A stretch of 63,276 nucleotides of DNA, the filler included, from Intoshia linei (lineage: Eukaryota; Animalia; Orthonectida), in NCBI GenBank assembly GCA_001642005.1. It is 6 parts of 6 records of this genome, joined end to end, with 100 filler letters (N's around TTAATTAATTAA, not from the genome) between each part and the next. Parts side by side here need not be neighbours in the genome. Positions count along the whole stretch, not along the records: positions 39,916 to 52,333 come from LWCA01001081.1; 5 more parts are not named here. One strand, 5' to 3'. Below the pieces are notes generated by a model. The model saw only the letters and a program-made list of their open reading frames with translations, did no database searches and had not been told where the DNA came from. This document shows, piece by piece, positions 1 through 63,276 of this stretch; positions within the stretch are counted from its first letter, which is position 1, and each line of letters starts with the position of its first letter. Made by a program: the position numbers and the translations under genes.

Positions 1-1206
1 AGTGCTAGAAATTTTTTAGTGCCATAAAAAATTGCATTTGTCGACTCTACTTATAATTGATTCACTGGTTAAAACATTTTTGCTGATTATATTGACCATA
101 TACATTTTTTTAAATCGAATTCGAAAAAGTACCAAAAAATATCTCAACTAGCTGTCGCGAACTGTGTGAATATGCGAATAAACTCACAAATATGAGAAAT
201 TTAGGTTAATATTAACTTTATATCAAAAATACAATTTTTACGTAATCATGCAATTAAAACTTTCTTCTACCAAATTTTATGAGACAAATCCAAATAGAAT
301 AATAATTATATACTAAAAACGTATATAAAAATAGTTTTATCAGTACATTGCTAGTATTCCAATTAATATAGGTATACGTTATTAGATGTTAATTATATTG
401 TAAAGCTCTTGTAACAATACTTTGTAGTTGAAAACTGACTTATTACATTGATTAAAAATTGTTAAATACTGAGTCAGTATTACTGACTAAATATTAATAT
501 TATTAGTACAGCCGAACCTCGCTTCACCGCTATATCCTGATAAATGAACACTTTAATTAAAACAAATAATCAACTCGTGTATTTAAATTCTAACATCATT
601 ATTTTTACGCATATTCGATAGTTTAATTTTCTTAACATAACTATGCGTTTTTAATATTTTTTTAGTAAATATTGGTGTAGTTATAATGCATTCCCTTTGA
701 GAATGTAGTATAGTTTATTTTTTGTTATCAGAGCCTAATATTAAATTTTATAATATCACGAAAATATAAGATTCAAACTAAAAAACGGTGTAAAAATAAA
801 TATGGTAGAATATAATTTAAATGTATTGTTTTTTTGACAGAGAATGGCTCACTATACATTTGAAATTAATTTATAAATCAAAGTTGTGTAAAAATTGAAA
901 TATGTCAATGATGTAGTCCACCTTTAAAAATCGATACGAGTTTTTAAAATTTAATAATTTCAAGGTTGCCTGACTGCAGAAAAATAAAATATTTACTTGT
1001 TAGTGTTTTAAATAATTTACTTTTATTACAATAGCTACTACTAATATATTTACGAATGTTAAATCTAAATCTGCTTTGTTAAATGTTTCATTTCCTAGAT
1101 ATTGATCACAGCGCATGAAATTGCTAAAATATTAAGGTATGCCAAATGTGGATCACATAACATGTTAATATTGCAATATAGGAACAAAGTATAAATTTAA
1201 ACGTTT

Positions 1207-3072
1207 ATGTGGTGGTACCCGTTCATTTTAATCGGAATTTTGTTTATTAAGGGAAGTACCAAAATTTTAAATGGACAAATCCATTCCAAAGAGGTTAGAT
1301 TGAATTTAATATAAATTTAATTAATTTTGTAGAATTGGCAATTTTTATCCAGATTTTGTTTCCTTTCAAATAAGGGACAACTCACATATGAATTTAATTT
1401 TAACAAGGTATCTTAGTATAAGTTGTTTTAAAAATAATTTAGATAAATTTACCTGTAAATCTGTTACTGTATTATGATGATCCTCAACAATGGCCCGCAG
1501 TTTATAATAGCGACAAGGTAAATATTAAAAAGGTTTGAAATTAATCCGTAGAGTTGTGTTGAAAAAACAAGTGTCTTAAAAACTGAATACAATCAAATGG
1601 TAGAATTATCCATCAACGAAACGTGGTCCGGCTGCAACGAAACAATACTATATAACACATCATACATAAGTTGTTCAGGGTCACGCTATTTCGTTTCATT
1701 TAGGGAAAGGTGGTGGTATATGGCAATATCAAATTGTGACAACCCTTATGTGAGTTTATTTTAATATGGTTCTAATTATTATTTAGGGTATATCATTGGA
1801 TTATAACCTTGTTATGACAAACGGTAACCCAGAAGACACATTGATGTACCATTTTTCTGCCGACGAATTTTATATACTGTATTTATGAAAATTATTACAA
1901 TAACTCTTTTCTTAGACAAATGGACATTTCGTTTCTCGTTGGATTCAGTATTTTAATGATACTTTCTTTCCTAGTAGCATACAAGCTACGAATTAAACAA
2001 ATGTTCCATTCTACCTACAAATTGTATATGATTTCCATCATTTTCGAATGCATAGGTCTTTTCATATTGGTCATAACGTACAGTTCATTCGCCAATGAAG
2101 GACACGAATTACGTAATGTTATTAGATTCGGAAAATTTATGGAGGCAATAAGTTCCACCGCCTTCATTCTCCTGCTTATATTACTGGGAAAAGGATACAC
2201 TGTTACAAGGGGTAACTATAAAATTAGCACATTTTTATTCAAAATTTAGGCCGCTTATCAAACCAAGGGACCATAAAATGTGTTATCTTTATTACCGTTT
2301 ATATTGTGTGCTATATGATTTTATTCTTCTATGAAGCCTATGTAAGAAAATATCTATATAGCTTAAAAAATGTTTAGTTCTTTGATCCTGGAGTAGTATT
2401 ATACATATATGAAAGCCCTCCGGGCTACGGTCTTATTATTCTACGGATTGTAGCATGGCTTTGGTTTTCCTACGGAATTTTCTTTACGCTAAAAAACTTT
2501 TCCTACAAATCAAACTTTTATTACCCTCTATTTATATTTTTCACAATATGGTAAAAATTATTTATTCTAATTTAATGTAAATTTATAGGTTTCTAATTGG
2601 CCCTGTGATGGTTATTGTAGCTATGAATTTATTACCTCTGTGGGTACGAGAAAAAGTCATAAATGGAGTAGATTTATCAGTGTCATTTTTGGGTCTATTT
2701 ACATTTTTGGTAAATTTAATCAAAATAAATAGTACCAAATTAATTAGGTTCTAACCCGTCCATCAGCAGCAAATAATAATTTTCCATATCACGTTAAAAC
2801 GACCCAAATAGCTGCAATGGTAGACACAGATGAAGATAATTTTCAACAATATTCACCGACGATGGGATATGATGGTGTAAATGCACCAAATTTTACAGAA
2901 CTATTTGTTGTTACACCTCAACGATCAGCTGTAGAAAAAGAACAGGTGCAAAATTTAATTTGACTAATGAGTATATAAAAATTAATTCAATTTATAACTA
3001 AATAAATTTTAGCAAAACATTGACCGGTTTAATCGTGGTTCAAATGGACACAATCCATTCAATGATGATTAA
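1207..3072 (+). CDS. TMEM145: Transmembrane protein 145 (GPR180/TMEM145 family), multi-exon
   Basis: ATG 1207 opens a signal-peptide-like MWWYPFILIGILF. Spliced exons give NWQFLSRFCFLS, RERWWYMAISNC, YHFSADEFY, LLGKGYTVTRGRLS, FDPGVVLYIYESPPGYGL and LTRPSAANNNFPYHVKTTQI. Introns are 34-40 bp (1294-1332, 1408-1442, 1518-1551). The last exon 3013-3072 is less certain. Confidence 0.9.
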
Positions 3073-3928
3073 ACTTGAATTTCACCGTATAAATCACAAA
3101 TTTCCATTTTATATCAACCAATTCCATTTGTTAAAATTTATTAAACATTCACACAAAAATAATAATATTATGGCATATATTTACCAGCCAAATAAATATT
3201 CTAATATGCGATAGAAAAATCCGCTATTTGTGTTATTTTGTCCTTTAGATTTCTACATGAAACATGAAATCAAAACATGAAATATACAAAATATCGATTA
3301 GTTATTAAAAATTTATTGTTTGTATTGTCACATAAATCATACTAAAACAAAAAATCACATTGATTTAAATTTTAAATGTATATGTAAACTAAACCATTTA
3401 TCAATGATAACTATAATTGAAGTAGAAATTCTAATGTGTTCCAGAAAAGCTACCAAATACCATTAAAAAATGTTTAATAAAAAAGGTAAAAAATTACGTT
3501 TTTCAATTAAAACACAATCTTAATGGTACTCGATGAAATAGTTTAAAAATCCACAATTGCAAAGAAAAATATAGTTTTATAATTCATCAAGAATCAGGTA
3601 AGAAATTTCAGATTTTTTTGAACTGGGATCACATTCCAATTTGAAAATTACTTGGGACTTGAAAATTAGAAATTCATAAAAAATTCAACAATCGGAAAAT
3701 TGTCACGAGATGACGGAGACTTTACTTAATGAAATACGTTTAAAAACAAATTATTGTACATTTTTTATTAAAACCAATCAATACATATATAAATATAGAT
3801 TACTATTACCATTATAGGTACTGTGTTGAGGCCCAAACTGATAAAAAATTTTTTAAGAAATTATAAATTTTCACTAATTTAACGGTTTGTAAATAAATAT
3901 TGATTCTATATATAGACAAAAAAATGGA

Positions 3929-5317
3929 TTATGTGTTTTGAAAAATATTTTTATAATTTTGATTAATATATTCAGATGACCTGTTAAACAAAATTATACA
4001 TCTAAAATTCGGATTCGGAATAACATTTGACATATTAATTATAATAACCTGGTTGGTTTTTGGTTCTTTGGTTTCCATATTTCTCATTGGACCTTGATAA
4101 TTGTATTTTTCAGCAATTTTATGTTGTTGGATGGATTGCGTATTATTCATATTCGTTGACAAATTTCTAAACGTAATGATTTTTTCTTTATCACAGCTTT
4201 TAAATTGTGCTTTGGAGGACTAAAAATGCGAAAATATATAAAATATTAAAAATAGAAATACACTAAATTTCTTTTTACAATCAGTTACACCAATAACTGC
4301 AGAATTTTCAAATAATATTCCATTCATACTCTTTAATATTTCCATGTCTCTAAGAGTCTTTACTCTTACATGTAACCATCTAATATCAGAGTCAAACTAA
4401 ACATAATTTTTAAACGAATTGAAAACTGTACTTCATATCTATCAATATTAATTTTAATTGAAAATTTGTCAATTAACTTTTCAATTAAATTTTCTGGAAA
4501 TCTAAACTAAATTAATTCAAAAAATATTTAAAATAACCCGAAAACTGTAGCCCAATAATTATATTCATTATCCACGAACCCGTTTGAATCTGATTTAAAT
4601 TCAACATTTCTAATGTTACTGTTTTGTAAATTATTTGAATTGCAGGACACGTTTATATCTATTTTATTAATTTTGAATATATCAATATAATATAATATAA
4701 AAATTTTGTACCTGAAAAACTAGTATTAATTTTTTCAGAATCAATGTTAGACCTTGCCAACCGACTACCAAATTGTACACTTTCATTAAGCTATATTAAA
4801 AATTTATTATAAAATTTCAAAAAAAATACAGCAGAAGATCGCATCAATTGCACCATACTGTATCTGTCGTGCTTTTTACTACTGCGTCTGCTAACCGATG
4901 GACTTTTAGATTTGAAGCTACAAAAACTATATCCGTTTAAATGACTCAAATTTGACTTGGACATATCTTGTCGATTATGTGAGGAATTACGTACGGAATG
5001 ACTGCGATTTGATGCTTTCGATACCTAAAAAATATGAATACTAAAAAAAATGTTTACGTCAAGTAAATTTCCTAAAACATAAGGTGGTATAGTTTTAACT
5101 TTTGAGTTTTCTTCGTCACAATGCACATTTCTATTGAAATTTGTGCACTTAAATGGTTTTTCTTCATTTAACAAACTTTTTTCATCTAAATGTAACAATA
5201 TATTTTTATATTTATTAAATTACTTTTTAAATTTGAGGTTGATAGAATATCACGTCTATTTGCGGCTTTATTCTTCTGTATAGGAGACAAAATTTTCTCA
5301 CTATCAAAAAAGCGCAT
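3929..5317 (-). CDS. NUP35: Nucleoporin Nup35/Nup53 (RRM-like MPPN domain), multi-exon; 3' end uncertain
   Basis: ATG 5317 (MRFFDSEKILSP). Spliced exons give YWATVF|GFPE...WLHVRVKT...SMNGILFENSAVIGVTDC, matching the Nup35 RRM pattern WVTVFGFP...WMHI...GxIF...IGVxxC. Confidence 0.75.
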
Positions 5318-5492
5318 TTTAAAATTAATGGCAAATTTAAAACATTTACTTTATTAACAATTACTATACACTATGGTCGGTTAAGTTTATTTCAAATTAA
5401 AAAAAGCACTAAATTTAAACAATAAAGTTACTCAATTTGCAATTTTGAAAATAAAATAAAATATAAAAACACACCAAATTAAAGTTTAAATC

Positions 5493-8400
5493 ATGAAAAT
5501 TGTAATTTTTTTTTTAATTATGTTGAGCCATACTATTATGACGGGTAAAGTTGCTAATTAACATGAAATTGCAATCATTAAGATACCAAAATACCATAGT
5601 CTGTATTAATTGGTAAAGTAAAGCAATTTTTGACTTATAATAGTTTTTAGTACTGAAAAGGGACATTTTCAAGTAGTGTATTATCGTTATTTTCATAAAC
5701 ATGCTACAATATGGTTGTTTAGGTTAAATGTTTTTTAAGAAAAAAACGTTATTCATATTTTCCATATACGCCATTCGAAATAATTTTGAAAAATTTTTAC
5801 TAATTAGAAGTCAATTTGTTACGTTTTTTATTGAATTTTTTTTAATATTGTCTAATAATTTTGCTTTAATGGTCCACGGTAAATTTTAGAATTTATTACC
5901 AGAACGCTGTGAAAAAATTTTGGGAACCCCTACGTGATTCTGGTATTATACATTAATTAATCTTTTTTAGACAAATATTTCAAGTTATCAAAAATATCCT
6001 TGTTATATTGTCACAGTTGGAAATATTTCTATTTTAATTGATTGTCCAGCATCGTGTCAAGGATTCTTAAATTTTGCACCCTTTTCTAATAACATAAAGT
6101 ACGATTTTATATATTGATTTTATTGAAATTTATTAGATCTTCATTCAATAGACAAAAAATTGCAAATTATGAGTTAGAAAAAAAGGTTAAATATGTTCAT
6201 TTTTAATAACCAATTAATAATTATTTATCAAGTTTCATATGACTAAATATTCAATGAATCTAAAAATATTCCAAAGTTTAAATTTAATGATTTTATAAAA
6301 TAATAAAACACATTCAAATTAAACTTTAATTTGGTTTATTTTATTTATATTCATAATTTAAATGTACTAAATTACACCTTATTTAGTAATATTTAGGGAC
6401 TTGTACCATTAAATGGAAAAAATTATTTAGATGATAGACCATGCTTATTAATACCACAGGTTTATCTAGAAAACAATTTTATTACTATAATTTTAGTTTA
6501 CGTATGCAAATACTCACTCAATTGATTATGTCTTAATTTCAAATTATCGAAATTGTTTATCTTTACCTTATTTTTTTAAAATTGTTCCCAATTTTAATGG
6601 TAGAATATATGCAACAACTCCAACTGTTCAATTTGCTAGGTAATTATAACTAATTTTTTAAATTTTCGGACCGTTAATTATTTCATATTTTTTGTTTTAA
6701 TAAAATATTTCGGAAAAAAAATATATGTATACTAAAATGCTTTTTTGACCGTGAAATTGTCACTTATTCGGATTGAAATTTTTTATGTGTGTTAACATGA
6801 TACAACTCTACCACCTGTAAATTTTTTGAAATTCTAGGGCTGTTTTCAAAAAAAAAGGAAGGTAATTTGGGGTTTTGGCTCTTAAGATATTTTTTTTAAA
6901 TTTAAATTTATAATGTTTATGATTTTAAAATCCGCATCAGCGTATATATTTTTTTAAATTTTCCAATTTGTTTAATTTTCAAAAAGAGGGACAATAGGGG
7001 TTTTTGACCCTTAAGATGATAAATTGGGAGGTTGAAATATATCTTAATATACGTTCCGAAAAAAACTGTAATTGAAATGTGGTCTTTAAAAAATTCTAGA
7101 TGGGTAGTTATTTAAATAAAGCTGAACACAGATACACACAAACAAAAATCGCGTCGCATTTTACATAAGTTAGGATGATGCGACGATTTCCAGGAATTGG
7201 AAAAATTAGTTTATAAATTTAAAATTCTATTGGTAATAATTTAATTTTAGACAATATATGAAGGAATTAGTGGAAAGTTTGAACGATATTCATCCAAATG
7301 CAAAAAGTAAATGGAGAATGTTTTGGAACGACCCGTATTGTGAATACAAGTGGATTTTATTATGCATTTAGAGCATTTCCAAAATTGAAAAAATGTAACA
7401 TTTCCGAACTAAAAGAATTATTTACTCTTGAATCCATTGAAGAATGTTTATCAAGAATTGAAATTATTAATATTGATGAAATCAAAGTATATACTTTGAT
7501 CATTTTTTATCTAAAATGTTAATTTAAATTTTACTATTTTTGTTATTTATTATACTTTTAGGTATTAGAAGATACTGTGAATTTGATAGCAATTAGTGCT
7601 GGGTATGTAATAGGTTCTTGTAATTGGATAATAAAAAGTTCTCTGGAAAAGGTTTAATTAGTTTTTTTGTATCATCTAAAAATCCATAGATAGCTGTCGT
7701 TTCAAAATCTTCATACTTGACTACTCATATAAGAGTAATTTTTATTTTTTCTCTATAATTAAAATTTAGAAAATGTCCACCGAATATTTATGTGATTGTG
7801 ATTCCATGATTTTCACATCTCTAAAATATTCCAAATTTGAACCAGATAACATGTTGAGAATTTTAACTGAAAAAGCTGGTATTATTACATTTGAATATTT
7901 TATTTTTAGTTGAAATTATAAATAATGACGGAAGTGTCATCATACCTTGTTATACATCCGGTATAATAAACGATCTAATTGAATTTATTTCAAAAAAATT
8001 CAAACAACATAGACTTGATTCTATTCCTATTTATGCGATAGGAAGGTACATGAAAAAATCTTTTGCCCATACAAACATTTATGCAGAATGGTAACTTGTT
8101 TATATAAACCTGATATATAATTTACGATAGGCTCATTAAAAAGAAATGTGATAAGGCCTTTATACCTGAAAACCCTTTAGATCATGTCGATGTATCAACT
8201 AAAATTACATTTTAAATTTTTTAGTTAATAGAATCTGGACAATTGGAAGTTTACGATTCTATTTATGGAGAGTTTGGGAAAAACATGAGAAAGCCTTGTT
8301 TAATATTTGCTGGGCATCCATCATTAAGATTTGGAAATATAGTGGAAATTGTTGAACTTTTTGCAGATTCGCCCAAAAATTTGTTGGCTATTGCTGGTAA

Positions 8401-10248
8401 TTTAAAGTCTTCCATTAAAACAACACAACTTTAATAGAACCGGATTTTGCTGCTGCTAAAGCATTGGAACCGTACAATGAACGAGCAATACAAGTATTAT
8501 TTTTTAAAAAGATTTAAATTTTACCGACTATTAGATTCTTAATTGTCCAATTGATATTACGCTAGATGACGACAAAATAATAAAAACTTTGATTAACTAC
8601 AAACCAAAAAATGTTATTTTAACTGACAAAATGCATTTACAAATGAAATCTAAACTAAATGCATATAATGATGTATATTTTATTAATTCCATTGAGTTAA
8701 TTACATTTACAGATTAAAGTGTGGGGTGTAAAATTTGGAAAACCGATTGAAATAGCGCCAACAAACCCTTTTGTGTTAGTTAATTTTAGTGGAAGTGTAA
8801 ATATATTTTATATCAATTTATTGTAATTTAGACATTGGGTAATTTAACTGAAAATGACGATGGTACATACACCATAAATGGATCATTCTCTTTGCAAAAT
8901 AATGAAATAATATTTGAAGTAAATTCATAAATTTAATTAATACTGTCAATTCAATTTAATAATGTGAGTTTTTGTTTACTCATTTTGATTTTTTAGAAAA
9001 AAGATGTAAATGTATATTGTAAAAGTTGTGAAAACGGTGGCATTATAAAATTAAGAAATTTTGAAAAATACCTTGAACAAATATGCATTCAAGTAATAAA
9101 CTATTACTAATATATTGTTTATTCATATGATTTATAAATTTTTTAATATAGAATAATGTTAAAATAAACATTCAGCCTCATCAAAATAAAGCCGAGTCGT
9201 ATATAATTATAGTATTTTTTTATTTTATTTAAATTTTTCTATTTTTGATAATACAAATACAATTAACTTACAAATAATAATAATATTAGTATATAAATTA
9301 ATGTACTGTAAAATTTAATAACATCATTGTTTATGCTTGTTTTTTTATGGTAAATAATTACTCATTACATTAATCACAATTTTAATAATACAGGCTAGTT
9401 TCTTGTTAACGGAAAAAATCCTGATTAACGGACTGAGTTTTTCTGAAGTACAAAAATTCTGTTAAATTTTAACTTAAAATAACTACTGTTTTTTCTCGAT
9501 TATAAGCAGACCCCTGAAGTTCAAATTTTCAGTGAAAATTTTAACTTAATAAAATTTGAATATAAGCAGTTTCTGCTTGTATTCGAAAGAAGTTTTATAT
9601 TTATAAGATTTATTTATTTAAAATTTTATAAGTTTGATTTCAAACAAATAGATTTTGAGAATACCCAAGATGTAATTTAATACCAATCTAATGAGTTCTT
9701 AAAATATAAAAGCAAACTTTTAGTGTATTGTTTATATTTTTCAAGATCTGCTTAAAAGTCTGCTTGTTTTTGATAAGAATTTTCCCTTCTACTCTCGAAT
9801 ATAAGAAGACTCCTTATAACCGAGAAAAGACAGTAGCATCATAATTATACTAAAGCTTTTTCGGTTTAAATTAAAAACTTTAGATACTTAAAACATTTTA
9901 TTTTCTTCTTGATTAATGATGACAATAATGGTTGATTATTAATTATATGAAATGAAATGATTGGCAAATATAGGTTAAGTGGAATAAAAATAAAACATTT
10001 TTCATTGTTTAATGCAGTGGCTCCCGGTTCAAATAGTGTACGGACTCCCATTTAAAATATTTATTTTTTTGGAATTAGATTATTAATATAAATTTATAAA
10101 ATTATAATTTTAGAATAATAATATGAATCTATCAATACAGGATAATAAAATAAATTTGGCTTTTGAAAATATGGAATCAATCAATTTTGATTTGGTTGAT
10201 TGTATCATGAAAAACATTGAACAGTTCGATTGTGTTGTACAGAATTAA
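5493..10248 (+). CDS. INTS9: Integrator complex subunit 9, multi-exon
   Basis: MKI|TNISSYQKYPCYIVTVGNISILIDC N-terminus; IDYVLISNY, FNGRIYATTPT, AISAGYVIGSCNWII, GSVIIPCYTSGIINDL, SFAHTNIYAEWL and PCLIFAGHPSLRFG. Stop TAA 10246-10248. The first micro-exon is inferred. Confidence 0.88.
6668..7085 (-). repeat. Dispersed non-coding repeat, family A (probable MITE), in an INTS9 intron
   Basis: The reverse complement of 7021-7085 matches 42655-42715 (CCACATTTCAATTACAGTTTTTT...). The block AAAAAAATATATACxCTGAT...TTTAAAATC is shared with ~10575-10660 and ~42730-42820. Confidence 0.6.
9486..9833. mobile_element. Tc1/mariner-superfamily (pogo/Tc2-like) MITE in an INTS9 intron
   Basis: 21-bp TIR CTGTTTTTTCTCGATTATAAG versus reverse complement CTGTCTTTTCTCGGTTATAAG (2 mismatches); TA flanks both ends. 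Confidence 0.8.
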
Positions 10249-10899
10249 TTATTTAAATTGTAAATTAAAATAAATACATTTATTTTTTTTCCCAGAGGCA
10301 TCGAAAATTTTTTAAATTTCTTTAAATTTTTGTTGGTTAAGATTTATCTGACTATATAATTATAATTGAATGACTGGTAAAGAATAATGACATCCTCGTT
10401 ATACTAATAACTTGTAAATTGAATAATAAAATAAAAATAATATCCTAACTTATGTAAAACTGTTTTTTTTCCGTATGTGTCTTATCGTTTATTCAAATAA
10501 CTGATAGTCTCTTAATTTAAAAAATTCCAGATTTCTATTACAACTTTAATTTTACATCTTACTATATATTAAATAATCCAATTATACTTTTTTTTTGAAA
10601 ATCAAACGATTCCTAGAATTTAAAAAAATATATACTCTGATATATATTTTAAAATCATCAATATTGTCATAAATTTTAATCAAAGTTATATCTTCTCGGT
10701 CAGAACCACAAATTACCTTTTTTCAAAAAATGAACATACAAATAATCCAATTATCCTTTTTTTTGAGAATCAAACGACTTCAGACTTTTCAAAAAAATTC
10801 AGTTCATACAGCCTTTTTCAGTTAAAATATATAAAAAGTTTAAATAAGTAGACGTTAAGCTTTCATGTTCAAAAAATCAATTTATTATTTTACATAGAG

Positions 10900-11823
10900 G
10901 TTCATCAAAACACAAATCTTTAAATACTGTTATTCCTATACGAAAATACTTAAAAGTTCAGAGTGATTTTGCATTGGAAGTGTTAGAAGCTTTTTTGTGA
11001 ACAGACATACCATTATATAAATTAAATAATATAAAATTAAAAGAATTATTTATCAATATAGGTAAACCTTTCTGAAAATAACTGTCGTGGTAAAGTTGAC
11101 CTATTATATTCGAATGAAATTTAAAGAATTAAACTGTGTTGCTCAAATCAATTGATATTGATGATGTTAAATGAGACAGATTTAAATGGTGTTAAATATG
11201 TTAATGTTATGGTTGGTACGTTAGAAAACCATCAGAAATTAATTCTATTCGATTGTAAAAAAATTGATAGTAATATGAATGGCCAACTTGTGCTGCACAA
11301 TATTGATGATGTGATTAAATTGGCAAAATACTCATTTAACATTAATAAAGCATTTAACACATTACAAAATTTAAAATTTGTTCCAGATCCATGCAAAATA
11401 CTTCATTACATAGAAAAAAGGTTGAAAACCAATGAAAAATATAATGATGGCTTTGGATAAATCTAAACCTCCTTTACTGTACAGTAAATTAAGAAATGGA
11501 TCATCAACATCTAATAGAATAGAGAGAAGTTTTAGTATGTTGAATAAAACAAAACATCTATATAAACAAAATAACTTAACAAAACAAAGAAATTTTGCAC
11601 ATGACAATATAAAGAAATATTTAATATTGTACCATAATAAAGTATCAAATAATACTTTGTATTATTTGTATGACTTTCCAAGTAATAGTCACTTTTGTTA
11701 ATCGATGAAGGATGAATTTAACTGAAAACAGTTTATAAATTTTTTATAGGTTAATAAAGTTAAAAAATTTTTTATTATAGGTTACATTTTTTTAATTTTA
11801 TAGGTTATAAAAAGTTTGCCCTA
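10900..11823 (+). mobile_element. Degraded hAT-related (DUF659/CGGBP1-like) transposase relic
   Basis: Frameshifted fragments LEAFL*TDIPLYK, NETDLNGVKYVNVMVGTL and IERSFSML...RNFAHDNIKKYLILYHN; subterminal TTATAGGTT repeats before a GCCCTA end. Confidence 0.6.
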
Positions 11824-12023
11824 GTAATGACTAAATACTATTATTAACTCTATAAAATATAAAATTTTCAAGGTTAACTTTTAAAATCGCCTTTTCATAT
11901 CTTATTTGTCAAAATCCTTAATTCAACAATAAAGTATACTCTCAAACAATATTCACTTAAAACTTATAAGCCACCAAGTAAAATTTCAATACATTCAGAT
12001 TGATAAATATTATCATTATAATA

Positions 12024-12726
12024 CAGTGTTGTGCAGTGCACAACAAGTACAATGTGCACTGATATACAGTCAAGCACCGTTAGTAGAGAATAAAATAATC
12101 TACAGTGAGGCCACTCAATACCGCCACAAATTTACAAAATTTTTAAAAAAAAATTTGTTAAAATGTGTTAAAATTTAACTTAAATTTTATACAAAAATAT
12201 GGTAGCACTAGTTTACACACCATCGTCTTCGCAATAAAAAGTTTCATATTTATCCATGGGCTATTTTTATTAGTTTGAATAAGGACACAGGTTAATGTAT
12301 ATACAGTGATCAATATCAACTGATGTTTAATGAATAATACATGGCAAAACATAAGATTCCAACAACGAGATTTCCAGAAATGAAACATGACGAGAACGAG
12401 ATATCACTGTATTTATGTTTATTGTGTAATCGTTTCGATAACGATATTCTCTCAATACCGTTAAACTTTCATTACCGCCATAAATATTGAAATACCAAAA
12501 TTGGCGGTATTTAGAGGCCTCACTGTATATATAATAGTCTTTATCTACTAACTACATTATTTATTATTATTATTATGTATTATATCATTGATTATATATA
12601 TTGTATCATTATTTATTCACTCTACGAGTTCAATGAACTCAGTTCATGGATTCTGCCAACTCGTATTGTAAAGTGAAAATTATGCACTAGACATGTAAAT
12701 AACTATTATATCAGTGCACAACACTG
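12024..12726. mobile_element. Outer MITE (TA TSD) upstream of the HSP110 gene
   Basis: TA-CAGTGTTGTGCA ... TGCACAACACTG-TA. The TIR extends to CTGATAT if a ~23-bp insertion in the left arm is allowed. Confidence 0.7.
12103..12525. mobile_element. Inner Tc1/mariner/pogo-type MITE nested in the previous element
   Basis: 24-bp TIR CAGTGAGGCCACTCAATACCGCCA versus CAGTGAGGCCTCTAAATACCGCCA; TA TSD at 12101-12102 and 12526-12527. Confidence 0.85.
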
Positions 12727-12948
12727 TAATAATAAATATTGATTAAATTTTAATCAAAATTTGTACACTAAGAAAAATATTTCGAGTAACTTGTTTGCCA
12801 GGCAAAATAAAATGCGTATTTATTATAGTCAAGTAATGTTGTCAACATTATTTCGCTGATAATGGTCGTTATGAGATCAAATATATAATATCGTAAAATT
12901 GTATCGACTTTTCGAGAAAAATCATATTCATTAATTCATTTGAAAAAG

Positions 12949-15866
12949 ATGTCTGTTGTCGGATTCGATTTTGGTTATTCACAATGTGCAATTTCAATAG
13001 TTAAAAATGGTACTTTGGAATGCGTAACAAATGAATCTTCTGAAAGATTAACTTCGTAAAAACTATTTTAACTGTATAATTTTTTTTAGAAATGTTATTA
13101 GTTTTTCGGATAAAAGAAGATTTATGGGTCCTGGTGGACTTTCAAATATCAAATCTAATTTAATAAATTCTGTGTTTAAATACAAGTACTTGATAGGATA
13201 TCCATTAAATCATGCAGAAATTCAAAAATATCTTCCATTTTTACCTTATTCCTTGGTTTCAAATGAATCGAATACAATTTCAATCAAAGTGACATTTGAT
13301 TTAATGATTAATAAAAATATTTTTAGGTAAACTACTTTAACCGTGAATGCACTTTTACAATTGTACAAATTATTGCAATGATGCTCACTAAATTAAAACA
13401 AATTACAGAAAATTATACCAACTTGTGTGTCTCGGACGTTGTTATTTCAGTCCCAAATTATTTTACAGACATTCAGCGTCGATGCATGTTGACAGCTGCT
13501 AAAATTGCTAATATTAACTGTTTACGTCTCATGAATGACACTACAGCGATAGCCACTTGTTATGGTATGCCATTCATTTTCATTTATAATTTTTCGTTTA
13601 GGTTTTTATCGTCAAGATTTTCCAGCAGTCGATAAACCTCCTAAAAAGGTTATCATGATGGACTATGGTGAAAATTCTTTACAAATCTGCGCTGTAGAGT
13701 TTAATAAAGACACACTTAAGGTATTATACTTATGAAATAGTTTATCATGTATAGATTGTTGCAGCTGATCACGGAATATGTGGTGGTCATTACATTACTC
13801 TTGCCATTACTAGACATTTCATCAAACAATTAAAGGATTCCAAAAAAATTACCATTAAAGAAGATTCAAAATCATTTTATAGATTGTACGTCGAATGTGA
13901 AAAATTAAAACGAAGAGCAGTCATTTCCAAACTATCTACCTCTTCTCACATTGACTGTCTTGCGGAAGGTCAAGACGTGGACCTCGTTTTAGATGTTGAT
14001 ACAGTATACAATTTGTCAGCTAAAATATTTGAAAAGGTAGAGCAAGTTATGCAAAATATACTGGTTACCTCTGGTTTATAATTTTTTGAAATGTATAATT
14101 GTATTTATAGATTGGTCTGTAGATTCTATTGATGATGTCGAGCTGATTGGTGGTTCATCGAGAATACCTTATTTTAAAGAAATTGTTGCTAAAGTATTCA
14201 AAAAACAACCTAATTCTACTAATAATTTGGACGAAGCCATTTCTCGTGGATGTGCTCTCCAATGTGCTATTTTATCGACTCGATTTAAAGTTAAGGAATA
14301 CAATATATTTGAATGTCAACCCTACTCTATATCTGTAAAATACCCTTCTTCAGACATCGATACTTATGTTACTGAAATATTTCAAAAAAATTGCACAATT
14401 CCTGCATCAAAGTTGATTACATCATATAACACTGCACCTTTCAGCGTGGACGCATTTTATACCAATCCAACTGAGCACATGTGTCAGGAAAAAATTGCTT
14501 CTTTTGATATATTGGACGTTGTGCCTACTAAGGATGACATGCCATCTAGAGTGAAATTGAAATTGAGAATTAATAAAAACGGAATTTTTGTTGCTTACGA
14601 TGCAAAAATATTGGTCGTCACAGAAGAAATGGTCCCGGAGGAAAAACCAAAAGAAATTCCTCAAAAGAAAGATGTTAAAATGAAAGACGTTAAAGATGAA
14701 AGCCCTAAGGAATCTGATTCTAGCGAAAACACAACTGAAGAAAGTTTGAAAGAAGACACTGACATGAAAGATGTTGATGTTAAACCAGAAGTTGTTGATG
14801 TTAAACCAGAAGTTGTTGATTCCGAAATGAAAGATGTTGAAAAGAAAGAGGTTTGTCAATATAATAATGTAAATTAATTTATATAGGTCAAAATGATTAA
14901 AAAACTGAAAAACAAACTTTATGATTTGAAAATTAAATCAAAAATCCATGGACCACAATTCGATGATATTAATCTATTGGTAGACTTGGAAAGAAATTTG
15001 ATTAACAAGGACGCTGATGAAATTAAAAGGCAAGTTACAGCAAACGCTCTAGAAAGTTCAATTTATGAAATGCGAAGTTGTTTCGGCGAAGATAAAAAAT
15101 ACGATAAATTTACTCCAAAAAAGGTACACTATGGTTTATTTTTTTAACATGGCAATAGGTTACAACTTCTATTTTAAAACTTTGCAATGAACTGGAAAAT
15201 TGGTATTTTGAATATTTCGATTACTCAACTGCGGATTATGCCGACAGACATGCAAATTTAAATGTAATTGTTAATTTAGATTTACTTAAAAATAATATTT
15301 TAGAATTTAGCTAAAGACAGTATAAAACGTCACGACGATCATAAGAATCGACCAGAATTGTACAATACACTTAGTTCTAGAGTACATCAATTGGGCGATT
15401 TAATCGCTAGATATGAAAGCGGGGTACTTTGATTTATTATTTATGTACATTTTAAATCTTTAGGAAGAACAATTCAACCATCTTAAAAAAGAAGATGTCG
15501 ACAAGGTGAAAGTTCAGCATAAGACATTTTTGGCATGGTTCGAAAAAAGTTGGACCTCTAACAATAAAATGGATTTAAGTAAAGATCCCATTCATTGGTC
15601 GATAGATATAGAAAAAGAAATTAAAGTTTTTTTTTTTTTGAAATAGTTTATTTAAATTTTAGGCAATTGAAAATACTTCCCTATCTATAATGACTCAAGC
15701 TAAGCCAAAACCACCACTGGTGACTCCAAAGGATGATAAAGAAACTAAAGACGAAGACACCAAAAAGGAAGAAACAACGGATCAAAAAGAAAATGGAGAT
15801 GTTGCAACTCAGATTTTGGATGATGATCAGAAAAGTGTTGAAATGAATGGAAATATTACACTGTAG
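12949..15866 (+). CDS. HSPA4: Heat shock protein 110 family (HSPA4/HSPH1-like), multi-exon
   Basis: MSVVGFDFG start; VVISVPNYFTDIQRR, LRLMNDTTAIATCYG, VELIGGSSRIP, DEAISRGCALQCAILS, acidic loop and NALESSIYEMR. Stop TAG 15864-15866. Confidence 0.93.
14773..14820 (+). repeat. 21-bp in-frame tandem duplication (VDVKPEV x2) in the HSP110 acidic loop
   Basis: GTTGATGTTAAACCAGAAGTT is directly repeated. Confidence 0.85.
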
Positions 15867-16718
15867 TTTAATAAATTTATTTATTTCACTCAGTTTTCCA
15901 CTACACTATTTATTTATTAATACCATTTTATATTTTGTATCATACAAATCAAGTCATCAATACAGTCTTTGGGAAGAGACAATGGGGTTGACTATTTTTA
16001 TTTTAAAATGTATAAAATGACATGCTATTGATAATAATCTTTTTATAATTTAATTTGATGGTTATTTTTAATCTAACCAATTCTGACTTTCCAGTTTTTT
16101 TCCAGGATGTCTGTACCCAAGCTGTGGAGAGCCAGCAGTAGGCCCCTATAAAAAATTTTTTTATATATTTTTCATGATTTCAATTTATCCTTAGTTATGC
16201 ACTTATTCCAGTATTTTTTTTTTTCATTTTTCCAAATTGAGTTTTAAAAAATGTTTTATTGAAAATCATAACTATTTTGTGTGTTAAATTTAATATATTA
16301 AGTCAAGAGGCTTAGAGATGTCGTTATGAACTATATGACACTATAGCTTGTGAAAAAATTTTTTATTTCCTATTTTTCTTTTTCGAGTTGTCTCAAGCTT
16401 GGTAGGTTCGGCTCTGTGTATACTAGCTGACGATATTTAGAACAATGTACATAAAATTAATAAAAATTTTTGGCATTATCTGACCTCTTTACTTTAATGA
16501 CTATAGTTAATCACTTTGTTTATATGGTCTCGGTAAGGATTAATGAAATGTTTTGCGAGACAATGTTTAAAATTTAAATCCACGTTTAACGTTCCACTTT
16601 TATACAATTTGAATAGAAAATGACTATAAACTAAATGACACTAATTTAAAATATTTCAATAAAGTTTATTCGTTATGTTAGCAATGTATATTTATTTCTT
16701 TCTCGTTAACTCTCGTAA

Positions 16719-18281
16719 ATGATTGATCTCGACCCTAGCATAAAATTTGACCTAGAAGACACAGCCAATATTCTTTCGATATTGGGAGAGGATTATACCG
16801 CAGAGTCAGGTATTTGCTTATCTTTTGATTAACAAAAATTATATTAGATTTGGTAAAAATTAAACTTTGCATTCGTAATCTCATATGGATCACTTACAGA
16901 AAATCTTTCCCCTACATTAGTATTTTTGAATAATCTTAATATAGTTTGGATTTAGGTATTTCATATTCTAGTTCGGATCATGGATGGGGCTGTATGATTA
17001 GATGTGGCCAAATGATTTTAGCCCAAATACTTCAGAGAAAATACCCCAATAAACAACGAAAGCTTATTCTAAAAGATTTTCTTGATTCATTTTACAGCAA
17101 ATTTTCAATTCAGAATATAGGTTTTTATACAAATATTATAAATTAACTCATCAATCTAAAATTTAATCAACTAGGGCTGAATTTATTTTCAATATCATTG
17201 ATTTAAAAAATATCTTCCCAACGCATATTAATGTTGAATTTACAATTTTTTGTTTTTATTCTTTCCATCCACAATTTTATTATTTTGACATTTAGCTAAG
17301 AAAGGAGAAACAAAAGTGAATAAAACAATCGGTGGTTGGTACGGGCCAAGTTCCATATCCAGAGTACTACAGTAAATTTTTGATTTACCAAATTAATATA
17401 AAATTCAGAGCACTATCGGATGAAATAAAAGATCCGAATATATCCAATGTGAATATAATAATAGGCTACGATTCTACTGTATATTTGGACAAACTCAGTA
17501 TATTTAAAATAATTCATTATTATTTTTTTATAGTTCAACAAGAACCATTCAATGGAGTTGCTCTTTTCATACCATTGATGTTGGGTGTTGGATATATAAA
17601 CACAATTTATATAAAGCAACTGATTGTTTATTACTGTGAATATACTTTTTATTATATATGTAGAAATGCATAAGAGATCCATGTAGTGTTGGATTTATTG
17701 GAGGAAAACCAAAAAGAGCATTTTGGTTTATTGGATACTCAGAAACATGTACATATTTAATTATTTTATTTACATTTAGCTAACCAACTCTTATACCTCG
17801 ACCCCCATACTACACAAGAATCAATTGTAAGACCGAAACATTATCAAACCAACGCTCCATCAATCCAATATGACACTGAAAGTGAAGACGAAAAAATTAT
17901 GATAGACAGTTTAGATTTTGATGTGGAATCTTATTACCCCCAAAATATTTTTTCTGCAGAATTTTCTGAAATAGATTGTTCTCTATCTTTGGTTAAATTA
18001 AATTTTGCCGTATCTAATTTTGAAATTAGGCATTTTTCTTTCCCACTGTGGAATCGATACATGATTGGGCTAAAAGAATGAAAAATGACATTATAGAAAA
18101 TAAAAATTCAGCTATATTATCAATTTTGGATACGAAGCCTCAATACATGAACACCGAAACGAATGTTGATCCTGATGGTACTTTAAGATGAAATTAATTG
18201 GTTCCTTTTATTTTTATCATTTATTTTATAGATGAATTTATTGTATGCGATTCTGACCCAGAATTTGAACTGATTAATTAA
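16719..18281 (+). CDS. ATG4: Cysteine protease ATG4, multi-exon
   Basis: IWITYRKSF, SDHGWGCMIRCGQMILAQ (catalytic Cys), WYGPS, GFIGGKPKRAFWFIG and YLDPHTTQ (Asp/His); C-terminal LIR-like EFELI. Confidence 0.92.
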
Positions 18282-18339
18282 ATTATTGTTACAAATGTAA
18301 AATTAAATTGTTATAAATGGTTTAATGTACACGTTAAAA

Positions 18340-19412
18340 CTATCCTAGACCGTTATCATCGAAAAATCCATATTGGCTTTCCTATATAGAAATAATGTAA
18401 TTTCATTTCATCTTACTTCATTTATTAAATCGTGATCATTAATTATCCTTAATATTTCTTTTTTGTTGGTTTCTTGGACTAATCCACCCAATAAAAATTC
18501 ATCCAAAATATAATATGCTTTTTCATAGTTGAAAATAATGTCTAATTCACACACCTGATATAAAAAATTTAAATTATTATTATAATGTACTTACGTTTCC
18601 GAAATATTTGTCCAGTGTTACTACGTACTGATGGATCACTTCCAGGATGAGCAATTCATTATCTTCCCGGTCAGTTATCGCACAAAAATGGAGTCCGGCA
18701 TATCTAAATGACCACATTTATATATACATTACGCTTTTTAATTTTCAAATGTCATTTCAAGCCTTAAACGTTAACGTTTCAATCATTTTGGATTGAAGGT
18801 TGCTTATTTTTTTAAACATATACTTTTGTGGTGAAATATTTGAAAGGTAAAATAGATATTTTTCGGGAAAAGATACACTAGTGATTTCATAATTACAGAA
18901 AATGGAAACTAAAATATTTATAAATTTAAAGTTCAACAACGTACAAAAATGAACCTCAAATTTTATTGGTCCGTTTTAAAAATTATTTATCAATTCATAT
19001 CTAAGTTTAAAAAGATTAAATATAATGAGTTGAGCCATTTAAAGTATATAGTAGTATAGTATCTTATCTGGGGCAAATTTGAACAATGTAAGTTTATGAA
19101 ACACTATAATTAAGTAACATGCATATTAGCTAATAGATATTAAATGTAACTACTAAAATTGGAAATACACTATGAATAAATTTAAAACCTTTTCCAAACT
19201 ACCTTTTTGTCTTTCCATTCAATAAAATTGCAAGATCTTGTTTTTCTATTTAAGATATTACCAATTAGTTCTCTCGATAATTGTTGTTTTTCTTTTTCTG
19301 TGTACGAAGAATACCATTTTTGTAATCTAATTTTACCCTGTCGTGAAAAGAGTAAAAAGATATTTATCTAAAATTTACAAATTTAAAAAAGGAACACAAA
19401 TCAAGTTACCAT
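18340..19412 (-). CDS. AP1S1: AP-1 complex sigma subunit, multi-exon
   Basis: M|[25 protein letters not shown]|[20 protein letters not shown] and YFGN|[20 protein letters not shown]; ends GFFDDNGLG*. The symbol denotes the family, not paralog orthology. Confidence 0.92.
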
Positions 19413-19549
19413 CAGATTTTTGATTTATTTTTTGTTGTATAAATACACCAAGCCAATATAACTTAATTACAAAATCCAATATAGTTCTACTTGACGACAT
19501 GATTTGTTTCGTAATCGTGTTATTTAAATAAAACTATCAATCTTGAAGA

Positions 19550-22500
19550 ATGCAAGAATCTTACATATCCCTGTATATTTATGATTTTAGTAATTTATAG
19601 TTAAATAGATATGAAAATGAAGAATTTATAGAGATTTATAAGAATAATAATCGTCTCAGAATAAACCGCTTAACCGATCAAGTTTCTTTCACAACTGAAC
19701 GTAGTTTATTTTGACATTACATATATTGTATTCACTGGTTCCCCAATGTTGTGACTTGAAATAGCTAAGAATTTGGTGAAATTGAGAAACTATATACAAC
19801 AGGGAATTTCCTCTTAGAGGGATTTTATTTGAATTTCATGTATCCTAGGAATATAGTTTTTGACCCAAGGGGTCCAGAGACTCCAATTGGGAACCGCTGG
19901 GTTAAATTATAGGAAACTTATTTAGGCACACTAATTAATACATTATGTTTTTAATTAAATTAACAATTAAGATGTTAAGATTATCAATGGGTTGATTTTT
20001 TATATATTTTTAACATACACATAATTAATACCATTAAAATGCAACTACTCGTCAATAATGAATTTTTTTGAACGCCATTGTAAAGATTATGAAAGTTCAT
20101 TAATTTATTCAAATTTATTATAATGAAATTAGAAAAAATGGTTTTTAATTTTGATGTTATTGATTTTTTGACTAAATTTTTGTGGATTTTTCATCCAATT
20201 TTTAAAGATTTTCAAGATAATTTTGGGTCCAAAATTTGATAGGGTTTTTAAGGGAATATTTTTAACATTTTAAGGGCCTTCAAAATCGTTAAAAATTGGG
20301 TGAAACAAAATATAAATCGTGTGTGTAACAATTTTTATGGTTACAATTATTATAATAGTATTTAACTCTAATTTTAATTTTATATTAGTTCAAAATTCTA
20401 GCGATAATACTGCAATAAAAAAGCCAATTGTATATTTGGCATTATTTGGAATTATAAATATACATGGAGGTTTACTATTGATTATAATTACAAATAGAAA
20501 ATTGGTGGGTGAATTTAAACTTGGACGTATTTGGAAAATTACAGAATATGAAATAATTCACTCTAGACGCAATTATTTGCACGTCGGTCTAGATCAGGTA
20601 TTTTATGTTTTTTATGAAACCAAAAGTGTGTTAAAATCTGCAACTGAAACGCCGGTGTACTCCATTCAACCGAGATCGTCAGATATTAATCCATCATAAT
20701 GGACCCTTTTTGAAAGTTTGAGTTAATTTCACACTTAGAAAGCGGAAAACCAAAAATTTGTGGAATTTATTGACTATTCTATGCATCAGAATGGATATTA
20801 TTATTCCAACGATTTTGATTTAACCTTAAAACTACAAAATGTTTACGATAAAACTGTAATTTTTTTATTGTAATTATCTACATGTATTTAAATTATTTTA
20901 GACAATAAATACTTTTTTTTGGAACCAATCATTACAAAAACCTTTAATCAATTGTAACGCTCACACATTTTTTTGCAAATTTATTCATGGATGTATTTTA
21001 ACGTTTATTTTCGGTATTAATTATTTAGTTGTAGAATTTACTCAGTTTTGGATAAACAATAAATGCATCAATTACATTCTTGTATCACGACGCGGTAGAA
21101 ATTCAGCTGGAACTAGATTTTATCGTCGCGGTTGTGATGAATATGGAAATGTCGCCAATTTTGTTGAAACTGAACAAATTATAACGATCAATGATGATAT
21201 TTATTCCTACGTTCAAGTAAATTTAATTTCCGGGGTTTCTTAAATATTTGTGAACATTTTAATTTTAGATTCGAGGTTCTGTTCCTTTACTTTGGTGTCA
21301 ATATCCTAATTTGAAATACAAACCTTATCCAAATTTAGAAATATCAAGAGACGCTCAAGTAATACTTACTATTTCAAAATAACAATTTTTAATTAATTTT
21401 AAATTTTATAGCAAGATGTTTTTCTCGGCCATTTTAACAAGATAGACTCGTATAATTCTATCGTATTTGTCAATTTGGTATATTATCGTATGCATTAATC
21501 GTTTAAAATTAAACATAGCTGGACAAAAAAGGAAAAGAATTGGAATTAACCTATACATATAGCGAAGTCATCAAAGCTAATATTGATAATTTTAAAAGGC
21601 GAAATATGTCAAATAAATTATTGTATGCTTTTTTTTTTTTTAAATTAAAAAAATATAGATATGAAGAATTTGAATTCCACAAAGAATGCCCGGGATTGAA
21701 CTGGAATAGATTGTCAGTTTTAATTGAAAGAATGAAACCGTTTTTAACGAAAAATGAGTATCATGTATCAAACAGTTATTTTTATATTGTAGTTATTTAA
21801 AAGTATCCTCAAACAGAATTTGCTTGGTTCAAAATGGTTTGATCAGAACCAATTGCATTGATTGCTTGGACAGGACTAATGTTACTCAGAGTTTGATGGC
21901 GCTCGAAATTATTAAAATACAACTACAGGTCATTTAATTTAAGAGTTGTACATTTTAAATTAGGAAGCAAACGTCATCAACTGCGGAATTGAAATTACAA
22001 AAAACCAAGAATTTATGTCAAAGTTTAAGAATTGTAATATATTTGTTAAATCTAAATATAATTATATAGTATGGGCGGACAATGCAGACATGCTATCTAT
22101 TCAATACGCAGGAACAAAAGCATTGAAAACTGATTTCACTCGGTATGGGAAAAGGACTCTTAGTGGGGCTATAAATGATGGAATAAATTCACTAAAAAGA
22201 TATTTTATAAATAATTTCAATGACGGGTTTAGGCAGGTAGAAAATTATTGTATAATTTCATTATTTTGGATTTAAGGATTCTGTCGATTTCATAACTGGA
22301 AATTATTCTATAGATGATGAAATAATCCACACTGATAAACAAATAAATTCACGATTCAGCTTTACCAAAACAGTTTTTATGATATAAATATTTTGATTAA
22401 CTTTCATTTAGATGTGGACCGCTTTTATATTATCCATTGTCATGTTTTTTATAAATATATTGTTTGGAGGTAATTTACTATTGATCAGTTTCAAAAAAAT

Positions 22501-23891
22501 TTGTATCATGATTCATGATTCATTCACAAGTGTAATTTCTTCACACATGAAGAATCATAGTAAATGGTGCACTATTTTATTTGATAATCATTTTTCATAA
22601 AGTTTGGAATGGTTGGACTAGAACAGGGGTGCACAATGTACGGCCGCATGCGTCTGTGAGAGCGTTTATGTGCGGCCGTGGGCAATACATCTGATCATAA
22701 TAAATTATAACAAATTTTATAATGTTATAACAAATGATCATAACAAATTGAAAAGTTAAAATGAGATTTTATTCAAGGTCTATTTAAAATATTTTAATCA
22801 AAAAGTTACATTCTTGACTTTGCCCCAGTTTCTCAAATGTTAGCGAAGGACACAAAAAATCAAGGCAGTCACTGATATCTTTTTTTATTTCATTATTCAT
22901 ATTTACATATTTTTTTATGTCTTCCACTCTAATGTATCAACAAATCGGTTTTTAATGGAACTTTTTTCTGTTGTCCAATTATTATTAATTATTTATCGAA
23001 AAATTAATGATTAATGTTTTTAAAAAAAAATATTAATAAAAAGAGATTTTTAAAATTATTTTTAAATTAGGTTTTTTTTATGGAATCAGTCAGAAGAATT
23101 ATTAATCTAAAAATTTCGTAAAAGGGATTTTTCATAAAAATATTGGTAAAAGCGATTTTTTTCTTTAAGGGTTGTTAAAATTTGGTTTTTTCTTTTAGAA
23201 TCAGATAGGGTAGTTTTTATTCTAAAACTTTGGTAAAAATGGATTTTTAAAAAAAATATTGGTAAAAATAGATTTATTCCTTAAGGGTTGGTAAAATTTT
23301 GATTTTTTACCATAAGATTATATTAAATTGGATGATTTAATGAAATATGTTGAAAATTGTAGATTTGCCTACAATCATCTAAATTTTCGTATTCACCCCT
23401 TGGGGTGACCAGTTACCCTCATGAGAAGCACTGCATTAATCCTACTATTGCTATTTATTCCGATTCAGATAAATGACAAATATGGTGTTAATTTATATGA
23501 GTAAATTAAGGATTAATTTTAATTGAAAATTATTAATTAAAATTTAAAGAAAACTATTTTATTAGACCTAAAATTTAGGTCCAGAGTAAATTTTCTCAAT
23601 GTCGAAGTAAAATTTGTGCGGCCGTACTATCAATGAGAAAAGTAGCATTGTAGCTAAATTGGTGGAAAGGTTTTGCACCCCTGGACTAGAATATAAAATT
23701 TAATCGTTTCATGTGATTAATTTTGACAATTTATACATTAATGATTAGTATATTTAGACGTATTTACAAAAAGAAAAATATTAAATGTATTATTTTGGGC
23801 CAGTTGCTCATTATTTTGTGGAAAAATAATTTTTATATATGGAACCTGCTTTGTTGATAAACCCACTCTAATAAAAGTAAAGAAAGATTGA
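19550..23891 (+). CDS. SACM1L: Phosphatidylinositide phosphatase SAC1, multi-exon
   Basis: SRRGRNSAGTRFYRRGCDEYGNVANFVETEQ, IRGSVPLLWCQYPNLKYKP, catalytic RTNCIDCLDRTNVTQ and WADNADMLSIQYAGTKALKTDFTR; two C-terminal TM segments; KxKxx end (KVKKD*). Confidence 0.93.
19733..19899. mobile_element. Short hAT-like MITE in a SAC1 intron
   Basis: Termini CACTGGTTCCCCAA and TTGGGAACCGCTG; TSD not preserved. Confidence 0.5.
22624..23683. mobile_element. Non-autonomous hAT (Buster/Charlie-type) element in the last SAC1 intron
   Basis: CAGGGGTGCA ... TGCACCCCTG TIRs with a perfect 8-bp TSD GACTAGAA (22616-22623 and 23684-23691; NNNTANNN pattern). Confidence 0.92.
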
Positions 23892-23988
23892 ATTCCTTTT
23901 TACAAACAGAATAAATTATTTATACGCATTATCATTAGTAAAGTCAAAACTGTTTATTTGAAAAGAAATTGTTCGTCTTATTATATAA

Positions 23989-24972
23989 CATTAGACAACA
24001 CTGAAAAATACAGTTGCATAAAAATAATACCATCTTGTGGATAATCTAACACTGATTTCAATGATATATTATATTTATAAATTTTAGTTCATATAACCCA
24101 TTTATTAATACTTTTAATGTTGAAAAAAATATAACAAGGTTTCACTTCCATTCTTAAATTGAGTAATTATATCATTCAAAATAATGTTTACATTAAAAAG
24201 GTGAAGTTTTATAAGTTTGAATATTTATTTATTAATTTAAAATACATGCGTGCGAAATAAACGAAACATTATTATTGCTTTTTCTGTGTTGTATATTTGC
24301 CAAACATTAAAAAATCTTACTCTATAACTGATAAATGTAAAAATTTGATAATGCAAATATACAGTTTAATATACGAGAATCAACTTTGAAATCCCTCAAA
24401 TCTATATCAAACGTGCCATTCGTCTATAATGAGATTTAAAAAGAGATTTGTGACATCTAAAATATGGAAACATTCAGAAAGTGCGAATGACTGCTATTTC
24501 TATATTCTGAAAAGAAGAAAACAAAGCCTGAATAAATTAAGCCTTTACTTGTATCCGGCCACCAAAAGTTTAACTTTACCAATTCCAATGGAATTATATA
24601 ATTTAGTTTCATCATCTCAAGAAACAGTTGTTTCAATGTATACTGAGGAATATCCAAATCAACCAATTATTTATACAGAAAAAAAAATTTAATTTATTAA
24701 TATATTTTTTTTAAATATAAATAGCTAATAACCTTTTGATACTAATAAACTGTAAATAAAACTGATAACTAATCGAACTAAACCTTTTCCGTAAATCTGG
24801 ATTTAGACACTAGAATGTATTGTTANNNNNNNNNNNNNNNNNNNNNNNNNNNNNNNNNNNNNNNNNNNNTTAATTAATTAANNNNNNNNNNNNNNNNNNN
24901 NNNNNNNNNNNNNNNNNNNNNNNNNGGTCTCATGCAGATCCTCGAAAAAAGTTTTCATTTTGTTGTCTAGTG
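23989..24972 (+). mobile_element. Chapaev3-like (CMC) transposon relic spanning spacer 1
   Basis: Ends CATTAGACAACA and TGTTGTCTAGTG with a TAA flank on each side. Decayed N-terminal Cys-rich coding: YCFFC...SITD...IWKHSESANDCYFY...YPATKSLTLPIP. Confidence 0.55.
24826..24925. other. Assembly spacer 1
   Basis: N44 + TTAATTAATTAA (stops in all six frames) + N44 = 100 bp. Confidence 0.98.
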
Positions 24973-25787
24973 TAATACATACAAAATATTATAGTTAATC
25001 TTATTGAGGGCGATATAGAATAAACGTCCAAGCATTATTGGTTTAGGGGGATAGATGAAAATTATTGATAATTATTATGAGTATTAAAATTACATAATAT
25101 AAAAAGGTTACACCTAAATGTATTTAATTGGTGCCAACAGCGCGCCACGAAAACATTTTGGAAGCATGGATGTATATGATTTCTAAAATTACTTATTGTT
25201 TACATATTGTATGTAAAAATAATTGTGCTCGGTTTTGGGGTCGTAAATGATGCTAAAATCTAAAAATACGGAATTCTCAACGGGAATAGTTTTTTTAAAA
25301 GTTAATTTTTTTATTTCAATACATCGGTGCAAAATTCTATAAATAAAGTGTTACATGATATAATTTATGTAATAAAAATAATACAAATATCCAATATAGT
25401 CTAATAAAATGAATGATATTTGATGTAATTGCTTGTAAACATTTTATTGAAATCTTTCTTTGTTAAATTTTATTAAATTATCATACTTCCAACTGGTTGT
25501 ACACTATCGATTTTAACTTACATTTTTTATTCTAATTGTAGGGTTAGAATTTATCCAAAATCGAAATTAAACAATTTTTCATAACATTTAGTTTAGTTCA
25601 GAATATACATGTATAAATGTATGTAACAATTTCACCGATTTAAACAGTTAATGTATCAATTATTATACCTGGATTAACATTAATTTCCCCGCTTTACGGT
25701 CCTAAACGGAAATCATACAATAAAGCTAAGTTTGAGGGTGAAATAACTTGTATATACTAGGTGGGCACTTTTTATATATTTCTAAAG

Positions 25788-26650
25788 CAGCATTTCTCAA
25801 CCCTTTTTTCACTATGGACCACCATAAACCAAAGTTACAAAATGCCGGATCGCGGAAGAATTTTCATCTTAACGAATTTACCAACTTTAATTTCAATAGA
25901 TATATATTTATATTAAAAACGAGGAATAAAATTAGTAAAGTAAATTGAATGTACAAAAAATATAATTAATAATAATGTATAACATGAAACTACATTTATA
26001 TTTTTTAAAAATATTTGTTCTTGGTGTTTTTACAGAAAATGCTGCCTCAACTAACCACGTTGTTGGAAATGAATGATTGAATATTATACATTTAAAAAAT
26101 CTCTGGATAAGACTCCATTAAAATATATCCGAATATTCTTTCCCTTTCTATTTTATTAATAAGACAATTATTTTTTTTCAAATCTAATAATTGTTCATTA
26201 ATTTTACAGATATCATTATTTTGTTCAAAATTAGATAGATCAAAAAACACATTAAAAAATTTTTTTCTAAAGTATCTGTAAATGTTCTATGAAAATCTTT
26301 AAAAATCCCATCCAAATGGGTATAACAAGCTTACATACAACATTGATAAAGTTTAATGTGAATTTTCGATATCTAGGAAAGGTTTTCCAAAATATTAATT
26401 TCTTTCAACTTATATTTCAGATTTTTTTCTTTGCACATTTTGATTAAATTGATATATAATATCACTATAATATATTTTCTAACATTAATAATTAATAATT
26501 TTCTAAAATAATTGTTTCATTCAAAGATTTATGATTTATGGTGAGTATTTTTATTTTTTACCTTATTCTGGTTTTTAATGATGGTTGACTTCCTTGCAAT
26601 TAATCCCAAAACTGTAAGTAAATCTTTAAATTTATTTTGTAAAATACACA
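25788..26650 (-). mobile_element. hAT (Charlie-type) transposase relic
   Basis: Terminus CAGCATTTCTCAACC; minus-strand FPTTWLVEAAFS dimerisation motif near 26030-26075. Confidence 0.55.
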
Positions 26651-26989
26651 AAACCTATACCCGTGTTGCTCAGCTTATTTTCCATTGGGTGCACTTGGAT
26701 GTAATTTTAAAAAATTGGCACTCTAGAAAACAGTAAATTTTTTATAATTTGGGCGCTAACTGAAAATGTATACAGTTGTATAAGATTTTGCTAGAAAATA
26801 ATGCGAATTAAGATAAAAATTTTTTTTGATATCAAAACGAAAACAACAGATGTAACTGTCTTCAACTGAAATAGATTACTTGTAGTCTACAAGTAAGTAA
26901 ATTTCAATTTTATTCAAATTTTTTAATTAATAAAAACCAAATTATTTACTAATATTTACAAATTATTAATAAATATAAGCAAAAAAGAT

Positions 26990-27600
26990 AAATTGGTGTT
27001 TATCAATCTAAGAATCCTGTATTCATTGAATAGATCAGTTTTTAAGAGATCAGGCGGGACACTATTCCACTTATCTCTATTGCCGCTTTTAAGTTTTATA
27101 TAGAATAATTAATTTGTATTGATGTTGTAGCCAGTTCTGGACATAGTACTAATAGGTTTTCGATCGGATTGAGATTGGCTGACATACATACGGTATATGC
27201 TACCAGAGTAATAATTCACTTTTCACCTCTTCTATATAAGTTTTTGTTGATCTTGATACATGAGTGGGCGCATTATCTATTTGATATAGAATCTATACTA
27301 TAGATCAAATTGGACCCTGTGTTTCAGTATATTATTGAAAATTAAATTCTGATAATAATTTAACATCCATTTTAACATCAACAAAGACCATATATGTGTT
27401 TCCGTATTCCCAAAATTCTTGCCTGCATCATCAATTACACCAGATTTACATTGTCTTTTAGGTGTTTTGAGTATTTTCTTCCTGATATCATGTCAATAAT
27501 AAGAATAACCATCTGGTCCATCCAAACAAAATGTCATTTCATCTGAAAAACAAACGTTGTTCCAAATTCCAGCTTTTATTATTTATGACAAAGGGTGAGC
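26990..27600 (-). mobile_element. Tc3-like Tc1/mariner transposase relic
   Basis: Minus strand WNNVCFSDEMTFCLDGPDGYSYY*HDIRK, DNAPTH and NLNPIEN, with stops and frameshifts. Confidence 0.75.
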
Positions 27601-28449
27601 AAAGTGCAGCTTATTAATTATAATGATGAATTAATTAATGTTTTATTTGGGTTTAGTATCATTTTGATTCGTATCAAATATAAATTTAAATTTGAACTAA
27701 ATTAATCAATTCAATCCTTAACTTATTTAAAATTGAGTGTCTGTGTGTTACCGTATATTTGAAAAATTGACATTCATAGAATTTAAATAAACCCAATTTC
27801 TAATAGTTTTTGATACGGATGTTGATATCCAACCTTTCAATTTCGATTTTGAGTCCTTCAAGGTCAAAAACTCAATTTTCCCTTTTGTTTAAAAATAAAA
27901 TCATCCGACAAATATAATAAAATATAACTTCTGGGTGTGTTATAAAATCATTAACATTGTTGTAAATCTCAGCCTCAGAAACGCACATCTTTATGGTCTA
28001 CACTAGAGATTAGAACCGATTTAAAATCGGGGTCGATCTCAATTAAGCTATAATTCATTTTATTATAAGAGTTACTACATTATTATTTTAATTAATATTA
28101 AATCAAATCTATTTTTTACGCTTACATTCCAATTAGCTAGTGAAAAAGATACAATTCAAAATTGTTTGAACGCGTGCATGATTCAAAAACTTAGTGCATA
28201 TTTTAACAAGGATATATAATGGAAGTTGGTGCCAATAGTTTATAATGGCTTATTTCTTAAGATTTGAAGCAAATATTTCTGACGTTAAAATAGTATTTAT
28301 AATTAGGAATCCCAGAAAGTGGCGTAATAATCATATTATATAATTATGATAAAATGCATAGATGTATGAATTTTTTACTTATTGTATTTAAGTGAAAATT
28401 TATTACTAAGACTTAGTTAATCTATAAATATATTAATTTCTTTTTTGTT

Positions 28450-28720
28450 TGACAAAATGGTGCTTTAGGACAAAAATCTTGTCAATTGATTTACCTGACA
28501 GTTGTTACCTTGATTTGTTTGCAAATAATCCTAAAGCTGAAAAACATCGTTCTGATTCATATGAGGTTGGTTCATTAAAACGTTAACCTATTTTAATGTC
28601 ATATAAAGTTGATTCAACATGGGCGGAATATCCTTTTTTGTGTGAATTGCATAAACTCTACATTCTCGTTTTAATATAACATCCGTGTTTTCAATGGAAA
28701 TATTAGTGTTTTTTTTATAT
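28450..28720 (-). mobile_element. hAT C-terminal dimerisation-domain fragment
   Basis: Minus strand PTSYESERCFSALG. Confidence 0.45.
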
Positions 28721-29930
28721 TTTTTTAGATAACCAAAAGAAAACTCAAAATTCATCCATTTTATTTTTTAGGCAAGGAATTTTTATATTTGACCATGTCA
28801 TCAAAATCATCGTGGCCGTCGTTTTGAACTTGGAAAAGTGGTTTTAACTCAAAACACCCAAATTACCCTTTGTTGATGAATTAATTAAACATATCCTATA
28901 TTTTTATACAACATAAATTGTGAATAGTTTTTACAATCATAAGCATTGTCATAAATGACAACCTTAACAAAATGCATTTTCACGATCAAAACCACAGATT
29001 AACTTTTTTTTCAAAATTTTTAATTTTCAAAAATCTTAAAATCACTATATAATAAAACTAAAACAACAAAGTACTACAAAGTATAACTTTAATACAACTG
29101 TAATCATATTAACCCTTTGATATTATTAAATTAATTAGTTTTACGGGACAGAAAGTAATGGACAGAACCATACAAAAAATGACTTTTATAAAATGTATTG
29201 TATAATAAAAAGTATTTGTCAGTGTACTAGAAACTACCCAAAAGTGAGCCACAGTAAATTTCAAATTTTACTAAGAATGTTACGTTATATTGTCAAATTA
29301 TGATGGCCACGGTCAGGATTTTTGGTAGATATTTTGTCAAAAATTAAAAAATTGAAGAATTGAAAAATTTTCATGAATCTACAAAATTTACTGCATTATA
29401 ATTTTATTAATAAATCCATATTTTAAAATTTATTTTTTTAAAATAAAATTTGTTTTCATATTTTACACTTCTTTGTTTAAAATTACTACTGTTTTTATTT
29501 TGACTCACTCACCCTCAAGGTCGTAGAGCCAGCGGTAGGCCCTGACCAGATTAAAATTCTATACCCCTATCAAATTTTTTAAAAAAATGGTACCTCTATG
29601 CATTTCTTAATCGATCGTTCAGTATCTAAAAATTAAAAATAACTATAAAATTAATAAATAATAAAAATAAATTAATTGGAAATGTAGAACATTTTATTAT
29701 ACGATAATTGGGTATACTTAAGAAATTTTCCAACATTACATATTAATACATTAAAAAAGTAAATCTTCATGATTTTAGGCCATATGACCATTTACACGAC
29801 CCTGTTCACCCTACAATCTCGTGTTTCACTCTTATAAACTCGTTACACAAAGATGAAAATTTTCATCTAGACTTGTAAACAGCTTTTATCCCATTGATTT
29901 TATTGCACTTAAAACTTTAATGTAAAATAA

Positions 29931-31784
29931 ATGAACAACCTCCTCTCCACGGTTCTAATCAACGCCGTATTCCTCTCTCAGTAATATTAATATCTACATT
30001 TTAGTGTGAATGGTCGGATGAATCAAGTGAACTCTGTAATGAATATTTTGTTACGATAGATGATTTGGTAAACCACATTGACAAAACTCACATTATGGGA
30101 AGTAATCAAAACTATCACATTTGTTATTGGTAATAATTTATACCCTATATATATTTATTTCATTTTATAATTTAAAAAAATAAAAAAATATTGTGTTTCA
30201 CAAAATATATCTTTTGTGGTACCTTAATTTTATTAATTAAAAATATTATTAATTATTTACCATATTTTCATATTATTCTAGTAATATTGAAAAAGTAATG
30301 ATTTAAATTAATTAATATCAATTATAGATGTCTACAAATGACATTTTTTAGATATTATCATTTTTACATAAATTTATCTTTTTTTTAAAAGAAAAGATTG
30401 AGTCAAATGAATAAGGGTTATTTTTATGAAATTAACATTTATTGAGCAGCAATCGTAAAACCTTTCCAAGTTTTTAACAACCATTTTAAAATTTTGATCA
30501 AATTTGATGTTTTCTAATTACATTTGACCTCTTAAGCAACCTAGTATAGAGCAGATGTTCTCAACGGTGGGCGATTTTTTTATTTTATTTCAGAAAATAC
30601 ATAACCTAAAAAGTTTTTTTACTGATAACAAATAATCTCTAAAAAAAGTTAATAAATTATAAATTTGTAAAAATCTTAACATTGATACAATTTTCTTACG
30701 GTTAATTTACTAATTAATCGATATTTAGGAGTACAATGTACAAATGTATATTTAAAATAAAATTTTTTATATTGTTAATTATAAAAAATATAATTAAATT
30801 ATAATTATAAATTTTAATACTCCGCTATTGTATAAAATAACATACAAAGGTAGTATTTTCTTTACTTTACAATTTTTTAAGAGAATTATTGGTTCTACCT
30901 GTCGATTCTTTAAAAAATTGAGTAACAGTAACAACTTTTTTATAAATTATAGAGGGGGGCGATTTCAAAAAAATATGTGTGAATTATGGGCTTAGGGGGC
31001 GATTCTATAAAACTTTGAGAACCCTTATATAGTGTATACGATGGATTTATTTAACTTCAAAAACATCAAATTTATGACTGTTATAATCCCTATTGACCAC
31101 CCTTACATTAAATAAATTATAGTTTTCAACCGATATAAAATATATCTATATTTAGGAGTGATTGTTCAAGATTGCTGAAACCATTTAAAGCAAGATATAA
31201 ACTGGTTAATCACATTCGAGTTCACACTGGAGAAAAACCATTCCATTGTAATTACCCAAACTGCACAAAGAAATTTGCAAGATGTGAAAATATGAAAATA
31301 CACGTACGAACACATACTGGTAAATAAAATTAAAAAATAATAATTACATTCATTGCAATACGAATGTTAAACCAGTAAAATTGAAATTTTTAAAATTGTG
31401 ACACTTTCACAAATCTGTTAATGCATTTGAAATTTAGCTCTAAATTATTAAAAAAACGATTGAAATATTATACTTTCGCAAATTTAACCCATAAAAATGT
31501 CACTATTTTTGTTTTACAAATTAATTTAAGTGATGATTTCTAATCTAACAATGTGAATTTGACAATTTTTAAACATGTCAATTTATATTTTTTACATATT
31601 TTTAGGAGAAAAGCCCTTTAAATGTTTGTATGAAGGATGTATAAAAAGATTTGCTAATTCGTCCGATCGTAAAAAACACGGACTAGTGCACACGGATGAC
31701 AAATATTACAATTGCCCACATGAGGATTGCAATAAAAAATACTCACATCCCAGTTCTCTTAGAAAACACATGAAAAAACACTAA
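29931..31784 (+). CDS. Zic: Zic family C2H2 zinc-finger transcription factor (five fingers)
   Basis: Exons 29931-29966 (inferred), 30005-30129, ~31156-31319 and ~31606-31784 give CEW...[46 protein letters not shown] and [14 protein letters not shown]. Confidence 0.92.
30552..31026. mobile_element. hAT MITE in a Zic intron
   Basis: CAGATGTTCTCAAC ... TTGAGAACCCTT; degenerate TSD GTATAGAG/ATATAGTG; body similar to 38100-38360. Confidence 0.7.
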
Positions 31785-32011
31785 TATAAATGATATGAAT
31801 TTAATAAACGATGAGTTATTTAACCTTTTCTGATTTAAATTTATTAAAATTACAATTTATACATCTGTGCTTTGATAATTACACTGTTTAATTTCCATAC
31901 ACTATCATGATTCATGACAGATATATCCTATTTACAAAAATATAAATTAAATGTGTAAATAACTAATGCAGTTGTCGATATAACAGCTGATTGAATTAAA
32001 TATAGATTTAA

Positions 32012-34422
32012 ATGAATTCATGCAAAAGAAAAAACCAGTCCTTATGTCAGAGGGAAACCAGAGGTTTTTACCTCATGATATTCATATCTACTTCCTATTT
32101 CATTGTTGAATTAATTTTTGGATATTATACAAATTCACTATCATTGATTTCGGATGCATATCATATGTTTGGCGAGATTATCGGATTTTGCATTGGTCTA
32201 ATTTCAATCATTGTAAGATTTATAAAAAATTTTCATTTATTTTCAGTGTAATTTCTATTTATCAAATTTAGTTTTCAAAAAAATATTACGACTCGAAAAA
32301 TGATAAATACAGTTACGGGCGTTGTAGAGCTCAATTTGTTGGGGCTTTAGTTAATTCGGTTTTTAGAATATTTATATGCTTTACAATTATTATCAAAGTT
32401 TTAAGTAAATTTTTTTCAATTTACATTATAATCAACTCTCCTGGATTGGTTACAGAACATCAACTTCACAGCAAACATTTTATTCCTAATCATCACATTA
32501 TTTCGATATTATTTGTAGCCATTTTCGGATTAATTATTAATATTATTGGATTTTTTGTCATTAATCACAGTGGTAATTTTATTTTACATTTTTTCTCAAT
32601 ATTCACTATAATTCAACTTTATAATTGGGATGTTACAAAATTTTTTTAATGTGCAACATGAAATATTTTTAAATGAATCGAAAATAAAATAAATTTAAAA
32701 AAGTTAGTTATTCGTCACTGTTATTATTAGTAGTCTGTATTACAGGTAAATGAGAAATAACATGATTTTCAGATTTAAAACCCAATAAAATAACAATCGT
32801 AAGGAATGATATCTTGCATTTGTTATCGATTGAAACTTTTTCAATGCCAAGTATTGGATGAACTAATAATTTTAGAAAAATTTATAACAAATAAAAATGA
32901 AAAAGAAATAAATAAAAAACAGTGAAAATTTTGAATACAGACGTAAATAACTATCACTGCATATTAAACCCTACTATTGACACTTCAAAATTTGCCCATT
33001 TTCCATAAATCAATCAATATATTGAAAAATATTTTTTACACAATCAAGGGTTATACATAAAATTATAACTTTCATTTAAAATTTTAGAATTTTCATCAAA
33101 ATAAAATTTGATTTCTCTCTGAAAAAACTTGGTTTGTTTCTTTATGGTTTTTCTAGAAAGTGATGCTCCAAATACTGAGAACTCTAAACGACATAAAAAA
33201 TTTTGCTCTCCGGTGCTCTATCATCCAGAACCATGAAATAACAATAATTAAAATTACAATTGATCCGCAAAAAAAATGTAGAAAAAATTTTAATTTAAAT
33301 CGATTTAAAAAATATAAGTCAGCATTTTTGCTAAACTTTTTCTCGATGCCTAGTTTGAGAAGCCCTAGTATACATTATATTGATTGTAAATGTTGTTTTG
33401 GTGCAATGTGTAATATAGGGGTCGGCAACCTTTTGCATCTCGTGGGCCACTTTTTTTATATCAAAAAAGTCTACGGGCCTTTTTGAAAATTTACACATGA
33501 TACATTTTAATTTTAATTAAAGAGAAACGGTTCTAGTATATTAAACAAAATAAAATCCAAGGCGTTTGAAAATTCAATATTAAAATGATTATAGTGAGCC
33601 AATTGTACTAGAAAATGGCTAAAACGGTGTTTAAAAGTTTAAATTTAATTGAAAATTTAAAAATGAATAATTTACATATTTACGAAAATAGCCACCAAAA
33701 TTATTATGTTGACTACTTTTGCCCGCGGGCCACTGGTTTCCGCCTGTGTTGTAATGGTTAATAATTATTAATGATTATAATCATTAAGTAAATAATTAAA
33801 ATAACTTGATATATCATTTCATATAATAATTTTTTAATTATTATTTTAAATAACATTTAGGCAGAATAATTGATGATAAAAAAAATGCGAAATCTCATAA
33901 AACTAGATCATTACTGTCTGAAAAATCTTCAAATGGAATTTTATGTGCTTCAGCTAAAAAAGGAAAAGAATACATGGATAATATTATAAATTTTAAAGGT
34001 ATTTAATTTTTATTTAATTATGAAGACATTACTTCAAAGAATGCCGCGTTACAGGTTTTCAAGGGAGCACGTGCTCCCAAAATTTTATGCATACATTGAA
34101 ATGATAAATAACCATAATCAAGACAAAATAATTTTCATTTATTGATATAAGTTTTGTTATACACATATATTATTGCATTGTCTCAATTTAATTAAAATTT
34201 GTAGTTAGTCCAAATTTAAACATTCGTGGAGTTTTGTTGCACGTCGTAGGAGACATTCTCGGGTCCATCTTAATTATTGTCAATGTTCTTTTAATGCTGT
34301 TGGTTGAACAACACTGGATTCAATATATAGACCCAATTTGCAGGTTTTGTTAATTTTATTTAATATATTAAAATTTAGTTTACTAATGGTAGTAATTTTA
34401 ACATTTGCCAGTTTATCAATAC
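32012..34422 (+). CDS. Cation diffusion facilitator, ZnT1/SLC30A1-like; 3' part missing before spacer 2
   Basis: YFIVELIFGYYTNSLSLISDAYHM, YSYGRCRAQFVGALVNSVF, GLIINIIG, NIRGVLLHVVGDILGS and YIDPIC. Confidence 0.85.
33416..33748. mobile_element. hAT MITE in a ZnT intron
   Basis: TAGGGGTCGGCAACC left end; GCCCGCGGGCCAC subterminal motif at the right; degenerate 8-bp flanks. Confidence 0.55.
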
Positions 34423-35060
34423 GTAAGTTATATAAATGTATTGAAATATTTTGGATCAATTATAATTTATCATGACATTGATTGAACTTTTAATTTTTCT
34501 TATTTTTCAAATATTCTGAATTTAAAAATTTGTAAAATTACAATTAAGAGTTACAATATAATTTTTTGAAATTTAAACTATTTATGACACTGTTTAGGAT
34601 TTTACTGTTTTTACTTTATTTTTAACATTATAATATACACCCATTCTCCCCAATAAATTGAAAAAATCGGATAACAGAATTGTTTATAAAATTCTTTATG
34701 CAAATGTTAACAAAATAAAATAATAATTTACTTTAAATTTAATGTATCGTGTAATGACCGGTCTATGGTGAAGATTTTATTACACTGTCCAACCTTGCAA
34801 AAAGAAACTTAATGTAACATATATAACAGTGGCGTAGCGTGACTTTTCTCACAAGGTGTGAGCTACTAGATCTTTGGTAACATAATATTTTTAAATAAAA
34901 TTAAAATTAATACCTTAAATATAAAGAAATGTTCCAAAAAAAATGTTATAAGGGATCGCGAATACAGAAAATTTGAAAACCACTTCTATGAAGCATGCTT
35001 GAAAGGTAACTTGTATTTGATATGAATTTAATTTGTTTCATTCTTGTAAATAAAATTTTT

Positions 35061-35160
35061 NNNNNNNNNNNNNNNNNNNNNNNNNNNNNNNNNNNNNNNN
35101 NNNNTTAATTAATTAANNNNNNNNNNNNNNNNNNNNNNNNNNNNNNNNNNNNNNNNNNNN
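35061..35160. other. Assembly spacer 2
   Basis: N44-TTAATTAATTAA-N44. Confidence 0.98.
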
Positions 35161-36084
35161 TTATAGTTTTTACTTTTTTAGGGTTGTTAAATATTTGTTC
35201 TTGATCATACACTATATATGATATAAAAAAATGTCTTAAATCATGAACCAGGAGTGTTTAAATTAATTACAATTGGGGTGCCTAAGACTTATGTCAGGCA
35301 CTGTATTATCATCCAATATTTCTGAAATGTTGGAATTAATTAATTTAAAATTAAAAATGAAAATGTAAATATTCATCTTACTGTAAGACTTACAATTTCA
35401 AAAAAAATTACATTAAACTTCTAATTACATTTCCAATAAAGAGATATGGGTGAAAATGTCAAAATTGATTCCTTCGGATTTTTTTTCATTACTACGCAAT
35501 TTTAATAAAATCAATAAACCGCTGACATGATCCATGTAATTTTATGGCTAGCGCCCATATTTGCATATAAAATTTAATATTGAGCAATATATCAGTATAA
35601 GACAGATTATGTAAACATATCCATGATATAGTATATGTATGTCAATCTTACATGTTGGCAAGATGGTTGATAGTACTATTTAAAATTTAAATGTATAACT
35701 ATTGTCGAAATTACTACAAAGTCTCAACAGTACTTACTATTCTCAAATGTCATTTTACAGTTTTCATTAAATGTTTTATTGATCTTGAATAACAATTTTG
35801 GCTCACAAAATAAGTCAGGTAAAAATATATTTAGTAGACTGACTATGAGATACTTTATGAGCGATTTGGTAATATATTAAATCAAGTTGAGAACATTAAT
35901 GTCACCAACAAGTCAAAAGAAGCTTATAAAATACATGATCAACTTATTTATTAAACTAATACAATATTGATTTTAACCCATGTGTCTTAACAACCATAAG
36001 TGTATTCAATAAATCCTAGTTTAGAACATGGAACTCCTTGCTAATATTAAAATTACCATTTTAATTTATTTTAATTATTAGTAA

Positions 36085-36581
36085 ATGAATTTTTTTGCGG
36101 AAAATTATGATTTAAGAGAAGAACTCGGAAAGTAAGACTGTTTAATATAAAACGTCATAGTTTTAGAGGTGCATTTTCTATCGTTAGAAGATGTATACAT
36201 CGATCAACAAAAAAGGAATTTGCCGCAAAAATCATCAATACAAAGAGGTTATCTGTTAGAGGTGAAATTAACATTGACGGGTATAAAGTGAAATACATTT
36301 TAGATCGAGCAAAAATTGACAGGGAAGCCAGAATATGCCGTCAATTGAATCATCCAAATATAAGTTTTTTTTATTTTGTATAATTTTTCACGTAATGCTT
36401 AGTTAAATTGTACGATGCGATTCAAGGCGATAACTTTTATTATCTCGTTTTCGATTTGTAATTTTTTTAATATTTTTAAATTATTTGATAAAATGTTAAA
36501 TCTGAATCCATTTAGAGTTACGGGAGGGGAATTATTTGAAGATATCGTTGCCAGTGAATTTTATAGTGAAATAAACGCCAG
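36085..36581 (+). CDS. CaMKII: Calcium/calmodulin-dependent protein kinase II, first five exons only
   Basis: YDLREELGK|GAFSIVRRC...[15 protein letters not shown]|[20 protein letters not shown]|...YYLVFDL|[18 protein letters not shown]. The remainder is not seen before spacer 3. Confidence 0.93.
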
Positions 36582-38099
36582 GTAACTTTTTTTTATTTTT
36601 TACACCGAGCTGAATTTAAATGTAAATTTTCTCAAATATAAATATTATGTTTAAATAAATATTGCATAATATAGTATGGTACATCATATCTTCACTTATA
36701 TATAAAATTGAATGTTTTCAAATGAAGTAGATAGTCTTACATAATACAATAATCAAAAATTTATTTTATTGATGTGGGTTAAAAATTTTGAAAATATTGA
36801 ACAAATTAAGGCGTTTCATAAATTTAATTTGCATTTATTAAATTAAGAGCTGAGAAATAGTACCGATTGACTTAATTTAATTTTTCATTTATTTGTGATT
36901 ATTTATCTAATTTATTTTCTCAAGTGATGAAATGAATTAATCCATAAAAAGTGTATTCATCAAAAATGATGTGAAATTTAATATTGATAAACTACTAGAT
37001 TACAACTAAAACACGCAATGAAATAAAATGCAAACTTTTCACCAATTTCTTATTAATTGAAAAGTTGTTTACATCGATCTGTTCATTCAATTCAATATAT
37101 TATTATATTTGAATGATTAACGATACAATTTCTTTAATTATAATTATAAAACGAATGTTGTTCCATATATTTTATGCAAACTAAATTTGCAAATTTTATT
37201 GTATATAAATATAATTGACGATAATTACATTATGTCCCAGGATTTATTTGAAATTTTTTATGTAATATTGATTCTATTGACACTTGCAAGTTTTTCAATT
37301 TTAATTACCAATACTTTAAATCCATAATTTTAATAACTTGGTATTTTTAGGTATTTTACATTGTCCCATTTAAAATTTTTAACTGTATTTGTCTATTTTT
37401 TAATATTTGTGCTTATTAAAGCGAACGTATACAGTAGTAGTCGCATATGTAGTCGTATTGTAGTTTGATTTTAATATTAATTGGATTTAAATAATCAATA
37501 ATGTAATATATTTATGTATATTAATATTGATAGACCCACATTAAAATATTTATTATGTTTATGGCACATTTTATTGTACATGTATGTGGTTTTTCGTTTT
37601 TATATTGTACATTATATACACTTTGATACAAAATCAGATACAAAAGTTTGTATATTGTAGTTTATACGCCAATTATTAGTTTTAATTTTAATAATGTTAA
37701 TGTTTGGTTATTATAATAATAATTACATTTACTAGTTACATTTATTAGTTATACAGTATATCGAAGATATGTATTATCGTTTTCGTGTATTTTATTGATA
37801 ATGTGATAATAATTTTCAATAATGACATTATTAATCTATTGATTACGATTGATGTATTTCCATTATTTCAATTTTATTAAAAAATTAAAGTTTGAGATAT
37901 ACCAGTAAATCATCCTGGATGTGACCAGCTGGTAAACCTATCATTTTTATGATTTGATTGATAATTCCAGAACATTATAGTTTATCCACAAATAGATTCA
38001 CTCAAATACAGCGTTTTATTTTAACATTTTACGAACACTGAAATGCGAATCCAAGCTTTTAATTTTTATCAGAAATAAATAAAAAATCAAGTTCTAGAG

Positions 38100-39780
38100 C
38101 AGGGCTTCTCAACGCTTAGCGAATTGCTTCAAGGGGGTGATTTTTCTTTTTTATTTCACAAAATACATAATCTAAAAATTTTTTTTTATTTATAACAAAT
38201 ATTCTCTAAAAATAATTAATAAATTGTAGATTTGTCAAAATTTTAACATTAGTACAATTTTCTGATAGTTTTTTATTAATTAATCGATATTTAAGAGTAT
38301 ATTTTAAATAACATTTTTTATATTGTTAATTATAATTATAAACAATATATTAAATTATAAGATTATACAGTAGGGGTGTTCCAAAATTTTATAAATTAGG
38401 TCCAAATACTGATAAAGTTGAGTGTGATAGTTTTATGATAATCGTGAAAAGAATAAAAATTTTTAAAATTTTTGGTGGAAGAGCTTGCCATTTTAAAAAT
38501 TTCATACAAAACTGTTTTACGAAAACTAAAATATAACTTTATTTACTGGAATGTTACGATGAGATTCTGTAGTTATGTTTTGAGTAGTCTTGTGTTGTTC
38601 GTCATGTTTGGTTGTTCATTTTGCACCTTTAAATTTAATTCTTATTATACATCTTTTATTATACAAAATAAAATTTACAGTTTTTATGATAAATATTATT
38701 ATATCGTTAAGTTTCATCGATTTTCTACATAATGTCTCTTGATGAATTATACAATAAAAGTTTTTTAGAGAAATTGAAATGTCTTCATTTTTTAAATGTT
38801 TTTGCATTAAATTTACAATTCCTAACTTTTTGAGCCTATCATAGATGGAGCACCGTCCGTAGTAAGCCCAACAAATTTACGTATGTTAAGATTTGCTTTT
38901 GAGATCATTTTCATTATTGCATCAAAGATGTCTCTTCCAATGCAATCTCCTTTCATAGGTATCAATTCAAAAAATTCTTCAACAATTTCAAATTTGTAAT
39001 TTAGGCCTCTGACAAAAACTGTAACTTTTGCACTTTAATAAACTCTCCATCAGATACCGGTTTCATGCGTTGAGCAATCAATTTTGAAATAACATAACTG
39101 GCATTAGTATTATTTATTTCTGTACCCATCCTATTAGTGAATAGGGTTACTAACATTAAGTTATTCTCAACCCGAACTTTTGAGCGAAGCGTGTTATTTG
39201 TTATTTAAATTTTTTTTTGGGGCCCTCTTTTACTTTGGAGTCTCTTTTTAAAAAAATAATAACAGTTTACACATTTTATACATCAAATACAGTCGTTTAT
39301 TCATTTAATATAAATAAAATATGTCTGATCTGATGATTTTGATTAAAATAATTAAATTACCCTCAGAAATATCACTTAACCCTGAACCCTGAGTTGAATT
39401 TGAAAAGCCAAAGTCTCAGGGGGAAAATAATGTAGTTGGCAACCCTATTCGTGAACAAAATAGCCTGTTTTTTTAAACCATTTTTTAATTTATTGAATTC
39501 GTCTAATCTCAAATTTTATGAATTTTTTAAAAAGTCGATTTATGTTTGCTTTAATAATGAAGCTTGATGTTATTCACTTTATTAACAGCAACATTTTCTT
39601 GGCAGATTACACAAACAGGTTTGTTGTAGTGTTCCATGAAATAATATTCTAATTCCCATAATTTTTAAAAAATTTTGCATTCAGAGTCCACTTTTCTCTT
39701 TTTTATTGTCTTGCTCCTTTATGACGACAAAATATGTTACTATGTAAATTTTTAATTTCTCAATGTTAATTTTAATTATA
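38100..39780 (-). mobile_element. hAT SPIN/Buster (GTF2IRD2-like) transposase relic in a CaMKII intron
   Basis: Terminus CAGGGCTTCTCAAC at 38100. Minus strand KRKVDSECKIF...WELEYYF...PVCVICQE, EEFFELIPMK, TTDGAPSM and CIIHQETLC. Confidence 0.8.
39142..39447. mobile_element. hAT MITE nested in the SPIN/Buster relic
   Basis: TAGGGTTACTAAC ... GTTGGCAACCCTA with 8-bp TSD TTAGTGAA/TTCGTGAA. Confidence 0.75.
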
Positions 39781-39815
39781 ATGTACAATTTAGAATTTTA
39801 AATTAAAAAATAATT

Positions 39816-39915
39816 NNNNNNNNNNNNNNNNNNNNNNNNNNNNNNNNNNNNNNNNNNNNTTAATTAATTAANNNNNNNNNNNNNNNNNNNNNNNNNNNNN
39901 NNNNNNNNNNNNNNN
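39816..39915. other. Assembly spacer 3
   Basis: N44-TTAATTAATTAA-N44. Confidence 0.98.
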
Positions 39916-40076
39916 TGTATTTATATATTGTTCAAAAGTAGTTCATTATATGTGGAGTGGGTACCGGAATTTTACATATTTAACTCCTTCTCTAGCAATA
40001 TTATTAAATGATATATTTGTTACAAATTTTTATAACATTTTATTATGAAAATAAAGTTTAATTTAAACTTTTTAGG

Positions 40077-40433
40077 GAAAAATTTCGATGTCGAATGGCC
40101 GGGTCTAAACTCAACCAATTTGAATAATTTTTTTAGAAAAGTGATCACCCTAATATACGTCTTTGGTTCATATGATATTTTTTTACTAAATCCATATTTT
40201 TATATACATTCTATTGATATTATCAAGGTTTTATTACACATTTCTACAGTATTGGTTGGATTTACTGCAATGTTATTTTCTCATGAAACAGACATGTTTT
40301 TACATATTAATAATAACTTTTTTCTTTTATCGAGAATTGCATATTTTTTTCTGTCAAGATATGCTGAAACTGTACTTTTATTTAACGCCAAATGTACATT
40401 ACACAAAGCATGGCATTCTATAATATTTAAAAG
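40077..40433 (+). CDS. Probable internal exon of an unidentified membrane protein (boundaries approximate)
   Basis: Open frame of ~119 codons bounded by TTTTAG and GTATTT, with several hydrophobic segments; no recognised family motif. Confidence 0.4.
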
Positions 40434-40487
40434 GTATTTGGTAAAAAATAATATTAGACATTTATTATCAATTAAATAATTGAATTA

Positions 40488-42405
40488 CAGTCAAATCTGC
40501 ATAATCCGAACATTGTATAATTCGAACATTGCGACTTTGAACAAATTATAGTATATTTTTTTACGGTTACTATACAATGAGAAAATTTTAATTTGAACAT
40601 TAAACTAAAAATATTTTCGAATATTAAGACAATTCAAATATATTATCATTTTATAGCGTGATTTTTTATTTTTTATATTGTAAGTATGAAGAATAAAAGA
40701 AAACAAGTAGACTTAAATTTAAAGGAAAAAAAAGATATTATTTGTTTCTATGATTAGAATCCACATTGTTTACAGCGGGAACTGGCAATTAAATTTAAAA
40801 TTTCCTTAGGTAAATATATTTAAGCTTTTTATAATATTAATAATGATAGGTACAATAAATAGAATCTTATCAAATAAGGAAAAACTTTTACAAATTGATG
40901 ATAACAGAAATAAAAGACAACGCAAACTTTCGAAAACGAATGCAATTGACAGCACTTTATTTAAATGGTTAGTTAGTAGACGTCATATGTATCATTCCAT
41001 ATCTGGCGATAGTCTCAAAATAATGGCCTTGAAATTAGCAGAATCTGCTAATATATTTAATTTTTGTGCCTCAACCGGATGGCTGAATTCCTTTAGAAAT
41101 AGATATAATATAAAATCAAAATTTTTGAAAGGAGAGTCAGGCTTCGTACCCGAAAGTTTGATTGATAATTTTAAACCTATTTACAAAAACAAATTAAAAG
41201 AATATAATTTTGACAATATATTTTATTGGTGATGAAACTGGTTTACTGTATAAAGGCACCGGAAATAGAAGTTTAGTAGCACATAATGACACTAACTTAA
41301 GCTATAAACAATATAAAGATAGGTTAACCATTTTATTTTGTGCCAGTATGTCTGGAGAAATTTTGGCATTATTGGTTATTGGTAAAGCTAAAAATATAAG
41401 ATGCTTTAATGGAAAACAAAAAACCTTTAAAAAGTTAAGTGTAGAATATTTTCACTCTAGAAATGCTTGGATGACTGCTGTTATATTCAACAATTGGTTA
41501 CTTAATTTAAATACAAAAATAAAAATTGAAAAATTTTGTTAACACTTGATAACGCACCAGTGCATTTTTATGGAATAGAATTGTCCAACATAGATTTCCT
41601 TTTTTATCCAAAAAATACTACGTCAAAATTGCAACCCTTAGACCAAGGTATAATAAAAGCATTCAAGGATAAATATAAATCCATTACGAAAAATAAGATA
41701 TTGTTTGAACTTGATAACATACATGATATTGATTATGAAACACATTTTGATTCAATAAAAAAAATAGACGTTTATGAGGCCCTGCTATCTATAAATCAGG
41801 CTTGGAGAGAGGTGTCGAATACGACAATTTCCAATTGTTGGAATAATGCAATAACAAATTCTAATATTGAATCAGATTACGAAATCGATATTATATTTGA
41901 AAATATATATGAAAAAATTTCTGAATCTGATAATATATTCATAAAACAATTCAGTGAAAATGAGAGGATGAAAATAGAGCAAGAGGATGAATGTACCAAA
42001 TCAACCATACCTGAAAACGATAAGTAGCTGCTTAAATTCAACTATTTAATCTATATTTTAGAATTATAACATTTCAACAATGTTGCAAATCGGTCGATGA
42101 CCTGGAATCGTGGTTTATGAACAATTGCAATGAAAAATTTAATTTAGTCTGGGATATAAGAGAGGTTTTGGTAGACCACAAAAGAAAATCCCAGTTTAAA
42201 ATAACTGATTATTTTAAACAAAAATAGATAATCCATTTATTAATTGAAATGTATAGTTAAACCAGTAATAAATATTTATAAGAATAAATAGCATTTTAAT
42301 AGTGTTCAGAATTATGTTTATATTTATATATATATTATATTATTGCGAATTATGAACTTTTTATTAAATCTATCCCAGGGTGTTCAGATTATACAGATTT
42401 GACTG
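40488..42405 (+). mobile_element. Full-length pogo/Tigger DNA transposon with disrupted transposase (40686-~42227)
   Basis: 25-bp TIRs CAGTCAAATCTG(C/T)ATAATC(C/T)GAACA and TA TSD. HTH-CENPB (ASTGWLNSFRNRY) and DDE motifs DETGL, DNAPVH and LQPLDQGII. One in-frame TAG and two frameshifts. Confidence 0.95.
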
Positions 42406-42649
42406 TATATTTAATTTTTTTTTCTAGAATACAAAATAAAAATCAGAGGTAAAGAAAATGTTATAATGATAATTTATTCATTTACATTGTTAATAAAATT
42501 GATATCTATAACTTGCAGTATAAAAGATTTTTAAATTTTCAAAGTGTTGATGAAATATTTTGTAACATCTTTACTTATATAATATGATACGCAATATTTG
42601 TTTGTGTGTGTAACCGTTTATTTCAATAACTACAAGACTTAGAATTTTA

Positions 42650-43100
42650 TAAACTCCACATTTCAATTACAGTTTTTTCCGGGTGATAATAAGATAAATT
42701 TCAACCGCACAAACTCACATCTTACGAAATAAAACACCAATTGTTTTTTTTTTGAAAATCAAACGAGTTGGAGAATTTAAAAAAATATATACACTGATAC
42801 GGACTTTAAAATCATAAACATTATCATACATTTGACATTCCCAAAGGTGCAGAAATAGATGAAAAAATAGTAATTTAACCTTTAAAAAGAAATTTGAAAT
42901 TATATTTTTTACCAAACCTTAAAAGTATGGTTTTTGTAACTACCCCTGAGCAAATTTTCCGATTTTTTTTTAACCATAACCTTGAAAGGGAATTTTGGTT
43001 TATTATTTTTAAATTCCCTTTAATGTTTAATTCAGAAAATCTAAACAAACCCTTCCTATACCTATTAAGATTCAAATTAATTAAAGATTTTAAGGGATAT
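42650..43100 (+). repeat. Dispersed repeat family A copy
   Basis: Similar to 6668-7085 (inverted) and 10570-10800. Confidence 0.55.
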
Positions 43101-44335
43101 CTAGCAAGATTAAAATATAATTACTAATAGTAATAATTTTATTTTTAACGATTAAATCTACACCGAAAAAGTTAATAAAATTATCTAATACAGGAATAGT
43201 GTACAGTTTACTAAGCGGAATTTAAGTTTTTATGGTTATAATTTCATGTGTCGATAGTATCCAGACACGTACAAGTAAAATGATTGTATCGCTAATAATA
43301 ACATTACCCAAAGAATCCAAGAAAACTAAATATTTTTTATTCCGTTAAAGAAAGAAGTCCAGTTTAATCGTTGAAATTGCTTGTAAATATTTGAAGTGAA
43401 AAAACACGCACAGTCAAATTTAAAATTTAAGTCGGCAGACAGACATAAAGTTGAAAAATAAATGTTAACTTGTTTCGATGTCATTTATTTCATAATCATA
43501 ACATGAAACAATTATTTTATCACTGCATATTATCGGGAGGATTTGGAGCGGCAACTACCATTTTTATAAAAAAATTTCTAACAAGTGAAACTACTTTTAC
43601 GGTAATGACTTTGATTAATCTTTTAAGGTTCACAACTTAGATGTTTACAAATTTGGCCATAATCTTAATATTTAATGTAATTATGTGGTATTTTTCCATA
43701 AATGCATTGGATTCGTCTTCTTCCACAGCAATGGCAGAATGTCTTATTACTTTTTTTAATATCATTTTTTCGGTAATGTCAATTATACCCTTCACGACGA
43801 CTAAAATATATTTAGACGATATTTGCAATCGCGATACACCAAACACAGTATTCATTAAAATTTATAATTGGAGTAATTTTTGTTAGTTTTGGTATAATGT
43901 TGTATAATTAAAATTAATCAAAATAGTATTGATCTCTTTTGCTCTTGCATATTGCTTTTCTAGCTTTTTTCCGTGGTGTAGATAATTTGACATTTCTAAG
44001 AATGGATTCATATGTGTTAAACGACAAATCGCACCTTTTTATAAAAATTTTCACCTCCACGTCAGAATCGTATTCGACTGATTTCAGTTTGGGAGTTGAG
44101 TTTCTCATATAATTCCGCACTAATCGTTGTGCCGCGTGATCTACGTAAATCGAATCTGATTCGTAATGCATTTTTAAAAATATGAATGAATAGTGGCTAT
44201 TCTATTTGGATAATTAGCGTAATGGATCAAAACATAAAAACCTAATAAAATGTAAAATAATTTAATATTGAATTACATATTTAATTTACAAATGGAATAA
44301 AATTATGGAACTATACCAAATTTAAAAGACGTACA

Positions 44336-47300
44336 TTATCTTTTTCTACCACCTCTCTCTTTAATTAGAAGAATAAATATGTCGTTACTCTTAATATTGT
44401 AGTGAGCCAATGAATTCATATCCTTAGCAAACAAACCCTATATATTAATTTATTGTAAAAATAGTAAATTACTCCAATTTGTATCTTTTGTTTTCCATTG
44501 GGTAGTTTCGTTTGTTCGCATATAAAATTTTTCACATCAGTTATCTAACAATAGTTTATAGTTATACAGAAAAATAGTAACACTAGCCATAATTGGGAAT
44601 ACGTTTTCCAATGTTCTTCCATCTAATTTCCAATCTGTTTTATCAGACACAACTGGTATTTGAATTTTGACAGTGATATCGTCAGGATTTAAAGCAGAAT
44701 ATTCTCCTTCTGGAATAAAGTGGTCATCCTTTGGCCTTTTCGGTCTCATAAACATTTGCTCGTGGCGCATCGGCATTCCCATGGGATGAAATGGAGGCAT
44801 AGGGTGTGGATTCATCATAGGCATAGGTCTAATCATATGCATTGGCTGGGGCGGTGGTAGCTGAATCATGGGAATATTTATTCCTGGTCCAGGAGGCATG
44901 TACTGCGATTTCATTTGTTCTGGTTTTGGTCTCATAACGTGTTGAATCTTTACCGATTCAGACATTTTTATATTTTCAGATGGTGGCTCTGATATGTTCA
45001 TTTTGTCAACTTTTTTGGGCCCAATTTTCTCTTTGTCTTCGTCGTGGCTAAATATTACATTAATAAAAAGTAAAATAGTTTTATTTCATCATAAAACAAC
45101 TAAAATTAAAATTTGAAAAAGTATCTGAATCAATCACTATAAACATAAATATTTATACATCAAAAGCAAGCAATAACACAACTATATACAACCATGAACA
45201 ATCTTCATTTACAAGACTCATATGACATAAACACAGAGATATCTAAAAAATATTAGTGAAATGAACTTCCATCAATTAGAAAATAATGATGATTTAATCG
45301 ATCAGGTAAAAAAATTAAAGGGTTCTAAGTTTTTCATGCGTGAAAAAGATTATATTCTCAATAGTCCGCTGATCAATGATGACCTGGTACATTTTTACAA
45401 TTATTCTGATAACCCGTCAGCCACTGATAATATACAAAAAAATCATTTACTATGGTCAACCCATTCCACTCAATGCATAGATCCAACCTTTAATACCAAT
45501 ACCCTATTTAACATATTAATCTTATATTATCATGATCCCACTGAAAATGTATTTAAAACATATAAGAAAATAATAACCATATTCAAACATGAATATAATG
45601 TACCTTCATGTTTAATTAAGACCACACAAACTTTCAACAGCTTAAACATCAATAACAATTTAAATGAACGAATAGATCATTTTCAAGAAAATGTTAGATT
45701 CATCTTAGAGAGTAATTCCACTCAAAATGTTTTTTCTTCTGAGTGGTCGAATCAGAATTATCTCAGAAATAGTTAATATAGCTAATTCTATGGGAGTTGT
45801 TGATAGACGAAATTTGTTGACCCGCATCTCTGCAATGTATCGAATATCCGTTCAATATTATATTTTAAAAGATAACCATTGGGAATGTGAAATTAAAACT
45901 ACCCCATTTGGACCGATTTTATTTAACGACCATGATTTTTGGTTCGAAAAACATTCATTAATTAGAAATCTCAACTCAATGCTAAATATAAAAGATATCT
46001 TAAACTCCAGAATCAACTCTGTAATATGTATTTCACTTCTGAACACGTTCTTATACACCTCACTTTATATATACCCTATTCAAGTTTTACAAAGCCGGAT
46101 ATACTCTTATCTAGGTCTGGTGACAACGGTTATGAAGTTATTAAGAAAATAAAGCCTTTATGCAATGCAATTTTTTATAAAATTGTCAGAGCGTAATCTA
46201 TCTATAAAATCGGACAGTGATTTTCACGAGGTAATAAAAAATGCTTATCTTGAATTACTCTCCAAATAGAATATAATAGAGGGTACATCTTAATGCCTTG
46301 ACATAATCTACAACACAACTAATTAATACAATCTTCAATTTCTATTGGGGTGTTACCGACATTGGGGACATCCATTCATAGACTACATACCGTCAACATA
46401 TCAGACATTAAAAAATTAAACCTAAAAATTAGTTATAATAGAACTCATAAATTTAAGTTACCAGGAATTCGAAACTTATGTACTTACCAACATATAATTA
46501 CGGAAAAATCGAACTATGTATAAAAAATTTTTAATAAACCTCTTGTGTTCTACATCTCTCAAAGTAAAAATATATTAAAATGTCACGCCTCTTTAAAGAT
46601 AGGTCTAATAACCATTAATAAAGACATTATTATAAAACCCCAAATAAACAACATCAATATAAATACAGATAAATTGAATTTTGATTTTTTAAGAACCCTT
46701 AACGTAATAACATAAATACCAGGCCTTTGTACTTTGAAACCACATGAAATCAAATTGACTGACAACAATGCTGGAATAAAATCCCATAACTTTCCCACAC
46801 TCTAATAGTAATATCTTAAGTTTAATATCTACTGACAATAAAATATTAGAGGAAATAGATAGATTGGGGCAAATTTACCCTCAACAAGTAATATGCGTTC
46901 GCCAAAATTATCATCAATATCATATCAATGTACAAATTCACATTAAAACAAGAGGAAATGAAAGATATTAAAATCGAAATTCCATTTAATCGAGCAAATG
47001 GATTCATAAAATTTTTCATCATTTCTCAATTTAAATTAGTGTCAATAAAACTACGGTTGGAGATTTTTTTTAAAAATTATATAATTTGAAAATTCAAAAA
47101 AATGAAATGTTAATAAGTAATTGAATAAGTTGCCACACAGATTCAACTGAATTAATAAATATTTGGAATAAAAATTATAATTACGTTCATGTTTTAATAC
47201 ATTACTCTCCTTAATCTTGATCAAACGTATAATTACTGATAATATATTATGTTAATCATACAACTTATCCATCCAGGGTCATATAATGGTCCGATCATCA

Positions 47301-50300
47301 CAGGCATATTATTCTAGATACGAGGTCCCAAACTGATTTGGTCTACCGCCCTCCCCTTTTAGCAATGTTTCCAACGCCCTTGAAAAATTTTCGAGTCAGG
47401 GTGCACAACCTTTCCATCAATTATGCCGCAAAGCCACTTTACGCATTGATACTACGGCCACACAAAATTTAATTTGACTTTAAGAAAGTTTAAATCCATT
47501 TGAGAAAGTGAGCAAAATCAAAAATGTAACATTTTGATAAAAATATTTCCCTTGAATTTGAAGTAAAATGATATATTGTAACATGATTACATCGATTGCC
47601 CACCGTCGCATATAAACGTTATCACGGCTACATGCGGTCGTAAGGCCGCAGGTTGCGCACCCCAAGCTTGCGATATAAAACTCCCCTTATAACCAAAAAA
47701 TTCATCAATCCCCCACTCTATTATATTATTCTATACTATATCATATTTTTTAAAATCGCCCAGTCGCTTCCAACAGAATTAATTCCTCACTTTGGGAACC
47801 CCTGTTCTAGATCAATAGGTGATTTTAGGAAAATTGTTCGTATGAGCAAATTTTTGTTAATCCAGCAGAGTAATGGTGAAAAAAAGATTGGAAACCGTTG
47901 TATTATACAATAAATAGAGGAAACAAAAAAACATTGTATATGCATAATTGTGTATACTAAATGCACTATATAAGCCTTTATGTTGGGGTTTTAATCCTTT
48001 TTATATAATTGTATATCATTCCACCCAATATTCCACGTATGAGTGGAACTTTTGTATTTTCGCAAAAAAGTGAAAAAATTCACACCCTCTAATATATGGT
48101 CTACATTTTTAATCTAATTTTGATTTTTTCAAATTTATTTAATCCGAATGAAAATGTTTGGTGTGACTAATTTAAAATGTACAACATTAAGGTATCATAA
48201 ATCATTTATACATATATTTACAAATTATCACCGAAATTTGAAAATATTCAGAAACTAAAAACAGTTCCTTTTAGTTTTAACAGTATAAATATAAATATTT
48301 TTCCCTGTAATAGGACAATCGTAATTTTTCATATATAGTCATAAAGAAAATTCAAGAATTAATAAAATTAAAATGACACAAAACCAAAAAATTTCATAAC
48401 CAGGCACATTCATTAAAACAAACTAAATTATAAATGTTAGTTTTACTTGGGTTGTCACTGATTTGCTAAAAAATAGCTGAAAAAAATTACACAAGTCCCT
48501 GAGATCTATGAATAATTTTGATTTGATCTTCAATTGTAATATCTTTCCTAGCGCGTTGTGAAACACTTTCAATAGACGAAGCATGTCCATCCCAAGTGAT
48601 TCTTTCTTCCTGTTTAGGTTTACTAGAAGTGTCTTCACCAATCTGAAAAAATTGTAACCAAAAATTAATTAGTGCAAACCTTTCTACCAATTTGTGCTTC
48701 TTCAGATCCGTAACCGAAAATGTCAGTTCTACGTTCCGCTAACCTTTTAAGGTTAGAACTAACATTCATTCCAGTAGCCAAAATAGCTGCAGCTTGATGT
48801 TTATCTGCCATTCGTTCTCTTTCGCGATTATTTATCCAACTTGGATCCAATAACCCTAAATTGTAAATAGAAACAAATTATTAAAATATTACCATATCTC
48901 ATGTGATCTGAAACATCGTTCGATGTCATTTTTTGTTGAGTGAGTGGGGAAATAAAATTTAAATTTTGATCCGACATGTTCTGTTTGCTGGCTAAAATAC
49001 AATATACGCTGTCTCATGATACATTTACCTTTTGGGTCATAATTGTGCCTTACAATACTCTCTGGACCTGGAACAGCTGGCGGTGGCATTAAATGATCAT
49101 CATTGAAATTAGAATCCACAGAAATCTGTGGAGTATCGGGTATCGATTGTTTCTATAATTAATACATCAATTTCACGTGTCAATAAATATTATAAAATTA
49201 AAATTTAAAACAATCACTTGAAAATAAACCAAAAAACAGATTTTTTAAATTGATGGTTAAAATATACGTTTCTGCTACTTAATATTTGAAATAATAAATT
49301 ATTACCACGGGTTCAACTTCATTATCTAAACTTCCCAGTTGATAGTTGCTTTCAGAAAATCTACTTTCCTCTAAAACACGATTTCCCACCTCTTCTGGAG
49401 TAGTAGGTGGAGGAAAATTGCCATACTCTGTAGACTTATAATCTACGACTTCAACAACGACAAAAGAGTGCCAATCAATCTGAGAATACAAAATTCTCTG
49501 TCGTTCGGCATTAGCCATTTCTTTTTCCTGTTGACATTTACGATATTTGCACCAACGTACACGATAAGCAATGTTTTCATTAATCTTAAAAAAATAATAA
49601 ACTACCGCCCAAAGTTCTATACCTTTCTAACAGATATTGACATGTCATTAATCTCATTAATCATTGATCTTTTCGGTAAAAATACTTTAGAATACTGACT
49701 GACGAGTTTTGTAAAATATGGATAATAACTATGTTGTGGTTTCAAAAAGTCAAATTGAGAATTTCTACTTTCTCTGGAAAGAAGATTATCAAGAAAAGAT
49801 CTTCCATTCCTAGCAACAAATGTGGCAGTTAATTTCAAGGTATCTCTAAAATATAAATACAAAAAATATAAAAAAATGTAACAATTCATCCAAGTTTATT
49901 GTAGGAGCATCTACAATAAAAGTCAATTCTGATGGTGGATCCTTTAATGGTGGTTCATCGATAATTTTCAATTGTTGCATATTATTAATGGTAGATTTTA
50001 GTGTGGTTCTCTATTAAAATTTACAATGAAAAAATATTTCATAAACCTTGGAATCTTCCTTCGTTTTTTCAGCTAAATTTTAATGAAATCATGATATATG
50101 CCTAAATTACGCTTTCCATCTTTACATTCTTTTACTTTCTGTTGATAATATGCGTGATAGGGATCTCCAGTATTGAGAAAATTAAATTTAGTGTTGTTTT
50201 CTTCATTTTTTCGAATTCGATTAACAAAATCAGTTCCCATTCGTGATACATAATCAGCGGTAGTGTCAATAATGTCTGAAAACGTATTAAAACATAAAAT

Positions 50301-50379
50301 TTGCAATGTTACTTCTTATTTCTATAGGAGGATTAATAACACCAATCTCCGAATTTGTGCTTTCATTTTGTTGAACCAT
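44336..50379 (-). CDS. SF3A1: Splicing factor 3A subunit 1 (SF3a120/Prp21), multi-exon
   Basis: Two SURP domains (IIDTTADYVSRMG, LKLTATFVARNG...FDFLKPQHSY); YSQIDWHSFVVVE, NLKRLAERRTDIFG, ITWDGHASS, Pro/Met-rich region; ubiquitin-like C-terminus ending KERGGRKR*. Large intron 45048-48490. Confidence 0.95.
45194..46386 (+). pseudogene. Endogenous viral element: N-terminal part of a rhabdovirus-like (Mononegavirales) L polymerase gene
   Basis: Collinear motifs across frameshifts: KDYILNSPLINDD, FGPILF...WFEK...MLNIKDILNSR, GDNGYEVIKKIKPLCN and GCYRHWGHPFIDY (46348-46386). Recalled VSV/rabies L equivalents are DYNLNSPLISDD, LGPTF...LLMVKDVIIGR, GNFSYDLIKMVEPICN and G(S/C)(F/Y)RHWGHP(F/Y)IDY. 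No introns; several stops. Confidence 0.88.
46387..46905 (+). mobile_element. Ty3/Gypsy pol fragment (protease C-terminal half to RT start) abutting the viral insert
   Basis: LVFYISQSKNILKCHASLKIGLITIN (retropepsin C-terminal pattern), PGLCTLKPHEIKLTDN (protease-RT linker) and LEEIDRLG..PSTSNMRSP (RT N-terminal EEIxxL..PSxSxWASP pattern). Confidence 0.65.
47320..47804. mobile_element. hAT MITE in the large SF3A1 intron
   Basis: Perfect 8-bp TSD TTCTAGAT (47312-47319 and 47805-47812); right TIR TTTGGGAACCCCTG; left TIR degenerate. Confidence 0.8.
47397..47664. mobile_element. Second hAT MITE nested in the previous one; same family as 22624-23683
   Basis: CAGGGTGCACAACC ... GGTTGCGCACCCC. The first ~100 bp match the reverse complement of 23590-23683. 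Confidence 0.75.
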
Positions 50380-50694
50380 TGTCACCAATTAATATTTTTA
50401 TGAGTTGAGAACCGAACAAATAATAACTTTAGGATATTATCGTTATCGTTATAGTAATGTGATGGTGAAGCAGCGTTGTCATGAATCATGATTTAATATA
50501 AATTTTTTATTGTAATTTATTATTCATTTTAAAAATACCATTTTACATTTACATCTAAATTTAATTACAAGAAAACCAAGAGCCTTACAAAATTCATACA
50601 TTTATTTGAAAAATTTACAAATCTTGACATTATTGTGATTTTTACAGGGTTTTCTATTTTACAGCATTAAATACGGTTGGCGAAGTTCAAAATA

Positions 50695-51686
50695 TTAGTT
50701 TGAGTATTTAGTAGCAATGTAGTTTTGCAATATGGCGTTAATATTTGGTGGACATTTTATATTGATTCCAATATCTATCCATTTCAGTGGAATCTAAATT
50801 AAATGCATATAATTGTACAATGTACATCTCAATCTGGGTGATTTGGCTTTGGGTGACATTTAAAATTTTGACTCCAAATTTCAGAAAACACATTTTTTAG
50901 TTTACTGTTTTAAGAATGAATAATACATCAAATTCACATTCTTCGCAAAAGGTAACGGCAGAAAGATCACAGTGATTGTTAATCAAATATTGATATAGTA
51001 AAAATGCAATGGCTTTATCTACAACGTCGTTATTGTCAATGGCCTCGCAACTTTTATAATTTTCACTGTGATTTTGTATTGTTTTCCGAGACAATGACGA
51101 TTCTCTGGAGGCATTTTCTGAAATTTCGCAATTTTTTTTTAAATCTAATTTGAAAATAATAATAATTATAAAATAATAAAACTAAACCATTCGTGACACA
51201 TTTTCTCAATGTTTTTATTGTTTCGCGTGACTTACGAAGTTCATATTCCAATACTAAAATTTAGTAAATAAAAACAACAAATTTCACATTACAAGAAATT
51301 TTATGTTTGTCTTTTCTACTGTCGAAATTGACGGAATTGAATGAATATAAAGAAGGTGTTTCCAAATTAACATCTTGAATAGAATCGGTAATTTCCAGGT
51401 TGGAATCAGATTCAGAATAACTCACATTTTCCTTCTTTTTTTCAATACAATACTCGTTCAATTTGTCATCTTCAAGTTTGATAAAGTTTAGCGGATTATT
51501 AAAATATTCTTGTAAACATTTTACTTTAATGTTTTTTTCGTTTAATTCTGAATATAACTCTAATGCAGTCAAAATTAATTTTTCATCTAACAGCATTTCC
51601 CCCATTGATTCCCAATTTGACATTTTTTCATGAGAGGATCGGCGTACTGAATGTTCAATGTTTGAATCACTCTCATTTTTTTCCAT
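50695..51686 (-). CDS. RELCH: RELCH/KIAA1468-like protein, N-terminal coiled-coil and LisH only
   Basis: LLDEKLILTALELYSEL...LQEYFNNPLNF, LEYELRKSRETIKTLR, LisH AIAFLLYQYLINNHCDLSAVTFCEE and WIDIGINIKCPPNI, then TAA at 50697-50695. Confidence 0.8.
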
Positions 51687-52333
51687 GAAATTTTATACTT
51701 TTATATTAGAGTAAAAATTATTGGATTACGTTTAAACTAATTTTGTATCCCTAGATTTATTGAAACTAAAATATTTTCAATTTTTATATATAATATAATT
51801 AACAATTGACTTTTACATTAATACAAATATAGATACTGGAATTTTTATGATTTCCCAAAAAAAATTGTGAACAAATTAAAAAATAAATAATATCCAACAT
51901 TTGGATAAAATATGAAGTTAAAGATGATAAATCAGTGTGTAAGGTACGAAAAAATGATATGTTGCAAATTGATGATAAAATTAAATGGTTTTTAATCATA
52001 GGATTTAGTAAATAATGTTTTCAAAAAAATATTGGAAAAAGGATTTTTTTATTGAGGGTTAGTAAAATTTGTTTTTTTATTTTGTGTTTTGGATTTAGAA
52101 GTTGTTTATAAAATTTAGTAAAATCGGATTTTTCAAAATACAGTGGTTTCTGTACAATATGAATGTCAAGGGACCGGATATTTAGAATATTCATAATAAA
52201 GTTGGTCGTACAATATGAATGAAGAATGAAGTGAATATTAACTCAAATATATTAAGACAATTAACAAATATATAAGTATAGTATTTATTTTTGCAATGGA
52301 AAATAGTTTGTAATTTTGTTGCTATTTTCAATT

Positions 52334-52433
52334 NNNNNNNNNNNNNNNNNNNNNNNNNNNNNNNNNNNNNNNNNNNNTTAATTAATTAANNNNNNNNNNN
52401 NNNNNNNNNNNNNNNNNNNNNNNNNNNNNNNNN
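52334..52433. other. Assembly spacer 4
   Basis: N44-TTAATTAATTAA-N44. Confidence 0.98.
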
Positions 52434-53411
52434 ATATTTGTAAAACTTAAATTCCTGACTTGTAAACATACGAATACGTTGATAAATCAGACCATCCATG
52501 TTAATAAGTGAAAGGAAATCACTTAAGCATAGTTTGTCTACCGACATATCAAAATCACACGTGAAGAGTGGTTTAAATAATACAAAAATTAATTCCTTAA
52601 TCCGTAATAATGGTTGACGTAATCCTTAATGCGTACATGTTAGAGTTAAGTTATAAATATTGCGGATTAAGGAAATACACCATGGAGAGAAAAAATCAAT
52701 GCATAACTCCTGCAGAAAATTAATTATCATTTTTAATTCTTTATTATATCACTTGATGTAAATGCCAATTGATATTGTGTGATCTTGAAAGAGGGAAAAA
52801 CCCAAAAACAGCTAAACCAAACATTTTATTTTATTATCAAATTTATTAAAAAGTATATAATAAACTAAAATAATCAAGTTTATATTAATATTAATTTAAA
52901 AACTTTAAACGTGATACGCAACTCATCGGCACAATTTTTCCGAATTTTAATGTCAACATAATGTTTGTAGTACTAATATTAGACTAAATTTTCCTACCTC
53001 AAATAAAGATTCCAATTTGTGAAACACCCTAATGGACACACTAGTTAAGATCAAGATGACATGGTATGCGTCCCTAATGGTTACCGAATTTAAAAAAGAA
53101 TCGAATTTAATTTAAAGAATTTAAAATATAAAAAATACACGATCTGATAAAGATTTTAAAACCGTGAACATTATCATACTTTTCAATTTTATAAAAACTT
53201 ATTAGTTCACGACAAAACTACGAATTATCCTTTTTTTTTAAATTAATAAAGTTCTAAATAAAGAATTTTTAAATTTTAGGAATTTTAATTTCATAAATAA
53301 ACTGTATCATACAGACAGATATTGCAAAAATTTAATTTTACATTACATGTATATAAGTAATGGAATTAACTCAATTATTCTAATATTTATATTTATATCC
53401 CTATATTTAAG

Positions 53412-56400
53412 AATATCAATTCATTACGAATTTACGGATGAAAAAGAAAAAGCTGAACAAGAAGAAGTTGATATACGCACAATGAAAATTTTGCGTTGCC
53501 TAATACATAACGAAATAGTTAAATTACCTCTAGATTATGATATAAATGATAAAAAAATTAAAAAGTTTTATAAATTATTTACTTATTAAAGTTAATGTAT
53601 TTAGAAGAATAAAAATAATAAGTAATGTTCAAAATTCTTTAAATAAACACAAAATTTTGAATTATATATCGCAACACTTATCTAAAACCAATGAGAAAAT
53701 TGTTAACGAAGCTTTAGCTTTAATGGTGAATATGTTATATATGGGAAATCGTAATGTTCAGGTAAATTGTATATTGCCTTTATTTTTTTTAATTAAATTT
53801 GTAGATCAGTTTGGAAGAATATTTTCTAGGTTCAAATGAAGAAACGTTTTTTTTTGCCATAAAAGATTTTTTGCACCACGCAGCTATTTCAATGAAAGAA
53901 AAGTTTAAAAACGTATCATTATTTTTGATATTTATTAATATAGACGTTTGTTAATAACTCAACATCAACAAAAAATATCAAAGGCAATAGATGATGCTAT
54001 GAGATTTCAATCGGCTCTACTAACATCTAAAGAAAGTAAACTGGAATCGGTAGTGGATTTTTTTGTTATAGAGATTAAGATTTTATTGAAGTTTAATGAT
54101 TTAAGATTTCACAAATATAATTTCAAGTTTAAATCACATTCTGATTAATTTACCAGTATATAATAATTAATAATGATTAATATAATGATTAATAAACCAG
54201 TATTTTAAACTTATTTTGATCATTCCACTTTTAACTATCTGTATAACATTTTGTGTACGGTTACACTGTAACTAAATTTTTAAATTCACAAAACTGTATA
54301 ATTTCTATTATAACAATATCATGAGCAAATGGAACCTCCAAAATTAATCATATAATTGAGAATTGAATAAAAAATTTAAATAAAATTGAGGATCATATAA
54401 TTTATTTTAAAAATCAATTCATGGTTACCGCATAGCCTAACGAGATGTGGGTTCAATGCATATTAGATAATGATGTATTTTTATATTGCTGTGATCGACT
54501 GACTAGTGAACTGTATTTAATTTTATTTTATGTTTGTAAATTGCTGCTACTGTTATAATTATTATTATATATATATTATAATAAATTATTATACTTTTGT
54601 GATTTTAACTTTTTATTTAGCGACATCAATTTAAAAGGTTAGCTTCATCACTGAAGAATGGGAAGATTGAATTTAATATGCAAAAGCAATCAACTGTAAT
54701 TAAATATTAAATTCATCAATAAAATCACACACATATTAAAAATTAGAGAAACCCGAGTGCAGTGCTAAAAAACCGATTGAAAAGTACACAGCTTGGATCA
54801 AGTAAAACAGAAGGACATACTGTTAATGGTTCAAAATTAAGTCTAGTTTCTGATAGTAATAATATAATCAAAATGTACGATCAAAAATCAACTAAAAACA
54901 AAGTATTTCCAGTTGAATCAATAACTTCAGTGGCTGCAACAGTTGATGTAATATAAAAATGAATATTTTAATTGTAATATTAATACAAGATATATTCTTT
55001 GAATGAAGTCAATAGAATAATAAATATGGCTGTCGATAGCGAAAAATTTTTGAATGTTTCAAATAATGATTATGGCATTGAACTAGTTTTCAAAATATTG
55101 GGACTTATGTGTGATGGACACAATAAAATACTACAGGTTAATTATATATGTAAATGAAAATTATAGATTCAACTATATTATATTTACATGTTAATTATAA
55201 TTTATATCATCCTTAGTAAGGATTCCTTACATATAAAATTGAATTTATACAATTTATGAACTAGTGCATGTTTTCAAGGATTTTTTCTTGCAGGGTTTAA
55301 TGAAATCGATATTTTGAAGAAGTATTTAATAATACTAGTTTAAATTAATAATTAAGATTCTTGTCAATTTTCATTTAATTATCGTTTTTTGTCGTTGTTA
55401 TATTGATAATTTTAGTGAATATCCATAGATATTTATTACATCTTCTGAATAAGAGGAATGGGGAGAGAATTTTTTTATCGATGTCAGGATATTCGGAGAG
55501 ACGAATAGTTTTGTTTAAAGTTTACATTTTTTAAATGTTAATAGAAAGTAAAAATTAGATAAACAATATTATATTCTCCTTGTTTACAATTTTTAATATC
55601 ATTCAATCAAACAAACTACAGTCATATAAAAACCATTAAAGTAATATTTCATTAAATAAGATTTAGTTTTACTTTTTAATTACATTTTTGTGTATGAATG
55701 CGTTTACGCAGCTTAAAAAATATAATTTTATAGACTTTTTTCGAATAAATATTAATATTGTAAAATTGAATAAATTCTTAATATAAATAACCCGGTTTCG
55801 GCATAAAAATTTCATTTAACCATTCGTCAATTCTGTATCTAGCATGGAACGCAAATCCGAGCATATAATTTCAAAGATATCGAAAGAGGTATAAATCCTT
55901 CTATTCTAAATCAGGAGAAAACAGCGAGTGTATGATAACGTTTGAATACGATGGGTAGCCATAAATACAACTCATAGCTTTGTATATTTTCTTTAGTCGT
56001 ATTTGCTATATCTGAATGTTGTCGTGATCATGTAAAAAATGGCATTTTTCCATAAAAAACTGTCCTAATTATAATCAATTTCTAATTCCACCATATACAC
56101 AAAATCGTTTTTCACGTTTATACGTTTTAGTACTAATTATCATCAAAATTATACATCTTAATAGGGTTATTTGCGAGAACAACCAGATAATATAAAATCA
56201 GTGAATTTGATTATAGCGACGTCTCAGTTTATGAATATGCTGTATAGTAACATAAATTCTTACACAATTACAATAACCATCAATCTTGTAAATACACTTA
56301 TTGAATTTACCTCGGTAATATTTATGAAACTTATGAAAATATTGGGTTGGCAACTAAGTTCTTGCCGTTTTTGAATTATGCAATAGTTACTGGCGATGAA

Positions 56401-59400
56401 AAATGGTGCCTGTATATCAATATGAAGCAGCGCAAGGAATGGTGGTGCCAAATCAGACCAGTATAGCGGGTGTGGCAGCACCTCCCATTTGTGTCTTTGA
56501 ATAGCTTATTTGGTCATATTTGCGATATGATGGCAGGCATTGTCATGCAGTAAAAGAAAACCGTGCTGTCGATTAGGTCTCTTTTCTTGAATAGCCGTTT
56601 TGAGTCGTTTCATCTGTTGAACATAGTTTCGCATTGACTGTTTGATTTCTTTCCAGCAATTCGTAATGAATAATCGCCTCCCAGTCCCACCATACTTATA
56701 ACATTGTTTTACGCGGATGAAGATTATATTTCACGCGTGGTGTCGCCTTTTTATTGGGGTTAAACCATTCCTTGCGCTGCTTTATATTGATATACAGGCA
56801 CCAAATTTCATTGCCAGTAACTATTGCATAATTAAAAAACGACAAGAACTTAGTTTGCACCCTAATATATAGTCTATGAATCAGATCAATCTTTTAAAAA
56901 TAAAATATAGCATAAACATGTTCTACATGTAAACGGTGTATTTTTTTTTAAAGTTTCTTCCACTCATTTTCAATGATTCATTGAAATGAGATTGTTACAG
57001 TAAAACCTGTATATAATGTAACTTGTTACAATTTAAATTTTTTCTAAACAATAAATTTACAAATAATAAGGGTACAATGTAGTACATTGAATGTAAATTG
57101 TACGTAAATTGCTAAATGGCTATAAAATAGAGACCTGCATCGTGTTGAGGCGATATGTACGAACGCAACGAAAACGTTTTTTCCGAAACACGATTAAATT
57201 CAATCAAAAATTTCATATAAAATTATGAAACAGAATAATTTATAAATTAAATGATATCGATTATTAAAAAATAAGTAATCATTAAAAAAGTATTTATTCA
57301 CAATTGAAATTTACAATATAAATTAATATGTAACTATAATTCTATCTAATGTAATTCTAAGAAAATAAAAACAGAAATTAAGTTAAAGATTAGTTAGTTA
57401 AAAACTTAAAACATCAAATATTTAAATTTTGTAAACGCTATCTAAACCCGACTCAAAACACGAAATATAAATTTTTTTTAAACACGATTCGAAACGATGC
57501 AAAGTTCGTGTTAGGATCGTGTTGCATAACTCTACCATAAAATACACAATTTTACATACACCATATACATGATAGTGTTCTACTGAGATTGGTATTGGTT
57601 TTTGACATATGTAATGCTTACATTATTAATGAATTAATATTCTATTTTGATAAATTTTAAAGGGAAATTATCAAAACCAAATTTGTGTATTTGATTCTAA
57701 AATATGTGATCATATTAATTTCATTTTACGTTCTGAATTTGGAAATGTTATCAACGAGGAAAAGGTTCAATTAATTGGTTAATTAAATTTTTAATTTTAA
57801 TTATAAATTAGTATATTAAATTAATGGATGCCATAGCTACTTTAATTGTTAGTATTGTTGAGAATTATAGATCACATGCCTCCAATCGAGATAAAAGCAA
57901 ATGTTGTGTGGTAAATCTAATATAAACTGTTCAACGACTGCAGTGCCGAACTTATACCAGAGACACCTCTTGTAAGGATTAGGGCGTTTGGTGAAAATGG
58001 GACCTCATTTTTTCTAAATTGTGTATTAAAAAAATATCATTCTGGAATATCAAAACCATAGTCTGTATTAAATTTAGAATGTCTGGTAAAAAGCCTTGGA
58101 TAAGTGGCTAGGGCTATGACTACGATTAGTTTACAAAAAAATTTTATGGGACCTATTTTTCATTTTCGGTGGACTCTAGTCTGGTAGGTTCGACTCTGAA
58201 TGGGTATATGATTTTTAGTGTGTTGTTTTAAATATTTTTTTTCAAGTATGGTTAATCACGTATATGAGTTTTTCATCGTTGTGTTGTAAAAATAAATTAT
58301 TTTTGATAACTGTTTATGGAAACCATTTAAATTTCAAAAATTTTATATAAAAACTAAAATATAACTTTATTGGTTTTTATAATTTACATAAATTATACAA
58401 ATTGAATTTTTCTCGACAATGACCATATTAAAAAACTAAGTTAGGAATAATATTAACTGATAAGTTTTTAAAGTTTTAACATTTACTGAGTCATTATTGA
58501 TACATTTCTTATATATCAATATATCTGCATATATTTTTATTATATTTTCAATAAAAAAGTTTTATTAATTAATAGATTATTGAATTTTTTAAAGCAAAGA
58601 AAAGTGTTAAAACTACACACCCTATTTTACAGTCTTATTATAAATGATATTTTCTTTTTTTATTCTATAAATAGGATGTATTGGAATGTCTTGATGTTAA
58701 AACAATCATTAAAAAGGCCGTCAAATTTTATGAAAACACTATAGTAAGTGTATATAAAAATGTAGTTATATTGTTAATTAATATGATTGATATTGAAAAT
58801 TATTACCAGTACCATTCTAGCCTATTCTTACAAAACGCAACTACCCAGAAAGTTTAGCTACTTGTGCACTAAACGTTGGTTTTAAATACTTTTTTATATA
58901 TACTCGAATGGAAGAGTTACAGAATTTGGGAATAATACCCGTAAAAGGTTTTTACATCTTATTGAGAATGATAAAGTATACATTGAAATTAATAATACTG
59001 ATTAGAAAGCAGTTCATTATCTTTGGAAACAAGTTTTGCATTGGATTATTACAAAAGCAAAACAAAATCAATTGAAATTTTAGTGAATGACGAATTGGAA
59101 AGAGTACATTTTAAATGCAACGAAAGAGTTAACTTTCATTAATGTAAACTTTAATATATATAGAGTATATTGAGAGAAGATATAATGAACAAATTTAATT
59201 ATGATGTTGATCGAACATCATCTTCCAGTAAATTACGGGATTTAGTCTTATGGTCTGTCGATATAATGGAGGATATAAATTACACTAAAAAAATTCAAAA
59301 AATTCCAATAATCAGGCATTGTCTGAAATATGAGTTAGGGTTATTGGTTCATATTATATATTTATTTTAGTTATGGAATCAATATATCTATGATATTATT

Positions 59401-59475
59401 AAGTTTTTTTTATTCGATTCTTATTATTGCATCCTGGAATCAGCCATATATAGACGGCAAACCAAATTATAATAG
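53412..59475 (+). CDS. Inositol 1,4,5-trisphosphate receptor-like Ca2+ channel, internal exons only
   Basis: EALALMVNMLYMGNRNVQ; RIH-associated LGLMCDGHNKILQ|GYLREQPDNIKSVNL...TLIEFTS|GNYQNQ; SIEIL...LERVHF; VDRTSSSSKLRDL followed by the first TM helix. Both ends are cut by spacers. Confidence 0.85.
56342..56865 (-). mobile_element. Mariner-derived foldback element (mellifera-type TIR) in an ITPR-like intron
   Basis: ~102-bp inverted arms (56342-56443 and 56764-56865) and TA TSD. The arms encode IVTGDEKWCLYINMKQRKEW. The centre encodes WWDWE.IIHYELL, LLHDNA and LPHPLYWSDLAP. Confidence 0.9.
57128..57534. mobile_element. hAT MITE in an ITPR-like intron
   Basis: TAGAGACCTGCA ... TGCATAACTCTA; TSD CTATAAAA/CCATAAAA; subterminal AACACGA repeats. 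Confidence 0.75.
57941..58198. mobile_element. MITE with a related partial copy at ~16260-16415
   Basis: CAGTGCCGAAC..CCAGA and TCTGGTAGGTTCGACTCTG ends; the 3' end GGTAGGTTCGGCTCTG is shared with ~16400. Confidence 0.55.
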
Positions 59476-60473
59476 GTATTTTTATTGTAAAATGCATCAT
59501 TAACTCAATTTTTACCAATTTGCTTTGTCAATCTCCCACTCAATTTATTTATTTATACAGTATACGTTTATACATAAAGATACAAATAAAGACTATTTGT
59601 TATTGAATATTTTTTGTTGTAATAAAAATAAATAAAAAAAAAAAATAAAAATTATAAATATAATATTTATATAATGAAATAATAATTACATCAAAAAAAG
59701 TTAATACTTAAGTCATTTTTTGACCGTCAAGGCATCATTTTGTGAGATTGAAATTGCTTGTGTGTATTGACTGGATATAGCTTGATGAGCTGTATTTTTT
59801 TTAATTGATAGGACTCTTTTCATTTATTAAAAATATGCTAATCTGGGGTTTTGATCGTGATAATGCACCTTTTTGAGGTTGCAATATATGATAAAGCTAA
59901 TGATTTTAAAACTTGTCAAGGAATTTATTTTTTTTAAATTCTAGGATTGATTATATTTTTAAAAAAGGGGGAATTAGTCTTTTGAGGCTGAAGGACTCAA
60001 TTGCTGAAAATGAAACTAGCATGAAAACATCACTCTCGATAATCTGTATTAGAAATTAGGGTTTTTTAAATTCTAGAAGTGTTAATGTTTTTAATAAACG
60101 GTGCCAGACAGACATTCAATTTTATATACATGCATGTATAAGTACATTATTTTAAAATCCAATCTACAATTTCATTTCATTAATTTTTACGGTAGTAGAT
60201 AAAATAAATAATATATCTAATAAAGCGTAAAAACATATACAGTCAAAATCTCATTTAACGAATATTTCATTTAAGGAACGTCGAAATATCTGGTATTTAA
60301 CGAATTTTTGATTAACGAACGCGTAAATTCAATATTAGTTTATTTTTTTAGTAATTTTTTTAAATATTTTATGGTTTTATGGTTTTAAATATTTGTAAAT
60401 ATATGGTTTTAAGTCATGAAATCTTTTTATATATATAAAATTATAATAAATTATCAATGTAAGATATTATTAT

Positions 60474-60573
60474 NNNNNNNNNNNNNNNNNNNNNNNNNNN
60501 NNNNNNNNNNNNNNNNNTTAATTAATTAANNNNNNNNNNNNNNNNNNNNNNNNNNNNNNNNNNNNNNNNNNNN
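60474..60573. other. Assembly spacer 5
   Basis: N44-TTAATTAATTAA-N44. Confidence 0.98.
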
Positions 60574-60869
60574 AAATGTTATTCGTTTGCTTTTCTAAGG
60601 ATTCTCTGGTATTCTTGAACATTTATTCCTCCTATACACTTTATTAATACTCTTTTTCCATTTGCCCTAATACTACCCAAATCATATTTTACTGGGTATT
60701 TGTAATACTTCTACTTACATTACTTATCGTATGTGCGTTGATAAGAATTTTGTGTTTTACGTTTTCGAACGTATACTCTTCTTTTTGTAAATAATTCAAA
60801 TCAACTTTCATCAGTGAAGATTATATTTTTCCATTGGTTCGTTCGTGACACTGTTTACTTGCACCTTTT

Positions 60870-61130
60870 AAAACGGTTTTTTACTTAAAATTATTCCATA
60901 TAATCCAAATCTATATAACACGTTACACTGTCTTTAAACTAGGCTTTTTTGTAATACTGGAGTGTATTTTAATTTTTAATACTGTCAAGCAAAGGTTTTT
61001 CTTTGATTGCCTTATTATAATAGTCTCTTCTCTAGCTGTCAGTATGCGTTTTCCATCTGATCTTGGCAAGTAAGCTATGCATAAACTCTCTTTGTATTTT
61101 TTAATAATATTTTGAAACGCACATTGATAA
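60870..61130 (-). mobile_element. Tc1 transposase N-terminal fragment
   Basis: Minus strand NIIKKYKE...LPRSDGKRILTAREE..IIRQSKKN. Confidence 0.5.
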
Positions 61131-61149
61131 ATACTAAAGGTTTATAGGT

Positions 61150-62945
61150 TATAAAACCCTGACTTTATTCTTTCTTGCATAAGACACGGCATTATATCTT
61201 TTTTTGTTAATCGTAACCCCATTAAAATACAGGATAATGCGTTATCCCAATTTTCATCATGGCACACTGTACGCAATCTTTTAGGTATCGTTCTATTCAT
61301 ACGCTCAACCAACCCATTTGTTGATGTTGATGCTGGTATGGGGCAGAATGGGTTTTATGTATCTTATATAGATTACATAAACGTGACATTACATCGCCTT
61401 CAAACTGTTGAGCCATATCAAAATGGATTATTTTTGGTGATCCAAACTTGCAAATGATGTGAGCCAATATGGCATCCGAGATTGAAACAGCATCAATATG
61501 TGCTAAAGGGGCGGTTCCACCCACCCTGAGAAATGATCCACCATAACTAAGATGTAACAATTAGAATTTACTGTTTCGGGTAACGGACTTAGAACGTCTA
61601 CCTGCCATAAATCATTAAAATAATTGGATTCCACGTGTGTCAAAGGTTTACAACGATTATGGTTTCTGTGTTTGTTAGTATTACAATCCGTACATTTAGT
61701 TATATAGTGTTTAATATCACGATACATATACGGCCAAAAAAATGTGGTACGAATATTAGAAAATGTTTTTTGTAGTCCAGGATGACAAAATGCCTGTGAC
61801 TCATGATAAAATTGAATTATAATTAGTATGTTGGCTTCCGTTACTAAAATAAGTGAGATTTTTTTACGACGAAGATATACTATTTGATTGTTTACATAAA
61901 TATTCAAATTTTTTCCAAGGATTAAATAACAACATTGTTTCACCATGTAAGATTTATTGAAGATATATGTTATTTTGAATTTGAGGAATATCTAAACCTG
62001 TATATTTTATAGCATCACATCCTTATTTCCAGTACGAGATAATAAATCCTCTGTATAATTTACCAGGACGATATTCTAATGAATAATCAAATTCATCCAG
62101 TTTTAACATTCAACGTATCAATTTCGGTGAAAGATTTTGAGACTTCCTCTGGTGATGTATCGGATTATGATTTGTAATTATAGTCACATGCCACTTTAAA
62201 ATATACTGTCTAAACTTCTGTAAATTTTTTAGTGTAACAAACTTTTTATTGATACAATTAACTTGAGAACCAGTATCTAACATAAAATTTAAACGAACCT
62301 TGTCACTCATATGGTCAAAAGACAATTCCTCAACAATATTTTCCTGATTATAAATTGCATTAACATTGACATTCGTATTGATTGAAATTTGTTTCTTTGA
62401 TTTGGCACTTTACGTGAAATATAAGTTTATTACAATTGTAACTTTTCATTGGTTAATTGACTTGCTGAGACTTATGTACTTCAATGATGCCACTATATTT
62501 CAAGCAAATATATTTGCAATCACTCCATTTCAACAAATCCTGCAAAAATAATTCTGTTTCAATTTTGCTACAATTGATACCAAAGCATAATTGATCACGC
62601 AGTCGTTCATTAATATCCTTAAATTCACATTGCCGTGAAACCTTATGGAGACGGCAAATATAATGTTCAATGCGTTCATGGGGATATCGTTCCGTTTTTT
62701 GAAAATTCTTTTGATTTAATGAAACGTTAACTGATTCTCATTTGAGAACCTCAGTTTTATAACTCGTGTATTGGATTTTACATTTGATTCCTCTAAACGT
62801 CTCCGAGCCTCTTTACCGATTAAATCTTTGAATAAAATGAATTGCTTATCCATATCCATTTTGGTGTCGCTTTTGGAATTCCATTGCACGATTAATTCAA
62901 AGTTTTCAATCCACTCGGTTGGCGTTATCGAAAATTCGCCATTAG
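61150..62945 (-). mobile_element. Degenerate Ty3/Gypsy LTR-retrotransposon internal region
   Basis: gag (TEWIENFELI); protease FMLDTGSQVNCI; RNase H tail LDEFDYSLEYRPGK; integrase HHCC (HES..CHPG..FFWP..CTDC) and core WQVDV...LVMVDHFSGWVE. Confidence 0.9.
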
Positions 62946-63276
62946 CATCAAATAATTATAATTTATTAAGTTTATATATGTATTATGTAAACTTAACAAT
63001 AAATAATAACTATGTGTACAACACATTACATTCAGATATCCATTTTTGGTTAAGTAGAGTTTTAACAATTTATTTAATTAATACGGTGTCATATAATTAA
63101 TCATATTATTATGGCCTACTGTTGTATATGACATTTACGAGTTAAAACATTATCGTGTAATCAATAAAGTACAATTATCCTCTATTCGTCTTGGATACTA
63201 CATCTTCCCCACCATAGAGACTTTCCCTTATCAGGGTGTATCGAGAATATAATCAGATAGGTATTTAGGCTTTTTA

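What the first reader, a model, noticed from the sequence alone, without database searches (positions are those of the whole stretch)
45194..46386. Endogenous rhabdovirus-like L-polymerase fossil hidden in the SF3A1 intron
Seen: an intronless, frameshifted ~400-codon reading on the + strand inside the 3443-bp SF3A1 intron. Four motifs appear in the expected order and spacing: DYILNSPLINDD, FGP...MLNIKDILNSR, GDNGYEVIKKIKPLCN and GCYRHWGHPFIDY. Known: DYxLNSPL and RHWGHP are conserved in the N-terminal region of rhabdovirus L proteins (recalled from VSV and rabies virus). Inference: a negative-strand RNA virus infected the germ line of this lineage. If the host is an orthonectid-like parasite, this may record an undescribed virus-host association. 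Host exons flank it on the same contig, which argues against viral contamination.
Basis: partly seen in the sequence, partly recalled or inferred. Interest (0 to 1): 0.92.

Follow-up and report, generated by a model that had tools for sequence, protein, structure and literature searches.

The report
Rhabdovirus fossil in a parasite's intron
A broken piece of a rhabdovirus-like polymerase gene sits inside a spliced intron of the tiny animal parasite Intoshia linei, likely a dead relic of a past infection by a virus lineage that nobody has sampled.

Summary
Confirmed. Window 45194 to about 46540 (+) is the first fifth (about 420 of 2100 codons) of a mononegaviral L gene, broken by at least three frame changes and six stops. 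It passes Pfam PF00946's cut-off (E 1e-8), and its only solved-structure matches are rabies and VSV L. It lies antisense in a 3443-nt SF3A1 intron that RNA-like contigs splice out exactly. One DNA contig joins it to host exons, and contigs of a second study hold it with the same breaks. The host is the orthonectid Intoshia linei. Best relatives are only 24-27% identical, while stop counts suggest 4-9% decay since insertion, so the donor was itself a distant lineage. Trees put it beside all VSV/rabies-type rhabdoviruses, but on a long branch whose place is not settled. A second, diverged copy probably lies elsewhere in the genome. No catalytic core is present, so no polymerase is made. It is a new member of a well-known class (non-retroviral endogenous viral element) in a phylum for which I found no rhabdovirus report. 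A virus-type RdRP gene of unstated family was already mentioned for this species. Real and useful, not a new mechanism.

The parts
44582..45047 (-). SF3A1 exon downstream of the long intron (proline-rich part)
   Evidence: Piece of the spliced contigs in runs X3 and X6 (table 8); neighbouring exons carry Surp and PRP21_like_P
45048..48490 (-). 3443-nt GT-AG intron of SF3A1; about 90 times the median of the introns seen here
   Evidence: Joint 45047 to 48491, ends CT..AC on +, in runs X2, X3, X6; median of the 15 listed joints 38 nt
45175..45183 (+). Possible rhabdovirus gene-start signal (AACAC-nn-CT), 19 nt before the first ATG; weak
   Evidence: Pattern seen before L in natural relatives (AACACnnCTC 7 times, AACAGnnATC 17 times); 9 such sites on the window's + strand; chosen after seeing it
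45194..46540 (+). Decayed rhabdovirus-like L fragment, about residues 1-420; frame changes near 45760, between 46040 and 46100 and near 46190, probably one more just after the ATG; six stops from 46267 on
46324..46366 (+). Most conserved motif; also matched (35 of 43 bases) by a different contig in runs X1 and X2: candidate second copy elsewhere in the genome
   Evidence: table 8; chance of such a match over this motif about 1e-4
46541..47400 (.). Unassigned single-copy DNA on the same contig; A/C-rich on + like the fragment, but no significant L similarity
   Evidence: 6 of 25 shuffles reach the best near-diagonal score
47400..48090 (.). High-copy short repeats in the same intron
   Evidence: Dozens of contigs laid, summed depth up to 607 against 11 beside it in run X1
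48491..48642 (-). SF3A1 exon upstream of the long intron
   Evidence: Joints at 48491 and 48642

Best explanation
This is a broken front fifth of a rhabdovirus-like L gene lying antisense in a spliced SF3A1 intron of Intoshia linei, likely copied from viral L mRNA by a host retroelement, inserted in the germ line and likely decaying without function since. Shown: identity, position, breaks, splicing, host. Inferred: the mRNA template (it spans one gene and begins near the L start), reverse transcription by a host retroelement, and neutrality. It is tolerated because the intron is still cut out exactly. The donor was likely a distant, unsampled rhabdovirus near the base of the VSV/rabies-type group, and it likely left at least one more copy.
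For: PF00946 above cut-off. Only rabies and VSV L match among solved structures (E 7e-8 to 3e-6) though filo- and paramyxovirus-sized L chains are in that library. Motif left out, 74 relatives of the VSV/rabies type average 89.5 against 51.5 for 66 others, shuffled 32-35. Trees: 97/92 for grouping with that type (95 SH-aLRT). DNA contig 43053-47473 in one piece, no gaps. Run X2 of a second study covers 45715-45900 and 46021-46260 without gaps, so the breaks are not errors of this assembly. No N between 39915 and 52334. Host exon 100% identical to a protein named Intoshia linei, next hits 42-49%. Five differences from run X1 in the fragment, 2 synonymous and 3 not, fit neutrality (20-26% synonymous expected). 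Retroelement remains at 61503-62737. Single-transcript span is the rule for RNA-virus insertions (PMC2987831, passages).
Against: Identity is only 23-27%, and the first 181-codon piece has no hit by itself. No target-site duplication, poly-A tail or LTR was found, so the route of insertion is not shown. The tree branch is long and of odd composition; AU tests reject neither a place beside lyssaviruses (p 0.35) nor with the non-alpha rows (p 0.068). Relatives were fetched by a motif, so flatworm and fish gamma-type rhabdoviruses may be missing. Run X1 may be the window's own source. Five differences have little power. No contig spans the whole intron.
Confidence: 0.85

Rival explanations
1. The insert is real, but the donor virus infected the invertebrate in which the parasite's plasmodium lives, and its RNA reached the parasite's germ cells without a lasting virus-orthonectid association.
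For: The trophic stage is a syncytium inside the host that makes the germ cells (PMC6543705, passages); parasite rhabdoviruses pass between parasite and host (PMC9241645 section 9). No replicating relative was found.
Against: A probable second copy and an earlier mention of a virus-type RdRP gene in this species suggest repeated exposure of the germ line; inference only.
Confidence: 0.2
2. The donor was a mononegavirus outside the VSV/rabies-type rhabdoviruses (another subfamily or an unnamed family); the tree place is a long-branch effect.
For: End branch 2.4; AU p 0.068 for grouping with the nine non-alpha rows.
Against: The DYxLxSP motif is in 72 of 74 relatives of the first set and 8 of 66 of the second; both hits in 1.84 billion representatives are rhabdovirus L.
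Confidence: 0.12
3. The fragment is kept for use: a housekeeping gene turns out intron RNA antisense to viral L mRNA, which is cut into antiviral small RNAs, as in mosquitoes.
For: Antisense orientation in a transcribed intron; low-depth contigs inside it in runs X2 and X3; 98.6% of mosquito EVE transcription is antisense (PMC7161354, passages).
Against: Orientation is an even chance; mosquito sources are mostly intergenic clusters; the differences look neutral; no small-RNA data, and the Piwi set of this species was not found in print.
Confidence: 0.07
4. Contaminant or chimeric assembly.
For: Parasite samples can carry host material; no single contig spans the whole intron.
Against: An RNA virus gives no DNA reads; the piece is broken; it is on one DNA contig with host exons and is found with the same breaks and shared variants in a second study.
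Confidence: 0.02

Closest known systems
Rhabdovirus-derived endogenous viral elements of ticks and mosquitoes (PMC2987831, passages)
   Same: Fragment of a single viral gene, L-derived, no clear target-site duplication or poly-A tail, weak basal placement in rhabdovirus trees
   Different: Host is a spiralian parasite with a very compact gene structure; insert is intronic in an essential gene, not in a repeat cluster
L proteins of Xinzhou dimarhabdovirus 1 and European bat lyssavirus (P0001, P0002), rabies 6ueb and VSV 5a22/5chs
   Same: Collinear N-terminal region with the same four motifs
   Different: 24-27% identity; about a fifth of the length; broken; no polymerase, capping or methyltransferase part
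Rhabdoviruses of parasitic flatworms (PMC9241645, section 9)
   Same: Deep-branching rhabdoviruses of spiralian endoparasites, some near lyssaviruses
   Different: Those are intact, exogenous viruses; I could not tell whether any was in my tree, so kinship is untested
Mononegaviral EVEs of the acanthocephalan Pomphorhynchus laevis (PMC12548735, passages)
   Same: Decayed, multiple rhabdovirus-like polymerase insertions in a parasitic spiralian
   Different: Those cluster near Cytorhabdovirus; this one scores with the VSV/rabies type
Virus-family RdRP gene in the predicted proteome of Intoshia linei (PMC6396948, section 13)
   Same: Same host species; RNA-virus polymerase sequence thought to be acquired from a virus
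   Different: That screen needed a near-complete domain in a predicted protein, so it is not this fragment; its family is given only by a figure colour that I could not see

Membership tests
Non-retroviral endogenous viral element | Significant similarity to an RNA-virus protein and no better cellular match | tested here: met
   all significant hits are L proteins
Non-retroviral endogenous viral element | Joined to host DNA | tested here: met
   Run X1 contig 43053-47473 holds SF3A1 exons and the fragment; spliced joint links the exons on both sides
Non-retroviral endogenous viral element | Inherited: present in independent samples | tested here: met
   Short low-depth contigs in 2 of 3 runs of a second study, sharing variants with X1; junction itself not covered there
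LINE-type retrocopy of a viral mRNA | Target-site duplication and poly-A tail | tested here: not met
   None among the repeats found; ends are decayed, and insect EVEs lack them too
Mononegavirales L (PF00946) | Score above the curated cut-off | tested here: met
   33.8 bits against 27, profile columns 202-351; 30.5 bits for 285-389
Functional L polymerase gene | Open frame with catalytic core and C-terminal domains | tested here: not met
   Frame changes and stops; core and C-terminal profiles find nothing in the window (best E 0.3-0.4)
Rhabdoviridae, VSV/rabies type (Alpharhabdovirinae-like) | N-terminal DYxLxSP and RHWGHP motifs and best similarity to this group | tested here: met
Rhabdoviridae, VSV/rabies type (Alpharhabdovirinae-like) | Falls inside the clade in an L tree | tested here: inconclusive
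   Sister to all 16 sampled rows (97/92, then 96/86), long branch; AU p 0.35 and 0.068
Rhabdoviridae | Gene-start and gene-end signals | tested here: inconclusive
   Start-like site at 45175; no full stop signal (five A's at most nearby)
Rhabdoviridae | N-P-M-G-L gene order | not testable with these tools
   Only L sequence is here; 148 other reading frames of the relatives give no hit in the intron's + strand; no whole host genome held
EVE-derived piRNA source | Antisense 24-30 nt small RNAs from the element | not testable with these tools
   Only contigs were available

The most novel reading that the evidence does not exclude
Orthonectids carry, or recently carried, their own undescribed rhabdovirus lineage that branches outside all sampled VSV/rabies-type genera; it entered the germ line at least twice, recently enough (under about 10% decay) that a living relative may still be found, and it would extend the idea that alpharhabdoviruses arose among viruses of spiralian parasites.
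Probability: 0.35. Interest if true: 0.7.

Novelty: new member of a known kind. Interest (0 to 1): 0.5.

Why it matters
It is heritable evidence that a rhabdovirus-like virus reached the germ line of an orthonectid, a phylum for which my searches found no rhabdovirus (supplements). The donor has no close relative among 1.84 billion protein representatives, so it marks a gap near the base of the group that holds rabies and VSV, where flatworm-parasite viruses are argued to sit. It also shows that a genome with 38-nt introns tolerates a 3.4-kb intron in a splicing-factor gene. It gives virus hunters a target; it brings no new mechanism.

Tried and rejected
Pfam on the unbroken pieces alone: no L hit. 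Word-indexed protein searches: no hit among 531 candidates of 369-2000 residues and 213 of 792-2520; weak evidence, but a close relative should have shown. ESM Atlas gave no answer. No whole genome held, so other viral genes could not be sought genome-wide. No RNA holder was listed by record; runs X2, X3, X4 and X6 behave as RNA by their spliced joints, and the low-depth intron contigs may be pre-mRNA or stray DNA, so I draw nothing on expression. Extension of L past 46540: a by-eye likeness at 46837-46905 scores 13.4, reached by 6 of 25 shuffles: rejected. Rfam: one match far below cut-off. No LTR, terminal inverted repeat or target-site duplication. Dicyemid or myxobolid host, considered from intron size: their medians are 22-27 nt and settles it. 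Earlier findings of this scan: none in three look-ups. Folding and complex prediction were not run: a broken fifth of a protein would add nothing. One flaw in my trees: 15 codons (46047-46091) were read in the frame of the next piece, not that of the profile path; 15 of 424 residues in a poorly conserved stretch.

Full report
Observation. The unbroken pieces give no Pfam hit alone, but one frame read with stops as X matches Mononeg_RNA_pol PF00946 at 33.8 bits, E 1e-8, above the cut-off of 27; 2 of 11 readings matched it, both of this frame. Among solved structures the same frame matches three sequences, all rabies or VSV L (E 7e-8 to 3e-6), collinear with rabies L 225-422. A natural rhabdovirus L used as query finds many other L chains in that library, so the absence of those is informative.

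Extent and breaks. I fetched natural relatives by motif (18 loci; 115). They map collinearly: L 31-45 to 45336, L 195-378 to 45826-46386, some on to about 46540. A profile of 75 of 114 frames (those with a whole N-terminus) scores 80 bits in a frameshift-aware alignment against 14.0 +/- 1.5 for 30 shuffles; without the fetching motif 61 against at most 15.9; the reverse strand gives 17. At least three frame changes separate the motif-bearing pieces (near 45760, between 46040 and 46100, near 46190; the profile path uses four), the first ATG at 45194 is in yet another frame, and six stops fall between 46267 and 46540. Profiles of the polymerase core and C-terminus find nothing in the window, and 46541-47400 is unassigned. 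The element is the first fifth of L and cannot make a polymerase.

It is in the host genome. In DNA-type run X1 one contig covers 43053-47473 with 12 other letters and no gap, so SF3A1 exons and the fragment are on one piece; this run may be the window's source. Runs X2, X3 and X6 of a second study skip 45047 to 48491 with splice ends, which proves the 3443-nt intron. X2 and X3 also hold short low-depth contigs inside the fragment (45715-45900, 46021-46260, 45729-45899) with no gaps and with variants shared with X1, so the frame changes are real and the element is in other samples. The other joints listed are 35-153 nt, median of all 15 being 38. High-copy repeats fill 47400-48090.

Host. A 174-residue exon of the Hsp110 gene in the window is 100% identical to a protein named Intoshia linei; the other 119 listed hits are 42-49%. 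That is phylum Orthonectida. Intron sizes fit: mostly over 30 nt in the orthonectid, 22-27 nt medians in dicyemids and myxobolids (PMC6543705 and PMC13644364, passages).

Which virus. With the motif left out, 74 relatives of the RHWGHP set score 89.5 on average, 66 of a second set (60 of 72 loci with a long frame, plus six moved over) 51.5, shuffles 32-35; DYxLxSP is in 72 of 74 and 8 of 66. A scan of 1.84 billion representatives gives two hits, 24% and 27% identical: Xinzhou dimarhabdovirus 1 and European bat lyssavirus L. Trees of 87 and 27 rows put the element as sister to all VSV/rabies-type rows (95; 97/92), on a branch of 2.4 with odd composition. AU tests reject neither a place beside the lyssaviruses (p 0.35) nor with the non-alpha rows (p 0.068). 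So 'rhabdovirus-like, nearest the VSV/rabies type' is supported, a deeper claim is not. Calling that type Alpharhabdovirinae is my label from recall; the loci carry no names.

Age. About 5.5% of single-base changes here would give a stop, so three to six stops imply 4-9% substitution since insertion (95% limits 1-20%). This is rough, since frames were picked partly by lack of stops. It still means that most of the 75% distance from known viruses belongs to the donor lineage. Five differences from X1 (2 synonymous, 3 not) fit neutral drift, with little power.

Second copy. At 80% likeness a different contig, 740 nt in X1 and 756 nt in X2, matches only 46324-46366 (35 of 43 bases), at the same distance from one end and with the same loose ends in both runs. 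About 1.3 chance matches of that quality are expected somewhere in the stretch, but only 1e-4 over this motif (simple base-composition model). A diverged second L-derived copy is the likely reading; I could not fetch it.

How it likely arose. RNA-virus insertions span single transcripts, which points to mRNA templates and host retroelements, and insect ones lack target-site duplications and tails (PMC2987831, passages). Here the similarity starts at the start of L, a start-like signal lies 19 nt before the ATG (weak: 9 such sites on the + strand), no other viral gene is adjacent, no terminal repeats were found, and retroelement remains lie in the window. These steps are inferred. Survival is explained by exact splicing (shown). 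A small-RNA role as in mosquitoes (PMC7161354, passages) is possible because the intron RNA is antisense to L, but nothing here tests it.

What is known. Rhabdovirus insertions are common in arthropods (listings) and known in an acanthocephalan (PMC12548735, passages). Flatworm parasites carry deep-branching rhabdoviruses (PMC9241645, passages and section 9). Searches for orthonectid viruses or insertions listed no such paper; Intoshia is absent from the text and two supplements of PMC12548735, from the one held supplement of PMC10101049 and from the main text of PMC11097642. Against full novelty: PMC6396948 (section 13, passages, seven supplements and the preprint text) says that the predicted proteome of Intoshia linei holds a virus-family RdRP gene; the family is in a figure that I could not see. 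It needed a near-complete domain, so it is not this fragment. Subscription papers, figures and preprint supplements were not searched. PMC6736024 and PMC7943196 were seen as passages only and add nothing on viruses.

Verdict. The observation and the reading hold. It is a new member of a known kind, in an unusual host, from an unsampled virus lineage, probably with a second copy. Interest 0.5.

Noticed in passing
window 46324-46366; runs X1 record 2 and X2 record 7: A second contig of about 750 nt matches only the most conserved L motif: likely another, diverged L-derived insertion in the same genome.
   Followed up: partly
window 43482-43995: A + strand gene with GT-AG introns at 43600 and 43771 runs tail to tail into the 3' end of SF3A1; RNA-like contigs join the two, so their ends may overlap.
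   Followed up: no
window 40810-42027: Pogo/Tigger-type transposase (HTH_Tnp_Tc5 and DDE_1) in three overlapping frames, 2.5 kb from SF3A1.
   Followed up: no
window 61503-62737: Remains of an LTR retrotransposon (integrase zinc finger, rve, RNase H-like) on the - strand.
   Followed up: no
window 47400-48090: Short high-copy repeats in the same intron, with sharp ends near 47400, 47578 and 48087 in many contigs; element type not identified.
   Followed up: no
window 24826-24925, 35061-35160, 39816-39915, 52334-52433, 60474-60573: Five gaps of the same build: 44 N, 12 bases, 44 N; none touches the finding.
   Followed up: no
window 11125-11701: Two overlapping intronless frames of 111 and 91 codons without Pfam hit; may be a decayed mobile element.
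   Followed up: no
PMC6396948 section 13: An apparently near-complete virus-family RdRP gene is reported in the predicted proteome of this species and seems not to have been followed up.
   Followed up: partly

Follow-up and report, generated by a model that had tools for sequence, protein, structure and literature searches.

How did a fragment of a mononegaviral L gene come to lie directly beside Gypsy-like sequence, in the same sense, within an intron of the orthonectid Intoshia linei? The locus lies in a stretch of 63,276 nucleotides from assembly GCA_001642005.1, here called the window, in which six parts of six records are joined end to end and positions 39,916 to 52,333 derive from LWCA01001081.1. 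A preliminary description, made from the sequence alone, placed an abrupt end of the L similarity at position 46386 and a start of Gypsy pol within a few bases, and considered the join to be a candidate product of template switching during reverse transcription. One precedent for such an event, the recombination of LCMV with the mouse IAP element, is reportedly the work of Geuking in 2009. The window has a GC content of about 26% and the host genome is compact and AT-rich. The filler segments between the parts (24826-24925, 35061-35160, 39816-39915, 52334-52433 and 60474-60573), each made up of 44 N, a 12-nt palindromic linker and 44 N, all lie outside the element.

The host gene carries Surp and PRP21_like_P domains, from which we take it to be PRP21/SF3A1-like. 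Its longest intron, which contains the locus, is skipped exactly in spliced contigs from runs X2, X3 and X6 (Table 1). It is about 90 times the usual intron length, the remaining introns of the gene measuring 35-38 nt and 153 nt. The L fragment and the Gypsy-like scrap both lie wholly inside this intron, on the strand opposite to that of the host gene, and the element is now a non-coding relic that is removed from the host message by splicing. An Rfam search of 45000-48600 yielded no matches.

Table 1. Features of the locus and of its surroundings, with positions counted along the whole window
Feature	Positions	Strand	Evidence
PRP21/SF3A1-like gene exons	49282-49895	-	Surp PF01805 E 8e-21, PRP21_like_P PF12230 E 8e-17
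Host exon upstream of intron	48491-48642	-	spliced contigs, runs X2, X3, X6
3443-nt GT-AG intron of PRP21/SF3A1-like gene	45048-48490	-	joint 45047>48491, CT..AC ends
Host exon downstream of intron	44582-45047	-	spliced contigs, runs X3, X6
Decayed N-terminal part of rhabdovirus-like L gene	45194-46386	+	profile, PF00946, PDB
Likely L continuation, GLxKL region to KKWFVN-like region	46387-46539	+	HMMER, blastx, register tests
Likely virus/retroelement junction zone	46512-46542	+	L and Gypsy-like protease likeness overlap, different frames
Likely Ty3/gypsy pol scrap (protease end, linker, first RT residues)	46512-46904	+	custom profiles
High-copy MITE-like repeat, same intron	47399-47662	.	13-bp terminal inverted repeats 47399-47411/47650-47662
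Gypsy relic	61503-62737	-	integrase zinc-binding domain PF17921 E 5e-17
Broken Tc5/pogo-type DDE transposase	40810-42027	+	PF03221, PF03184, three frames

The L fossil is a real non-retroviral EVE with homology to mononegaviral L. Both the L-like sequence and the HWGHPFIDY motif, with its end at 46386, were recognised at the outset and are borne out by a match of 45901-46401 to Mononeg_RNA_pol (PF00946, E 7e-9, 34.4 bits against a cut-off of 27) and by a PDB search that gave just three matches, one to rabies L (6ueb, E 2.6e-7) and two to chains of VSV L. Reference L proteins were collected by a motif scan of viral contigs, in which 61 candidates reduced to 31 loci; a profile was built from 30 of these, L005 being partial and left out. 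A frameshift-aware alignment against this profile scored 142 bits and ran collinearly from column 4 (45243) to column 368 (46384). Only the 5' fifth of L is kept, starting at column 4 of the profile and with a candidate ATG at 45194, and it is about 20-25% identical to the retrieved L proteins. The label rhabdovirus-like is provisional and applies within that motif-picked set. Decay is evident from frame breaks near 45727, 46045, 46097 and 46194, probably with another before 45243, and from in-frame stops at 46267, 46291 and 46324.

A contig from run X1 links a host exon to the element, placing the EVE in host DNA with host flanks. The best gene-start signal before L, using a profile built from 27 of the 30 reference loci, was weak (5.6 bits at 45165, a score reached about 5% of the time by chance in a 30-nt zone); scores at the 5' end of L were 5.6 and 3.7 bits against 2.4-16 for the references, and no convincing gene-end signal was found before L. 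No other L-like stretches were detected across the window, and a homologue search with the L piece (323 candidates of at most 2000 aa) was blank.

Elsewhere a second L-like copy is present in contigs of 740-756 nt (X1 record 2 and X2 record 5) and in X6 record 7. It could be matched to the window over 43 nt (46324-46366) with 8 differences, and it carries an in-frame stop in its loose end. Two residues past the motif it shares with the window a proline that is found in none of the 30 reference L proteins, and after this proline it reads G-L, as do all 30 references, so that it continues as L past the motif; viral origin in the window thus reaches at least 46392. The second copy is likely to be a further degraded EVE from the virus lineage seen in the window, and its presence implies that this lineage entered DNA more than once or that the copy was duplicated.

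The assertion that L stops right after HWGHPFIDY, with the GLxKL continuation absent, was not borne out. HMMER and blastx carry the L likeness on to 46539, across a stop at 46495 and two further frame breaks, one within 46393-46406 and the other near 46446. Two ungapped diagonals, 46407-46445 (profile columns 372-384) and 46447-46539 (columns 385-415), adjoin one another in both DNA and profile, and their 19 bits over 44 codons come close, per codon, to what the accepted L part yields (66.6 bits over some 150 codons). The score of each register, picked post hoc, was reached by none of 2000 shuffles of its own residues. The register of 46447-46539 is the best of 75 (z 4.3, the next 2.0) and that of 46407-46445 ties with another (z 3.1 against 3.2). 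In a banded L test past the motif 11, 15 and 20 of 400 DNA shuffles did as well; the same test, when calibrated on ten pieces of accepted L, placed seven above all shuffles and three not. Unbanded local L scoring of the downstream stretch was equalled by 21 of 200 shuffles, and blastx of the downstream DNA against 30 L proteins gave a best E of 2.8.

Beyond 46539 the likeness ends: the following 20 codons have an L score of z -1.6, and L likeness was not found there by shuffling (14/60). Alignment of the downstream segment to L, an outcome at odds with the junction as first described, was therefore found for the first 150 nt and not past 46539. Since L likeness continues to 46539, the peptide VNISDIKKLNL, which had been read as Gypsy pol, is likely to be L's own GLxKL stretch.

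It is quite unlikely that the switch nevertheless lies at 46386-46392 with Gypsy protease throughout what follows, a version of events that overlaps with both origins considered below. It would account for the single frame that is nearly open over 46389-46802, for the tied register at 46407 and for the L extension anchored at 46387, which was not significant (135/200 shuffles; 25-33/200 in another test) and was absent with a composition-adjusted background. Yet 46392-46511 showed no Gypsy protease likeness (202-329/400, and 242/500 and 184/500 shuffles), the best of the 75 registers directly adjoins the preceding one, and HMMER carries L across the proposed breakpoint. We consider it probable that L extends to about 46539, which brings the whole decayed L stretch on the + strand (45194-46539) to about 1.35 kb.

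The downstream peptides quoted in the preliminary description are present, mostly in one + frame. Over 46389-46802 this frame is interrupted by 2 stops in 138 codons, whereas the remaining two + frames contain 18 and 17, and its openness was equalled by 9 of 2000 shuffles in their own best frame; a coding origin is therefore indicated. Gypsy pols for comparison were gathered with an RT motif, giving 244 matches, of which 105 had an open upstream frame and 101 were left after removal of near-copies. A linker/RT-start profile of these 101 sequences picked 46719-46904 (20.1 bits, 3/300 shuffles) above all 160 other tiles of the window, the best of which scored 19.0 bits. The segment contains the motifs originally listed, in order, and four motifs stand in Gypsy order on one strand.

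For the part nearer to L, three pols with short linkers (L278-L280, three of the four loci found) aligned collinearly over 46512-46796, with shuffles doing as well in 2/1000 cases for 46512-46622, 7/1000 for 46512-46784 and 44/1000 for 46542-46622, and in 35/1000 for L279 alone. Free local alignment to the same three pols was weaker (94-131/1000 for their sum), and a three-sequence profile, whose alignment took another path, was equalled by 46/300 shuffles. A smaller Gypsy profile of 33 sequences gave 3/60 and 40/200 shuffles on the downstream stretch. Separately, 46937-47011 was considered as a Gypsy linker and rejected as a chance match (E 1.8-8.5).

General searches with the downstream piece were blank, with no matches in Pfam at E 1, in PDB at E 10, among 488 candidates or among 1.84 billion representatives. 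Plain HMMER with our own Gypsy profiles found no match on the downstream stretch, and blastx of the DNA gave a best E of 1.3 against 33 Gypsy pols and 0.9 against 101. No protease D-T/S-G site, RT core, RNase H or integrase was seen in 46387-47100. The scrap is cut before and after, stopping at 46904 with no LTR there, so that the lack of these domains speaks against an intact element and not against the origin.

These blanks, together with a protease piece that 247 of 500 shuffles equalled against 50 protease segments from the larger Gypsy set, are what would be expected if the downstream stretch had its coding origin in a different mobile element or virus gene, in which case the locus would be a plain viral fossil. 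We regard this as unlikely in view of the four ordered motifs, the linker/RT-start score that surpasses every other tile, the collinear short-linker pols and the lack of L likeness past 46539. A Gypsy origin is likely as judged from sequence comparison, by tests that are modest and in part post hoc (p about 0.01). The identification that a blastx-type check was expected to provide thus has modest support from custom profiles and none from library searches, and the description of Gypsy pol from a few bases past the motif is probably right for 46512-46904 and probably wrong for 46392-46511, where protease likeness is absent.

Where the two parts meet, an L sub-piece at 46513-46539 scores z 3.1 and the Gypsy likeness starts by 46512-46542, leaving no gap; L part and pol scrap are joined directly, in the same sense and with no spacer DNA. 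The join is likely to lie in this zone, some 125-155 nt further on than the breakpoint first given. The overlap of about 30 nt between the two likenesses is no evidence of microhomology, which is readable only against the parents.

A mis-join of the assembly is a further alternative, and the join is covered by run X1 only, which is perhaps the source sample, with no X4 contig placed there. Nevertheless, a separately built, read-derived X1 contig (record 1) spans the join at a flat depth of 11; it departs from the window at 9 letters over 44400-47473 and at 8 of the 2301 places of 45040-47340, and is ungapped throughout. Moreover, the host exons are spliced exactly around the element, and samples X2 and X3, from a second study, contain pieces of the L part that share two variant letters with X1, although none reaches the join; these pieces have a depth of 2-3 and say nothing on expression. 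An assembly chimera is therefore extremely improbable and in effect ruled out, but if X1 is the source sample the support is not biologically independent. Between the X1 contig and the window, the 8 differences in 2301 places of the intron stand beside none in the 1592 places of 48309-49900; the intron differences reflect either the existence of two insertion alleles or mistakes in the window sequence.

We tentatively prefer the reading that the L fragment and the Gypsy scrap arose by an RT template switch from retrotransposon RNA onto viral L RNA. An RT copying Gypsy RNA from 3' to 5' would have reached the protease region, jumped to a site about 1.35 kb into the L message, corresponding to the join at 46512-46542, and copied on towards the L 5' end. 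After entry of the hybrid cDNA into the intron, later deletion would have stripped it of its LTR and of the remainder of pol; alternatively, DNA repair may have inserted it as a fragment. Minus-strand copy-choice is an established retroviral mechanism, which we infer for this locus: the order of the parts, L 5' part followed by retroelement part with both in sense, fits such a switch. So does the retention of the 5' part of L, since a LINE that primed at a poly(A) tail would preserve the 3' end instead. The viral mRNA sense is co-oriented with the retroelement sense on the + strand, as originally reported, an arrangement that chance alone would give in half of all cases.

The absence of an LTR or TSD at the join was likewise confirmed. 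In the TSD search the longest shared word was 10 nt, a length reached by 156 of 300 shuffles and hence at chance level; no LTR pair and no long repeat of the piece elsewhere were found in the window, and no poly(A) was seen at the element. Deletion or a non-integrase insertion is therefore needed in any case. Since no second contig matched 46367-47040 at 80% identity in four runs, from which contigs may have been filtered out, no parent family was seen.

With other insertions in the intron, and with LTR, TSD and parent all lacking, the main competitor is that an L cDNA and a Gypsy element entered the enlarged intron separately, perhaps nested, and were later fused by deletions. We consider this possible, if less so than a template switch. 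The length of the intron and its further repeats, some of them nested, accord with it. The MITE-like repeat (Table 1), whose ends presumably resemble those of hAT-type elements, is itself apparently nested in an older repeat at about 47320-47810; it occurs in many contigs, whose depths add up to nearly 1000, and one joint in X1 skips 47353-47686. A copy related to the 47320-47810 repeat lies at 22639-23680. L part and Gypsy part are each decayed and cut at both ends. In addition, within another Gypsy relic of the window, at 62110-62406, the beginning of a protease is fused in frame to an RNase H-like piece, the RT apparently having been deleted, so that seamless deletion joins do occur in the window; homologue searches with the integrase of the window were blank. 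Ectopic recombination is also named alongside template switching as an origin of such loci in the available text of 10.1101/128637. Separate insertions would, however, require that the two parts happened to share their sense and that a deletion removed not only the remainder of L but also the 5' LTR, gag and the greater part of the protease of the Gypsy element, with no host DNA left in between; and no allele with intervening DNA was found in X1, the one run covering the join.

For the template switch that we prefer, the same-sense direct join and the published route carry over from the original proposal, while the breakpoint is likely shifted and neither LTR nor parent was seen. The stronger assertion, that the capture mechanism itself is preserved here, goes too far: both parts are decayed, and a nested insertion with subsequent deletion would look just like this. 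Decay has gone so far in this copy that it can neither prove the capture mechanism nor put it to the test.

Should the join be primary, the locus would record, in natural and inherited form, the capture of a negative-strand RNA virus by an LTR retroelement beyond the cases from mosquitoes and mouse cells and, with the second L-like copy, it would show that a divergent rhabdovirus-like lineage infected the host germ line. A far-reaching and very unlikely version is that a true switch between Gypsy RNA and the L message of a deeply divergent rhabdovirus-like virus left, in a compact-genome host from which few such cases are on record, a germ-line fossil that could feed antiviral small RNAs; each host pre-mRNA would then carry the complement of viral message, as antisense in a housekeeping splicing gene.

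Virus capture by way of LTR-retrotransposon RNA, cited at the outset as a known route, is indeed published (PMC6797480, PMC3205384, as far as their available text goes), and this locus is probably a new, decayed example of a virus-Gypsy chimera; a literature search without the host name found no description of it. Reports of chimeric cDNA and of EVEs in invertebrates are widespread, to judge from the accessible parts of PMC6338049 and 10.1101/2023.11.03.565523. The LINE-1-made EVEs such as the bornavirus EBLN are alike in being gene fossils in viral mRNA sense, but in the available portion of PMC3205384 LINE-made EVEs carry TSD and poly(A) and EBLN-type elements keep the 3' end, whereas here neither mark is seen and the 5' part is kept.

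The closest parallels come from mosquitoes. Rhabdovirus-like integrations in Aedes (NIRVS) include L and are enriched beside Ty3/gypsy, and template switching has been proposed for them (10.1101/128637, accessible text). The present locus resembles them in its rhabdovirus-type L fragment beside what is likely Ty3/gypsy sequence; unlike them, it consists of one heavily degraded copy lodged in a housekeeping-gene intron, within a compact AT-rich genome with introns of 35-38 nt, with no full-length element alongside and no piRNA-cluster context shown. In infected mosquito cells more than 200 hybrids of virus and LTR element were obtained, for which copy-choice with no need of homology was proposed, and a CFAV EVE lies inside Ty3/gypsy sequence (PMC6797480, in the part available). 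The direct virus-Gypsy joins of these Aag2 hybrids are like the probable one here, but they were sequenced during infection with known parents, whereas our locus lacks its parent and its join can be located to within about 30 nt. Finally, the recombination of LCMV cDNA with mouse IAP, as reviewed in the accessible part of PMC3205384, similarly joined RNA-virus sequence to an LTR retroelement as DNA; that event was somatic and experimental and involved an arenavirus and an ERV, whereas Intoshia carries what is probably an inherited mononegavirus fossil with a Gypsy-like scrap.
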